From the NCBI GenBank assembly GCA_963807635.1, contig CAWEDJ010000028.1, positions 32,001 through 96,000 on the forward strand: a DNA stretch of 64,000 bases. The letters are read 5' to 3'. Shown here in pieces: positions 1-64,000 of the stretch. The translations under genes and the position numbers were made by a program. The notes beneath the pieces are model-generated. The model made no database searches. It was not told the origin of the DNA and saw only the letters and a program-made list of their open reading frames with translations. Position 1 is the stretch's first letter; every line of letters starts with the position of its first letter. Origin of the DNA: an uncultured cyanobacterium. GTDB lineage: Bacteria > Cyanobacteriota > Cyanobacteriia > Cyanobacteriales > Microcystaceae.

Positions 1-143
1 GCTCGTTTTTGGCTTTTTCCCATATCTTCAATTTCTTCAATTAAATTGTCCCAATCCACTCCGTCAAATTGCCGTTCTCGTAATTGTTGCACGGTTTCAT
101 TGACCCATTGATTGTAATCCGTTTCATATAATACTCTTGTCAT
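1..143 (-). CDS. DUF29 family protein, N-terminal part (runs off window start)
   Basis: Not in ORF track. Hand translation from ATG 143 gives MTRVLYETDYNQWVNETVQQLRERQFDGVDWDNLIEEIEDMGKSQKR, the typical DUF29 N-terminus. Confidence 0.85.
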   Translation of the reverse strand, partial: MTRVLYETDYNQWVNETVQQLRERQFDGVDWDNLIEEIEDMGKSQKR

Positions 144-204
144 ATTAACTCCAAATTGAAAAAAGGTGATCGCGCCTCAACTGAGGGATTTTTTAATAAT
201 GTTA

Positions 205-1740
205 CTAAACTTTTTTGACAGAGGATATTTCCCATTTTTGATTAGATTCATTCCAAACCAATTCATAACGTACAGTCATTGATAGAGGTTTTCCGTTCAG
301 AAGAGAACTATATTGAACATTAACTATTCCAATATTTGAACCTGCGACTTTCGGGGCTGAATAAACATTGGTAAGAGTTATAGGCGTAATTTTCTGAAAC
401 CAGTTTTTAAAAGAATAATAACCATCAGGATGAATTTTTTTATTATTTTGTAAACTAAAGGGTAACATATTCCACGCTTGTTGATATTCACCTCTATTGA
501 GAGCATCATAATATTTTAAAACTACTTGCGTTGGATCAGGTAAATGTTCAGGTTTACTTTCAGAGATTCGTTCTGTCGGTAATTGTGAAGTTTTAGAAGG
601 ATTTGTTTGGGATGCTTCAGAAGTAGTTGGAACAGAAGAGGAAGGTACTTTTGTTTTCAGTAACAGATTCAACCCTGTTATTGTTATTCCTCCCACCGCA
701 AATGATCCTAACATTACCAACAACTTTTTTAAAGATGTCTTATTCTGTTGAACAGATGGAGAAACCACTAAATTCTTTGAAGTTTTTGGGAGTGAATGCG
801 ATGCTAGGGCGATAGTTGGTGATAATGTAGAAGTAGGTTTATAACTTGCTTCTAATACAGATAATTCTCTTAAAACAGATTGAGTATTGCGAGGTCTGTC
901 TTCTAAATCAGCACACATAAGACGATTAATAAAGTCACGCAAAGCTTGACTATACAATTGAGCTTCTTCCTGCCATTGTAAACCCTGTTTTAAACTTTCA
1001 ATAAACTCGTGGGGATGCTTGCCCGTTAATAAAAAAACAAAAGTACGACCCAACGCAAAAAAATCAGAGCGGTATTCTGCCTGACCATTAGATTGTTCAT
1101 GGGGAGTATAGCCTATAGAAATAATTCCTGTTACTGCTTGTCCCTGTTGCTTTTGTAAATAGGTTTGAGTTTCTTCTCGTGCTGTCCCAAAATCAATTAA
1201 AGCTAATTGACCAGTATTACGAATCATGATATTGCCAGGTTTAATATCTCGATGAAAATAGTTAGCTCTATGTACCAAATCTAAAATTTCTACCAATTCG
1301 CGTAACCAACGAACTGCCGCCTGTTCAGAAATGGGACGATAATTCCGTTTCTCTAAATAATTTTCTAGGTTTTCACCTTCAATAAATTCCATTACCAAGC
1401 AACGCAATGGTATATTACTTCCCTTGGGATAGTAATTAAAACGTCCCCCTACTTCGACTTTTGGGATACCTGAATGATTTAGTCTCTGTAGAACCTCAGC
1501 TTCTTGATCAAATAAACTAATTGCCTTGGGATCGGTATTATGTAAAACTTTGAGAACTTTTAGAGAATCTCCATCATCGACTAAGGCTGTCCAACCAAAT
1601 CCCCCAACTCCCAAATAACGTAGAACTCGGTATATATCATTGATCAATAAACTCGAACCACAATCTGAGCAAAAAAGATTTTGCCTTTGGTCAACTTGAT
1701 TTTTAGCTAGTTCACACTTGGGATTAATACAAAGACTCAT
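205..1740 (-). CDS. Ser/Thr protein kinase with N-terminal Cys cluster, TM helix and extracytoplasmic domain
   Basis: GVGGFG, VLK, HRDIKPGN and DFG motifs; CINPKC...CSDCG prefix; likely start MSLCINP at 1740. Confidence 0.9.
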   Translation of the reverse strand: MSLCINPKCELAKNQVDQRQNLFCSDCGSSLLINDIYRVLRYLGVGGFGWTALVDDGDSLKVLKVLHNTDPKAISLFDQEAEVLQRLNHSGIPKVEVGGRFNYYPKGSNIPLRCLVMEFIEGENLENYLEKRNYRPISEQAAVRWLRELVEILDLVHRANYFHRDIKPGNIMIRNTGQLALIDFGTAREETQTYLQKQQGQAVTGIISIGYTPHEQSNGQAEYRSDFFALGRTFVFLLTGKHPHEFIESLKQGLQWQEEAQLYSQALRDFINRLMCADLEDRPRNTQSVLRELSVLEASYKPTSTLSPTIALASHSLPKTSKNLVVSPSVQQNKTSLKKLLVMLGSFAVGGITITGLNLLLKTKVPSSSVPTTSEASQTNPSKTSQLPTERISESKPEHLPDPTQVVLKYYDALNRGEYQQAWNMLPFSLQNNKKIHPDGYYSFKNWFQKITPITLTNVYSAPKVAGSNIGIVNVQYSSLLNGKPLSMTVRYELVWNESNQKWEISSVKKV

Positions 1741-1942
1741 GACACTCCCATAAGATCTGAATTCAATTCGTCTAACAATATTCACTAAGTTAACATTATT
1801 TTAGATGAATGCAGTTAAATCTAAATTTAATAAGAAAATAAAGTTTTTATTTCAGAATAAATCAGACTTTACCTTATGCCGAACCTAATAGAAAGGCGAT
1901 CGCGCCTCAAATTTTTTTATAAAACGCGATCGCCCTCTTAAG

Positions 1943-2293
1943 CTAAAGGGGTAAAAATCGATAAATCAGAGAATTAATAAAACCTAATAAAAAGGCTCCG
2001 ATTAAAGCACTCCAAAATCCCCATCTGAGAGAAAAACCATCCACTAAAGCGGCGGCTAAACCAAAAATAATCGCATTGATGACAACAGAAAATAATCCAA
2101 AGGTTAAAAATGTGATGGGCAAAGCAAAGAACGCGATCACAGGACGGACAAAAGCGTTGAGTAACCCGAAAACAATGGCAGAAATTAACGCTTTTTGAAA
2201 ACTACTAATTTCCACACCAGTTGGTAACTTGGAAATCAAGAATAGGCTAACAGAAGTCACTAACCAAGCGACTAATAAACCAACGAGATTCAT
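1943..2293 (-). CDS. 4-TM phage-holin-like (YvlD/DUF360) membrane protein
   Basis: 116 aa hydrophobic protein with GLLNAFVRP...LPITFLTFGLFSVVINA signature. Confidence 0.85.
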   Translation of the reverse strand: MNLVGLLVAWLVTSVSLFLISKLPTGVEISSFQKALISAIVFGLLNAFVRPVIAFFALPITFLTFGLFSVVINAIIFGLAAALVDGFSLRWGFWSALIGAFLLGFINSLIYRFLPL

Positions 2294-2337
2294 CTTTTAG
2301 CTCCTATATTCATTAAATGAGTTTTAAATATCTTTAT

Positions 2338-3429
2338 TTAAACATTAAAACGGAATAATAACACATCCCCTTCTTGGACGACATATTCTTTGCCTTCACT
2401 GCGGACTAATCCTTTTTCTTTAGCCGCTTGCATTCCCCCTGTGGCAACTAAATCGTTAAAGGCAACGGTTTCCGCTCGAATAAAACCCCGTTCAAAATCC
2501 GTATGAATGACTCCTGCGGCTTGGGGGGCTTTCATTCCTGCCTGGATTGTCCAAGCGCGAGTTTCTTGCGGGCCTGTGGTTAAATAAGTCCGTAATCCCA
2601 ATAACTCATAGGTTGCTTTAATCAGCGATTTGAGTCCTCCTTCCGTCGCGCCGAGAGATGCTAAATAATCCAATTGTTCCTCTTCGGGTAATTCCAGTAA
2701 TTCTGCTTCCACTTGAGCGGAAACAATAACAACTTTAGCCCCTTCTTGGGTCGCGATCACTTCAACTTTTTTAACCCAATCATTACCCGATGCCAAATCT
2801 TCTTCTGAGACATTCGCGGCAAAAATAATCGGTTTACGAGTTAATAATCCCAAAGGTTTAATTAATAATTCTTCTTCTTCGGTTAAAGTTAATTTACGCG
2901 CAGGTTGGCCTTCATTTAAAAGAGCGACAATTTTTTCTAAAACTTCAATTTCGACTTGCAGATCCTTATTGCCTTTAGATTGTTTTTTTGCCCGTTCTAA
3001 ACGTTTTTCGACTTGGGATAAATCCGCTAGGGCTAATTCTAAATTAATCACTTCAATATCGCGTTCAGGATCAACCGAGCCAGAGACATGAATAATATCG
3101 TCATCATCAAAACAGCGCACCACATGAACGATCGCGTCCACTTCCCGAATATTGGCTAAAAATTGATTCCCTAAGCCTTCCCCTTGACTCGCTCCCTTAA
3201 CCAATCCCGCAATATCCACAAATTCCATACGGGTGGGAATAATCTTAACCGATTGGCTGATTTTGGCTAAAATTCCCAGGCGATCGTCGGGAACAGAGAC
3301 AACCCCCACATTGGGTTCAATGGTACAAAACGGAAAATTTGCCGCCTCCGCCTTAGCATTTGCCACCAGAGCATTAAAAAGAGTTGATTTTCCCACATTG
3401 GGCAGTCCGACGATTTCAGCTTGTAACAT
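2338..3429 (-). CDS. ychF: Redox-regulated ATPase YchF
   Basis: IVGLPNVGKST, ANFPFCTIEPN, DIAGLVKGAS, IHTDFERGFIRAE, FRFNV end; start at ATG 3429. Confidence 0.97.
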   Translation of the reverse strand: MLQAEIVGLPNVGKSTLFNALVANAKAEAANFPFCTIEPNVGVVSVPDDRLGILAKISQSVKIIPTRMEFVDIAGLVKGASQGEGLGNQFLANIREVDAIVHVVRCFDDDDIIHVSGSVDPERDIEVINLELALADLSQVEKRLERAKKQSKGNKDLQVEIEVLEKIVALLNEGQPARKLTLTEEEELLIKPLGLLTRKPIIFAANVSEEDLASGNDWVKKVEVIATQEGAKVVIVSAQVEAELLELPEEEQLDYLASLGATEGGLKSLIKATYELLGLRTYLTTGPQETRAWTIQAGMKAPQAAGVIHTDFERGFIRAETVAFNDLVATGGMQAAKEKGLVRSEGKEYVVQEGDVLLFRFNV

Positions 3430-3599
3430 AATAAGTTTAGACTTGATGAGCAATAGTTGATTGACAATGAGGCAATCCATTATACCAAATTCACTTCGGC
3501 CCTTTGATAAAGCTTTAAGAATAAAATTGCAGGTCAAAACTTTTGGGTTTGTGGTTTAATAATTGAATGTTCGATAAAAATCGTTGGGTATTAAAGAAA

Positions 3600-3977
3600 A
3601 TGAACAGTTTATTTTTTAAAAAATCATTATTTACGAAAGCAATTATTACATTGTTAGTAATGACAAGTACAGCCGTTTTAGGGACTAGTTTTGCTCAAAA
3701 AGCCTCTGCTTCTACTAGTGTTTGTGGACTAACCAGAGAATATGCTTTTTTTAAAACCAAGAATTATTTGATTACGATTTGCGTTGGAGAAGCTAGTTTT
3801 CAAATGATAAAGCTCTTCCACGATGGAACGGGTTATCAACGGATTCCTGTCCAAAAGGAGGGAAACAAATTCATAGGTTCGGATGATAAACACAATTATA
3901 TTTTGGATTCCAGACAATTATTGATTGGAACTGACGGTGAACCACCTGTTATCGAAAGAGTAATTCAACGCAAATAA
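3600..3977 (+). CDS. Hypothetical secreted protein
   Basis: Signal-peptide-like N-terminus (AQKASA) and a Cys pair. Confidence 0.6.
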   Translation: MNSLFFKKSLFTKAIITLLVMTSTAVLGTSFAQKASASTSVCGLTREYAFFKTKNYLITICVGEASFQMIKLFHDGTGYQRIPVQKEGNKFIGSDDKHNYILDSRQLLIGTDGEPPVIERVIQRK

Positions 3978-4144
3978 ATTTTAAATATAACGAAAATAGT
4001 CAGATTTGGAATGGGGGACGATGATTATCACGCGATCGCCCGTAAGCCCCTCAAGAAACCCCAGGATTACGGACAAAACATGGTAGGATTGTCTTTAAAT
4101 CAACCAATTTGTTATATTTGTCTGTTAAAAAGGGAACTCAAACA

Positions 4145-4282
4145 ATGGAAATTACGCTATTATTGGCTAAACTGCCCGAAGCCTATCAGATCTTTGATCC
4201 TCTCGTGGACGTTCTGCCTGTTATTCCAGTCTTCTTTTTGTTACTTGCTTTCGTTTGGCAAGCCGCCGTTGGTTTTAAGTAA
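4145..4282 (+). CDS. psbK: Photosystem II reaction centre protein K
   Basis: Not in ORF track. [54 protein letters not shown] upstream. Confidence 0.97.
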
Positions 4283-4306
4283 ATTACCTATTCAGGCGAA
4301 ATTTGG

Positions 4307-4330
4307 GGCATCTGTCATGGATGCCTTTTT
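4307..4330 (+). terminator. Intrinsic terminator after psbK
   Basis: GGCATC-N7-GATGCC hairpin followed by TTTTT. Confidence 0.65.
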
Positions 4331-4425
4331 GTTATGAGGGTTTTCGCGATCGCCTTTTTAAGTTCACAAAAAAATCCCCTGTTACCTAAAACAAGGGAAA
4401 TTAATATTTCACAATTCAATCAAAA

Positions 4426-6339
4426 TTAACCGACTGCAACAGGCGTTTTGCTCTCACTGAAAAATGCTTCCAAAACCTGATCCGCAATTTGGGGAGTGGT
4501 TAAACCCAAGCTAGCAAAAGATTCATTCGGTTCAGCATGATCCACCAAAATATCAGGAACGCCCAAGCGTTTGACGGGAACCAACACATTATTGTCCGAA
4601 AAAGCTTCTAAGACCGCCGAACCAAAACCGCCCATGAGACAGCCTTCTTCGAGGGTGACAACTTTACCGATACGTTTCGCTAGGGGCAAAATCAATTCCG
4701 TATCTAGGGGTTTCACAAAACGAGCATTAATCACCGTAGCCTCTACCCCATGTTCACTGAGAATTTCGGCGGCTTGCAAAGCAGGATAAACCATAGAGCC
4801 ATAGCCCAAAATCAGGACATCATCCCCACTCCGCAAAATCTCTGCCTTGCCGATGGGTAACGCTTCCCAACCTTCTTCCATCAGAGGAACGCCTTGACCA
4901 TTGCCCCTGGGATAACGCATCGCGATCGCGCCTTCGGTATATTCAACCCCCGTGACCACCATCCGTTGCAGTTCGGCCTGATCCTTGGGAGCCATAATCA
5001 CCAGATTGGGAATACACCGCAGATAGGCAATGTCATACATTCCTTGATGGGTGGGGCCATCCGCACCGACAATTCCTGCTCGGTCTAAACAGAAAAAGAC
5101 GGGTAAATTTTGAATACAAACATCATGGATAATCTGGTCGTAACCCCTCTGTAAGAACGTCGAATAAATCGCCACCACAGGACGCATTCCCTCACAGGCC
5201 AGACCTGCGGCGAGGGTAACGGCGTGTTGTTCTGCGATACCGACATCTATGTATTGTTTAGGCAGTTTCGCCTGAAATTTATCCAAGCCTGTTCCCGTGG
5301 CCATAGCCGCCGTAATGCCAATAATTTTAGGATTGTTTTCGGCGAGCGTCGTGAGAGTATGGGCAAAAACCTTGGAATAACCAGGGGGTTTAGGTTTACT
5401 GGAAGGAATCGCCTTACCTGTCGCCAAGTTAAAGGGACTTTGGGCGTGGTAACCAACCTGATCTTTTTCGGCTAACTCATAACCCTTGCCTTTAATCGTA
5501 GCAACATGGACAAAAACGGGGCCTTGTACCTTATGGGCCTGTTTAAAGGTATCGATTAATTCCTCTAAATTATGCCCATCAATAGGGCCAAAATATTTAA
5601 AACCAAGTTCTTCAATGACGGCTCCCACCTTGGGAACGGCCAAACGTTTCATGCCTTCCTTGACTCGTTCCATCTCTGGGGTTAAAGAGTCACCGAAAAA
5701 GGGTAAATGTTTAAATTGTTCTTCTAAATTGTCCGCTAAATTTTGGACAGCAGGATTAAGTCGGACTTTATTGAGATAGCGAGAAATTGCACCCACATTA
5801 GGAGAAATGGACATCTCGTTGTCGTTGAGGATCACCATCAAGTTTGTATGGGGTAAGTGGCCCGCGTGGTTAATCGCCTCTAGGGCCATACCCCCCGTGA
5901 GTGCGCCATCGCCGATGATAGAGACAACTTTAAAGTCTTCCCCTTTGGCATCCCGCGCCAGAGCCATCCCTAAACCCGCCGAAATACTGGTAGAAGCGTG
6001 ACCTGCGCCAAAATGGTCGAATCTGTTTTCAGAACGTTTTAAATAACCTGCGATCCCGTCTTTTTGTCGGAGGGTATGGAAACGATGATACCGACCCGTT
6101 AACATTTTGTGGGGATAGGCTTGATGTCCCACGTCCCAGAGGACTTTATCATGGTCTAGATCTAAGGTGGAATAGAGGGCGACGGTGAGTTCAACTACGC
6201 CTAGACCTGGCCCTAGATGACCACCGCTTTTGGCAACGGTCTCTAAGTGCTTTTCTCGGATTTGTCGAGAGATTTCCTCTAGTTGACGTATTGACAACCC
6301 GTGCAACTGGTTTGGATGTGTCAGTTCACTGATGTGCAT
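4426..6339 (-). CDS. dxs: 1-deoxy-D-xylulose-5-phosphate synthase
   Basis: [38 protein letters not shown]. Confidence 0.97.
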
Positions 6340-6662
6340 AGAGTACAATTCTTATTCATTTTTATCGCTTCTCACACTTTAATCTATTTCAACGTCCTGG
6401 GTTAGTTTTTGGGGTCTGGAAACCCAACTGTCGCGATCGCATTCCTGAAACCCTAGACTCCACTCTTACCAAATTCAAGCCCAAATTCAATTGGTCGGAC
6501 TTGCTGACTTTTCTTTGTGAAAGCTTATCAGAGAGTAAATTTAAACTTGCTTAGCAATCAAAAATCTGATTTTTGGATTATTTTAGACTTAGGTACTGAT
6601 AACCTGGATTATTTGTGATTATATGAGTGGTTTAGCTCGTCACTTTAAATAATTTTAGATAA

Positions 6663-6989
6663 ATGGATATTCGACAATTCCGCACACTACATCGCAAGGT
6701 AGCCCCCCTTGTATTGCTACCCCTGACTGTTACAGTTTTCACAGGAGTTTCCTATCGGCTGGGAAAAAGTTGGCTAGGACTCAATCGAGATCAACTACAT
6801 TTTTTAATGGTGATTCATGAAGGGGAATATTTGGGGACAACCCTTGAGCCGCTTTATGTACTCTTAAATGGTGTGGGTCTGCTGTGGATGTTAGCAACTG
6901 GTTGCGTTATGCTGTGGCAAAATATCAGTCACTCAAGTTGGTTCCAACAGTTAATCTCTTTCAGGCAAAAAGTTTCTGATGATTCATAG
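6663..6989 (+). CDS. Small PepSY-TM-like membrane protein
   Basis: RTLHRKVAP...TGVSYR...IHEGE pattern, two TM segments. Confidence 0.65.
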   Translation: MDIRQFRTLHRKVAPLVLLPLTVTVFTGVSYRLGKSWLGLNRDQLHFLMVIHEGEYLGTTLEPLYVLLNGVGLLWMLATGCVMLWQNISHSSWFQQLISFRQKVSDDS

Positions 6990-7010
6990 TTCTAAATATC
7001 GAAAAGTACG

Positions 7011-7391
7011 ATGTTTGAGAATCTTCTCCCTCCCCTAAATGACCATGATTTACCCTATCCTGATACGATTCATCTGTACGAAGTGAGTTGGTTAAATGGG
7101 TTAAAAAGTATCGAAAAAAGTCTAGATGATTTTCATCGTGGCATCATGCACCCGCGTGGAGAAGTTCCTCTAGAGGTTATGGCGAATCAGTGCGGAATCT
7201 GTCGTTTTGGCGATGCTCCCCAAACGTCGGTTTTAGACGAAGATTGTCGCGCCCATGATTTGGATAATCTCTATGTGGTGGATGGCAGTTTTTTTCCTTC
7301 TAATGCGGCGGTGAGTCGAGCTTTAACGATTATTGCAAATGCTCTGCGCGGTCAGCGATCGCTTAATCGCTTAATTGAGAGGTTGAGATAG
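7011..7391 (+). pseudogene. Chimeric remnant: DUF2231-like N-terminus fused to GMC oxidoreductase C-terminus
   Basis: LPPLNDHDLPYPDTIH then CRFG...SVLDEDCRAHDLDNLYVVDGSFFPS...ALTIIANALR; no FAD-binding domain. Confidence 0.65.
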
Positions 7392-7444
7392 ATTCCCTAC
7401 ACTGATGATTGGGCGATCACTTTTTTTGTGGTTAGTTGGGCGAC

Positions 7445-7520
7445 CGCATTTTAAACTGGAGTAAAGGCCCATTGCTGTTTAACAATCTAGGATTAATAAT
7501 CGCATTTTAAACTGGAGTAA
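7445..7520 (+). repeat. 20-bp direct repeat CGCATTTTAAACTGGAGTAA x2
   Basis: Copies at 7445-7464 and 7501-7520. Confidence 0.85.
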
Positions 7521-7568
7521 GAGGCGATAAGAAATGACATTCAATTTAAAAACGGAGAAAATAGAACT

Positions 7569-8624
7569 CTATCGACTAACCCTTTCTAGCCATGTTTGCA
7601 ATGCTTTATTAATGAGAAACTCCGTATGATGAAGACATATAGTATTATCAGACAATGCCCATACTGTTCTAAATCCATTTCCTGAAAATACTTGTTGTTT
7701 TACAAATGAATTACCTGGAGCCGAAAAAAAAGTATGTCCAATATTAATATTATTTAGTGCTTCTTCTGGTATAAATCCTGATTTTAGGGGAATATAACGA
7801 AAATATGAAGTATATTGATCGAACGTATGAATCTGCATTCTAGCAATAGTTTTATTTTTTCGACTAGGAACAATTAACCATAAAAATAATGCTATTGTTT
7901 TAGATTTTTTATCAAAATAAAATTCTGCGCAGTTTCTCGATTTATCTTTTCCATAATTGCTGGCGTAAATAACAGTTTTATTGCTAATTATTCTTTCTAC
8001 AATTCTTTGATCAAAGCTTAATATTTTATGCCTGATTTGCATTAAGTTATTAGCTTCTATTTCCGTTAAACTTCCTAGCCAATCTAATAATATCCTTGGA
8101 GGTTCAGAAATATTCTCATTTACATGATTTTGCCAGTTAAATTCTTGATAATTTATCTTTACTATCTTTGTTTTTGGTTTTTCGTCAACCTGAGACAGAT
8201 GAAAATAAAATTCTTCATTTTTGTTGACAATAGAAAACCTGAATAAATCAAATTTTAACTGGCTATGTTTTTGATCAATTAAATTGTGACGGTGAAAAAT
8301 TGGACATATTGCAAATAAAAGAATTTCTTTATTATAGTTAAGCTTCTCCTGAAAAGGCTTTTCTTCAATTAAATTATCATAGTAGCGCGTTAGCTGATTA
8401 ATAACATAACGATCTTCCACATTTTTTAATTCGATAATGACCAACTTGCCATCATCACTGATTGCCAAAATATCACAGATTTCTCCTTTGATAGAATATT
8501 GACGTGCTAAGGGTTTAAATCCAAATATTTCTTGTAAATTATTCCAAACAAAATTTTCAAGTTCTGCTTCATCAATAAAAGCCCAACCTTGATTTGTTTT
8601 TTGTAAAGCTACACCGTCATTCAT
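7569..8624 (-). CDS. NucS/DUF91-like PD-(D/E)xK endonuclease domain protein
   Basis: EAELENF...RQY...ICDILA...VIIELK...QLTRYY; very AT-rich. Confidence 0.75.
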   Translation of the reverse strand: MNDGVALQKTNQGWAFIDEAELENFVWNNLQEIFGFKPLARQYSIKGEICDILAISDDGKLVIIELKNVEDRYVINQLTRYYDNLIEEKPFQEKLNYNKEILLFAICPIFHRHNLIDQKHSQLKFDLFRFSIVNKNEEFYFHLSQVDEKPKTKIVKINYQEFNWQNHVNENISEPPRILLDWLGSLTEIEANNLMQIRHKILSFDQRIVERIISNKTVIYASNYGKDKSRNCAEFYFDKKSKTIALFLWLIVPSRKNKTIARMQIHTFDQYTSYFRYIPLKSGFIPEEALNNINIGHTFFSAPGNSFVKQQVFSGNGFRTVWALSDNTICLHHTEFLINKALQTWLERVSR

Positions 8625-8948
8625 TTTTCTTCTAAAAATAAACAATAAATAAAAAGGGAGCCGCTTAACTGATGCGATACTCACTTAAATTATAAATCAT
8701 TCACAAACAAATAAAGTGCGTTAGAACCTGCTACAACTTCTAACAATTCTTGAGTAATCGCAGCCTGACGAGTCTTGTTGTAGTGCGATCATTGATCTTG
8801 TGGGTTGGGTTAGGGAACGCAATCCAAATATGGGAAATGATAACCTGATTGTGGGTTATTGCGATCACTTTCTCTGATGAAGTGCGATCGCGTTTTGGTT
8901 TGAGTGGTTAGGCGATCGCGTTGTGAGTAATTGGGCGATCGCCATACA

Positions 8949-9245
8949 TTAGCTCTGCTTAAATACCTCCTCAATATCCCTTGAACCATGAAGCAACCGA
9001 ATCACATCAATACCACCATCAATTTGCTGATAAAACACAACATAATTATCAATCGGAAAACTTCGTAAATCTGGCAACAATTCTGACCTTTTTCGACCCA
9101 AACCCGAATTCTGAGCTAAAGTCATCAACTTACTTTCAATTCGATCTAAAAAATCATCTGCCCTATCTGGACTATCATCCGCAATATAATCCCAAATATC
9201 CAGCAAGTCTAACTCAGCAAGCGGACGCTTTAAAAGGATTGGCAT
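8949..9245 (-). CDS. parE: Type II toxin, ParE/RelE family
   Basis: AELDLLDIWDYIA...GRKR...YVVFY...IRLLHGSRD. Confidence 0.9.
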   Translation of the reverse strand: MPILLKRPLAELDLLDIWDYIADDSPDRADDFLDRIESKLMTLAQNSGLGRKRSELLPDLRSFPIDNYVVFYQQIDGGIDVIRLLHGSRDIEEVFKQS

Positions 9246-9502
9246 TATTGAACCTGCTTCTGTTGCTTGCGTTGCCGAGCTTTTGCCTTCACTGCCTGTA
9301 TATCGAAGGGTGTAGCATCACCACTATCTAAACCTGCCTGAATATCTTGACGTAACTCCTGCAAACGCAATTGCTGAAGTTGATCCCGTTCTTGCAACAA
9401 TCTCAACCCTTCGCGCACAACTTCACTGGCAGAATAGTACAAGCCAGTATTCACCTTTCCCTGTATAAAGCTTTCTAGCTCAGGCGTTAGAGACACATTC
9501 AT
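9245..9502 (-). CDS. parD: Type II antitoxin, ParD (RHH) family
   Basis: MNVSLTPELESFI...GLYYSASEVVREGLRLL; 1-nt overlap with the toxin. Confidence 0.9.
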   Translation of the reverse strand: MNVSLTPELESFIQGKVNTGLYYSASEVVREGLRLLQERDQLQQLRLQELRQDIQAGLDSGDATPFDIQAVKAKARQRKQQKQVQ

Positions 9503-9713
9503 AAACCCAATCCTATAATAATCGTGATATCAATATTGTCGCTGTAATAACAGTAAATAGCAATAACTGTTATCAGATTTATTAGCGTTATTGTTTGCTG
9601 GTTGGTGAGTGATTAGGCGATCGCGTTTGGAGGGAAAAAATTTAGGCGAGCGTGTAGTGAATTTAGAAACCGATCAGTTGAGCAATTGGGTTATTTTTGA
9701 TGGGAATTGAGAG

Positions 9714-10944
9714 CTAATGTAAGACCTGTCGATCTAAAACTTCTAAAACAGCTTTTGCATTGAGTTTATCCTTAAACCAAATAATCTGAGCAGGAGTATC
9801 GGTAAATTTAACGCCCGCTTTTTCCAAATTAAGCCTTTCTGAAATCGCCAAAATCAAATTATCTACCTCAGCGCGACGTACTTGATAAAATTTCTTCTGT
9901 AAATATTCAGGTCCGCCAATAACCGACAATTTCTAATAAAAAAGTTCTGCCATCAGGATGGACTAAGCGAAAATCGGGAATCATGACACTCCCCGGTAAG
10001 GGAATTAAATCGACTTCTCGCTCTAATCGCCAATCGGTTTTCAGTTTCTCCCAACTATTAGCAAAAGAAGCTTCTAACATACTGTCGTAGGGTTTGCCTG
10101 GTGGATAATGGGTGACTAAATCACAGCGATCGCTTAACTGAAAATAGGTAATTTTTTCTTCTCCACTATAACTATCTTGACTGGTTAACTTAGCCTGGAG
10201 ATTCCACTTACTGACGTGCAGTAGGGCGGGAAGTAATTTTGCTAAAGCCAGACCGTAGCGGGTATTAGCTTTAAATAAACTGGTGGGGCCATCAATAGTA
10301 ATGGTAAAACCTGTATCGGCATCGCCTTCAATGTAGGCCATTAATTGAAATAATTTAAGATAACGAAAGAGTAGTTTATATTCCCCTGGATCATTGCGAT
10401 GGGCATTAATAATAATATGATTCGCTCGATAGAAAATTCCTTGAACCTGAGAGAGATTATAACGATGAATTAACGTCTCCGTTACAGGAGGTTCAAATTG
10501 GGTGAAAATACGATTTTCGGGTAAGTCTGCATAAAGTCCCTTTTCAATTTCTGGCGGCAAAACCTCTCGATTTAACTCCTGGTTTAAAGTCGTTGCTAAT
10601 TTTTCTAATAGTTCTTGTCTTTGTTGGGGGGTGAAAATCTTAGAGGCGGCTGCGGTAAAAACTTTTTTTCTGAGGGCGATCGGCTCTAGGGGGCTAATGA
10701 TTTCAAAGGTTGAAAAATGATTTTTTAAAAGGTGTGCCAAGCCCCGAATGACTTTATAATTAGGACTATCTCCTTCTAATTCTAGACATTTTTGATCAAG
10801 GATTCCCTGGGTTTCTCCTAAGGTTGCTTGAAATAAATCAATTTGTTCCTGAGCTAAATCAGTAATACTATTGTCAATCGGCAAACGTTTAGGGATAATA
10901 GTTTCACCACTACGTCGATGGATTAGTAATTCAGACGGTAACAT
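9714..10944 (-). CDS. DUF790 family protein (frameshift ~9913)
   Basis: MLPSELL...IPDFRLVHPDGRTFLLEIVGYWR continues as PEYLQKKF in the next frame. Confidence 0.85.
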
Positions 10945-11048
10945 TATCACCCACTCATAACTTGTTATTAAAGAATTATTTATCTTAATTTTTGCATTGT
11001 GTCAAAGTTTGATTACCTAAAAAATTGCTCACGATTCCCTTCATCCCT

Positions 11049-11909
11049 ATGGCTAAATCTACCTTTGTGACTGTTTTTAATACCCTAGAATGCCGTCCTG
11101 ATAATTACCAAGGCTGGTATCAGCAGGCTAATGCCCTGTCAGATCAGGGGCGTTATCCCGAAGCATTGATGAGTTATGAGAGAGCTTTGGATTATTATCC
11201 CCAGGATTATTGGTCATGGTACAAACGAGGGGTGATTTTAGAGAATCTGGGACGACATGAGGCGGCGATCGCAAGTTATGACAATGCCCTAAAAATTGAT
11301 CCCCAAAACTATTGGGCTTGGTATGACCAGGGTTACGTTTACCTCGAAGGCTTAAAGCAATACGAACAGGCGATCGCGTGTTTTGAAAAAGCTCTGTTGA
11401 CTCTCCCGAATGATTACTGGGCGCATTACCGAATAGCAGAAGCCTATCGTCTTTGGGGGCGGTATTCCCAAGCTTTGAGGGCCTTTGATCAAACGTTGGC
11501 GGTTCGTCCCGATGATTATTGGGCAACCTACCGAAGGGCCGATTGTCTGCGCTACTGGGGACGCTTTGCCGATGCTCTTAGGAATTATCAGCAAGCCTTA
11601 TTAATAAAACCCAAGGATTATTGGTCGTGGTATCAACAGGGACAAATTTTCCAAACTATTGGTCGTTTTAATCAAGCGATCACCTGTTATCAAAAAGCCC
11701 TGGCGATCAATCCAGACGATGATTACGCTTGGTATGACCAGGCTCTTTGTCAGATGGCCGCAGGTCACTGGGAACTAGCGGTGGATTGTCTCGAAAAAGC
11801 GATCGCTCTCTTCCCCGATACCTATACGGATTTAGCGATGACGGAACCGCTCTTTGCTCCTCTCCAACAGTATCCTCGATTTAAGTTATTAATGACTGAA
11901 TATCTCTAA
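11049..11909 (+). CDS. Tetratricopeptide repeat protein
   Basis: About 8 TPRs with recurring DYW(A/S)WY. Confidence 0.9.
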   Translation: MAKSTFVTVFNTLECRPDNYQGWYQQANALSDQGRYPEALMSYERALDYYPQDYWSWYKRGVILENLGRHEAAIASYDNALKIDPQNYWAWYDQGYVYLEGLKQYEQAIACFEKALLTLPNDYWAHYRIAEAYRLWGRYSQALRAFDQTLAVRPDDYWATYRRADCLRYWGRFADALRNYQQALLIKPKDYWSWYQQGQIFQTIGRFNQAITCYQKALAINPDDDYAWYDQALCQMAAGHWELAVDCLEKAIALFPDTYTDLAMTEPLFAPLQQYPRFKLLMTEYL

Positions 11910-11964
11910 TTTTAAATAGCTTGTTGGATCAATTCTTCGATTACTCGGTTAAAGCCGCGATCGC

Positions 11965-12561
11965 CTATGGTTGAATCCTTTCTTTAACAATTTGATCAAT
12001 CTGTTGATAAAGAAAATCTAGACCACCAGAATTATCTAAGAGCACATCCGCCCTACTTATTTTTTCGGTAAGGGGTAATTGATTTTTAATACGGGCGATC
12101 GCATGTTCTTCTGTTAATTTATTGCGTTGCTGTAGGCGTTGAATTTGTTGGTCATAGTGACAAAAAACGACCCAGATTTCACTCACTAAATGGGTTAAAT
12201 TTGCTTCTATTAATAAAGGAATAGATAACACAATAATTTGGTTGTCTAGAGAATTAATCACCTCCTGAAAACGCTTTCTGACGTAGGGATGAATCTGAGC
12301 TTCTAGCCATATTTTTTCATCTGTATTATTAAAAATAATATCGCCTAACTTTGTTCTATTTAATGCCCGATTTTCTAATTGAATCTCTGATCCGTAACGT
12401 TGAATAATTTTTTCAAAAATAGGCGAATCAACTTCTACGGCTTCTTTGGCATAGATATCCGCATCTAAAATAGGGAAACCATAGCGATCGCTTAGATAAT
12501 TAGAAACCGTTGTTTTTCCTGTGGCAATTCCCCCCGTTAACCCAATTAGGCATTGATTCAT
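11965..12561 (-). CDS. coaE: Dephospho-CoA kinase
   Basis: IGLTGGIATGKTT, LDAD, IHPYV, IPLLIE. Confidence 0.95.
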   Translation of the reverse strand: MNQCLIGLTGGIATGKTTVSNYLSDRYGFPILDADIYAKEAVEVDSPIFEKIIQRYGSEIQLENRALNRTKLGDIIFNNTDEKIWLEAQIHPYVRKRFQEVINSLDNQIIVLSIPLLIEANLTHLVSEIWVVFCHYDQQIQRLQQRNKLTEEHAIARIKNQLPLTEKISRADVLLDNSGGLDFLYQQIDQIVKERIQP

Positions 12562-12577
12562 ATCACTCTGAAAAATC

Positions 12578-13551
12578 CTATAAATCAATCTCCACATTAA
12601 GGGCAGGATTATTTTCCCAGCGATCGGCAACGTGGGCATAAATCGCCGTCGTTCTAGGATCGGCATGACCTAACAGATCCTGAAGCTGTCGTAATTCTGC
12701 CCCTGATCGCAACGCCAAAGTCCCCGCCGTATGACGCAAACTATGGGTCGAAATCACTCGACCAGGCATATATTTTAACTCTGTTTCTATTAGATACCCA
12801 TCTACAATTAAACGAATCCCCCGTCGAGAAATGCGTTTTCCCTTGGCACGATTACCCACCGCAATAAATAAAGGAGTATCGGGCTTTAATTTTTCACCTT
12901 TTTCAGTGCGGACTGTTAAATAATTTAATAATAAATTGGCCAAATCAGTCGTTAGGGGAACAATCCGAATACTCCGCTTTCCTTCCACTCGAATACCGTA
13001 ATTACTGCCCTGTTTGATTAAATCTTTGATATTGGCACGGTGTAATTCTACCGTCCGAGGCCCCTATGGGCCATAATCGCAATTAATGCCTTATCCCTCA
13101 CAGATTTTAAGCTATTATCATCAGGAATCCCGGCGAGTAAAGATTCAACTTCATCTTTTTCTAGATAATTTATATTAGCCGTCGTATCTCGTTTAGACTT
13201 GGGTGGTTTAATGCCACTAGCAGGATTCAAACTAATTAATCCTCGTTCTAGGGCCGCTTGATAAAAACGTCGAACAACGGATAATTTGAGGGCAACAGTC
13301 GCAGGTTTGAGTTGACGGGAATCAATCAACCAGCGTCGATAGCGTTTAATTTGTTCTGCGGTAATTTGGGCGGGATGGATCGCTAAACTATTACACCAGA
13401 GAAGAAATTGTTGGAGTTGCCGACGATAGGTGATTAGGGTATCCGTGGCCGCATCTCCCGCACTCACATCGATCGCGAGAAAATCAGCAAAAACTGCTAG
13501 CAGATCATCTTGACTAACGCTCGCAATGGGAGAAGACGGCAACGGTAACAT
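12578..13551 (-). CDS. Tyrosine recombinase, XerC/D-like (frameshift ~13065)
   Basis: SAM-like N-domain; frame-corrected GPRTVELHR; HSLRHT, LLGH, TTAIYAH catalytic motifs. Confidence 0.88.
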
Positions 13552-13571
13552 AGGATGTACAAAAATAGAAT

Positions 13572-14943
13572 TTAACTACGACCAATGCCAATATAACGGA
13601 AACCAGCTTGCTCTAAAGTCCTTTGATCTAAGAAGTTACGACCATCAATCATCACAGGATTGACCATTAATTTGCTCATTTTGCCGTAATCTAACTTGAG
13701 AAATTCTTGCCATTCAGTGACGATCACGAGAGCATCACAGGCATCCGCCAAACGTTGAGGATCGGTTTCGATTAACACTCCCGATAATCCATGACTCAAA
13801 CCTGATGCGGAGACGATAGGATCATAGGCTTTGACCTTTGCCCCTAAGCGATTGAGTTGTTCAATGATGTTTAATGCAGGAGCGTCCCTCATGTCATCGG
13901 TGTCGGGCTTAAAGGTTAGTCCCAGAGAGGCCAATCACTTTTCCTTTGAGAATTTTAAGCTCGTGCTGTAATTTTTCAATAATAATAACCCGTTGACGAG
14001 TGTTGACATTTACTGCCGCATTGAGTAATTCGGTCGTATAACCATAATCGGCGGCCGTGTGAATCAAAGCAGATACATCCTTGGGAAAACAGGAACCGCC
14101 CCAACCAATGCCTGCTTGGAGAAATTTGTTGCCAATCCGAGAATCGAGTCCAATTCCCTTGGCAACCTGGGTGACATTTGCCCCGACGCGATCGCAAATA
14201 TTAGCGACTTCATTGATAAAACTAATTTTGGTTGCCAGGAAAGCATTGGCCGCGTACTTGATCATTTCGGCAGAACTGAGATCGGTTACCACCACAGGCA
14301 CAGGGGGAAGGCCGGAATCTTCCGAGAATTTCCGCTCCACAATGGGCTGATAAAGTTCTTGCATCATCGCGATCGCTTTTTCGCTATTTCCGCCCAAGAC
14401 AATGCGATCGGGATTAAAGGTATCATAAATCGCCGAGCCTTCTCGAAGAAACTCTGGGTTACTGATCACCTCAAAGTTAACATCACTGGCATTTCCCGTT
14501 GCCTCTTCAGACATTTGTCGTTCGGCCAAACCATCCAGAACAATTCTTCTTACCCAGTCTCCCGAACCAATGGGAACCGTTGACTTATTCACAATCACCC
14601 GAAATCCACTATCCAGATGCGCTCCAATCCCGCGCGCAACGGCTTCCACATAACGGGTATCGCTTTCTCCTGTGGGTAAAGGAGGGGTTCCCACTGCGAC
14701 AAATAAAATTTCACCGTGCTTGACTCCTAACCCTAAATCTGCCGTAAACTCTAACCGTCCTGCTTCGGTTGCAGATTGCATCAGTTCCGATAGGCCAGGC
14801 TCATAAATCGGAGATTGCCCCGACTTCATCAGCTTAACTTTTTCCTCATTATTGTCCACACAGATCACTTGATGGCCAATGTGAGCCAAACATACTCCCG
14901 TCACCAAACCAACGTAACCCGTTCCAATAACACAAACGCGCAT
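13572..14943 (-). CDS. ugd: UDP-glucose 6-dehydrogenase (frameshift ~13926)
   Basis: GTGYVG, SNPEFLREG, GWGGSCFPKD, then LGLTFKPDTDDMRD in the next frame. Confidence 0.93.
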
Positions 14944-15027
14944 TTAGTTGTCTCCTTTAATTTGAGTCGTTTTGAAAAATCATCCTGTCAGTCATGACTG
15001 ATTAGCGACATGAAACTAACCTAGATA

Positions 15028-15959
15028 TTAAACCCGATCAACGCGAGATTTAAAATCTTTAATGGTCATCTCCAATCCTTCCTTGAGGGGAATCGTTGGC
15101 TCCCAATTTAAATACGTCTGGGCGCGGGTAATATCGGGTTGACGCTGTTTGGGGTCATCTTCGGGTAGGGGTTTATAAATTAACTCTGTATCGGGATTAA
15201 TCATGCCTTGAATAATTTGGGCAAGCTCTAGAATGGTGTATTCTCGAGGATTTCCCAGATCGACAGGGCCAATAAAATCGCCATTCATTAACCGCATTAA
15301 TCCTTCTACCAGATCAGACACATAACAAAAACTGCGAGTTTGGGAACCATCACCATAAACCGTCAAGGGTGTCCCTTTAATCGACTGAACAATTAAGTTA
15401 CTAACCACTCGACCATCTTGTTCCTGCATCCGTGGCCCATAGGTGTTAAAAATTCGTGCGACTCGAATATCAACTTTATGTTCACGGTAATATTCAAAGG
15501 CTAGGGTTTCTGCCACACGCTTCCCTTCGTCGTAACATGATCGGGGGCCGATGCAGTTGACGTTGCCGCGATATTCTTCACTTTGAGGGTGAACATCAGG
15601 ATCGCCATAGACTTCTGAAGTAGATGCCAATAGAAACCTCGCTTTTACCCGTTTAGCAAGACCCAGCATATTCAACGTCCCCATTACGTTGGTTTTAATG
15701 GTTTTAACGGGATTGAACTGGTAATGGACGGGAGAAGCAGGACAGGCGAGATGATAGACCTGATCAACTTCTAGCCGAATGGGTTCGGTAACATCATGGC
15801 GAATGAGTTCAAATTTAGGATTATCCAGCCATTGAAGAATATTTTGTTTACTACCTGTATAAAAATTATCTAAACAAAGAACTTCGTGGCCCGGTTCATC
15901 AGCCGATCAATGAGGTGGGAACCAATAAAGCCTGCACCACCTGTCACTAAAATTTTCAT
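15028..15959 (-). CDS. UDP-glucuronate decarboxylase family SDR (frameshift ~15890)
   Basis: [21 protein letters not shown] from 15959; [24 protein letters not shown]. Confidence 0.9.
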
Positions 15960-16075
15960 TGTTGAAGAATTTTTCTTAAATGATTATTGAGTATATACCC
16001 CTAAAATACCCCAAGTTTGGATTGCTCGATAATTTTTTTGTCTTGATTTTTCGGAAAATATCCACAAGGGACATC

Positions 16076-17263
16076 TTAATAGGCTCTACCCCGCCATTGC
16101 TTTGGTTTTTGAGTTGCAGATAACACAATCCTGAAAACAGCCAGGGGATCGGCAAAAGGAGAGAGGAAGAAAAATAGGGATTTAATTGACGCTTTGGGAC
16201 GGTAATACGAGGGATAGACCGCTAATAGTAGGGCAAAACGGATGAATAGTAAAACAATATTCAAAGCGATCGCCCATCTTATCATCAAGAAATCGTAACC
16301 TGAGAATAGACTAATACTCAAAATTCCCAGGAAGAATAACGGCAACCCCTGAACGAGCGTTAATAAGGCCACATCTCCCCAGAGTTGAGCCACCGAGGAG
16401 GCATCTTTGAGATCCAGCGATCGCCCCCATTCCCGCCAGGTTTCTTGAAAACCCTCATACATTCTGACTCGAATTACCTTAGAGCCGTCGAAAAAGCCGA
16501 CTTTATAACCCTGTTGGGCGGCATAACGGGCGAGAGTGACATCATCACAAAAAGAACTAGCCGCGATTTTGTAACCCTCTATTTTTTCTAAAACCGTCCG
16601 ACGACAGAGAAAACATTGACCGTTGGCCATTACTCTTTCAGGGGATTGATTACGGACTCCTGCTGAATCAAAACGATACAACAGGGTCATTAATAGGGCG
16701 GGTTGTAGCCACCATTCCCCCGCAGATTCCAGAATAAATTGGGGAGCTAGGGACAATAAATCATACCCTTCTGCTTGGGCAGCTTTGACCATACTGGGAA
16801 CTAATCCTTTTTGGGGTTGGGTGTCGGCATCAATCCCTAGAAACCATTCACTTTCGGGGGAACTTTGGTAAAAACCGTAATTTAAAGCCCAGGGTCTGCC
16901 CACCCATCCCTTTGGCAACGGATCATCCGTTAGTAACTGAAAACGGTGATCTATTTCGGAGATCGCCTTAACTTTTTCCCTAGTCCCGTCCTGGGATTGA
17001 CTATCAACAATGAGAATTTCTCGAACTTCTGAGGTTTGTTGATGGAGTCCCGCCAAACAGGGGCCAATGCGATCGACTTCATTGAGGGTCGGAACCACCA
17101 CCGTGACCTTACCAACCATTTCAGGGGTAACTTTTTCAGGCAAAAGGGGAGGCCGACGAACGGCCCCTTTGCATAAACGAGAAAATAGGATTAGGGTGGC
17201 ACTACCTTGAAATAATAGGATCAAGATAGAAAATAAACCAATTAGCGGAGATAAGTCACTCAC
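16076..17263 (-). CDS. cruG: Carotenoid 2'-O-glycosyltransferase (GT2)
   Basis: GT2 motifs (VDSQSQDGT, DAD, ANGQCF, WRGRAY), directly downstream of cruF. Confidence 0.88.
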   Translation of the reverse strand: MSDLSPLIGLFSILILLFQGSATLILFSRLCKGAVRRPPLLPEKVTPEMVGKVTVVVPTLNEVDRIGPCLAGLHQQTSEVREILIVDSQSQDGTREKVKAISEIDHRFQLLTDDPLPKGWVGRPWALNYGFYQSSPESEWFLGIDADTQPQKGLVPSMVKAAQAEGYDLLSLAPQFILESAGEWWLQPALLMTLLYRFDSAGVRNQSPERVMANGQCFLCRRTVLEKIEGYKIAASSFCDDVTLARYAAQQGYKVGFFDGSKVIRVRMYEGFQETWREWGRSLDLKDASSVAQLWGDVALLTLVQGLPLFFLGILSISLFSGYDFLMIRWAIALNIVLLFIRFALLLAVYPSYYRPKASIKSLFFFLSPFADPLAVFRIVLSATQKPKQWRGRAY

Positions 17264-17269
17264 AATTGC

Positions 17270-18181
17270 CTATTTAACCGCCGCTAAATCTGTTTTATCC
17301 CTTTCAATCACGCCTTTAAGTCTTTCAACTGCAATAGAGCGAGATTCGGATAAGGACATCCGATAAAAAATATAGGCGGGAAGCACCCCTAAAATTAAAC
17401 CTAAGAAAATGGGGGGATAAATGCCTGCTCCCAAGCTCATAATGGTGGCAAAGCCAAAGTTACTCAGATAAATCGCAAAGGGAACGCCAGGCTGTTCTTC
17501 GGGCAAGTTAAGGGGCTTTAGTCGCCAAATCAGGGTCGCAACAGTCATAAAGACGGCTCCTGTGCCGAACCAACCCGCAAAATTTTGGTAGGGCATCCCA
17601 AAGAAGGCACCAGGTTGATCCCAGACCCAAAAGGGCATCGTGGTCTGACTCATGGCAGGATCAAGTACAAAATCCCAGGACATTAATATTAAGGAACCAA
17701 AGGCGATCGCGCCCAATTCCTGTCCCCAGACGGGCAAAGATTTTTTCGCTAAACCCATGCGAACGATGAGATAGGCACTAAAACCGAGATAAAACCAAGA
17801 TAGGGGGATGGTAAACGGGACTAAACCTGAAATTTTGTAACCCAATCCCGATAAATAGCGATAATCTCCAAAGGGAAAACCCGTACTGGTTCCCAATAAT
17901 TCGCTGGACAATGAAAGGGCGATCGCAGGAATCATAAATCCCAACCAATGCCAAATTCCCAAAGTTCGATAGGCGTAGAGCGCGACGGTTGCCGTACCGA
18001 GTAACATATACATCACACCACCGCCCGCCATTGACCAGGCAAAGACCGTTTTGCCAAATTCGGGTAAATTCGCAATAAAATCGGCATTAGGAAGAACGAT
18101 TAGTAGACCTGCTAATCCGAAAGCCATCGACGCAATGTGGCCAATCAGCAGAGAACGTTCCATAGATATGAGTTTATTCAT
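17270..18181 (-). CDS. cruF: Gamma-carotene 1'-hydroxylase
   Basis: ELLGTSTGFPFG.Y.Y, VPFTIPLSW, WDFVLDPAM, GMPYQNFAGW. Confidence 0.9.
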   Translation of the reverse strand: MNKLISMERSLLIGHIASMAFGLAGLLIVLPNADFIANLPEFGKTVFAWSMAGGGVMYMLLGTATVALYAYRTLGIWHWLGFMIPAIALSLSSELLGTSTGFPFGDYRYLSGLGYKISGLVPFTIPLSWFYLGFSAYLIVRMGLAKKSLPVWGQELGAIAFGSLILMSWDFVLDPAMSQTTMPFWVWDQPGAFFGMPYQNFAGWFGTGAVFMTVATLIWRLKPLNLPEEQPGVPFAIYLSNFGFATIMSLGAGIYPPIFLGLILGVLPAYIFYRMSLSESRSIAVERLKGVIERDKTDLAAVK

Positions 18182-18223
18182 TAAGTTCTGAGTAGAAGTA
18201 AAAATTATTTGACTAACTTATAG

Positions 18224-18241
18224 TTTACAAATCTTTACGAA
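18224..18241. promoter_or_regulatory. HLR1-like (RpaB) site upstream of cruF
   Basis: TTTACAAA-TC-TTTACGAA, one mismatch to (G/T)TTACA(T/A)(T/A)-N2 repeat. Confidence 0.5.
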
Positions 18242-18338
18242 AAAAAATAAGAAAATTAAAAACGTGCCGAGGGAAAACGTACCATAGGGTAGAAATAACG
18301 GCTAAGATAGGGGCATCAGCCATACCTCCCAGAAGATT

Positions 18339-19562
18339 ATGACTTTGTCAACAGACCATTCTGGCGTTCTCATCCGTCCAGTCCAGTATCGGGACTTAGA
18401 AAGTATTGACAGCTTAACATCAAATTCTCTAAAAGCTGAACTAGGCAATACTGAATTTAGTCTGACCGAGCAATTGCAGCAGGCCCGTTCTTGGTATGGA
18501 TTATTGAAATTTTTAAGTTATTTTCCCAATCCCTTTCAGCACCTCTTTTCAGGTTATGTGGCAGAAAGGACAGAATCGGGTCAAATTGGTGGTTTTGTAC
18601 AGGTTTCTCCTTTTAATAGTAGTCGTAGCACCTGGCGAGTTGAGCGGATTGTAGTCGAAGAACTCGCGATTCAGCCTGATTTGGTAACTGACCCTAAAGG
18701 AATTGGTTCTCAGTTGTTGCGTTTTTGTTTTGAAAGAATTTGGGAAGCCCGCACCTGGTTATTAGAAATTAATATCCACGAAAAAAATCTGCTGGCCCTC
18801 TATCGGCAAAATGGCTTCCAACCCCTGGCCCAAATGACCTATTGGTCGCTCCCTCCCGAATTATTAGCCCAATTGGCAGAAAATGACCCTGATTTACCAA
18901 ATCTCCTGCCCGTTAGTCATGCCGATGCCCAATTGCTTTATCAACTCGATTGCGTCTCTATGCCTCCTTTGATGCGTCAGGTTTTTGATCGTCACACTCA
19001 GGATTTTAAATCTCGTTTTCTGATGGGTTTAATCAATAAAATTCAGCACTGGTGGTTGAAACGGGGTGTTGTCAGTGGTTATGTTTTTGAACCCCAACGG
19101 AAAGCCGCGATCGCCTATTTCGAATTAATTTTGTCGAAAGATGGTTCCCGTCCCCATCAAGCAGAACTCACGGTTCATCCCGCCTATACCTGGCTTTATC
19201 CCAAACTGTTATTCCAAATGTCGAGATTAGTTCAGGGACTTCCGATTCAATCTTTAGAACTGCTTTCAGCCGATTATCAACACGAACGGGAAGAATATCT
19301 AGATCAATTAGGGGCCGAGCGGGTTGAGCATACGTTATTAATGTCTCGTTCTGTCTGGCATAAATTGAAGGAAACCAAGCTGGAAAGACTGCAACTCTCG
19401 GAAATGTTACAAGGTCTGCAACCCGTTCCCAGAACGCCCATTCCGAGCCGCATTTCCTGGTTAAAAGTGTCGGATTCGGTTGAAGCTGTGCCTAAAAGTA
19501 GCAATGGCGATAAAAATCTCGACCAAACGCCTGATTTACCCGAAAAAGGACACCAAACTTAA
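18339..19562 (+). CDS. GNAT family N-acetyltransferase
   Basis: IRPVQYRDL, GIGSQLL, ALYRQNGFQ. Confidence 0.85.
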   Translation: MTLSTDHSGVLIRPVQYRDLESIDSLTSNSLKAELGNTEFSLTEQLQQARSWYGLLKFLSYFPNPFQHLFSGYVAERTESGQIGGFVQVSPFNSSRSTWRVERIVVEELAIQPDLVTDPKGIGSQLLRFCFERIWEARTWLLEINIHEKNLLALYRQNGFQPLAQMTYWSLPPELLAQLAENDPDLPNLLPVSHADAQLLYQLDCVSMPPLMRQVFDRHTQDFKSRFLMGLINKIQHWWLKRGVVSGYVFEPQRKAAIAYFELILSKDGSRPHQAELTVHPAYTWLYPKLLFQMSRLVQGLPIQSLELLSADYQHEREEYLDQLGAERVEHTLLMSRSVWHKLKETKLERLQLSEMLQGLQPVPRTPIPSRISWLKVSDSVEAVPKSSNGDKNLDQTPDLPEKGHQT

Positions 19563-19609
19563 AAATAATTAATAATTGACAATGGATAGTTGATAATTTA
19601 CGAATTTTT

Positions 19610-20041
19610 ATGGAACGAGTGGCGGCGTTAGGTTTGGACGTGGGAAAAAAAAGAATTGGTGTAGCGGGTTGTGATGGCACGGGTCTAATTGCAACAGGAT
19701 TGACGACGATTGAAAGAACAACGTTTGAGGCAGATATTCAGCAGTTAAAAAATCTGATTGAGGAGCGACAGGTAGAAATTTTAGTGATTGGTTTTCCCTA
19801 CTCGATGGATGGCAGTATTGGTTTTCAGGCAAAGCACGTCCAGAAATTCAGTCGTCGTCTTGAAAAGATTTTACAGTTGCCCATTGAGTTTATGGATGAG
19901 CGATTATCTTCGGTAGAAGCAGAAATCCAATTGAAGGAACAAAAACGTTTTTCTAGCTATAACAAGGGATTAATTGATCAGCAAGCGGCGGAAATTATTT
20001 TACAACAATGGTTAGACCAGCGACGTTTTAATTCAATTTAA
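19610..20041 (+). CDS. ruvX: YqgF/RuvX RNase H-fold nuclease
   Basis: LGLDVGKKRIGVA, DERLSS, IDQQAAEIILQ. Confidence 0.93.
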   Translation: MERVAALGLDVGKKRIGVAGCDGTGLIATGLTTIERTTFEADIQQLKNLIEERQVEILVIGFPYSMDGSIGFQAKHVQKFSRRLEKILQLPIEFMDERLSSVEAEIQLKEQKRFSSYNKGLIDQQAAEIILQQWLDQRRFNSI

Positions 20042-20071
20042 GCAATCCTTTCTCTAGTCAATCAATCGATT

Positions 20072-21169
20072 TTAAACGTAAGACATCAAAAGATTAATGA
20101 CAGCATAAATAGAGGCTAAAGAAGCCGTTTCTTCTGTGGTGTGATAACCCGTTGTCGGAATTTGTAGGGTTGTTCCATTAATATTTCCATCAGTAGCCAC
20201 TACTAAACGACCTAATTCTGTTCTACCCAGGGAAAGTGGTTTACTCCGTTCCCGATTTCGTGCTTCAATATAGACATCTTTAAAACTGTAAGTAATGCCT
20301 AATTTTAAACATTTTTGAACAATTTCTTCGGTAATTTCTGTTGCAAATAATCCACTGGCATCTTTGTGACGCAGAACAATATGTTGGGCATCTGCCGCTT
20401 CTCGCGTTGGGTAAGGACTAGTATCTAGGACGATTAAACGTTGTGTGCTGAGATTATGACGCAAAAACCAAGCCAGAGCATACCGCCAACTTCGTCCCGC
20501 TTCTTCTTGGGCCGTAAAAAGAGCCGTTCCTTGAAAGCCACAACGAAAAAGATAAACGATAATTGCCGCACTTAATACGTTATCCAATTGGGCAGAAGCG
20601 TAACCATCGTTAATTTTTAATCTATCTAAAAAAGAAACGGGTGTACCAGGTTGCAAAAAATCTAAGCCATTCAATTCAAAAATGAGATTTTTTCGGGCGG
20701 GACAGATATAGGAATTGGTAATTACGCCTTGTCCTAAATAAGTTCCTGTATAGGGTAAATGAGCTTGGACACGCTGGCCTTGAAAGCGATTATCGATGGT
20801 GTACATCATTTGTTCGGATACGGAATCACCCGTTAATTCGCTTTGGTTGCTGGCGATAAATGCTGCATACTGAAATTCATTAGCTCCTGTACATAAAAGT
20901 CCATGACGGTCAATATGGGCTGATAAAACGAGACTTTCGGGTTCTTTTCCTTGGGCAACTAAAATTCCTTGATAATATTGCACATTAACACCAACTTCCT
21001 CTAATTCTCGTTTCAGCGATTGAAAAAAAGCATCTTCACAGCCGACAACGGACGGTTCACGAATCAAGTCGTGTAAAATATTGATAAAATCCCTTAATTC
21101 GACGGAAAGATCGACGCTTTTACCGTTCTCTTCAGCCATTTTTTCTGTCGTTAAGTCTAATTTGCTCAT
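20072..21169 (-). CDS. M42-like metallopeptidase
   Basis: PSVVGCE, SAHIDR, QLDN, QEEAG, GYHT metal-ligand motifs. Confidence 0.8.
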   Translation of the reverse strand: MSKLDLTTEKMAEENGKSVDLSVELRDFINILHDLIREPSVVGCEDAFFQSLKRELEEVGVNVQYYQGILVAQGKEPESLVLSAHIDRHGLLCTGANEFQYAAFIASNQSELTGDSVSEQMMYTIDNRFQGQRVQAHLPYTGTYLGQGVITNSYICPARKNLIFELNGLDFLQPGTPVSFLDRLKINDGYASAQLDNVLSAAIIVYLFRCGFQGTALFTAQEEAGRSWRYALAWFLRHNLSTQRLIVLDTSPYPTREAADAQHIVLRHKDASGLFATEITEEIVQKCLKLGITYSFKDVYIEARNRERSKPLSLGRTELGRLVVATDGNINGTTLQIPTTGYHTTEETASLASIYAVINLLMSYV

Positions 21170-21683
21170 TTTAATCTCTCGTCTTCCTAACAAAGACAAT
21201 TATTAATTGTTTTTTTAAACAATACAACCAATGTCAGATACACTGTCGTTAATTTTGATACCATTACAAAATTTTTCTTAGAGAGATTTTCTATTATTTT
21301 TTGATTATTTATCTAACATTTCAGCAATCATTAAACTGTTAATTATTTAAAATATATACAGGTAAGGGGTTTAAGCTCCTTTTTACAAGACTTTTAAGAA
21401 AACCATTGCACAATCTAAATTTTTGACAGCTTAGGATTAATTTTTATTCCAAAATTTAACCATTTACTATTCAAAAAAACTGAATTGACTAAATTTATAA
21501 CCATAACTCACCCATTAATCACTTGTTCAACCTTCGTAATTTTCTATGATTTTGGATTTGAGTTTCAATAAGGTAAGCATAGTAATAATCTAGTCGCACT
21601 TTTTTTAGGAATCAATTAATAATTCAAACGGTTTTAAAATTTATGTTATTCTAGCTGATACGGTTAGTCGAAGGAGTCCAGCG

Positions 21684-22427
21684 ATGACAACTACTCTACC
21701 TTTAATTATTTCAGATACTGACTATCCTGATAGTGACGGTTCGCCGATGGCAGAAAGTGATGTGGCTCGTAATTATTTGGTCTATGGGGTGGAGGCTCTG
21801 AATTTTTATTTTCGGGATCAACCCCAGGTTTACGTTTCGGGTAATTTGTTTATTTATTACGAAAAAGGTAACCCGAAAGCGGTTATTTCTCCCGATGTCT
21901 TTGTCATTTTTGGGGTTACAAAAAAGGAAAGACGTTCCTACAAAGTCTGGGAAGAAGATAATAAAGTTCCTGCTTTTGTATTAGAAATTACCTCAAAAAG
22001 CACTGTTAGCGAAGATCAGGGTACAAAATGGGGACTCTATGCTTATCTGGGGGTAAGGGAATATTTTCAGTATGATCCTACTGCGGATTATCTCAAACCT
22101 GCGCTTCAGGGTTATCGTTTAGTGGGGAAGAGTTATGAAGCAATTTCTGCTCGTAGTACATCACAAAAATCTATTTTATTTTCAGAAGTATTAGGGTTAG
22201 AGTTACATCTCGAAAATGGAGAAATGCGTTTTTATAATCCTCGCTCTGGGGAAACTTTATTAACACCTCTCGAATTAGCCGATCGCGATCGCCTTTCTCA
22301 GCAAGCTTTAGAGGAATCAGAAAAAATCAGATTAGCAACGGAAGAGGCTCTTTCTATTGCTGAACAACGTAATCGCCAACTCAGGGAAAAGTTAATGGCA
22401 TTGGGAATTGATCCAGACTCTCCTTAA
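21684..22427 (+). CDS. Uma2 family endonuclease
   Basis: YPDSDGSPMAES, SPDVFV, LEITSKST, LGVREYF. Confidence 0.92.
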   Translation: MTTTLPLIISDTDYPDSDGSPMAESDVARNYLVYGVEALNFYFRDQPQVYVSGNLFIYYEKGNPKAVISPDVFVIFGVTKKERRSYKVWEEDNKVPAFVLEITSKSTVSEDQGTKWGLYAYLGVREYFQYDPTADYLKPALQGYRLVGKSYEAISARSTSQKSILFSEVLGLELHLENGEMRFYNPRSGETLLTPLELADRDRLSQQALEESEKIRLATEEALSIAEQRNRQLREKLMALGIDPDSP

Positions 22428-22607
22428 TGTTCTAGCTTCGATAATTTTGCCATTTTCTAGGAAATCAATCGAATTTTTGGGACGATCGCATTCCCAATCA
22501 GCCTGATCTAGAAGAATTTGATTTAATGATAGGCTTAGTAAAGGAAAACTTGAGCCTAGAAAAGCTTAGTTATTTCCATCACAATTCAAGGACAAAAGGA
22601 AAAAACA

Positions 22608-24143
22608 ATGGCACGTTTAGCTCTGCTGAGTGTATCGGATAAAACAGGTTTAATTGAATTTGCTCGTCAGTTAGTAGAGGAGTTTCAGTTTGATCTCATC
22701 AGCAGTGGCGGAACTGCCCAGGCATTAAAAGCGGCAGGATTGCCCGTTACCAAGGTGAGCGATTACACAGGTTCCCCCGAAATTTTGGGCGGAAGGGTCA
22801 AAACCTTGCATCCCAAGATTCATGGTGGGATTTTAGCCCGTAAGGATTTGGCGCAGGATTTGGCGGATTTGGAGGCTAATGGGATTCGTCCGTTGGATTT
22901 AGTGGTGGTTAATCTCTATCCCTTTGAACAAACGATCGCTAAACCGAATGTCACCGTTGCCGAAGCTGTTGAACAAATTGATATTGGTGGCCCTGCCATG
23001 ATTCGAGCGACAGCCAAAAACTTTTTCCACACGACGATTTTATCCAATCCCAATCAGTACGACACTTTTTTAAACGCTTTACGGGAAAATAGTGACATTT
23101 CCTTGGAATTGCGCCAACAATTTGCAGGAGAAGCCTTTGCCCTGACCTGCCGTTATGATTCGGCGATCGCCACTTATTTTGCCGAGTTAAATCATCTTGC
23201 AGCCCCAGGCTTTGCCCTCAGTGGAACCTTATTACAAACCCTACGCTACGGCGAAAATCCTCACCAAAGTGCCGCCTGGTATCAAACGGGCAATGAAGCT
23301 TCGGGCTGGTCTAGCGCGGAAAAATTACAGGGAAAAGAATTAAGCTATAACAATTTAGTCGATTTAGAAGCCGCACGACGAATTATTGCCGAATTTGCTC
23401 CCATTGAACCTGCCGTTGCCATTCTCAAACATACCAATCCCTGCGGTGTGGCGATCGGCGATAGTTTAGTGAATGCCTACGAAAAAGCCTACGGAGCCGA
23501 TTCGGTGTCTGCTTTTGGGGGAATCGTTGTTTTGAATCAGTCCCTAGATGCGGCCACTGCCCAGGTAATGACCAAGACCTTTTTGGAATGTATTGTTGCC
23601 CCCGCTTGTACCCCAGAAGCTAAGGCGATTTTAGAGAAAAAACCGAATCTACGAGTCCTGATTCTGCCCGATTTAACCACTGGCCCCGCCCAAACCGTCA
23701 AGGCGATCGCGGGAGGATTATTAGTTCAAGCTTCGGACGATGTGGTTGATAAAGCTGAAAATTGGCAAGTTGTCACCGAAAAACAACCGACCCCAGAGGA
23801 ATTGGCTGAATTATTATTTGCATGGAAAGTTGCCAAACACGTTAAATCCAATGCGATCGTCGTGACCAAAAATCGCGCCACCTTGGGAGTGGGGGCAGGA
23901 CAAATGAATCGAGTCGGTTCCGTCGAAATTGCCCTTAAACAAGCAGGAGAAAGCGCGATCGGGGGTTTTCTAGCGAGTGATGGCTTCTTTCCCTTTGATG
24001 ACTCGGTGAGAACAGCCGCAGCCGCAGGAATTACGGCCATTGTTCAACCTGGTGGCTCAGTCCGAGATAAGGATTCCATCCAAGCCGCAAACGAATTGGG
24101 ATTGGTCATGGTCTTAACGGGAATTCGTCATTTCCTGCACTAA
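22608..24143 (+). CDS. purH: AICAR transformylase / IMP cyclohydrolase
   Basis: ALLSVSDKTG, GRVKTLHP, LRYGENPHQ, KHTNPCG, RHFLH. Confidence 0.97.
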   Translation: MARLALLSVSDKTGLIEFARQLVEEFQFDLISSGGTAQALKAAGLPVTKVSDYTGSPEILGGRVKTLHPKIHGGILARKDLAQDLADLEANGIRPLDLVVVNLYPFEQTIAKPNVTVAEAVEQIDIGGPAMIRATAKNFFHTTILSNPNQYDTFLNALRENSDISLELRQQFAGEAFALTCRYDSAIATYFAELNHLAAPGFALSGTLLQTLRYGENPHQSAAWYQTGNEASGWSSAEKLQGKELSYNNLVDLEAARRIIAEFAPIEPAVAILKHTNPCGVAIGDSLVNAYEKAYGADSVSAFGGIVVLNQSLDAATAQVMTKTFLECIVAPACTPEAKAILEKKPNLRVLILPDLTTGPAQTVKAIAGGLLVQASDDVVDKAENWQVVTEKQPTPEELAELLFAWKVAKHVKSNAIVVTKNRATLGVGAGQMNRVGSVEIALKQAGESAIGGFLASDGFFPFDDSVRTAAAAGITAIVQPGGSVRDKDSIQAANELGLVMVLTGIRHFLH

Positions 24144-24221
24144 AACAAAACTAGGAAATCAGTTTTTTGCTACTCTGCGATCGCCACTTCCCTTGTCAAC
24201 GTGTCAATCACAACTTTAATT

Positions 24222-25097
24222 TTAGGAATTAGCTTGCAATTGTTTGAGCATTTTTCTCAAAGAATCCCGCCAATAGGGAGGATAATCTCCTAAAGTATCT
24301 GTGATCTTTTTACCCGAAAGCACGGAGTAGGCAGGACGGACGGCTGGAGTTGGATAATCTTCGGTAGTAATCGGTATCACCCGTTGAACTTTGAGGGGAA
24401 ATCCTAATGCCCTAGCTTCTTCAAAAATCGCGATCGCAAAATCATACCAACTGACCACACCGCTATTGGTGAAATGATAAATTCCCCTTGCGTCAGTTTG
24501 CAGTAATTGGGCGATCGCGTCGGCAATATCCTTTGCCCAACTGGGACTACCCACTTGATCAGCGACAACTTTCAATTCTTCTCGATCTTGACCTAATCGG
24601 AGCATGGTTTTCACAAAATTACCTTTGCCATAAACGCCATAGACCCAAGCAGTTCTAAGAATTAAATAGTTATCTGTGACCTGTTGAATACCCATTTCCC
24701 CCGCTAATTTACTTTTTCCGTAACTACTGAGGGGATAGGTGGGATCAGTTTCGAGATAGGGCGTATTTTTTTTGCCATTAAAGACATAATCCGTAGAAAC
24801 TTGCAATAACAAAGCTCCTATTTTTTCCGCCTCTTCGGCCATAATTGTCGGAGCTGTTCCGTTAACCGCTTGAGCCAAATCAACTTCACTTTCTGCCTTG
24901 TCCACCGCCGTATAGGCCGCCGAATTAACAATTATGCTGGGTCGAACTTGCTGAACAAGCTGACGAATTTGCTCACCCTGACTGAGATCCAATTCTTGAC
25001 GAGTCAGGGCAACCACCTCTCCCAAGGGCATTAGGGTTTGCTGGAGTTGTTGTCCTAGCTGTCCATCTGCACCTGTCAGCAAAATACGGTTAGTCAT
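24222..25097 (-). CDS. rfbD: dTDP-4-dehydrorhamnose reductase
   Basis: GADGQLG, AAYTAVDKAE, STDYVF, YGKSKLAGE. Confidence 0.95.
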   Translation of the reverse strand: MTNRILLTGADGQLGQQLQQTLMPLGEVVALTRQELDLSQGEQIRQLVQQVRPSIIVNSAAYTAVDKAESEVDLAQAVNGTAPTIMAEEAEKIGALLLQVSTDYVFNGKKNTPYLETDPTYPLSSYGKSKLAGEMGIQQVTDNYLILRTAWVYGVYGKGNFVKTMLRLGQDREELKVVADQVGSPSWAKDIADAIAQLLQTDARGIYHFTNSGVVSWYDFAIAIFEEARALGFPLKVQRVIPITTEDYPTPAVRPAYSVLSGKKITDTLGDYPPYWRDSLRKMLKQLQANS

Positions 25098-25142
25098 GGC
25101 GGGTTAAGGATTGAGTGTTATTGAGTAATTGGGAATAATCAA

Positions 25143-26351
25143 TTAGTTACTCACTTTACCAATAACGCCCTCCACTAACCAATTCATTTTTTCCAATTCA
25201 GGATTGCCCTGATCAAAGGATTTACCCGCAGGAATAACAATTTTACCCGTATTATCTTTAATCGGCCCTTTATAGATGACCATGCTACCATCCATAAATT
25301 TAGCCTTGGCAGCATCGGCTTCCGTTTTGGCTTTTTCACTTACCGCCGCTCCATAGGGCGACATTTTGACAAAACCTTCCTTGAAGCCCCCCCGAACTAG
25401 ATGGGGAATTTCTCCATTCATCAGGGTTTTACCCCCTTGGATTTCTTTGACATACCGAGAATAAATGGTTGCCCAATCCCATTCCGCACCAGTAAGATAC
25501 CCTTTAGGGGCTAATTTTGCTTGGCTGGCATGATAGCCAGAGGAGAAAATACCCCGTTTTTCAGCAGTTTCTACGATAATTTTAGGGCCATCCACATGGG
25601 AGGTAAGTACATCAACCCCTTGATCCGCCATACTATTGGCCGCTTGCGCTTCTTTAATAGGTTCTGACCAATCCCCCGTAAAAATCACCTGGGTTGTGAC
25701 CTTGGGATTAACGCTTTTGGCTCCCAGGGTAAAGCTATTAATATTCCTCAATACCTGGGGAATGGGTTTGGCGGCCACAAAGCCTAATTTATTGGTTTTG
25801 GTGGTTAATCCCGCGACGATACCCGCGACATACTGGGCTTCATCAATGTAGCCAAAATAACTACCCACATTTTTGGGGTGAACGCCTTCTTGATAGAGTC
25901 CGCCTGCGTGGAAAAACTGGACTTCAGGGTATTGTTTGGCCATGACTAACACATGGGGGTCAAAATAACCGAAAGAAGTGGGAAAGAGGACTTTTGCGCC
26001 ATCCTGGTCGATCATACTCCGCATGGCTTCTTGAACTTCGTTGGTTTCGGGAACACTAGCCTGCTCTACGATTTTAATTCCAGGTAGGGCTGCGATCGCG
26101 GCGGCTCCTTCTGCGTGGGCTTGGTTATAGCCAAAATCATCCTTTGAACCCACATAAATAAACCCGACTACTAACGGTTCTCCCGTTGTGCTAGAGGTAG
26201 CAGGACTCGCTCCTGTTGTGGTTTCTGGAGTCGTTTCCTTAGCGGGGGTACAACCTGTGCCGAATTTTACCGTTGCAGCAAAGGCTGATGTAGCGAGCAA
26301 TCCTCGAATGATTTGACGACGGGAGAGGGAAAATTTTTCGGGTTTCATCAT
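25143..26351 (-). CDS. BMP family ABC substrate-binding protein (nucleoside/purine type), Tat lipoprotein signal
   Basis: SRRQII...GC signal; GFIYVG..DDFGYNQAH; INSFTLGA. Confidence 0.88.
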   Translation of the reverse strand: MMKPEKFSLSRRQIIRGLLATSAFAATVKFGTGCTPAKETTPETTTGASPATSSTTGEPLVVGFIYVGSKDDFGYNQAHAEGAAAIAALPGIKIVEQASVPETNEVQEAMRSMIDQDGAKVLFPTSFGYFDPHVLVMAKQYPEVQFFHAGGLYQEGVHPKNVGSYFGYIDEAQYVAGIVAGLTTKTNKLGFVAAKPIPQVLRNINSFTLGAKSVNPKVTTQVIFTGDWSEPIKEAQAANSMADQGVDVLTSHVDGPKIIVETAEKRGIFSSGYHASQAKLAPKGYLTGAEWDWATIYSRYVKEIQGGKTLMNGEIPHLVRGGFKEGFVKMSPYGAAVSEKAKTEADAAKAKFMDGSMVIYKGPIKDNTGKIVIPAGKSFDQGNPELEKMNWLVEGVIGKVSN

Positions 26352-26560
26352 TATTTAAAAAGTCCTGATTGAGCTTGAATCGTAAAGAAATTATTGGCAA
26401 AATCATCCATTTCAAGAAAAATAAAATACTATTGGATAATTTTGTCGGTTTTTATGGTGAATGTGAACTGACTGGTTGGATAACGTTAAATTTTAACTAA
26501 AAGAAGATTACCGAAAAAAAGCGATTCCAAACCATCTAATCATTTTTTCGTAAATGGATT

Positions 26561-26574
26561 GTATCGTTGATTAC
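26561..26574. promoter_or_regulatory. NtcA box upstream of the BMP gene
   Basis: GTA-TCGTTGAT-TAC, an exact GTA-N8-TAC. Confidence 0.6.
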
Positions 26575-26711
26575 GGTTAACTGAGCTTTTTCAATAATTG
26601 CGATCGCTGATCACCTCTCTCCCTTATCAGAGATAAAAAATCATCCCTAATCGACAAAAGATAACCGATAATTAATCCATTACAAGTCAAGAGCCTGATC
26701 TATCTTCCCCG

Positions 26712-28637
26712 ATGAACCAGCCCATCAAACCCGGTAAATTAATCAATGATCACTATTTAGTCAAGCTCATCCTTGGTCAGGGAAGATTTAATCGAACCTA
26801 CTTGGTAGAAGATACCCATCGTTTCAATGAACCTTGTGTTGTTAAGGAATTCGCCCCTAAAATTGAAGATCCTGTTATTCGACAAAAGACGGCAGAACTC
26901 TTCCATCGTCAAGCAGAAATTCTTTATCATCTATATCATCCGCAATTAGCTAATTTTAGGGAAATTTTCCAAGTATCCCAAGAAAATCCAGATTCGATTT
27001 TCCTGGTTCAAGATTATGTTGAGGGGCAGACCTATCAGGATTTATTAAATTTACGGCGGAGTCGGGGCAAATTTTTCAATGAAGCCGAAATAAAATCTCT
27101 ATTGCAACAAGTTTTGCCAATTTTGCAGTATCTCCACGAGCAAGGAATTATTCATCGCGATATTTGCCCTAAAAATATTATTCAGCGTGAATTTGACTCA
27201 TTACCCGTTTTAATCGATTTTAGTAGCGTCAAACTTTTAGAACCCAAATCATCACAAGAGCAGTCAACTCAAGCTGTTAATGGCCAACCAAAAACTTCTT
27301 GGGTTTTAAATCAATTGGGAAAGATGACCTATGGGAGTAAGGAACAGGAATCGCTTAAATTGGTCTCTATTGATAGGGATTTATACGGTTTAGGGGTTAC
27401 GGCGGTGGTACTGTTGACGGGAAAGGATATTTCTCTTTTAACGGATACCCAGCAAACCCTAGCAGAAATATTGCACCAGCACTCTGTTAGTCTCCAGCTA
27501 ACCCAGATTTTGTTGAAAATGTTAGCTAGTCCAACGGAGCCTCGCTTTTCTTCTGCTAAGGAAATACTCGATGATTTAAACCAAGATAATTTTTTCGATT
27601 CTGTTGATAATGAGGGAAAAAGTAAGGGCAATATCAGCGAAATCCCAGCCGATAAGTCTAAATCTAATTCTGTAGCTCCTGTCGTTCAAAATTCTGATAT
27701 GGCCGCTATTTCTCCTCCTTCTCAAAAAGTTCTCTGGGGTTGTTTAGGTAAATTAAGTTTATTTCTCTTACTGGTCACTATTTCTGGACTAATGGGCTGG
27801 TTTGCGGGTAAAACTTGGCTGGTGAAAATGTTGCAACCGACGGCGATTAATTCGACAAATTCCGATATTTTAACCTCAAACAACGGTTCCACTGGGACGA
27901 CTCCCCCCCCAGAAGAGGGAAATAACAATAAGGATCTGGTCACTCGACGGCGAGAGTTGGGGATTGATCGCCTCTTTTTTAATCAATTAGTTGACCAAAG
28001 TTTAGCCATTCAAGATACCGCTTCCCAGGAGAAGGCAACTTCTAAGGAACAAGCCTGGGAAAAAGCCGCGAATAACCTATTGGATAAACTCACTCCCTTA
28101 AGTCCAGACGCATTGAGGGGATTAGGCCGCTATGGCATTGAACAACGGTCTGAATGGGCCAGACGGGTTAATCAATTGCATTTGAGTAGTCGCGCCCTCT
28201 CCAATTTGGCTAATATTCGTTTCTTAAAGGATTTTCCTGAGCTAGAAAACCAGAATTTTATGGATCAGCCCCTGGGTCAGGTTTGGTACGCGATCGCGTT
28301 TGATACGGTGCAATCTCTTGAATCTAAAAAAAACTATGAACTATTAACCAAGGACGGAAGCCAGACCACCCAACAGGTCATGGGCAAACTCGAACCTGGA
28401 GAGGGAAAAGCCTATAGTATTTCTTTGCCCGCATCTAAACCAATGGAAATTAAACTCCAAGCCAGTCCCGATGCCCTGCTGACTATTTATTCCCCCACTG
28501 GACAGGAAATTTTATTAGACAACTCTCGCACCCATCAGTGGTCGGGAATTCTACCCGAAAGCGGTTACTACGAAATTCTGGTTACGTCAAAAGCCAAAGA
28601 AGCCTTTGATTACCAACTGACTCTCAGTGTTTGGTAG
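26712..28637 (+). CDS. Ser/Thr kinase-like protein with degenerate motifs, TM helix and periplasmic domain
   Basis: LGQGRFNRTY, VVKE, HRDICPKN, DFSS. Confidence 0.82.
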   Translation: MNQPIKPGKLINDHYLVKLILGQGRFNRTYLVEDTHRFNEPCVVKEFAPKIEDPVIRQKTAELFHRQAEILYHLYHPQLANFREIFQVSQENPDSIFLVQDYVEGQTYQDLLNLRRSRGKFFNEAEIKSLLQQVLPILQYLHEQGIIHRDICPKNIIQREFDSLPVLIDFSSVKLLEPKSSQEQSTQAVNGQPKTSWVLNQLGKMTYGSKEQESLKLVSIDRDLYGLGVTAVVLLTGKDISLLTDTQQTLAEILHQHSVSLQLTQILLKMLASPTEPRFSSAKEILDDLNQDNFFDSVDNEGKSKGNISEIPADKSKSNSVAPVVQNSDMAAISPPSQKVLWGCLGKLSLFLLLVTISGLMGWFAGKTWLVKMLQPTAINSTNSDILTSNNGSTGTTPPPEEGNNNKDLVTRRRELGIDRLFFNQLVDQSLAIQDTASQEKATSKEQAWEKAANNLLDKLTPLSPDALRGLGRYGIEQRSEWARRVNQLHLSSRALSNLANIRFLKDFPELENQNFMDQPLGQVWYAIAFDTVQSLESKKNYELLTKDGSQTTQQVMGKLEPGEGKAYSISLPASKPMEIKLQASPDALLTIYSPTGQEILLDNSRTHQWSGILPESGYYEILVTSKAKEAFDYQLTLSVW

Positions 28638-28736
28638 GGTCTGGGAACTTGAATTTTTGACCCAATTATCCCGTAACGAAACGCCACAACGCCCTATAAT
28701 AACAAAATATTAAGGTGAAAACGCAACTCGAAGACT

Positions 28737-29720
28737 ATGGCAGAAACCCTACTATTCAAAGCATTACAACAGGCGATCGACGAAGAAATGGGGCGGGATG
28801 AAACCGTCTATGTTCTTGGAGAAGATGTAGGGCAGTACGGCGGTTCCTACAAAGTAACGAAAGATTTATACGAAAAATACGGTGAATGGCGGGTACTGGA
28901 TACACCCATTGCTGAAAATAGTTTTACAGGCATGGCCGTCGGTTCAGCGATGACAGGTTTGCGTCCCATTATTGAAGGAATGAACATGGGCTTTTTGCTG
29001 CTCGCCTTCAATCAAATTGCCAATAACGCGGGAATGCTCCGTTATACTTCTGGGGGAAATTTTAAAATTCCGATGGTGATTCGGGGGCCAGGCGGAGTGG
29101 GCAGACAACTCGGTGCAGAACATTCCCAACGACTAGAAGCCTATTTTCACGCCGTCCCAGGGCTAAAAATTGTCGCTTGTTCTACTCCCTACAATGCCAA
29201 AGGTCTTTTAAAGGCTGCCATTCGTGACGATAATCCCGTCCTATTTTTTGAACACGTTTTACTCTACAACCTCAAAGAAAACCTGCCCGATGGGGAATAT
29301 ATTGTTCCCCTAGATAAGGCTGAAATCGTTCGTCCTGGGAAAGACATTACTATTCTCACCTATTCTCGGATGCGTCACCATTGTTTACAGGCTCTCAAAC
29401 AAATCGAAAAAGATGGTTACGACCCTGAAATTATTGATCTCATTTCCCTCAAACCCTTTGACATGGAAACGATTGGAGCATCTATTCGCAAAACCCATCG
29501 GGTAATTATTGTCGAAGAATGTATGAAAACGGGCGGGATCGCAGTGGAATTAATGTCTTTGATCACCGAGCAGTTTTTTGATGAACTAGATTCTCCTGTG
29601 GTGCGATTATCTTCCCAGGATATTCCGACTCCCTATAACGGAGCCTTGGAACGGTTAACCATTGTTCAGCCTCATCAGATTGCCGAAGCCGTTAAGAAAA
29701 TGATGAATTTAGGTTTCTAA
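28737..29720 (+). CDS. pdhB: Pyruvate dehydrogenase E1 beta
   Basis: [21 protein letters not shown]. Confidence 0.96.
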
Positions 29721-29849
29721 TCGTAGATTTAGGTTAAATAAATCGCAATCCAGCAAACACGCACGATGGATTACAGTTTATTTAAGGATTTGTTCCATTT
29801 CTTTGGGGTTAATCTAGGTTATTGGGTTCTACAGACTATTTAAGTTTAA

Positions 29850-29872
29850 GGGCGCACGCCATGCGCCCCTAC
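29850..29872. repeat. REP-like palindrome
   Basis: GGGCGCA-CGCCA-TGCGCCC followed by CTAC (GTAG-type REP on the minus strand). Confidence 0.65.
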
Positions 29873-30049
29873 TAAAACTAATTTTTTTACACAACTGTAT
29901 AGTAAATTAGACTCTGTTTTGTTGGGTTTGTCTGTATTTAACCCAACTTACTTTTTTAATGTCATAGCGTTAAGACCCTATTTTTTGGTAGAGTTCAAAA
30001 ATATCAGGCTCAACACCTATCTTTCTATTTCTTACTTCCTTCTTCCCGT

Positions 30050-31468
30050 ATGCAAAAACAGCGTTGGTTAATTGCCCTCATCCTAACTCTAGTGGTCGGT
30101 TCCTTTGTGGTTTTGTTTAAACTACCTCTACAACTCGGTTTAGACCTCCGAGGGGGGGCGCAGTTAACGATGGAAGTCCAACCGACCAAAGAAGTCACTC
30201 AAATTAAACCAGAAGATCTGGCCGCCGTTAAAACCGTAATTGAAAATCGGGTCAATGCCTTGGGGGTATCGGAACCCTTAGTGCAAACAGTGGGGCAGGA
30301 TAAAATTTTGGTGCAATTGCCTGGGGTCACTAATCCTGAACAGGCAGAACGGATTTTAGGGGGAACGGCTCAACTAGAATTTCGGGAACAAAAGCAGGGA
30401 ACGGAAGGAGAATTTCAGGCTGAATATAGCATTAAACGCCAATTAGAGGCTCAATCGGTTTTTTTGAGAAAGCAAAATGTTGATCCGACTAAATTAACAG
30501 AATTAATTAAATCTCTAGATGGTTCTAATCAAGCGATTCTAAAACTATTTGAACCGGTTGGATTGACAGGAAAAAATCTCAAGGATGCTCGTCCTTCTCC
30601 CACTCAGGCGGGTAATGCGTGGGAAGTGGCGATTCGTTTTGATGAATTTGGTGGTCAGAAGTTTGCCGAGTTAACCAAAAATTTAGCGGGAACGGGTCGG
30701 AGTATCGGAATTTTTCTGGATAATAGTTTGATTAGTGCGCCAGTGGTCGGGGTTGAGTTTGCGAGTACGGGAATTTCGGGCGGTAGTGCGGTTATTACGG
30801 GCAATTTTACGGTAGAAACTGCCAATGATTTAGCAGTGCAGTTGAGAGGCGGATCTTTACCTTTCCCTGTAAAAGTGGTGGAAAATCGGACGGTGGGAGC
30901 AACTCTTGGGCAAGATAGTATTCGTCGTAGTATTGTTGCTGGGGCGGCTGGATTATCCTTGGTTCTCATCTTTATGGCGGTTTATTATCGCTTGCCTGGG
31001 GTTATTGCCGATGTATCCTTGTTAATCTATACCTTATTGAGTCTGGCGGCTTTTGCTTTGATCGGGGTGACGTTAACTCTTCCAGGAATTGCGGGTTTTA
31101 TTCTGAGTATTGGGATGGCAGTGGATGCCAATGTGCTGATTTTTGAGCGGACTCGTGAGGAATTGCGGGCGGGGAACACGCTCTATCGGTCAGTTGAAGG
31201 CGGTTTTTATCGGGCTTTTTCCAGTATTTTGGATAGTAATGTGACGACTTTGATTGCCTGTGGCGCACTTTTTTGGTTGGGTTCAGGTTTGGTTAAGGGC
31301 TTTGCGTTGACCTTGGCGATCGGGGTTATGGTCAGTATGTTTACGGCTTTGACCTGTAGCCGCACGTTACTCTTAATGGTCGTTCTGGGAGTGCCTGGCA
31401 TTCGTCAAAAACCTGAGTTATTTTGTCCCAACTTAGACAATGCCGCGATCGCGAAAGGTTCGGTGTAG
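30050..31468 (+). CDS. secD: Protein translocase subunit SecD
   Basis: LGLDLRGG, TVGATLG, IGMAVDANVLIFER. Confidence 0.97.
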   Translation: MQKQRWLIALILTLVVGSFVVLFKLPLQLGLDLRGGAQLTMEVQPTKEVTQIKPEDLAAVKTVIENRVNALGVSEPLVQTVGQDKILVQLPGVTNPEQAERILGGTAQLEFREQKQGTEGEFQAEYSIKRQLEAQSVFLRKQNVDPTKLTELIKSLDGSNQAILKLFEPVGLTGKNLKDARPSPTQAGNAWEVAIRFDEFGGQKFAELTKNLAGTGRSIGIFLDNSLISAPVVGVEFASTGISGGSAVITGNFTVETANDLAVQLRGGSLPFPVKVVENRTVGATLGQDSIRRSIVAGAAGLSLVLIFMAVYYRLPGVIADVSLLIYTLLSLAAFALIGVTLTLPGIAGFILSIGMAVDANVLIFERTREELRAGNTLYRSVEGGFYRAFSSILDSNVTTLIACGALFWLGSGLVKGFALTLAIGVMVSMFTALTCSRTLLLMVVLGVPGIRQKPELFCPNLDNAAIAKGSV

Positions 31469-31515
31469 GCGATCGCGATTAAATCAGTAATTAAATTATT
31501 AGGAGAAGCAAAAAA

Positions 31516-32445
31516 ATGAGAATTGATGTGATTAAACGGGAAAAATTTTGGTGGTCAACTTCCGTTTTTATTATTGCCTTTGGTCTGATTGCGATGGCGG
31601 TTTCCTGGTCAATTATTGGCACACCTTTAAAGCCTAGCTTAGATTTTATCGGTGGAACTCGTTTACAATTGCAACTAGAATGTGCCGTTAATAAGAGTTG
31701 TGCCGAACCGATTGATGCGGCTAAGGTACGTTCTGTTTTAGATGAGGAAGGATTGGGAGCAAGTGGCATTCAAATTGTTGAAGATTATACTTTGTCCATT
31801 CGTGCTAAAACCCTGGATGTGGGAGAAAGAACCAAACTTCAACAAGTTCTAACGGAAAAAATTGGTAAATTTAATCCTGAAACCATTCAAATTGACACAG
31901 TTGGCCCGACCATCGGCAAAGAATTATTTACTTCTGGACTGTTAGCGTTAATTCTTTCTTTTGCGGGTATTGCTGTTTATTTAAACTTTCGTTTTCAATC
32001 AGATTATGCCTTTTTCGCGATCGTTGCCTTATTTCACGACATTTTATTAACCGTCGGAATTTTTGCGATTTTAGGGTTAGTAGCAGGTGTAGAAGTTGAT
32101 AGTTTATTTTTAGTGGCGTTGTTAACGATTATCGGTTTTTCAGTCAATGATACTGTCGTTATTTATGACCGCATTCGAGAAAATTTAGAGAAATATCCCG
32201 ATGAGCCGATTAATGACATTGTGGATGATTCTGTTAATCAAACCCTATCCCGTTCTATTAATACAACTTTAACGGTGTTATTACCCCTGGTAGCAATTTT
32301 CTTCTTTGGTGGTGAGACTTTAAAATATTTTGCTTTAGCTTTAATTATTGGCTTTTCAACGGGAGCCTATTCGAGTATTTTTATTGCTAGTACCCTACTC
32401 GCTTGGTGGCGTAATCGTCCAAGTTTAAAGAAAGCAACGTCTTGA
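31516..32445 (+). CDS. secF: Protein translocase subunit SecF
   Basis: [29 protein letters not shown]. Confidence 0.97.
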
Positions 32446-32564
32446 TTTAACTCTTCATTACTAACGAATACTCCCAAATCTGATCACTCGTTGCTAAATT
32501 CTGATAAAATTCGATTTGGCTCCCGTTTTGATTATTCATTGACCCCTATCGAGAAAAGCACACC

Positions 32565-33835
32565 ATGATTCACGACATCTTCATGCCAGCCCTGAGTTCG
32601 ACGATGACCGAAGGAAAAATCGTTTCCTGGGTTAAATCTCCTGGCGACAAAGCTGGCCAAGGGAGAAACCGTTTTGGTCGTCGAGTCAGATAAGGCCGAT
32701 ATGGATGTGGAATCCTTCTATGAGGGTTATTTGGCCATTATTCTCGTCGAAGCAGGTAGTGAAGCTCCCGTTGGTTCCGCGATCGCGTTGATTGCCGAAA
32801 CTGAAGCTGAAATTGCGATCGCCCAGGAACAGGGTAAAGCCGCCGCCGCTCCATCCCCAACCGCAGTTCCCACAACCGCTCCCGTTGTTGTAGAAGCCTC
32901 CCCTGTGACCGTTGCAACCACAACGAATGGCAGTGGTCGATTAATTGCTTCACCGCTTGCCAAAAAACTGGCTAAAGAATTAAAAATTGATTTAAAAGGA
33001 CTCCAAGGTAGTGGCCCTCACGGTCGAATTGTGGCAGAAGATGTAGAAAAAGCGGCTGGAAAAGCCCCAACAGTGGCCGCCGTGATCACTCCATCCTCCG
33101 TTGCAACGCCTACTCCCCAACCCGTTGTTTCAACTGTACCCATACCTGTTACCGCGATCGCAGGAGAAACCGTTCCCCTCACCACCTTCCAAAAAGCCCT
33201 GGTGCAGAACATGGTGTCCGCCATGCAGGCCCCGACTTTCCGAGTGGCTTATACCATCACCACCGATGGACTGGATAAGCTTTATAAACAGGTCAAATCC
33301 AAAGGCGTAACCATGACGGCCCTTTTAGCCAAAGCGGTTGCTGTCACCCTGAAAAAACATCCCCTTGTCAATGCCAACTACACAGAAAAAGGCATTCAAC
33401 ACAACGCCGCCATCAATATTTCGATCGCGGTCGCCATGCCCGATGGCGGTTTGATTACCCCTGTTTTACAAAATGCGGATCAAGTGGATCTTTATTCCCT
33501 TTCTCGTCGTTGGAAAGAATTAGTCGAACGGGCGCGGGCTAAGCAGTTGCAACCCGAAGAATACAGCACGGGAACTTTCACGATTTCTAATTTGGGAATG
33601 TTTGCGAGTCGATCGCTTTGATGCCATTTTACCCCCTGGTCAGGGAGCGATTTTAGCCGTCGGTGCGTCTAGTCCCCAGGTGGTGGCAACCAATGAGGGC
33701 TTAATGGGCATCAAACGTCAAATGTGTGTAAACATCACCTGTGACCACCGAGTGATCTACGGGGCTCACGCCGCCGCTTTCCTACAGGATTTGGCAACGT
33801 TGATTGAAAGCAATGCTCAATCTTTAACCCTCTAA
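32565..33835 (+). CDS. pdhC: Pyruvate dehydrogenase E2 (frameshifts ~32653 and ~33605)
   Basis: MIHDIFMPALSSTMTEGKIVSW from 32565; lipoyl ESDKA; GSGPHGRI; DHRVIYGA. Confidence 0.93.
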
Positions 33836-33964
33836 AAACCACGTCTGTTGAATTTTCTCATCTCCCAAAAACTGCTCTAAAATGGAGGTAAGTTTCTTCT
33901 TGCTTGTTTGCAGTTAATCAAGCAGGGAAAAGATTAGCCAAATTATTGAGAATTGCCAAGATAT

Positions 33965-34252
33965 ATGAGTCCCTTATTGCCTCGGTTTGTTAAAATTGCC
34001 TATCGTAAAGAACCCATTTCTAGTTTTATTTTGATTGTGGGGGCAGTCGATGTGGTGATTGGGGGAATGGGCGAAAAATGGAGTTTATTGTCGATTGGGG
34101 TTGCAACTGCCCTCTTAGCGGTAGGAATGCGTTGGTGGCAATCCCAGAAATCCGAGGCGATCGCGGTGGAACAACCTCCCAGACGCTATTTACCCCCAGC
34201 CTCTTCCCGCGCCCCGTTACCTAATTTAACCAAAGAAAATCGGCATTACTAA
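33965..34252 (+). CDS. Conserved small 2-TM cyanobacterial protein
   Basis: YRKEPISSFILIVGAVD...RRYLPP. Confidence 0.7.
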   Translation: MSPLLPRFVKIAYRKEPISSFILIVGAVDVVIGGMGEKWSLLSIGVATALLAVGMRWWQSQKSEAIAVEQPPRRYLPPASSRAPLPNLTKENRHY

Positions 34253-34266
34253 ATCCGTTAACGGGA

Positions 34267-35835
34267 TTAATATTTCTCTAATTCGGCGATCGCTTCGGCT
34301 AATTCAAACAACGGTGCCAAAACCGTTTCAAAGGGTAAGGTCTGCTTTTTTAGATCTGGTTCGTAATTTTCAGCATAGATATTCAGATTCACCCGTTCGT
34401 TGGATTGATAGGGAGTATCTAGTTTAAAAAGTAATCGTGAACCATCGGTAAAAACCAGGTTTAAGCCAACCTGTTCTACTCGTTGAAACTGTAATTCATT
34501 ATAAAATTTTAGGGGCTGACTATAGGCGACTTGATAGGGGCCGTATTCTTTCCCCTTAAGATTTAGGGTCGTCAAAGCGTGCAATTTATCATACATCGCA
34601 GAGAAGGTTAATCCTGGATAAAGTTGACAGCCGTGATAATTTCTGCCGTATTTTTGCCAATGATTTTGAACAGTTTTAAGGACGGATTGGGGACGAGCTG
34701 CGAGTAAATTTAGCCAAAATAATAGGGCCCAGAGTCCATCAGTTTCTCGGCTATAATTTGCGCCAATTTGTCCCTCTTCGTTGCCGCCAAAAGTTACTCC
34801 TTGAATGTCCATCAGTTGACTGGTAAAAGTCCAATCAGTAGGGGTTTCATAACAGACAATATCTAAGGCGGTACAGGCATGATCGACCGCAGTACTGGCA
34901 AATAGCGATCGCGTTATGGCGTTGACCGCTCCTCGGTAAGCAGGAATGAGGGGAGAATTTGCCGTTAAAATCGCTAAACTATCACTGGCGGTTACCCCAA
35001 TATTTTTGCCAAAAATCCCGTAGCGATCGCCCACCAAAATACAGGTGATATCGGGGGGATCAATTTTCCAAGGAAGATTGGTAGTTCCGATTAAAGCATC
35101 TAGAAAGATCGGAGCCATTTCAAAGGTGACAGTCCCTGGTAATAAACCCAGATTTTTTTCTAATAAATGTTGACTATAAGCGTAATTAATGGGGTCAAGA
35201 CAGGTTACCACCACTCGAAAATCTTGAGTTTTTAAAAAGTGTTGAATACTATCTAAATCAAAAATCGAAGACATCAATTTTTCGTAGATTGCGGCGGAAT
35301 TAACCACTTCAACTGTCAAGTTTTCCAGGGCAACAATCCCTAAACGATTGAGGGAAATATCACTGCTGTCTAAAATTTGATAATTCTGAATAATTTGGGT
35401 GCGTTCTTGAATTCCTTCTAAAGCGTTGAAGGTTGCCTTGGAACCATTACCTAAATAATAATCGAGATGGATTTCTCCGCCCTTTTCTGAAGAATGAATC
35501 TGAATTAAAATTCCTGCGATCGCCGTGTGACGACGAATGAGGTAGGACGCGATCCCAGGAGAAAGTAATCCTTGGGAACCGACAATCACTTTCCCAAAGC
35601 CATTAGCGGCGGCTAACTTGATAATGGTTTGTAAAAATCCCTGGGTGATATCCTGACCGTCTCCGCCTAAAACGAGAGTTTGACCCTGCCGATTGGGGAG
35701 AATTGTAAAAAAACTTTGGACAGCATTTTCTAGATAATGGGGTTGCCGAAAAACCGACAGGGGCTTACGCAGACCATAGGGGAACAGTTTTTGATCCGCA
35801 AAGGGTTGGGTGGGAACTGTCCGAAGAAGGGTCAT
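34267..35835 (-). CDS. Phosphoglucomutase-like protein with degenerate active site
   Basis: PGM scaffold (TLVLGGDG, SDSLA, YETPT.W, DGLWA, HWQKYGRNY, FTDGSR) without SHNP or DGDGDR. Confidence 0.75.
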   Translation of the reverse strand: MTLLRTVPTQPFADQKLFPYGLRKPLSVFRQPHYLENAVQSFFTILPNRQGQTLVLGGDGQDITQGFLQTIIKLAAANGFGKVIVGSQGLLSPGIASYLIRRHTAIAGILIQIHSSEKGGEIHLDYYLGNGSKATFNALEGIQERTQIIQNYQILDSSDISLNRLGIVALENLTVEVVNSAAIYEKLMSSIFDLDSIQHFLKTQDFRVVVTCLDPINYAYSQHLLEKNLGLLPGTVTFEMAPIFLDALIGTTNLPWKIDPPDITCILVGDRYGIFGKNIGVTASDSLAILTANSPLIPAYRGAVNAITRSLFASTAVDHACTALDIVCYETPTDWTFTSQLMDIQGVTFGGNEEGQIGANYSRETDGLWALLFWLNLLAARPQSVLKTVQNHWQKYGRNYHGCQLYPGLTFSAMYDKLHALTTLNLKGKEYGPYQVAYSQPLKFYNELQFQRVEQVGLNLVFTDGSRLLFKLDTPYQSNERVNLNIYAENYEPDLKKQTLPFETVLAPLFELAEAIAELEKY

Positions 35836-36560
35836 AGGTTACTGTGAGAATGGGGGATATTTTCTGACGGGGACGGAGCAGTGGGGGAATGCAGGTTTTC
35901 GGGTTGACTGACCTTGGCTCGGTACAAAAGCTTTTTACCCTGGCGATAACCCACATAACGCACGATGACGGTACTGCCCGCTTCAACGGTTCCATCCATT
36001 AATTGATGCCATTGGGGATTATAACTGACGCTTTCTCCCACCGCCGCGATCGCTTCAATTTTCCATTGTTGCAGAAGATTCGCCAATGGTTTCATCAGAG
36101 GTAATAACTTAATGGCAGGAAATTGGGGATTTTTATGGGCGGCGGCCGCGGCAGTAGGCCATTGCAGTAACCAGGATTCTAAAATCGTGATGGCGTGATT
36201 TTGAAATTCCTGAACTAAGGTTTCCCGTTGTTGATCAAATTTTTGCTGGAGTTTTTGATATTCCGACTCTAACCGTTCGATCTCTGCACTGCGATCGTCA
36301 GTGTTGGGTTCGATTTCCGTTGGGGAATAGCCTGAATCAGGACAAAGCTGGGCTAACACTTTTTCAGGAGAAAGTTTGAGAGCAGTGGCTAATTTAATCA
36401 AATTTTCCACAGACATTTTAGACAATAACCCGTACTGAATACGAGCTAATTGCCAACTAGAGAGTCCCGAAATTTGGCTTAATTCGTCAAGATCAGCAAT
36501 TCCCGCCTGTTGCATCAGGTCGGCTAAAGGGAGGGCATAGGGAGGAAGCGTTGATTTCAT
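35832..36560 (-). CDS. XRE-type HTH + coiled coil + GrpE-like C-terminal domain protein
   Basis: HTH N-terminus; YNPQWHQ...VRYVGYRQG..LLYRAKV. Confidence 0.75.
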   Translation of the reverse strand: MKSTLPPYALPLADLMQQAGIADLDELSQISGLSSWQLARIQYGLLSKMSVENLIKLATALKLSPEKVLAQLCPDSGYSPTEIEPNTDDRSAEIERLESEYQKLQQKFDQQRETLVQEFQNHAITILESWLLQWPTAAAAAHKNPQFPAIKLLPLMKPLANLLQQWKIEAIAAVGESVSYNPQWHQLMDGTVEAGSTVIVRYVGYRQGKKLLYRAKVSQPENLHSPTAPSPSENIPHSHSNL

Positions 36561-36709
36561 AATTTCATAGTGGAGTAAGAGTAAAACTTAATAATAGTTG
36601 AAAATTTTAACCCCCATTCCACCAGTACCGAAGAACTTTTAAACAATTTCACAATCCTTACCGAACAAGGACTTTAAGCTTTCGTTCAGTTCCGCAGTCC
36701 AGCGATCGC

Positions 36710-38216
36710 CTAAACATCATAACCAAATAAATTAGGATTCACCTCGGTTAAATTGAGATCCCCTAAACCGTATTCTTGCCAACGTTGAGTCACTTTTTCT
36801 GCCGTATCAGGATCGGACTCTAACACCGCACCCCATTCATGATCGGTCTCAGGAGGAATTTTTGTGGTGGCATCAATGCCCATTCGTCCGCCTAAACCAA
36901 TTTTTTCGCTGGCAAAATCCAGGGTATCAAAGGGTGTTTCGGGCAAAATAAAGACATCGCGCACAGGGTCAACCTTGGAACTGATCGCCCAAACCACTTG
37001 ACGAGGATCGCGGATATTAATCGATTTATCGACCACAATCACAAATTTTGTATAGGTAAACTGGGGTAAGGCACTCCAAAAAGCGAGGGCGGCTCGTTTG
37101 GCTTGACCTGGATAGGCTTTATCGATAGAAATAATGGCCGCTTTATAACTCAGGGCTTCCATCGGTAAGAAAAAGTCGGTAATTTCCGAAACCTGTTGGC
37201 GCAAAATGGGGGTATAGATGCGGTTAAGTGCGATCGCCATCATCGCTTCTTCCTTGGGAGGTCGGCCACTAAAAGTCGTGAGATAAATGGGATCTTTGCG
37301 ATGGGTGATAGCATGAAAACGCACTAGAGGAGAATCTTCCACACCGCCGTAATACCCCATGTGATCGCCAAAGGGGCCATCGGGTAACATTTCGCCAGGG
37401 GTCATGGTTCCTTCTAATACAAATTCTGAGTCGGCAGGAACTTCTAAATCGACCGTTTTACAGCGAGCCAATTTTACGCCTGATCCCCCGTATAGACCCG
37501 CAAATAACCACTCCGATAGATCCACAGGAATGGGAGTAGCCGCCGCCATGATGATCAACGGATCGACTCCTAACGCGATCGCAATTTCTAATTTTTTTCC
37601 TGCTTCTGCGGCCTTGCGTAAGTGTCTGGCTCCTCCCCGCACCGAGAGCCAATGAACGGTCATGGTATTTTTGGATTGCAATTGCAGACGATAAACCCCC
37701 ACATTGGGCGTACCTGTTTCGCAATCTTTGGTAATGACTAATCCCAAGGTAATAATTTGACCTGCATCGCCTGAATAGGGACGAATCATGGGGATTTGGG
37801 TTAAATCTACATCATCGCCTTCGATGACTATCTGTTGACAGGGGGGAAAATAATCGCGGCTCGGTTTGGCTTTGAGGACATCAAATAGCACTTTGCCAAA
37901 ATCGATCGCTTGGGAGACGGTTTTGGGTGGTTTGGGTTGTTGCAACATGGACAATTTTTTGCCTAAATCCTCTAATTCCAAGGGATTTTCCATGTTCATT
38001 GCCCGACCAGATGCGTTCGACGGTTCCCATTAAATTGACGGCAATGGGAAAGGCTGAGTCTTTGACGTTTTCAAACAATAGGGCTGGGCCGCCTGCTTGC
38101 AACATTCGGTTGGCAATTTCTGCAACTTCGAGGTCGCGATCGACTGGGGCTGTGATGCGTCGTAATTGTCCCCGTTCTTCGAGCAGTTGGATGAATCCCC
38201 GTAAGTCTCTGGCCAT
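36710..38216 (-). CDS. ubiD: UbiD family decarboxylase (frameshift ~38005)
   Basis: MARDLRGFI..., NVGVYRLQ, DGPFGDHMGYY, MGIDAT. Confidence 0.92.
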
Positions 38217-38322
38217 GATGATTAAAAAACTATTAAGTTTAGAGTTATTTGTGTGATCCTAACAAAAATCAATCCCTTAAAACAAGCTATAATCGCGATA
38301 GTACTAAATTTTCCTGTCAAAA

Positions 38323-39687
38323 ATGTCCGATCAAGTAGAACTAACTGCTCAAAATGAATCCAACGAAAACCTTGACATAGGCAAATATCTTTCTTTGATT
38401 CTTCTAGAAATTATTAAAGATAATCCCGATTATTTGCTAGACAAATATAAAGAACGTAACTGGCAAGATAAAAAATTTCAAGAAAGATTAATACAATATT
38501 TTTCTCAGAGTTTTAAAGAAAATATTAGGCGAGAAGAGTTTTTAGCCAAGGCCATTTCCTTATTTCGTTTATTCCTTGTTCCTTTTACTTTCAATGACGA
38601 AAAAATTATTGACTTATGCATTAATACTTATTTCTCCGAAACCCATAGCTCAAACCAAAAATTAATCCAATCAACTTTAGAATTTTCGATTCTTTTAGTT
38701 GATATTGAAAACATTAGTTTAGACGTTTTAGCAGAAGATTATATTAAAAAATCTTGCACCTATCCTTTAAAGCACTGTTTAGCATTTGGGAACTGGAAAA
38801 AGCTAGGACAAAAAGACGAAGAGCTTCATGAGAGAGGTTATGAACTATTTCATGTTCCTCAAGGGAAAAATAATGCAAATCATAGAATGACAAACATTGG
38901 TTCTTTTATTTGCCTAAATTACCCTGGCATTAGGGAAATCTTTGTATGCTCTTCTGATAAAGATTTAGATATTTTATGTAATTTTCTATCAAAAAAAGAT
39001 GTTATCGTTTATCGAGTCTTCAAAGAAATAAACAATTTGTGTATTAAAAATTTAAAGACAGAAGAAGCTTCATTATTTCCTATTATTTCCAATAGTAAAC
39101 TTTTAAAATTAGAAACATTTATTGAAGAGCTTAAACAGATCATCTATCAAGAGATTATAAATAATGAAAATAATCAACAGTGGTTCAGAATATCCCAAAT
39201 CTCAGCTTTATTTTATAAAAAACATAATCTTAGCCTTAATCAGGTTGTTGATTATCATTTTCCAGGGAAAAAAGCTAAATTTATCTTTGGTGAATATAAA
39301 AATGATTTTGTGATTCATAATCTTCCTGATACTCAAGAAATGTTTATTACTTTATTTGATATTAAATCAATAACTACGACATCAAGTAATCATTCTAAAA
39401 ATATCAGCCAATCAAAATCAACTTATTCTAAAGAATCTATAGAAAAAATACTTCTTACAATTGTTCAAGAAGAAATGAAGAAAGACAATAGCAAAAAAGT
39501 TGAGTCAAGCAAGATTGCTTCACGTTTTATGTTACAGTGTAAAATCCCCATTACAAAAGCTCTTAAAGAAGCGAAATTGCCTAGCCAATATAAGTCATTT
39601 ATTCAATCTACAGAAAAATTAGAAATTATAGTTAAGGGGAATAAACAATTTATTGGTCTTCGCTCAGATAAAACGAAGCCAACATAA
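38323..39687 (+). CDS. NYN (LabA/DUF88) domain protein with C-terminal OST-HTH-like regions
   Basis: LLVDIEN, FGNW, VPQGKN, CSSDKD; very AT-rich. Confidence 0.72.
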   Translation: MSDQVELTAQNESNENLDIGKYLSLILLEIIKDNPDYLLDKYKERNWQDKKFQERLIQYFSQSFKENIRREEFLAKAISLFRLFLVPFTFNDEKIIDLCINTYFSETHSSNQKLIQSTLEFSILLVDIENISLDVLAEDYIKKSCTYPLKHCLAFGNWKKLGQKDEELHERGYELFHVPQGKNNANHRMTNIGSFICLNYPGIREIFVCSSDKDLDILCNFLSKKDVIVYRVFKEINNLCIKNLKTEEASLFPIISNSKLLKLETFIEELKQIIYQEIINNENNQQWFRISQISALFYKKHNLSLNQVVDYHFPGKKAKFIFGEYKNDFVIHNLPDTQEMFITLFDIKSITTTSSNHSKNISQSKSTYSKESIEKILLTIVQEEMKKDNSKKVESSKIASRFMLQCKIPITKALKEAKLPSQYKSFIQSTEKLEIIVKGNKQFIGLRSDKTKPT

Positions 39688-39827
39688 ACTTCAATCCCCA
39701 AAATTTTATTTCGTAGACTGTCGAAAAGAAACCAATATATCAAAATAATGACAATCTTGCTAGAAATAATAAAGGTCTTTGCACATATCCAAAAGTCAGT
39801 TTGAGTCTAGGTTTTAAAATATGTGCT

Positions 39828-40799
39828 TTAAACGATCGCCCCATAGGTTAATCCTAATTGTTTCAACCATTTACGATAGGCCAAAGAACCGCGATCGCAG
39901 GGAAGATGGAACTCCATTTTTAGATCTAAGGGTAAGCGTTTAGGATTGTGGGTTTCGAGAATCGCAAAATCTTCAGCAACCAGGTGATTTTGAAACTTCT
40001 CTACTTCTGCATCAGGGATATCCTGGGCGTAATTCATGGCGATCGCCATCCATCCCACGCATTCTTCCTCAGTAACAGGCGTAACCTGAAACAGAATTGC
40101 CAAACAATTGCCATTGGGAGCTTCTTTGCGGAAATAGGCCGTGAACGGACGAAAAACACGGTAATTGTAAATCACAAATTCCCCCTGACCTGTCCCATCG
40201 GGATCGGGTTGCCAGACGCGAATATTGTGCAGTGCTACCCCCTGATCGTCGGTAGAAACGGTGAAATCTTCAATAGTAGTTTGGCTGATATCACCTAACG
40301 TTCCAGGATGAACAAAGGGAAAATGGGAGACATCCAAAAAGTTTTCGATCGCCCGCAATCCACTCGTTTGACAATGATAGGGGCCAGTGAGACAGATACG
40401 GTAACTAGGATCATCCCATTCTGAGAAGATGGGAATTTCTCCGATAGGTTCGCCCAAGCAAACATAAACTAAGCCATACTTTTCTAGAGCATTAAAGGTT
40501 TGGACGCAAGCTTGTTTTGGTGGCGTGTAATGGGGATAGGCGGGGGCGGTGATACATTGCCCTGCATCATTAAACACCAAACCATGATAGGCACAAACCA
40601 CCGTATTATTCACAATTCGTCCTCCCGAAAGCCGAACACTGCGGTGAGGACAACGATCTTGCCAGACCAGAATTTGAGCCTCGTTATTGCGCCAAATAAC
40701 GAGATCCGTATCGAGCAATTTCACTTTCGTCAATGTACCGCATTCGATCGCTTCTGAACGGGCAACCACGTGCCAGTCGTTTAATAAAACAGCATCCAT
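39828..40799 (-). CDS. Rieske oxygenase alpha subunit (VanA/Ndm demethylase-like)
   Basis: DRCPHR...CAYHG Rieske site; ENFLDVSHFPFVH iron site. Confidence 0.9.
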   Translation of the reverse strand: MDAVLLNDWHVVARSEAIECGTLTKVKLLDTDLVIWRNNEAQILVWQDRCPHRSVRLSGGRIVNNTVVCAYHGLVFNDAGQCITAPAYPHYTPPKQACVQTFNALEKYGLVYVCLGEPIGEIPIFSEWDDPSYRICLTGPYHCQTSGLRAIENFLDVSHFPFVHPGTLGDISQTTIEDFTVSTDDQGVALHNIRVWQPDPDGTGQGEFVIYNYRVFRPFTAYFRKEAPNGNCLAILFQVTPVTEEECVGWMAIAMNYAQDIPDAEVEKFQNHLVAEDFAILETHNPKRLPLDLKMEFHLPCDRGSLAYRKWLKQLGLTYGAIV

Positions 40800-40813
40800 A
40801 GGTCAAAGGCAAA

Positions 40814-41806
40814 TTAATCTTGTTGGAAAGTCCGCCCTAAAGCGGCAGGGGGTGTACTGCGAATGGTTTGAGCGATCGCCCAGGCAAGTCTGGGAGGCAA
40901 AAACTTGAGTAACTGTTCTAACCAATGGCTGGAGGTCAGCACTAAAAATAGAATCATTAATACAAAGGGAGCCACCGTAAATACCTGGGTCGGCACGTTG
41001 GGAATGGTACTTTGAGCCACGCTGGCCAAGGATTGGAGAATGCCAAACAGGTAACAACTTAAGGCAACCCGTAGGGGATTCCAGCCGCCAAAAATGACGA
41101 TCGCCAAGGCAATCCAACCATAACCTGCGGTATGTCGGTGACTCCAGCCTGCTTTAAAATCGAGGGAAAAAGCCGCTCCTGCAATACCCACGAGGGAACC
41201 GCCCAATAGGGTATAAAAATAACGCATAAAAACTACGTTAGTTCCGCGCACAAAAGCCGCCGCAGGTTGTTCCCCTATCGCCCGTAACATCAACCCAGGT
41301 CGGGTGCGATAAAAGAAAATCCAGGTGATAATGATCAGCAAGAAACTCAGATAAACTAGCAGATCACTCTGGAAGAACAACGGCCCAAGGATGGGAATAG
41401 CTTGCAAAATTGGGATCTTCAAACTGGGAACTGTCGGGCCAGGAATTCGCACAAAGGGATTTCCCAAAAAGGAAGACAAATCCGCACAGAGCAAAGTCAA
41501 AACAAAGCCGATCGCTACTTGAGATTGTCGTAGGGTTAATGCACCAAAGGCCACAATCAGAGCGATCACTGCACCTGTCAGAGCGGCGGCCCCAAACCCT
41601 AGTAATAAGCTGGGAACAGTCCCCAATCCTTCGCTCGTTTTGGCAACCGCAAAGCCCACCATTGCAGACAGTAGGATCGTCCCCTCCGTCGAGAGGTTAA
41701 TCACTCCAGCCCGTTCAGTAATGGTTTCCCCAATGGCGGCAAAGACCAAAGGCGTGGAAGTGGCGATCGCAACGGACAGAATTGAAATGATTTGGGCAGT
41801 ATCCAT
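40814..41806 (-). CDS. Nucleoside-type ABC permease
   Basis: GETITERAGVINLSTEG, GLMLRAIGE, GYGWIALAIVIFGGWNP. Confidence 0.88.
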   Translation of the reverse strand: MDTAQIISILSVAIATSTPLVFAAIGETITERAGVINLSTEGTILLSAMVGFAVAKTSEGLGTVPSLLLGFGAAALTGAVIALIVAFGALTLRQSQVAIGFVLTLLCADLSSFLGNPFVRIPGPTVPSLKIPILQAIPILGPLFFQSDLLVYLSFLLIIITWIFFYRTRPGLMLRAIGEQPAAAFVRGTNVVFMRYFYTLLGGSLVGIAGAAFSLDFKAGWSHRHTAGYGWIALAIVIFGGWNPLRVALSCYLFGILQSLASVAQSTIPNVPTQVFTVAPFVLMILFLVLTSSHWLEQLLKFLPPRLAWAIAQTIRSTPPAALGRTFQQD

Positions 41807-41862
41807 AGGAAATCAGGAATAGGGAATAGCGGACTTGGAAAAGGCCAATTGCAGTCTATTAT

Positions 41863-43179
41863 TTAACAATCCAAGGTATTTTCGGTTTCCCAAGGTGTAA
41901 TGCGATCGCAGAAATTTTGCCATTCCTGATGTTTGAGTTTGAGATAGGAAGCCACGAATGGTTCACCCAAAGCTTGAGCAATCAGGGGATTAGAGTCTAA
42001 GCAACGCAGAGCATCTAGTAAATTGCCTGGTAATTTTTTGGCGACTTCTTCGGGTAACGGATCGGTATAGGTATTGTTGGAATAGGGTTTCCCTGGATCG
42101 CGTTTTTGCTCAATGCCATCCAGACCCGCCGCAATCAAAGCCGCAGCTAAAAGGTAGGGATTGGCTGAACCATCGGCTAGGCGAAACTCAAATCTGCCTG
42201 CTTCGGGAATGCGGATCGTATGGGTGCGGTTATTGCCACTATAGCTAATGGAGTTGGGCGACCAGGTTGCACCAGAAGCGGTGATGGGGGCATTAATGCG
42301 TTTATAGGAATTAACGGTGGGATTGGTAAAGGCGCAAATCGCGTCGGTAGAGTGCAAGACTCCGCCGATAAATTGGTAAGCCAGACCTGAAAGCCCTAAT
42401 TCTCCTTGATTATCCTCAAAAAGATTGGTATTTCCCGCTAAATCCCAGACAGAAAGGTGGGTATGGCAACCATTCCCAGTGAGGTGAGAAAAGGGTTTAG
42501 GCATAAAGGTTGCTCGCATTCCGTGTTTTTCCGCGATCGCCTTGACCATATATTTAAAAAAAGCATGACGATCTGCTGTAACCAGAGCATCGGCATACAT
42601 CCAGTTCATTTCAAACTGCCCATTAGCATCTTCGTGATCATTTTGATAGGCTCCCCAACCCAAGGCCAGCATGGCATCACAGATTTCTGCAATAATATCA
42701 AATCGTCGCATCAAGGATTGTTGGTCATAGCAGGGTTTACTTTGGCGATCGCGTTTATCCGAGAGTTGTTCACCGTCGGCGGATAAAAGAAAAAATTCGC
42801 ACTCTACCCCCGTTTTGACTCGATATCCTTTGGTTTCTGCTTGATTGATAACTTGCTTGAGAACCAGTCGGGGCGTTTGCATAATGGGTTCTCCTGCCGT
42901 TGTGTGCAGATCCGCCGCTAACCAGCCCACATCGGGTTGCCAGGGTAATGGGATCAGACTAGATTGATCAGGAATCGCCAACACATCAGGATCGGCGGGA
43001 GTCATATCCAACCAAGCCGCAAAACCTGCAAAGCCCGCCCCATTGGTCGCCATTGTATCGATCGCCTGGGCAGGAACCAACTTTGATCGCTGGACTCCGA
43101 AAAGATCGGTAAAACTAATCAGGAAATAACGAATACCTTTTTGGCGGGCAATTTCAGAAAGAAGAGTCATAAAATACAT
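41863..43179 (-). CDS. glnT: GlnT/GmaS-type glutamate-amine ligase
   Basis: RSKLVPA, GAGFAGFA, KPCYDQ, YQNDHEDANGQFE, SGATWSP, NNRTH. Confidence 0.88.
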   Translation of the reverse strand: MYFMTLLSEIARQKGIRYFLISFTDLFGVQRSKLVPAQAIDTMATNGAGFAGFAAWLDMTPADPDVLAIPDQSSLIPLPWQPDVGWLAADLHTTAGEPIMQTPRLVLKQVINQAETKGYRVKTGVECEFFLLSADGEQLSDKRDRQSKPCYDQQSLMRRFDIIAEICDAMLALGWGAYQNDHEDANGQFEMNWMYADALVTADRHAFFKYMVKAIAEKHGMRATFMPKPFSHLTGNGCHTHLSVWDLAGNTNLFEDNQGELGLSGLAYQFIGGVLHSTDAICAFTNPTVNSYKRINAPITASGATWSPNSISYSGNNRTHTIRIPEAGRFEFRLADGSANPYLLAAALIAAGLDGIEQKRDPGKPYSNNTYTDPLPEEVAKKLPGNLLDALRCLDSNPLIAQALGEPFVASYLKLKHQEWQNFCDRITPWETENTLDC

Positions 43180-43203
43180 TTTTAGAGAATGGCTTTAATC
43201 TTT

Positions 43204-44376
43204 TTAATAGCTTTGCTTTTCAATAATTCTGATCATCACCTTTTCGATGCTTCCCTTCATAAAACCGATAAAGAAGCTAAAAAAATGAGAAGACTGGGCT
43301 ATTTTTAGGGATAATTTACTATAGCTTAACAGCTTGCCGAATTTTTGGGATAAAAGACCTTCATATTCAGCAAAAAATGAGCTATCGAAACATTCTTTTT
43401 TCAAGGCTTCCTGAATTTTTTTTGCAGCGATTAATCCCGACATCATGCCCGTGCCAACTCCCTCTTTATAAAAAGGATTTGCCAAACCTGCCGCATCACC
43501 CACTAATAAAAAATTATCCCCACTAACCCTTAAATGACCAAAGAAAGAGGGGATTCCCCAGCCTCTCCAATCCCCCAAGCGATGGGCGGAAGTGAATTTT
43601 TCTTTGATTTGGGGATGGGTTGTAATAATATTTTCTATTTCTGTTTTGAGATTAATTTTATGTAAACCAATTTTCGCGGTATTTCCACCAAAACTCACGT
43701 TGCTAATTCCGTCTACTAAAGGAAAAATATAAAAGAAGAGTGGCATATTTTGATAAATAAGACGAATTTCTGCAATATTTTCTGGTAATAAGTCTTTTAT
43801 TCCTTCAAAATAAGCACTAATAAAGGTCGAAGTATGCTTTTTATCGGGCTTATTGTTACCCAGCTTACGGCGTACTAGGGACTGAATACCGTCCGCCCCC
43901 ACAAGAATTTTGGTTACCACTTCGTTGCCGTCTTCTAGAGTCAGTTTTAATCCCTGTCCGTTTTTAAGTCTTTCAATGTCTTTTAGACCAACTCCTAGCC
44001 GTACATCAGCATAATTGGAAGGTAAATTTTCTACTAAAAAATTATCAAAATCGATTCTTTTACCGTAAAAAAATGGAGCATAGGGTTTTCTTTCTTTGCT
44101 TGGATAAATATCCAAACAGATTTTATCTGAAGCATAAAAATTAGTTTTATAAGAATGCAAAAAAGCAGGACTTTCGATAAATTTAGTCAATAGTTTTGGG
44201 TCAATTTCTTTTAATACTTGAAATACATATAAAACAAGTCCATCTCGACAGGTCTTATCCCTGGGAAAAACAGCTTTATCCACTACAACATGGGAGATTC
44301 CCATTTTAGAAAGCATCAAGGAAGTTGTTGCTCCTGAAGGGCCAGCCCCCACGACACAGACATTAGTTGTTTGCAT
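43204..44376 (-). CDS. Geranylgeranyl-reductase-like FAD oxidoreductase
   Basis: VGAGPSG, FPRDKTC, GADG, LVGDAAG...EGVG. Confidence 0.82.
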   Translation of the reverse strand: MQTTNVCVVGAGPSGATTSLMLSKMGISHVVVDKAVFPRDKTCRDGLVLYVFQVLKEIDPKLLTKFIESPAFLHSYKTNFYASDKICLDIYPSKERKPYAPFFYGKRIDFDNFLVENLPSNYADVRLGVGLKDIERLKNGQGLKLTLEDGNEVVTKILVGADGIQSLVRRKLGNNKPDKKHTSTFISAYFEGIKDLLPENIAEIRLIYQNMPLFFYIFPLVDGISNVSFGGNTAKIGLHKINLKTEIENIITTHPQIKEKFTSAHRLGDWRGWGIPSFFGHLRVSGDNFLLVGDAAGLANPFYKEGVGTGMMSGLIAAKKIQEALKKECFDSSFFAEYEGLLSQKFGKLLSYSKLSLKIAQSSHFFSFFIGFMKGSIEKVMIRIIEKQSY

Positions 44377-45391
44377 AATTTTCTAGTAATTTATGAACGG
44401 CTTGACGAATAAAGGCTTGATCCCCTGGATTTTGATAGGGATTTCCCGCTCGATGACCCCAAATGGAAGGAATCGGTAAAAATTCAGCATTCGGAATCAA
44501 ATTTGCCTCGGCTTCGCAATCTTCGGAGGTGAAATATAAATCCGTTGTTGAGGGCATCACGAGGGTTTTGGCTTGAATCGAACTTAAGGCACGATGATAA
44601 TCCCCTTGATAAATAGAATTATTGCTTATATCACAGCGTAACCAGGTATCAATCATTGCCAATAAGTTATGGGGATCGCGTTTACGATAGCCCGCCTCCC
44701 AGCCCCGTTGCAAATAATCTTCCACAGATTCATAACCCAATTGATAATAAATTCCTTCTCGATAAAAGGCTTGGGATGCGGCCCAACTGGCATAAATCCG
44801 CGCAAAAGTCCGAAAACCCCGTTCTGGAATGCCTTCAAAATGAGTCCCTGTCCAAGCGCGATCGCAGGTTAATGCTAATCTCAGACTTTCTAAAAAAATA
44901 CGATTGTGGTCAGTCGTTCGAGCGGTTCCACAGAGAGCGACGATTCTTTCGACTTTATCTTTAAATAAAGCTCCCCAATGATAGGCTTGTTGCGCTCCCA
45001 TCGACCAGCCATAGATCATTGCCAGTTTTTCGATACCAAACACTTCTCGGAGTAATTTTTCCTGAGCGAAAACATTATCCCCATGACTAAACCAAAAACC
45101 CTGTTCCGCTAAACCGCACGCCTGACAATTACTCGGTGAACTGGATAGCCCATTGCCAAACATATTGGGAATAACAATAAACCATCGCGTTGGATCAAGA
45201 ATGCCGTCGGGACGAATCAGCCACTCAATATCTAGGTGAGTTGCGCCGTAGGAAGTGGGATAAAGAATGACATTACTGCGATCGCGGTTTAATTGACCAT
45301 AGGTTTGATAGACCAATTGAGCTTGGGGCAGAATTGCACCACATTGAAGAGCCAAGTTTTCAATCGTAAAAGTGCCAGCACTGGTTATCAT
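44363..45391 (-). CDS. Alpha/beta hydrolase, homoserine acetyltransferase-like fold
   Basis: GNGLSSSPSN, GWSMGAQQA nucleophile, DLYF, WGHRAG. Confidence 0.85.
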   Translation of the reverse strand: MITSAGTFTIENLALQCGAILPQAQLVYQTYGQLNRDRSNVILYPTSYGATHLDIEWLIRPDGILDPTRWFIVIPNMFGNGLSSSPSNCQACGLAEQGFWFSHGDNVFAQEKLLREVFGIEKLAMIYGWSMGAQQAYHWGALFKDKVERIVALCGTARTTDHNRIFLESLRLALTCDRAWTGTHFEGIPERGFRTFARIYASWAASQAFYREGIYYQLGYESVEDYLQRGWEAGYRKRDPHNLLAMIDTWLRCDISNNSIYQGDYHRALSSIQAKTLVMPSTTDLYFTSEDCEAEANLIPNAEFLPIPSIWGHRAGNPYQNPGDQAFIRQAVHKLLENYANN

Positions 45392-46347
45392 CGGACAGTC
45401 TCAATGGATTGACCGAAACCAGCGATAATATTGCGATTCACCTTCACATAACCCGATTCAACTCGTTCTAACTGGGGTAATAATTTAATATGAGCCTTCG
45501 CCAGAGAATGAAAGGGAATCGAGGCATAGAGATGATGCTCGGCGTGGTAGGGCATATTCCACATTAAAAACCGAATCGGCCAGAGAGTTAGAGTCGTGCG
45601 GGTATTGGTTAAAGGATTTTTATCATAAGTACAGCCCGTATGTTCCGCCAAAAGAATCATTCGCAAAATCGGTTGCCCGATCGCCAAGGGCAATAACCAA
45701 TAGATTAAAAACCAGGGTTGTTTAAAAAAGATTGAAACGGCGATCGCGAGGAGATAGACTAGTAATTGTAATCGAGTGGAACGAATCACTTCCTGTCGTG
45801 CTGTTTCTGAAATATAGGGACAATTCTCTAATTTTCCTAACGCAATGCGAAAATGCCCTAATATTTTTCCTCGCCACCAGGGAAGCGCGCTAATTTCTAA
45901 CAGGTATTCGCGTAAATTTTGGGGTTTGGGGTCTTCGAGTTCGGGATCTTTATCGGGAATTTGGGTATAACGATGGTGCCATTTGTGATAACGCCGATAA
46001 AAAGTACTGTTATAAAACGACAACAGGCCAGCAAACCAGGCAACGCCGTCATTCAAGCGATTATTCTCAAAGGCCGTGCGATGACTACATTCATGCAAAG
46101 TCGCAAACATCGTCGCCAGACTCAAACCATAAACCACCACCGCAGGAAAGGAAATAAACCAATGACTATTTGTTACCCAGAGATAGACACTGGCAAGGAT
46201 TACTGCTAAATGTCCTAAAAATTGAAGCATTCCTTTAAGATTAGAACGCTCATTCAGAATTTTTAGATCTTCTGGGGAAAGAAGCGGATTAGCTTTGGTC
46301 TTATTATCATTCTCTGGTGGCGATAAAACAGGTTCGGCGATCGACAT
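45388..46347 (-). CDS. Fatty-acid-desaturase-family membrane di-iron enzyme
   Basis: His boxes HECSH, HKWHH, HAEHH. Confidence 0.88.
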   Translation of the reverse strand: MSIAEPVLSPPENDNKTKANPLLSPEDLKILNERSNLKGMLQFLGHLAVILASVYLWVTNSHWFISFPAVVVYGLSLATMFATLHECSHRTAFENNRLNDGVAWFAGLLSFYNSTFYRRYHKWHHRYTQIPDKDPELEDPKPQNLREYLLEISALPWWRGKILGHFRIALGKLENCPYISETARQEVIRSTRLQLLVYLLAIAVSIFFKQPWFLIYWLLPLAIGQPILRMILLAEHTGCTYDKNPLTNTRTTLTLWPIRFLMWNMPYHAEHHLYASIPFHSLAKAHIKLLPQLERVESGYVKVNRNIIAGFGQSIETVR

Positions 46348-46458
46348 TGGGATTAAGGCAGATGAATTGGAGAAAATTCTAGTTTATAGCTTTGGACGGG
46401 CTATGAAGTTGTCATTAAGAATACGAAATTCACAAAGAATGCTTCTGCTTCCTTGTAG

Positions 46459-47984
46459 CAGCAATTCCAAATTCAGAATGTAGCTAAAGACAAAAAAAAC
46501 TCAAGCTTTTTACTGGCAAGGGTTTTACCTTGAAGATTTCCAAGTAAGAAATTAAGAAGAATTGGAAGCAGCAGGAGAAAGGGGGTCATCAAGCATAAAA
46601 TCTAAAAGATGATGCCAGCTTTCAAAGAGTAGATATTTGGTTAAAGAAAGAAAGTCTTGGAAGAATCCCTTACGAGTACAGCGTTGGACGCGAATCCTCT
46701 GGTAACGTTCATCAACCAAACCCAAAACCGTGTGGAAGAGAAAAGCCAGTAGATTGAGAGTGAGCAAAACGGAGGCAAGGTGTTGTTTTCCATGCCCAAA
46801 ATTATGTTCTAAATGATAGCCCCGATTTTTGAGAATATTGTGATTCTCATTCTCCGTGCGCCAACGAGTCCGTCCAGCACGACAGACATCAAGAACGACT
46901 TGAGGGGTGAGAAAATGGTTGGTAATCCAACTATTGTGATGGAGGAGTTGAGCATCGGATTCGCGGTAGACTTTTAGTTCACACCAGTTAACCAACAAAG
47001 CAGGCTGTTGCTCTCGCAGGGGGATTTGATTGAGATAACGACATTGCCAAATCTCAAAATACTTCCCATTCCAGCGTCGGTGTTGAGTAGTTTTGAGTTC
47101 CCCGTTGGCTTCTAAATAGGCTAACCACTCATAAAGTGTGGGATGAGAAGTCGGCAAACAGACGAAGATAAAGTTGAAGTCGTGGTCTAGACTATGCTGA
47201 CAAGTCGGCTGACGACTGAACAAGTCATCCCCTAGTAGCGTTATCTTCTGCCATGCAAACAAACTGGCATGATTACTTATCCAGCGTTTTGCCGCATTTT
47301 GCTCGCAATCCTGTTTTTCCGACCCGTCTTGAGGAGTGATAAATTCAGGAGCTAAGGAGAAAACTGATTCATGGTCTGGGGAAACAATCACTGGTAATAA
47401 TGCTTGATGAAAGTAGGTGACTTTTCCCTGTTTTGACGTTTTGGTTGAACAGCATGGACAATTGACTTTCCCTGAACTGTGATAATTTGTTCCATCCATC
47501 GCCACTAATAGATTTCCCCCCAATATCTCATAAGATTTTAGGAATCCCATGTTTCTCAATGCTTGGTAAATCAACCCAAACAATGGGAATAGACTGCTCG
47601 CTGTTATCCCATCCACAATATTACGAATCTGCTCTACTGTCGGTATTTTGTTTAGTCCAAACAAACTTTGAGCATTATCTCGCCCACAACGACTGTTGAG
47701 TTGACGTTGGTACTCTAAAAATGACTCATTTTGCGTAAAAAAGGCGGCAAATGCACCCAATATCGCCTCTCTTAGACTATATTTCGTTGCGTTACTCGCT
47801 GAGCGCGGGTCATCTATTTTTGCGATAACCTCGTTTAAACACTCCATGATTCCATCAAAACTTAGGTCGGTTACTTTCATTTCACACTCTACAAAACCAG
47901 CAAAAGTTTCTCTTCTTGTTCATAGACCCCTAAATGCGAATACCATTCTGTTTTTGTTTATACCATTTGAATTTGGAATTGCTG
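46459..47984 (-). mobile_element. Complete insertion sequence, ISNCY-like, 1526 bp
   Basis: Perfect 17-bp TIRs CAGCAATTCCAAATTCA (46459-46475 and 47968-47984); 9-bp TSD TCCTTGTAG (46450-46458 and 47985-47993). Confidence 0.95.
46552..47880 (-). CDS. DDE transposase (ISNCY-like)
   Basis: AMDGT, KQDCE, LGDDL, GRTRWRTENE, GYHLEHNFGHG. Confidence 0.92.
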   Translation of the reverse strand: MKVTDLSFDGIMECLNEVIAKIDDPRSASNATKYSLREAILGAFAAFFTQNESFLEYQRQLNSRCGRDNAQSLFGLNKIPTVEQIRNIVDGITASSLFPLFGLIYQALRNMGFLKSYEILGGNLLVAMDGTNYHSSGKVNCPCCSTKTSKQGKVTYFHQALLPVIVSPDHESVFSLAPEFITPQDGSEKQDCEQNAAKRWISNHASLFAWQKITLLGDDLFSRQPTCQHSLDHDFNFIFVCLPTSHPTLYEWLAYLEANGELKTTQHRRWNGKYFEIWQCRYLNQIPLREQQPALLVNWCELKVYRESDAQLLHHNSWITNHFLTPQVVLDVCRAGRTRWRTENENHNILKNRGYHLEHNFGHGKQHLASVLLTLNLLAFLFHTVLGLVDERYQRIRVQRCTRKGFFQDFLSLTKYLLFESWHHLLDFMLDDPLSPAASNSS

Positions 47985-48169
47985 TCCTTGTAGTCTTCTA
48001 GTTGACTTTTTCTGGTTGAGCCTACTCGTTTCGGTTTTAGGTTCCCCTATTATCGTTACAATTTCAGCCATTGATTAACTGTACTCTTATTCACCTTAGG
48101 CGATCGCATTAATTGGATCGCCTTGGTTGGAAACCTCACTCAGAAAGGGGGAAGCTTAGGGCAAAGCTT

Positions 48170-48187
48170 GTTACAATAGTTTACATA
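48170..48187 (+). promoter_or_regulatory. HLR1 (RpaB-binding) site upstream of the ABC1 kinase
   Basis: GTTACAAT-AG-TTTACATA, a perfect match to (G/T)TTACA(T/A)(T/A)-N2-(G/T)TTACA(T/A)(T/A). Confidence 0.68.
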
Positions 48188-48210
48188 GTCTGTATTCTCA
48201 GTGTTCACCT

Positions 48211-50159
48211 ATGATCCAAGCGATGATTACGCCCCCTTCTAACTCTGTGGAACTCGCAGAAGAGATTATTTCCGTAGAAGTACAACCGATTCATATCCCT
48301 CTCGGCCATACCGAAGATTTGGGGCCTGTCAGTGATATGTTCCCCGAAAGCTGGCGTTATCATCCTGAATTAATTACTGAGTTCTATAAACAGCGTCCTT
48401 TACAAGTTTTTGCTCGTTTATTGAATATCATCATCCCCTTTCTCTCCTTTATCGTGAGTTTATGGTGGGATAAATTCTGCGGCAAAGATCCTAAAGGCGA
48501 TCGCAAACGGGCGATTCAACTGCGAGAATTATTAACGAAACTAGGGCCTACCTATATCAAAGTCGGACAAGCCCTCTCCACCCGTCCCGATCTGGTTCCG
48601 CCGATCTATTTAGATGAACTGACGACTTTACAGGATCAACTACCGCCCTTTTCTAATGAAATCGCCTATCAATTAATTGAAGAAGAACTGGGTGCGCACC
48701 CTTCAGAAATCTATGCCGAAATTTCCCCCGAATCCATTGCCGCCGCCTCATTAGGTCAGGTTTATCGAGGAATCCTCAAAACAGGTGAAAAGGTTGCAAT
48801 CAAAGTCCAACGCCCCGATTTGATCAAACGCATCACCCTCGACATTTACATTATGCGATCGCTATCTTTGTGGGCAAATCGCAATGTAAAAAGAGTCCGC
48901 TCTGACTTAGTTGCCATTACCGATGAATTGGCCAGTCGGATTTTTGAAGAAATGAACTATATCCAAGAGGGACGCAACGCCGAAAAATTTGCCCAACTCT
49001 ATGGACACATGAAAGAAATTTACGTTCCCAGTATTTATTGGCAATATAGCGGTCGTCGAGTTTTGACGATGGAATGGATTGAAGGAACAAAATTAACCAA
49101 TATGCGGGCAATTCAAGCTCAGGGGATTGATGCCACCCATTTAGTTGAAGTAGGGGTGCAATGTTCTTTGCGTCAATTATTAGAAAATGGCTTTTTCCAT
49201 GCCGATCCCCATCCTGGAAATTTATTGGCCATGAAAGATGGCCGTTTAGCCTATCTGGATTTTGGCATGATGAGTACGATTAAGCCCTATCAACGCTATG
49301 GTCTAATTGAAGCGGTGGTGCATCTGGTAAATCGAGATTTTGAGTCCCTGACCAGGATTATGTGAATCTAGATTTTCTCAAAGCGGATACGGATCTCAGA
49401 CCGATTGTTCCCGCCCTTTCCCAGGTTTTCGGCAATGCTCTGGGGGCGAGTGTGGCGGAGTTGAATTTCAAAAGTATTACCGATCAAATGTCGGCCATGA
49501 TGTATGAATTTCCCTTTCGAGTTCCCGCCTATTATGCCCTGATTATTCGCTCAATGGTGACGTTAGAAGGGATTGCGATCGGTATTGACCCCAATTTTAA
49601 GGTATTAACGAAAGCCTATCCCTATGTGGCAAAACGGCTTTTAACGGATGAGTCTCCCCAATTACGATCTTCTCTCCAGGACTTGTTATTTCAAGATGGG
49701 AGCTTTCGTTGGAATCGGTTGGAAAATTTGTTAAATAATGCCAAAAATTCTAGTGATTTCGATTTTGATAAGATTTTAGACCAGGCTACTGAGTTTTTGT
49801 TCTCCGATCGCGGTAATTTTATTCGGGAACGGGTGGTCAAGGAATTGATTAATGCGATCGATTTGTTTGGTCGTCGTAGTTGGTTTAATTTGACAACGGG
49901 GATTCGGGAACAGGTGGGTTTGGCTCTCCAGGAAAGGCCGATAGAACTGCAAGATAATGCTAAGACCTTCGAGCATCTTAAGAGTATCTGGCAGATTTTA
50001 CGAAATACGCCAGGTTTTGAGCCGATGAAATTAGTTCCTGTTCTCAGTAAACTGATTACCAATCCTGAAACCCATCGCATGGGCCAACAGGTAGCTGAGG
50101 GTCTAGCCCAAAAAGCGATCGCCCGTTTAATCCGCAATGTGGTCTTAGAGTGGGATTAA
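48211..50159 (+). CDS. AarF/ABC1/UbiB atypical kinase (frameshift ~49352)
   Basis: LGPTYIKVGQ, AAASLGQVY, VAIKVQRP, FHADPHPGN, DFGM. Confidence 0.92.
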
Positions 50160-50166
50160 ATCAGCC

Positions 50167-51298
50167 TTAAAAACTCATGCGTCTGCCCCGATACAGGATT
50201 TGTTCATCGGAGTCGGCCAACACTTCACCCATTTCATCTTCTTCCTCTAGATCGTCCCAGAGGGGAGAAAATGGCACAAAAATCTCGTTGTTTTGGTGAA
50301 TAGATTGAATTTTTTTGACGATGCGTTTGATTTCTACTTCTAATAAGCCCGTTAAAACCTGGCTTGCCTGAATAAATAAAAATGCATCGGGTAAGCAGGG
50401 AGTTAGCATCAAATGACCGTCCGAACTATGGGCCGCGATCGCCTCCCAATCCTGCCATTCCATCTCCGTCTGACTTTTTTTCGCTAAGGCCAACATCCGA
50501 CCCGCCATTCTCAACGCTTGGCTTTCATCCAGACCAATGCCCCTAGTCAGCGATCGCCCCTCTTCGGAAATCAGGATCGCCCCTTGAATGCCCATACCTT
50601 CCTGCACCACATCCTCAAAAATTCGTTCAATCTGGGATGAATTTAATTCTGTCGGGGCAGTAAGTTGGGATTTTTTCTCTGAAATCGTTATTTTTTTGCT
50701 AATTTCTGTCGTTTCAACCGTCAGCTCTAGGAAAGGAACCTCCGTAATATCAGGAATATTTCCCCGATCCGTGACGGGTTCGGGCAGGGCGAGATCATCG
50801 GAACAAACCAAAAGCTTTAAAATTTTCTTTTTTTGGAGATCCCTCTGACTTTTAGCCCTGATTTCTGGAGAAATCACCAACCCCGAACGGGGAGAATTAT
50901 ATTCATCAACGTCGGGAACAATAACATTCTGTAGATTACTTTCTAGGCGTTCCCGTTCAATAAAATAGACTGGCCCCTTTTCCAAATGTCTTAAAAATCT
51001 TTCTAAACGAGCATCATCGAGATTGCCCGTCCAGTAATAGGCCAAAAAATAGGGAATGTGGGAGCGACCGAGTTCATCCCTGCCTTCGTTATATAACCAG
51101 CCAAACAAAAGATGGGTAGCAGAAATCTGATGGAGATAGACCGCCTGATAATCATGACTAGGAGGATTATAGACATTCCAATGTTGATAAACAATGTTCT
51201 GCACAAAAGAATCCTGAATATGAATCGGAATCCGTTGGCTCACCAATAGTTGAAACCCACTATTCGGTAAGGTTGTATAGATCAAATTGGCCAACCAT
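50167..51298 (-). CDS. GAP1-N2-like N-domain fused to a roadblock/LC7 domain
   Basis: LIYT...GFQLL...RDELGR N-domain; IQGAILISEEG...GHLML roadblock-like C-domain; probable ATG 51298 with an extra base near 51285. Confidence 0.6.
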
Positions 51299-51701
51299 TA
51301 AGGACATATTTTCTAGGATTTTAGGAGATGAACAACAACACTGCTCGGAATCTCGTGTTTGAGTCCCTGATTTCAATGGCTTTCACCCAAGAAATTGAAC
51401 AAAGGACTATGGTGCAAATCAGTCAATCATACATTATGCCTGAAACGCGCTTTAGTTCCATCCTAACCCCTAATATAGTAACGGTAAAGCAACACTATAG
51501 CGGTCTTCACAGAAGTAAGATAGTCTCAATGTTTATAAACAAGGGATTTAAACTCCTTGCCCGTCCCTGATTATCGCTTTTGCCTACTCGTTATCCAGGA
51601 TTTTCCAATACCTTGACAAAAATCTGCGCGATCGCGATACCCGTCATAACCACAATCCCAATTAATGACTTAGTTAATTAGGATATAGCTTCTGTGTCAT
51701 C

Positions 51702-53015
51702 ATGAAAATTATTGCCTATATTTATAGTGATCCCCTATTAGAAAAAAAACCTGATATTGCTATTTGGGGATTAGAAGTCGATCGCATCTATGAAGACTTA
51801 GGACAACATCAACAATTAGATATTTTAATTCAAGATTGTCAGATTGAATCCCCTGATTATTTATTACTCCGCCGTTTAGAAGAGTTGGGCAATTCTATGG
51901 CAGAAATCAGCGATCGCCTGAATGAGTTAGAAAAATTAGGCATCGAAATTATTGCTATTGAACAAGATTATCATACATCGCAATTTCAACAGACATTATC
52001 AACGGAGGCACGACAACACTTCACCCAATTATTACAAGAGATTCAAAAAAATCAACGAAGTCAGAAATTACAACAGGGTCATGCCCGCAATCGTCTCAAA
52101 GCCCTGCCGCCCCCTGGAAAAGCTCCCTACGGTTATCGTCGGGGCAAAGACCGCTATATTCTAGACCGTAGCACTGCGCCTGTTGCTAAAGATTTTTTTG
52201 AACAATTTTTGCGGTTTGGCTCGTTGCGGGGAGCCGTTCGTTATTTAGAAAAACGCTATGGCAAAAAAATTTCCGTTTCTACGGGTCAACGTTGGCTCAC
52301 GAATCCTGTCTATCGAGGGGATCTGGCCTATCAAAATCAGGATATTATTGCCGATACCCATGTCGCAATTATTTCTAGGGAAGAAGCCGCCCAAATTGAG
52401 CGATTACTCAGGCGAAATGCAACCATGCCCGCTCGGACTGCCAGTGCGCCCCGTTCTTTGGCGGGTTTAGTGTTTTGTCAAAGCTGTCAATCCCCCCAGA
52501 CGATCACCCGTGTAACCAGACGCAATCAAAACCAAGAATATCTCTATCTACGACCCCGCCATTGTCCCTTAGAAAAAAAATGTTCCGCGATCGCCTACGA
52601 AGAAATTTTGAGGTTAACGATTGAAAAAATTTGCCAAGAGTTACCCCCGACCGTTGCCCAATTAAACTTACCCAATTTAGATTTTGTTAAAAATAATTTA
52701 ATCGAAAAAATTCAACAAAAACAAGGAATCATTGAGCAGTTGCCTTTATTAAAAGAACAAGGAATTTTAGACCAAGAAACCCTAGAGTTAAGAACCTATA
52801 CTTTAAAAACCGAAATTTCTAAATTACGGAGTCAGTTAGACCAATTGCCCCCAGGAGATTTAAAAATGATTGTCAAAGCGGTTTCCCTTTCTCAATTTTG
52901 GTTAGATCTATCCGAAACGGAACGACGGTTTTATTTTCGAGAATTCATCAACAAGATCGAAATTATTCGCACAGAATCAAAGGATTGGGCATTAAATCTG
53001 GTTTTTGTTTTTTAA
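51702..53015 (+). CDS. Large serine recombinase-family protein with divergent catalytic motif
   Basis: PPPGKAPYGY, WLTNPVYRG, HVAIISRE, LAGLVFCQSC Zn ribbon, coiled coil, FINKIEI. Confidence 0.85.
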   Translation: MKIIAYIYSDPLLEKKPDIAIWGLEVDRIYEDLGQHQQLDILIQDCQIESPDYLLLRRLEELGNSMAEISDRLNELEKLGIEIIAIEQDYHTSQFQQTLSTEARQHFTQLLQEIQKNQRSQKLQQGHARNRLKALPPPGKAPYGYRRGKDRYILDRSTAPVAKDFFEQFLRFGSLRGAVRYLEKRYGKKISVSTGQRWLTNPVYRGDLAYQNQDIIADTHVAIISREEAAQIERLLRRNATMPARTASAPRSLAGLVFCQSCQSPQTITRVTRRNQNQEYLYLRPRHCPLEKKCSAIAYEEILRLTIEKICQELPPTVAQLNLPNLDFVKNNLIEKIQQKQGIIEQLPLLKEQGILDQETLELRTYTLKTEISKLRSQLDQLPPGDLKMIVKAVSLSQFWLDLSETERRFYFREFINKIEIIRTESKDWALNLVFVF

Positions 53016-53305
53016 AATCTCACCAATACAATTTGGTGAACTATTCTGGATAATTTACTTTATTTTACCGTTGACTCTAACCCTAAAAAAGACAGGTGCA
53101 ACTTCTCTAAATCGTATAATCTCGGTCACGAAGTATGCCTACGGCATCGCCTAGCGTTAGTTTATGGGCGCGACATTCCCCTCTCAAGCCTAACTTTGAT
53201 AAAATGAATAGACAAATAACTTAATTTTTCAGGGTTGACCCCTTTGATTAAGTCTCGCTCTCAGCCCAGCTCCATATTAAATCCCTAATAATTCCGTAAA
53301 TTCCC

Positions 53306-55231
53306 ATGTTTAAGACCCTTTTTGGCGATCCTAATACCCGTAAATTAAAGAAATTTCAGCCCTACATAGCCGAAGTCAATGTCATCGAAGAAGATATGGT
53401 CGCTTTATCCGATGATGAACTGAAGCAAAAGACGATCGCCTTTCGGGAATTGTTGGACAAGGCAAAAACGGACGAAGAAACCGAGGATATTTTGGACGAA
53501 ATCTTGCCCGAAGCCTTTGCTGTGGTGCGAGAAGCGGGAAAACGGGTCTTGGGGATGCGCCACTTTGATGTGCAATTATTGGGTGGCATCATTCTCCACA
53601 AGGGACAAATTGCTGAAATGAAAACAGGGGAGGGAAAAACCCTGGTCGCAACCCTGCCTGCCTACCTCAATGGCTTGACGGGAAAAGGGGTTCATGTTGT
53701 CACCGTTAACGATTATCTCGCCCGACGGGATGCGGAATGGATGGGACAAATTCATCGCTTTTTAGGTTTGAGTGTGGGATTAGTCCAATCGGCGATGAGT
53801 CCCGAAGAAAGGAAGAAAAATTATGCCTGTGATGTCACCTATACGACTAATAGTGAATTAGGCTTCGATTATCTCCGCGATAATATGGCTACCTCCATGC
53901 AGGAAGTCGTTCAACGTCCTTTTAATTACTGTGTGATCGATGAAGTCGATTCTATTTTGATTGATGAAGCGCGCACACCGTTGATCATTTCAGGGCAAGT
54001 CGAACGTCCAACAGAAAAATATTTACAGGCTTCTGAGATCGCGGCCCAACTCACTAAGGATGAGGATTACGAAGTTGACGAAAAACAACGTAATGTCTTG
54101 ATGACCGATGAGGGTTTTGAAAAGGCTGAAAATTTATTGAAAACGAGTGATCTCTTTGATAAGGACGATCCCTGGGCTCACTACATTTTTAATGCGGTCA
54201 AAGCGAAGGAATTATTCATCAAAGATGTTAACTATATCGTCCGCGATAATGAAGTGGTAATTGTCGATGAATTCACGGGACGGATCATGGTCGGTCGTCG
54301 TTGGAGTGATGGTTTGCATCAGGCGATCGAAGCCAAGGAACGGGTGGAAATTCAACGGGAAAGCCAAACCCTGGCAACCATTACCTATCAAAATTTCTTC
54401 TTGCTTTATCCCAAATTATCGGGAATGACGGGGACAGCCAAAACAGAAGAAACGGAATTAGAAAAAGTTTACAACCTCCAAGTAACGATTACGCCGACCA
54501 ATCGCCCTTCGGGTCGTCAGGATTGGCCTGATGTGGTTTACAAAACCGAAGAAGCGAAATGGAAAGCGGTTGCCCTGGAGTGTCAGGAACTCCACGCAGA
54601 AGGTCGCCCGATCTTGGTGGGAACAACCAGTGTGGAAAAGTCTGAAGTGATCGCGAGTCTCTTGAATGAGTTGGAAATTCCCCACAATATCCTGAATGCA
54701 CGACCTGAGAATGTGGAACGGGAATCGGAAATTATTGCCCAAGCAGGACGGAAAGGAACTGTTACCATTGCCACCAATATGGCGGGTCGGGGTACGGATA
54801 TTATTTTGGGGGGAAATTCGGATTATATGGCTCGCTTGAAAGTGCGGGAATATTTGATGCCGAAGATTGTTCGTCCAGAGGATGATGAGTTGGGCTTTAG
54901 TCCCCAAGGTTTTGGAGGACGCGATCGCCCAGAGGGTTTTGGTCAGGAGAAGAAAAAGAAAACTTGGCGCGTTTCTAAGGATATTTTTCCAACGGAAATT
55001 TCGGCAGAAGCGGAAACAATGCTAAAGGAAGTGGTAAAGTTCGCCGTCTCTGAATACGGTGAGCAGAGTTTGACGGAACTAGAGGCAGAGGAAAAACTCG
55101 CGGTTGCGGCGGAAAAAGCTCCTACCGATGAGCCAGCGATTCAAAAGCTACGGGAAGTTTATAACCTAATTCGTAAGGAATACGAGAAATTTACCAGTGC
55201 AGAACATCAAGAAGTGATCAATCTCGGTGGC
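53306..55231 (+). CDS. secA: Preprotein translocase SecA, truncated at the junction
   Basis: [36 protein letters not shown]; ends at EVINLGG just before the invariant LHVIGTERHESRR. Confidence 0.96.
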
Positions 55232-55260
55232 TGCTCCGCCGTCCTGACTTGCTTCTGCCG

Positions 55261-55267
55261 TTAAAAG
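55261..55267 (+). promoter_or_regulatory. Archaeal TATA box of pilin 1
   Basis: TTAAAAG 31 nt before ATG 55292. The same box recurs at 55768, 58204, 58726 and (TTAAAAC) 62306, each 29-35 nt before an ATG. Confidence 0.75.
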
Positions 55268-55291
55268 GTGAAACAAATCTAGTCCCCGGCA

Positions 55292-55723
55292 ATGTTCACC
55301 ACGCAACGAAGAGCAATCAGCCCACTTCTCGCTACGGTCATCCTGATCGCCATATGCATCGCTGGAGGCCTGATGGTCTACGCACTCTTCAGCACTTCAA
55401 TGAACACGGCGAGCTCGAAGGCGCAGCTCAACGTAGTGTCTTCACAGCTCGAAAGCGGCAGCCTCATCCTGAACGTGCAGAACGCAGGCAGCAAACCGGT
55501 AACCTCGCTGGCGATGACGGCGCCATCAAGTCTGACGAACTCGACGGAACCTACGATCTCGCCCACCCCGTCAGCAGTCGCCCCGCTCACGCCGGGCCAG
55601 TCGGCCAGCATAACAGTCAGCTACACAGGCGACACCATCGGCAACAGCTACACGTTCGTCCTGACGGCGACCTTCTCCGACGGCTCCGTGTTCAGCTACG
55701 CGGTCCAGGTAACGGATACATAG
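55292..55723 (+). CDS. Archaeal type IV pilin 1 (143 aa)
   Basis: Class III signal RRA|ISPLLATVILIAI; beta-rich domain with NVQNAGS.P, LTPGQS, GNSYTF, FSDGS. Confidence 0.9.
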   Translation: MFTTQRRAISPLLATVILIAICIAGGLMVYALFSTSMNTASSKAQLNVVSSQLESGSLILNVQNAGSKPVTSLAMTAPSSLTNSTEPTISPTPSAVAPLTPGQSASITVSYTGDTIGNSYTFVLTATFSDGSVFSYAVQVTDT

Positions 55724-55802
55724 ACGGGCAAAGCGAACGCCGCAGCGACTCCACCCTCCTTTTTCTGTTAAAAGTGCCCCCAGCATCATCTGTCGAGACA
55801 AG

Positions 55803-58164
55803 ATGGAACACAAGCGCGCGGTCAGCCCGCTTCTCGCGACCGTCATCCTGATAGCCATCACGATCATGGGCGGAGCCGCGGTCTACGCTGTCTTCTCGAA
55901 CCGCTCTGACGTAGCCGGAGACACCCATTCCATACAGGTTGAGAACGCCCAGCTAGTCGATCCGGCGACGGTCAACGTCACGGTGGATTCAGCACCCTCA
56001 GGCCTTACCGACGCGCTCGTCGTGGACGGCGTCACCTACACTGGCCCAGTGACTTTCACCTGGCAAGCGGACACTCAGCATTCGATCGATGCCCTGAGCC
56101 CGATGGGAGGATACACCTTCGTCTCCTGGAGCGACGGGAACGACCAGTCCCACACGATATGGACTAACAACGGCAATGCCAACTACACGGCGACATACGG
56201 GAATGCCAATGTGACGCTCGATACATCCCCGTCTGGCGAGTGGGTCCTGATCGTGGACAACGTGCAATACACGTCTCCTGTGACCTTCAACTGGATCATC
56301 GGAGACACCCACCACATAACAGCGGAGGGCTTCACTGGTTACGCGTTTGACTATTGGAGCGACAACAACACGGACGATCCTCGCAACTTCACGGTGACCG
56401 GAGATGTGACCCTCACTGCGGTGTACGCACAAGCCATATTGGTCGAGATAAGTTCCTACTCATACGATGCAAGGCTTGGCACTGGTGAAGACCAGACGCA
56501 GTTCACAATCGACAATCAGCCTCTTCTCGTGGATGGTGTTAGGACAAACTACGGGTCGTATTTCTACTGGAAGGTCGGAAGCACTCACACATTGCAGGCA
56601 CTGACGTGGTACGGATTCGGCTACAACTTCTCCTGTTGGTCTGGAATACCGACCTACTATTCGTCGATGAACACTTCGAGCCCCTCCATCACCTACACCG
56701 TTGCGGCTAACGATAGCCTCTGGACTTACTACAATATCCCAGCAGTGCGTTTCTGGGCAGACTACAGCGCCGATTGGAATTACATCGTCTCGACTTCAGG
56801 TCCGAACTTCACCATTGATGGTGCCGCCCAGTTGAATGGTGGTCTAATCTGGCTCGATGGAGGGAATCACACCTTCACATTCCCAACGACTTACGACTCC
56901 AACGGATGGACCTACTCTTTCATCGGGAACAACACCTTCTCAAACGGCGATCTCTCCAGTCCGAACAACACGTGGGGCGGATGGCCAACGAGCGTCGAGA
57001 GGATATATGGTGCCCTGTTTGCCGAGTTCTCTAACATATTCGTCGGCGGTCCGGTGCAGATTACTACTTCTTACATAACCAACGTCACTGTCTCCGGCGA
57101 TGTCACGACGGTGTTTGTGGATGTGCCAGACGACCTTTGGATTGGCACGACGAGCTTTGCTTACAACCCAGTAGTGATGCCACTCACTGTCTACACTTCA
57201 TATGTCAATTGGGGCGGCGATTTCAATGCGACGAACTCGGTGTCCATCAACGGCGTTCGGCGTAGCACGACGATCACGATTGGTATCAACCTCGACGGCG
57301 TGTCAGACCCGCAGGTGTCGTTGGTGGCGAACAAGACACTTGTCCTAGGTAACGCTACGCTGTACTTCTGGAATTGGTACGGCAACGACTACACTGGCGA
57401 TATTGGGAATGTCACTTACGTTCTGCATGCCGAGAGCATCTACAGCCTCGGGTATAATACCGAAGTATATGCGTTTTACGATACGGCTCCTCTTGTCAAG
57501 GTCTTCGTGAATGTGGACCCGACTTACATCACGGACAATCGGACTGGCTCAGCAGTGTCCGTTGATGGTTACTCTGGTTATGGCGTAGGCGGGCCATACT
57601 ACTGGTATGCAGGCTCGACTCACAACGTAACTGCAATATCCATTGGTTACAATGTGACTGCCACCCGTTGTTACATTGGCGACTCAAGAGTTCCTGGGAC
57701 CTTCAATCTCGCTTCAATCAGACCAGACACGATGGTATGTACCCCGACGTACAACGTCACGGAGGCGCTGCAATTCTCAAGTTGGTCAGACGGCGGCGCC
57801 ATCAGCCACACCGTCGTGGTTCCTTGGGTTGACAGCATCAACTACACCGCGTTCTACGCCAACTCTACAACACCTCCACCTCCGCCTTCGTCCAGCAAGC
57901 ATTGGATCCTGGTCTTGACGTTGAAGGACACCGGAAGCGTTCCAATCGTCGGCGTCTCGCTCTCCTTCAATGGCTCGATACTCCCCGCGACCTGGATGCC
58001 CAACCCAGCCACCACCTCGATAAGGCCTGGTTCCAGCTTCTCGACGGTATATACTTTCGACAGTTCCGGCATCTTACGCAGGTGGAACCTACGTCTTCTC
58101 CGTCGCGATCACCTATGCCGACGGCTCCACGTTCACGTACTTCATACAAATCGTAGCCGCATAG
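55803..58164 (+). CDS. Giant archaeal type IV pilin 2 (~786 aa) with internal repeat passenger (extra T at 58074/5)
   Basis: KRA|VSPLLATVILIAI. Frame-corrected end GIYAGGTYVFSVAITYADGSTFTYFIQIVAA* (TAG 58162-58164) aligns with the pilin 1 C-terminus. Confidence 0.82.
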
Positions 58165-58277
58165 CACCAACCGGCCGGATCGACGCCCCTTCTTTTGTCC
58201 CTGTTAAAAGTACCTTACCGCATGTCTGTCGGCACAAGATGAAGCACAGACGCGCGGTCAGCCCGCTTCTCGCGACC
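55815..58277 (+). repeat. 27-bp exact direct repeat in pilin 2 and pilin 3 signal-peptide coding, within a longer duplicated promoter/leader
   Basis: CGCGCGGTCAGCCCGCTTCTCGCGACC at 55815-55841 and 58251-58277; shared CTGTTAAAAGT...TCTGTCG...ACAAGATG upstream. Confidence 0.9.
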
Positions 58278-58671
58278 ATCATGCTGATAGCCATAACATT
58301 GGCTGGCAGCCTGCTGGTCTGGAACTTCTTCACGTCCATGGCGCAGACGCAGGGCGAGTCCGTCCAGGTTCAGCTGGTCGACGTGGCGCTGCTCCAGTCC
58401 GGCACAGGCACCACGGTCTTCTCGGTGACCGCCAAGGATACAGGAAGCACGCCCATAGCATCATTGGGCATCCTGCTGAACGGCGCGAGCGTGATGAACG
58501 ATACGGGGCCGGCCCTCCTCCCCGGACAATCGTGGTCCGCCCAGACCACTGCGATGCCATCGAACGTGACGGTGACGATAGGGGAAACATACATCGTGAC
58601 GGCGACCGCGACGACCTCGAGCGGGGGCAGCGCGACCACTTCTCAGAGCGTCCTGTGTCAAGGGGCACTGA
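58239..58671 (+). CDS. Archaeal type IV pilin 3 (~143 aa if GGGG 58662-58665 has an extra G, otherwise reads to 58754)
   Basis: Hidden inside the 983-aa track ORF: MKHRRA|VSPLLATIMLIAI, AKDTGSTPI, LLPGQS, GETYIV; own TATA box at 58204. Confidence 0.85.
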
Positions 58672-58754
58672 GCCGGCTTGGGGCACTTGTCCTGTGTGGC
58701 TACCGACGACCAAGCCCCTCATTGGTTAAAAGCCCTTTGACATGCATTTCCTGA

Positions 58755-60364
58755 ATGAAGGTGCCTCTTTTCGGCGGCCTCTCCGGGAGGAAGCCGCCAG
58801 ACGCCTCATCGTTGCAGTTCAGGATAGAGCAGCTGCCCGTTCAGTTCACGGGGACGGTCCTGGCCGAGTACGACGTCGGCCTCGACCACATCTACATAGT
58901 CGACGAGAACGGCAGCGGGAAGTACATAATCTCCGAGCCCTCTCTCACGGAGGACGAGCGGCGGACCTACTCGTTCATCATGAACGACCTCTACTCCTCC
59001 CTCCCCGGGTCCATGGAGATGGAGGCGGACCCCGTGCAGTACATCGAGAAGCACATCTGGGAGGTCTCGGAGAGGCTGGGCATCGTAGAGCAGGTCAAGG
59101 AGGCGTACCCCAGGTTCAAGTACTTCATCACGAGGGAGACGACGGGCTACAGGCAGATCGACGCGCTCATCAGCGACCCCGACGTGGAGGAGGTGTCCTG
59201 CGTGGGGCCGGGGAAGCCGGTCCAGGTCATACAGAGGGAGTTCACGAAATACGACTGGCTGGAGACGAACGTCGTCTTCGGCACCGAGGAGGCGCTCAGG
59301 AACTTCGTGCAGAAGCTGGCCATGAAGGCCGGCAAGAACGTCACGATAGCGATCCCGTTCACCGACGCGATCATGAAGGAAGGCCACAGGGTTGCCGTGA
59401 CCGTCGCAGGCGAGGTCACCCTCCCGGGCTCGACTTTCGCGATACGCAAGTTCCCCAAGGACCCCTACAGCATCGCCTCCATCCTGAAGTTCGGGTCCAT
59501 GTCGCCCCTGATGGCGGCGTACTACTGGCTTCTCATCGAGTACAGGCGGTTCACGCTGGTCATAGGGCCCATGTCATCCGGGAAAGACCTCCATGATCAA
59601 CGCGCTGGCGACGATGATCGCGCCGAACATGAAGATAGCGACCATCGAGGACACCCCCGAGCTCAACCTTGCTCATTCTCACTGGCAGAGGTTCAAGACG
59701 AGGAAGACGTACTCGATAACGGAGTCAAGGTTCGACGTGGACCTCAACGACCTGACGATCCTCTCGCTGCGGTATCGCCCGGACTACATCATAGTGGGCG
59801 AGGTCAGGGGGGCCGAGATCTCCGCCCTGGTGCAAGCTGCGAGTTTAGGCCACGGATGCATCTCATCCTTTCACGGCGACTCCCCCGAGGCAGCCCTCGT
59901 CAGGATGACGACGCCCCCAATGAACGTCCAGCTCGGCGGCCAGCTGCTCATCTCGTCCTTCCTGATGATGAACAGGGTCCGCGCCGCCGACGGCTCTGTG
60001 AAGAGGCGCGCCCTGGTCAGCAAGGAAACAGTGCCGGACGGCGACAGGCTGCGGCTGGCGGAGATCTTCAGCTGGGACGCGGGCAGAGATGCGTTCCTGC
60101 CGGATGACCCGGACGAAGTCGTCAGGAGGAGCCGCCAGCTGAAGAGCATAATGGGCCTTACGGGCTGGGACGAAGCGAAGCTTGCGGAGGAGCTGAGGAT
60201 AGAGGGCGAAGCTGCTCGGCGGCCTGGTGAGAGATGAAAAGCTGGGCTACAGGGACGTGGCGGAGGAGATCACGAAATTCTACCACGCGCGCTACGGGCT
60301 GGGGGCTGTCGCCCAGCCCGGACTGGCCGAGGGAGAGGGGATGAAACATGTCCCAGCAGGCTGA
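58755..60364 (+). CDS. Type II/IV secretion ATPase, FlaI/VirB11/TadA family (frameshifts ~59584 and ~60200)
   Basis: DPDVEEVSC, STFAIRKF, corrected Walker A GPMSSGKTSMINAL, TIEDTPEL, LRYRPDYIIVGEVRG, SSFHG; corrected tail RAKLL...YRDVAEEITKFY ends at TGA 60364. Confidence 0.9.
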
Positions 60365-62300
60365 GAGCAAGAAGAGGACCAGATTCAAGGTCGATGCCAG
60401 GCTCGTCTTCATAGCCCTTCTGGCATCCGTCGCCTTCTCATCGTACCTTGCGTACTCCACGTTCGTTACCGCTTCCGTCGCATATGGCAAGCTCTCGGCA
60501 GACCTGCTGCTGGGCTGCTGCATAGGGATCGGGGTGGGGGGCGTGGTGTACCTGGGCGACTACTGGGGGGAGACGTTCGAAGCGAACATACCCTTCATCA
60601 TGAGGGAGAGGCCCACGGTCGCGCGGATCAGGGAGAGCTACTCCACCAAGTTCATCTCGTCCCACAGGAGGCTCGCGGACGCCGCGCAGGGCGGCGCCAT
60701 CGGGCTCAGGAAGGACATAACGGAGGCGGGCATCGCCGCCAGCCCGTACGAGCTCGTCAGCAGGTCCATCTTCTTTGCCCTCGTGGCTGCCTTCATAGCG
60801 ATACCGGGGTCCATCGTCCTGACCGTGGTCCTCAGGAGCCCGCTGTTCCTGGGGATCGCCGTCGTCCCGGCCATCGTCCTCGCCTTTCCGAGGGTCCGCC
60901 TGAAGAGCCTGAGGGGTGACAGGAACAGGAGGCTTGAAGACGAGATGCCATTCTTCGTGACGTATGCCGCGATAATGCAGATGGTGGGCCTCTCCCTCTA
61001 CAACTCCTTCATGAACATCATAGGGAGGGGCGCGTTCAGGCAGATAGAGCAGGACGCGCTCCTGATCAAGCGCGACGCCATCTTCTTCGAAGAGGACCCC
61101 GTCAGCGCCCTGGAGGCGATCGGAAGGACCCATCCGAACGAGAAGATGAAGACCCTCCTGCTCGGGTATACGTCAGTGTGGCGCTCCGGGGGAGATATGA
61201 CCTCCTACCTGGAGGCCAAGGCCAGCGACTACCTCCACGACATGAGGTTCCGGTGGCAGAAGTACGCGAACTCCACTTCAGACATCGGCGAGATGATGGT
61301 CTCCCTCTTCTTCGTCCTGCCCATCCTCATCCTCACGGCGATGTTCGTCATGCCCTCGGCGATGGCCTCCATGATGAGCCTGCTGACGATAGTCGTCGTC
61401 CCGACCCTCATAACGGCGACGCTGATGGCCGTCTCGGCGGCGCAGCCGAAGACGGGGGACGAAATCTCGGGGAACTGGAAGGGGGCCGTAGTAGCCGGGG
61501 GGCTGGCCGGCCTGGTCACCCTCCCCCTCAACCAGCCGTGGATATCCCTGGCCGCCGGCGTGATAGGCGCGACCGCCCTCTACGGCCTGTCCGTTACGTT
61601 GCAGCTCAAGGAGATAAGGATGGTCGAGGGCGCCCTCCCCCAGTTCGTGAGGGACCTGACGGAATACATGAAGATGGGCTACGACATGCAGAAGGCGCTG
61701 GCGAAGATAGCCAAGGAGAACAGGTACAACAGGCTCTTCGACGCGTACGTCAGGGCCGTGGTCAGGCACCTGGACCTGGGGTTGAGCATGGGGGAGATCC
61801 GCATAAGGCTGAGGTCCTCGCTCGCCAACACCGTCTTCTTCCTCCTCTCCGAGGTCCTGGAATCGGGAGGGGGCTCCCCCGCGGCGCTGGAGGGCCTGAG
61901 CAACTTCATCAACGAAGTGAACAGGATCAAGAGCGAGACGAAGACGCTCATGCGCATGTACGACGTTCTGACGTACGCCACGCCCCTCGGCCTGGCCTTC
62001 GCGATGACCATCATGACGGTCCTGCTGACGTCCTTCTCTTCGACCCTGGGGTCGAGCGCCGCCGCGATGGGCGGCCTCTTTTCGGGGACCATATCCCCGG
62101 CGGCGGTGCAGATCTCCGACCTTTTGGTGGTGATCGCCTCCGCCGGCGTGGCCCTGATAGGGGGGAAGGCGATAGACTTCACGTCGAAGAGCACCCTGAG
62201 GGTGGCCGTCAACGTGGCCCTTGCGGCGGTTTCGATATCTCTCGTCACGACGTACGCCCAGGGCATGATAACGGGCCTGCTGGGGGCGTTTCACGTTTAG
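60348..62300 (+). CDS. T2SSF-family platform protein (TadC/FlaJ-like, two domains)
   Basis: LEDEMPFFVTY...SGGD and VEGALPQFVRDL...ESGG repeats with several TMs; GAGGGG SD-like sequence upstream. Confidence 0.88.
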   Translation: MSQQAESKKRTRFKVDARLVFIALLASVAFSSYLAYSTFVTASVAYGKLSADLLLGCCIGIGVGGVVYLGDYWGETFEANIPFIMRERPTVARIRESYSTKFISSHRRLADAAQGGAIGLRKDITEAGIAASPYELVSRSIFFALVAAFIAIPGSIVLTVVLRSPLFLGIAVVPAIVLAFPRVRLKSLRGDRNRRLEDEMPFFVTYAAIMQMVGLSLYNSFMNIIGRGAFRQIEQDALLIKRDAIFFEEDPVSALEAIGRTHPNEKMKTLLLGYTSVWRSGGDMTSYLEAKASDYLHDMRFRWQKYANSTSDIGEMMVSLFFVLPILILTAMFVMPSAMASMMSLLTIVVVPTLITATLMAVSAAQPKTGDEISGNWKGAVVAGGLAGLVTLPLNQPWISLAAGVIGATALYGLSVTLQLKEIRMVEGALPQFVRDLTEYMKMGYDMQKALAKIAKENRYNRLFDAYVRAVVRHLDLGLSMGEIRIRLRSSLANTVFFLLSEVLESGGGSPAALEGLSNFINEVNRIKSETKTLMRMYDVLTYATPLGLAFAMTIMTVLLTSFSSTLGSSAAAMGGLFSGTISPAAVQISDLLVVIASAGVALIGGKAIDFTSKSTLRVAVNVALAAVSISLVTTYAQGMITGLLGAFHV

Positions 62301-62340
62301 CCGCCTTAAAACCAGCCCGGACACATGCCGGCGACCAACG

Positions 62341-62808
62341 ATGCCACACCGCAGGGGCGCAAGCGAAGTGCTCGGCGCTCTCGTACTGCTGGCCATCGTG
62401 ATAGCGGCCTTCGGGTTCGTGGTCAGCACGTTCTACGCCAGGACGCAGGAACAGACGGCGAACATCATGGAAGAGTACGACAAGGGGACGATAAGGCAGG
62501 GGGAGCTCCTCACCCTCATATACCACTGGGAGCAGGTGAGTGCCAACCAGACGGTGATCAGGGTCGGGCTTTTCAACGCCGGGTTCTACAACGTATCCAT
62601 ACAGGATGTCTTCATTTCTGGGCAGCAGTCGAGCGACTGGGAGCTTACCGATGCCGACGGGAACCCGATGAGCGCGATCGCGCCACAACAGCTGGCGATC
62701 CTGACGGTAACGGTTCCCTATTCGGTCCCCGGGGCAGGGCCCGGAGGGAGCGGCTACGAGGTCTTCCTCTACGGGACCGACAACCTGGCCTATGTGTGGG
62801 AGCTGTGA
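62341..62808 (+). CDS. Archaeal minor pilin 4 (155 aa)
   Basis: RRG|ASEVLGALVLLAIV class III signal; FNAG.Y.V.I, IAPQQL; TATA box at 62306. Confidence 0.8.
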   Translation: MPHRRGASEVLGALVLLAIVIAAFGFVVSTFYARTQEQTANIMEEYDKGTIRQGELLTLIYHWEQVSANQTVIRVGLFNAGFYNVSIQDVFISGQQSSDWELTDADGNPMSAIAPQQLAILTVTVPYSVPGAGPGGSGYEVFLYGTDNLAYVWEL

Positions 62809-62897
62809 ACTACCCACGACCGAAGTCGTGGGCTTCCCGCTTCCTCGACTGAAACTTGCTTATCCGTCTGACAAGTAGAGGCTCTGTCTCAGCGCGG
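62805..62897 (-). mobile_element. Orphan IS200/IS605 (TnpB) right end / omegaRNA-like scaffold, no transposase or TnpB ORF
   Basis: Minus strand reads GAGACAGAGCCTCTAC...GCAAGTTTCAGTCGAGGAAGCGGGAAGCCCACGAC-TTCG-GTCGTGGG-TAGTTCAC: an 8-bp stem with cUUCGg loop and a TAGTTCAC end, as I recall for IS605 right ends. Confidence 0.75.
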
Positions 62898-63065
62898 ACC
62901 CGTTACAGAAGTGGATCCAGAAGGACTAGTCTACAAGGACTTGAACCAATAGATATCCGGGTGTTACTGATTTGCCTGCATAGAAGACTGTCAGGGAGAG
63001 GCGCCCATGCATTGGCCCCCAGCGAAAGCAAAGTATTATGAACATGACAAGTCACAGGTAGTTCA

Positions 63066-64000
63066 ATGCCCACGAACTCGTCTGCCGGTGCGGCCGGCGA
63101 GAATACCTTTAGTGCAAGGCTGGCGGCACTGCTTCGGCGACGGGGTTTCCCGGACGCCGATTTCGAACGTCTCTTTGAAGTGGTCGACTCGATTACGGCC
63201 AAGAAAGTGCAGCGGAAACCCGATGTGGTGTTCTCGAATGGTGGCGTCAACATCGTCAGTGCGAAGGAAGGGGAGCGCAGGGAGAGAGAGGCCATAGCTA
63301 CTGCGATTGGGTATCTACGTGATATGTCCGCATCGGTCAGGTTGGGAGAGGTCTTCGCTGTCACCTACCCCATCAAAAACAAGGATGAGAAATACCATCT
63401 TCACGTGCTTCCAACTCAGGGTCACCAGGAGGTCTCTCTGGTCCTGGAGAACATGGATGAGGTGTGCAGCGCGATGCTGGAGGCAGTTCAAGGGAGAGTC
63501 GCAGAGATTGAAAGAAGGCAGGAACCTGTGCAAGATGAAGCGAGGCGTATACTACGATATGCGGCCTTCGACCTTTCTGAATCGCTGCGCGGCATTTCCG
63601 AATCAAGCCTTGAGGAGATTTTCGGTGGTCACCATTTCTTTCAGGCCGCATTGGCAACACTGTTGAAGCCAGATGAAAGGATAGAGGCGCTTCATCTAGG
63701 CCCTGCTTATCTCTTCATCGACCAGATACTTTTCTATGTGTTGCTGTCCCAGGCTGCGACTTCATCAGGAAAGCCTCACCTCTATCCGCGCATAGCCATC
63801 GGAGACCGGAATTCCCCCGTCTCGCTGAGTGAGAAATACTTCGATAGAGTGAGGAGCAAGGACTATGATCCGATATACGGACCGGATGTTGCGAGACTGT
63901 TCGAAGGTGCCAAAGTTGGCCAGCCTGTAGAAGAAATCGTGGATACCATAATGGAATTGGGACCAAAATTGGCGGTCCCTGACCTAGTCGGACAGATATT
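63066..64000 (+). CDS. Probable type IIG restriction-modification / N6 methyltransferase, N-terminal part (runs off window end)
   Basis: Not in ORF track. Open for 311 codons: MPTNSS...KPDVVF...IVSAK (nuclease-like), AYLFIDQILFYVLLS, YFDRVRSKDYDPIY, DLVGQI. MTase motifs would lie beyond the window. Confidence 0.65.
   Translation, partial: MPTNSSAGAAGENTFSARLAALLRRRGFPDADFERLFEVVDSITAKKVQRKPDVVFSNGGVNIVSAKEGERREREAIATAIGYLRDMSASVRLGEVFAVTYPIKNKDEKYHLHVLPTQGHQEVSLVLENMDEVCSAMLEAVQGRVAEIERRQEPVQDEARRILRYAAFDLSESLRGISESSLEEIFGGHHFFQAALATLLKPDERIEALHLGPAYLFIDQILFYVLLSQAATSSGKPHLYPRIAIGDRNSPVSLSEKYFDRVRSKDYDPIYGPDVARLFEGAKVGQPVEEIVDTIMELGPKLAVPDLVGQI

Follow-up and report, generated by a model that had tools for sequence, protein, structure and literature searches.

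The window, the whole stretch of 64,000 nucleotides that was analyzed, carries a type IV pilin locus with the gene order pilin 1, pilin 2, pilin 3, secretion ATPase, platform protein and pilin 4 (Table 1). When read through one spurious base from its start at 55803, pilin 2 comprises 786 amino acids, and its Ig-like head is broken after strand A by 645 amino acids of InlB-B-like repeats.

Table 1. Features of the pilin locus and its upstream boundary, in window positions.
Feature	Position	Strand	Evidence or remark
Cyanobacterial secA	53306..55231	+	Pfam SecA_DEAD; truncated by chimeric junction, outside the pilin system
Pilin 1, 143 aa, intact head	55292..55723	+	TIGR02537 above cut-off; UpsA-like below cut-off
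TATA-like box (TTAAAA), 35 nt ahead of the pilin 2 start	55768..55773	+	Five of five TTAAAA on the L007 plus strand lie 29-35 nt before a start codon
Pilin 2, class III signal (predicted cleavage after Ala6) and hydrophobic helix	55803..55907	+	TIGR02537 27.9 bits, cut-off 20; helix 9-35 in model
Pilin 2, strand A of head (aa 42-54), putative donor strand	55926..55964	+	Strand-A profile; unchanged in window, L007 and L008; modelled interface
Pilin 2, repeat 1 (aa 57-133), common to both alleles; 5' allele breakpoint 56200	55971..56201	+	Flg_new_2-like, weak; blastn ends at 56200
Pilin 2, allele-specific cargo: repeats 2 and 3, beta-rich middle, last repeat	56202..57877	+	Repeat profile; X2 bridge; P0213
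Pilin 2, Ser/Thr/Pro linker; 3' allele breakpoint ~57878-57902	57861..57899	+	L007 alignment; X1 and X4 contigs
Pilin 2, C-half of head, strands B, C, C', E, F, G (aa 700-786)	57900..58164	+	Profile, model; one spurious base 58073-58076
Pilin 3, 143 aa; stop hidden by spurious base near 58667	58239..58671	+	Run contigs, L007, profile match
Secretion ATPase, 535 aa in L007; window copy has two spurious bases	58755..60364	+	T2SSE; BasE is the top NCBIfam model, under its cut-off
TadC/ArlJ-like platform protein, 650 aa	60348..62300	+	T2SSF; UpsF 366 bits, cut-off 400
Pilin 4, 155 aa, UpsB-like minor pilin	62341..62808	+	Weak Pilin_N; UpsB 20.4 bits, cut-off 70

The pilin locus and its source

Pilin 2 falls within the archaeal type IV pilin family, with a secretion ATPase and a platform protein encoded in the same locus, and belongs to neither the Ups nor the bindosome system, as the equivalog cut-offs are not reached for UpsA (36-51 versus 130), UpsB (20 versus 70), UpsF (366 versus 400), BasE (341 versus 1000) or BasF (248 versus 1300). 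Pilin 1 is a candidate major pilin, and the family profile matches the solved archaeal pilin 8FK7 with an E value of 2.8e-10. No prepilin peptidase was found among the ORFs listed for L007, one of two related loci (L007 and L008) that come from a single species and carry pilin 2 as two genes, a stub and ORF B. All five TTAAAA motifs on the plus strand of L007 lie 29-35 nt upstream of a start codon (at 1644, 2152, 6104, 6625 and 10203, before pilin 1, the stub, pilin 3, the ATPase and pilin 4), and the genes without a motif of their own, ORF B and the platform gene, have a ribosome-binding motif and overlap the gene upstream. After pilin 4 the locus ends in an element of about 130 nt common to the window and L007, beyond which the two carry different restriction-modification-like genes (region 62800-63998 of the window and 10700-12103 of L007); upstream of pilin 1, L007 has a UvrD/PD-(D/E)XK gene.

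The DNA of the locus is archaeal (Conexivisphaerales), and at ~55,232 the assembly wrongly attaches it to a cyanobacterial contig. This contig, C28, lies in a genome (G000) of ~41% GC and is a chimera, because the GC content steps from ~0.45 to ~0.6 near 55,250, secA is broken, identity with L007 and L008 begins at 55,229-55,232 and a contig from sequencing run X4 differs from the window upstream of 55,235. A domain search of G000 found no SecA_SW wing domain. NCBI proteins labelled Conexivisphaerales archaeon cluster with the ATPase, the platform protein and ORF B of L007. From the join (window 55229-55235, G000:C28:87,230) onward, the rest of the contig (GC 0.52-0.63) continues into transposases, integrases, a sugar ABC transporter and terminase-like genes, apparently of other origin, and high-GC stretches also occur at the start of C65 and the end of C102.

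Contigs from four runs (X1-X4), which are peat or freshwater metagenomes, were aligned to the window. The single base at 58073-58076 is absent from a contig of each of the four runs and from L007, and further single bases are missing from run contigs near 58,667, 59,578 and 60,200; the four gap bases in the 5,063-nt alignment of the window with L007 match these four positions. In addition, the protein P0213 is in frame from insert residue 437 through the C-terminus. The extra base in pilin 2 is an assembly error, present in the assembly and not in nature, and the removal of T at 58074 proposed in a preliminary description of this DNA is therefore backed by four of four runs, L007 and P0213, giving the 786-residue protein. 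The three other extra bases fall in the pilin 3 stop (one) and the ATPase (two). With four extra bases in 5 kb (58073-60200), other frameshifts of this assembly should be treated with suspicion.

Two halves of one pilin head

Profiles of the N-half (helix and strand A) and of the C-half (strands B-G) were built from 62 relatives each, with the rows of the window, L007 and L008 excluded. The N-half profile matches amino acids 6-52 of pilin 2 (55.0 bits) and the C-half profile amino acids 703-784 (33.6 bits), all other matches of either within pilin 2 being at most 1.7 bits; a profile of strand A scores 15.2 at amino acid 42, and its next best score within pilin 2 is 8.3. The two matches are complementary and do not overlap. 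The limits first given for an insert of ~645 amino acids within the pilin head (amino acids 55-699, positions 55965-57899) are confirmed. The pilin-head profile matches 8FK7 with an E value of 6e-14.

An AF2 model from a 74-row alignment, which pairs the two halves by construction, has pLDDT values of 96 for amino acids 41-50 and 94-96 for most of 701-786, falling to 68-82 at 721-740. This model (residues 8..786) overlays the archaeal pilins 6W8U (Z 9.3, r.m.s.d. 2.9, 125 of 140 residues aligned), 8Q30 (Z 8.6, r.m.s.d. 6.6, 131 aligned) and 8FJS (Z 8.2, r.m.s.d. 3.9, 122 aligned), the top Z scores being equalled by unrelated Ig folds. When no alignment is supplied, the model of the 786-residue single sequence is poor (mean pLDDT 35.4, strand A ~40, C-half 42-67). 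The expectation that both halves would form one beta-sandwich was thus borne out with the paired alignment and not with the single sequence. In multiple alignments, MAFFT set strands B-E of the small pilins on repeat 1 in sets that contained the stub, and not in three stub-free sets. From the profiles and the paired model, it is highly probable that strand A and the C-half close into one Ig-like head around the insert.

Cargo of the window allele

A six-repeat profile, built with four of the window repeats included, places repeats at amino acids 57-133, 136-209 and 239-299 and a last repeat in two pieces (565-613 and 654-686). This last repeat (565-686) houses a 40-residue loop with Cys623 and Cys646 at repeat position ~43-45, and ORF B carries ~270 amino acids within one of its repeats at the matching position; the same internal site thus hosts a Cys loop in the window (57495-57860) and a propeller-like domain in ORF B (L007:4439-5506). 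The divergent InlB B-repeat family PF18998 scores 23.3 bits on pilin 2 against a gathering score of 23.6 (E = 6e-5) and is found in seven of eight homologues of a 757-residue query, the remaining one having other families. The likeness to InlB-B repeats that had been suggested is thus borderline by score, and that to Flg_new_2 is weak. The repeats, the PPPPP linker, the Cys pair and the N-x-S/T sequons that had been noted are all present, and 23 of the 25 sequons in amino acids 1-760 fall within amino acids 55-699.

The middle of the cargo (amino acids 312-564, ~250 residues) is beta-rich. No family was found for insert residues 311-565 (none in Pfam; best Atlas score 0.89), and sequence searches gave no solved relative for the repeats or for ORF B. 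The pLDDT of the insert is mostly below 50 in the paired-alignment model. The GC3 of the cargo is 0.61-0.65 versus 0.77-0.90 in the flanks.

A second allele

L007 is 94.9% identical to the window up to 56,200 and 97.2% identical from 57,878 on, and L008 is 95.4% identical up to 56,200. Between the breakpoints, six new codons and a stop leave a stub of 139 amino acids (helix, strand A and one repeat), followed by ORF B, which has 1,152 amino acids in L007 and runs off the end of its contig in L008. ORF B begins with a basic and hydrophobic leader, which may be of type I or class III or remain uncleaved, and contains five repeats by the repeat profile, a Pro linker and a C-half without strand A; its amino acids 140-515 give a BNR/sialidase-like propeller lead (Atlas 0.91). 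The C-half profile scores at best 0 bits on the stub and the N-half profile at best 1.0 bit on ORF B; the stub matches TIGR02537 with 30.3 bits (cut-off 20), and the N-terminus of ORF B has no TIGR02537 match. The stub stop and the ORF B start overlap (TGATG), and GGTGA, which has a background of 1.5 per kb, lies 12 nt upstream of the ORF B start inside the final stub codons that are specific to this allele, where it is presumed to serve as a ribosome-binding site. No TTAAAA box precedes ORF B on the plus strand of L007. All six stub sequences end in the same ADRVSG, and three full-length copies of ORF B share 97-99.9% identity. Between the two alleles, the last repeats resemble each other no more closely than paralogous repeats do.

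The cargo, previously described as swappable, has turned out to be so, since this sister allele holds a different cargo between the same two halves. Contigs of X1 and X4 part from the window at 56,200 and meet it again at 57,902, with ~115 unlike letters upstream of the join, which fits the stub/ORF B allele without proving it; the window's own cargo occurs in X2 and X3, with pieces also in X1. An X2 contig (56,062-56,542) bridges 56,200 with no gaps, and no listed contig or protein piece spans the whole pilin 2 gene.

Among the pilin-like ORFs of 79 loci, the stub/ORF B pair occurs only in L007 and L008; proteins with the C-half alone score ~33 bits and would fall outside the best 150 of 2,552 matches. 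Other ORFs with the N-half alone, in L043, L059, L061 and L071, have no long C-half partner in their locus, two of these contigs being short. Searches with pilin 1 in species genomes gave one locus, a spurious one, from 220 candidate stretches, and searches of viral contigs gave none (0/24 and 0/33).

Loop inserts across the family

The family was surveyed in the best 150 of 2,552 cluster representatives at E <= 0.001, which comprise 64 small pilins, 45 C-terminal fusions, 10 head inserts, 21 helix-less proteins and 10 partial ones. The head inserts lie in the A-B loop (one), the C-E loop (five) and the E-F loop (four), and because 10 of the 150 best representatives carry them, this architecture can be regarded as a recurrent habit of the family. 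Among all 202 proteins examined, 21 other than pilin 2 carry head inserts, with inserts in the three loops and eight other, unrelated cargo groups; cargo groups in relatives include LamG, CBM4/9-like, IgGFc-binding and DUF2341/PA14. P0116 has 265 amino acids exactly in the A-B loop, and the insert of P0057 probably lies there as well, so that relatives with different inserts at the same loop, which had been sought, exist both as P0116 and as the alternative cargo of L007 and L008. The strand order of the model (A, B, C, C', E, F, G) would place the three insert loops and the C-terminus at the pole away from the helix, fitting outward display.

In P0115/P0272, a pilin of 268 amino acids with 14 cluster members, one related repeat-like module lies in the E-F loop. 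P0059, P0131, P0192, P0183, P0071 and P0067 are membrane or secreted proteins that have no class III helix and whose C-termini are made up of one to three complete pilin-like heads. Short members of the P0132 and P0115 clusters were considered as insert-free or split orthologues and rejected as gene-call fragments.

Predicted closure in trans and selection

Stub amino acids 20-139 and ORF B amino acids 1061-1152 were submitted to complex prediction with separate alignments, the median of three runs being taken. The pair scored 0.74, versus 0.01 for the best of three controls, and the mark for such scores, which is roughly applicable here, is reached by 116 of 157 solved pairs and 2 of 215 mismatched pairs. 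The runs agree in at least 76% of contacts, and the pLDDT of the partner is at least 80 in the complex and 46 with an unrelated chain in place of the stub. The confident interface is limited to stub amino acids 39-54, which run antiparallel to strand B and touch the end of G. This score indicates compatibility and not binding, because likeness to solved archaeal pilins can yield a pass.

Strand A has no amino-acid change among the window, L007 and L008 (13 codons, two synonymous changes). The pN/pS of the C-half against L007 is 0.09 (11 synonymous, three non-synonymous), like that of pilins 1 and 3, and that of ORF B between L007 and L008 is 0.19. The stub helix has a pN/pS of 2.1 between L007 and L008 (one synonymous and six non-synonymous changes, mostly hydrophobic swaps). 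The low values across alleles, drawn from small counts, may stem from selection in the fused lineage combined with recombination. On balance, the gene layout and the complex prediction moderately favor closure of the ORF B head in trans by strand A of the stub, which would tether the adhesin.

It is also conceivable, but unlikely, that the cis insertion is right and the two-gene allele is a disruption by a recombined secreted-protein gene, with a stub and a vestigial half-head that do not reassemble. Such an event would agree with the occurrence of the split form in one species only, with the repeats as recombination targets, with last repeats that are no closer between alleles than paralogous ones and with a helix pN/pS that is not below 1. 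Against it stand a coupled stop and start with a ribosome-binding motif in allele-specific codons, a stub and an ORF B that are intact in all retrieved copies, a separate Pro linker before the half-head of ORF B and the score of the stub/half-head complex.

Discussion

The reading preferred here, with a probability of about 0.65, is that pilin 2 is an adhesin mount whose head is completed by strand A, either in cis or in trans. Pilin 2 would be a minor subunit of an archaeal type IV pilus, probably at the tip, and would carry the adhesin. A tip position and a role in adhesion are probable from its size and domain content, and a minor or tip position is favored because an arm of 645-1,050 amino acids cannot pack at every position of the shaft. 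After presumed class III processing, the helix would enter the filament core, and strand A would pair with strand B to close the head; from profiles and model, such closure in cis, with an A-B loop from which the beta repeats and passenger domains extend as a presumably glycosylated arm, is very likely. Two alleles show that the arm can be replaced as a cassette, its flanks being conserved. In the second allele, the chain is cut within the A-B loop and the stub is encoded just before ORF B, a putative, separately exported adhesin; strand A of the stub would then, more likely than not, complete the six-stranded half-head in trans and tether ORF B to the pilus. Cargo would be exchanged by homologous recombination in the conserved flanks. 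The full proposal, in which a truncated pilin donates strand A to the C-terminal head of an adhesin, the locus flips between cis and trans by cassette replacement and the repeats also host domains in a loop of their own, is slightly favored.

It is improbable that pilin 2 is instead a class III-anchored surface or binding protein, as in the bindosome, that uses type IV filament machinery outside an extended pilus, in which case ORF B might anchor itself. The ATPase and the platform protein do score best on bindosome and Ups models, and ORF B has K-G-M-L before its N-terminal hydrophobic stretch, which presumably fits the class III pattern; yet that N-terminus matches neither TIGR02537 nor the N-half profile, and pilin 2 has a complete pilin head under constraint and is flanked by two ordinary pilins that share its promoter motif. 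Binding proteins that class III signal peptidase (SPIII) processes are themselves widespread according to the accessible part of PMC13705601.

An even less probable reading denies domain insertion and takes the C-terminal segment as independent, with strand A loose or on repeat 1. Most of the helix-less heads at the C-termini of other proteins, which would seem to support it, start at profile positions 33-44 and so contain strand A, whereas the C-half here starts at strand B and has no substitute strand. Similarly, the unstable MAFFT placement is opposed by the homology of repeat 1 to the other repeats and not to the head, and the partial folding of the C-half in the single-sequence model by the fall of partner pLDDT to 46 without the stub. 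Finally, an assembly artefact, which a chimeric contig with several indel errors might suggest, is scarcely credible for the pilin 2 gene, as the check for misassembly found it borne out by the ungapped X2 bridge at 56,200, the in-frame join of insert and C-half in P0213 and the same flanks in L007.

With regard to an adhesin mount closed by strand A, the nearest relatives of pilin 2 are archaeal pilins that consist of a helix and an Ig-like head (PMC7347861, PMC10334743, PMC11178852, in the parts accessible). Like the archaeal type IV pilins 8FK7, 6W8U, 8Q30 and 8FJS, it has a class III signal, a helix of ~35 amino acids, an Ig-like head and an ATPase/platform locus; unlike them, its head is interrupted by 645 amino acids or divided between two genes. 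The nearest subsystem is the Ups/bindosome-like 4I neighbourhood, with the locus under the UpsA, UpsF and BasE cut-offs. Adhesin-like and Ig-repeat accessory genes near type IV filament loci are reported in PMC4858521 and PMC13705601, whose accessible portions describe no attachment mechanism and neither of the two forms.

The closest mechanistic likeness is to bacterial PilK-PilC/PilY1, where beta-strand addition is described: one strand, supplied in cis or in trans, completes the pilin sheet and holds a large adhesin in place (PMC13533445, in part). The same source places inserts in PilK homologues between donor strand and acceptor sheet and an insert of ~180 amino acids within the sheet of GspK, with CpaL in the same comparison. 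Strand completion in cis or trans and large inserts between donor and acceptor are common to both systems; however, that system is bacterial with another head fold, and here cis and trans are alleles of one locus. The polarity is also reversed: the donor there is the C-terminal strand of the adhesin, whereas the donor predicted here is strand A of the pilin, with six strands coming from the adhesin. By analogy, pilin 2 would work like PilC/PilY1-PilK strand addition, but it is not a member of that system.

A pilin made from two gene products is known from Geobacter PilA-N/PilA-C (61 and 104 amino acids; PMC11046646, in part). L007 and L008 similarly have adjacent genes for helix and head, whose binding is predicted, but the Geobacter protein is a bacterial major pilin with no cargo of ~1,050 amino acids, and the accessible part of PMC11046646 mentions no fused allele. 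Extra central sequence in type IV filament subunits, like that of pilin 2, is found in Natrialba magadii ArlB3, an archaellin with a large central insertion (PMC10117864, in part), and in Ignicoccus Iho670, the major subunit of an adhesion filament. In Iho670 (5KYH, 303 amino acids), the family profile finds residues 1-49 and, weakly, 281-297, a hint of head inserts in a solved archaeal filament subunit. To our knowledge, there is no split form of ArlB3 or Iho670. Bacterial flagellins likewise have conserved ends that close around variable exposed cargo in their outer domains, with a helical and unrelated fold.

The literature searched, mostly the main text of freely available papers, contains no description of an archaeal pilin with A-B loop cargo or with a split allele. 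The preliminary description had found the architecture unfamiliar; it is not unique, as loop inserts recur in relatives and have printed precedents in GspK and ArlB3. The cis insertion is real but ordinary for the family, and the surprising part is the cis/trans pair of alleles.

These results suggest a possible route by which archaea mount exchangeable adhesins on pili. A strand of 13 residues and a half-domain of 87 residues that occur naturally both fused and split offer a concrete test system, and the inserts of the family map permissive loops for display on archaeal pili. If the proposed mechanism is correct, the cis/trans strand addition of bacterial tip complexes would extend to the archaeal Ig-like head with reversed polarity, and there would be an overlooked class of secreted proteins that end in a pilin head lacking strand A.
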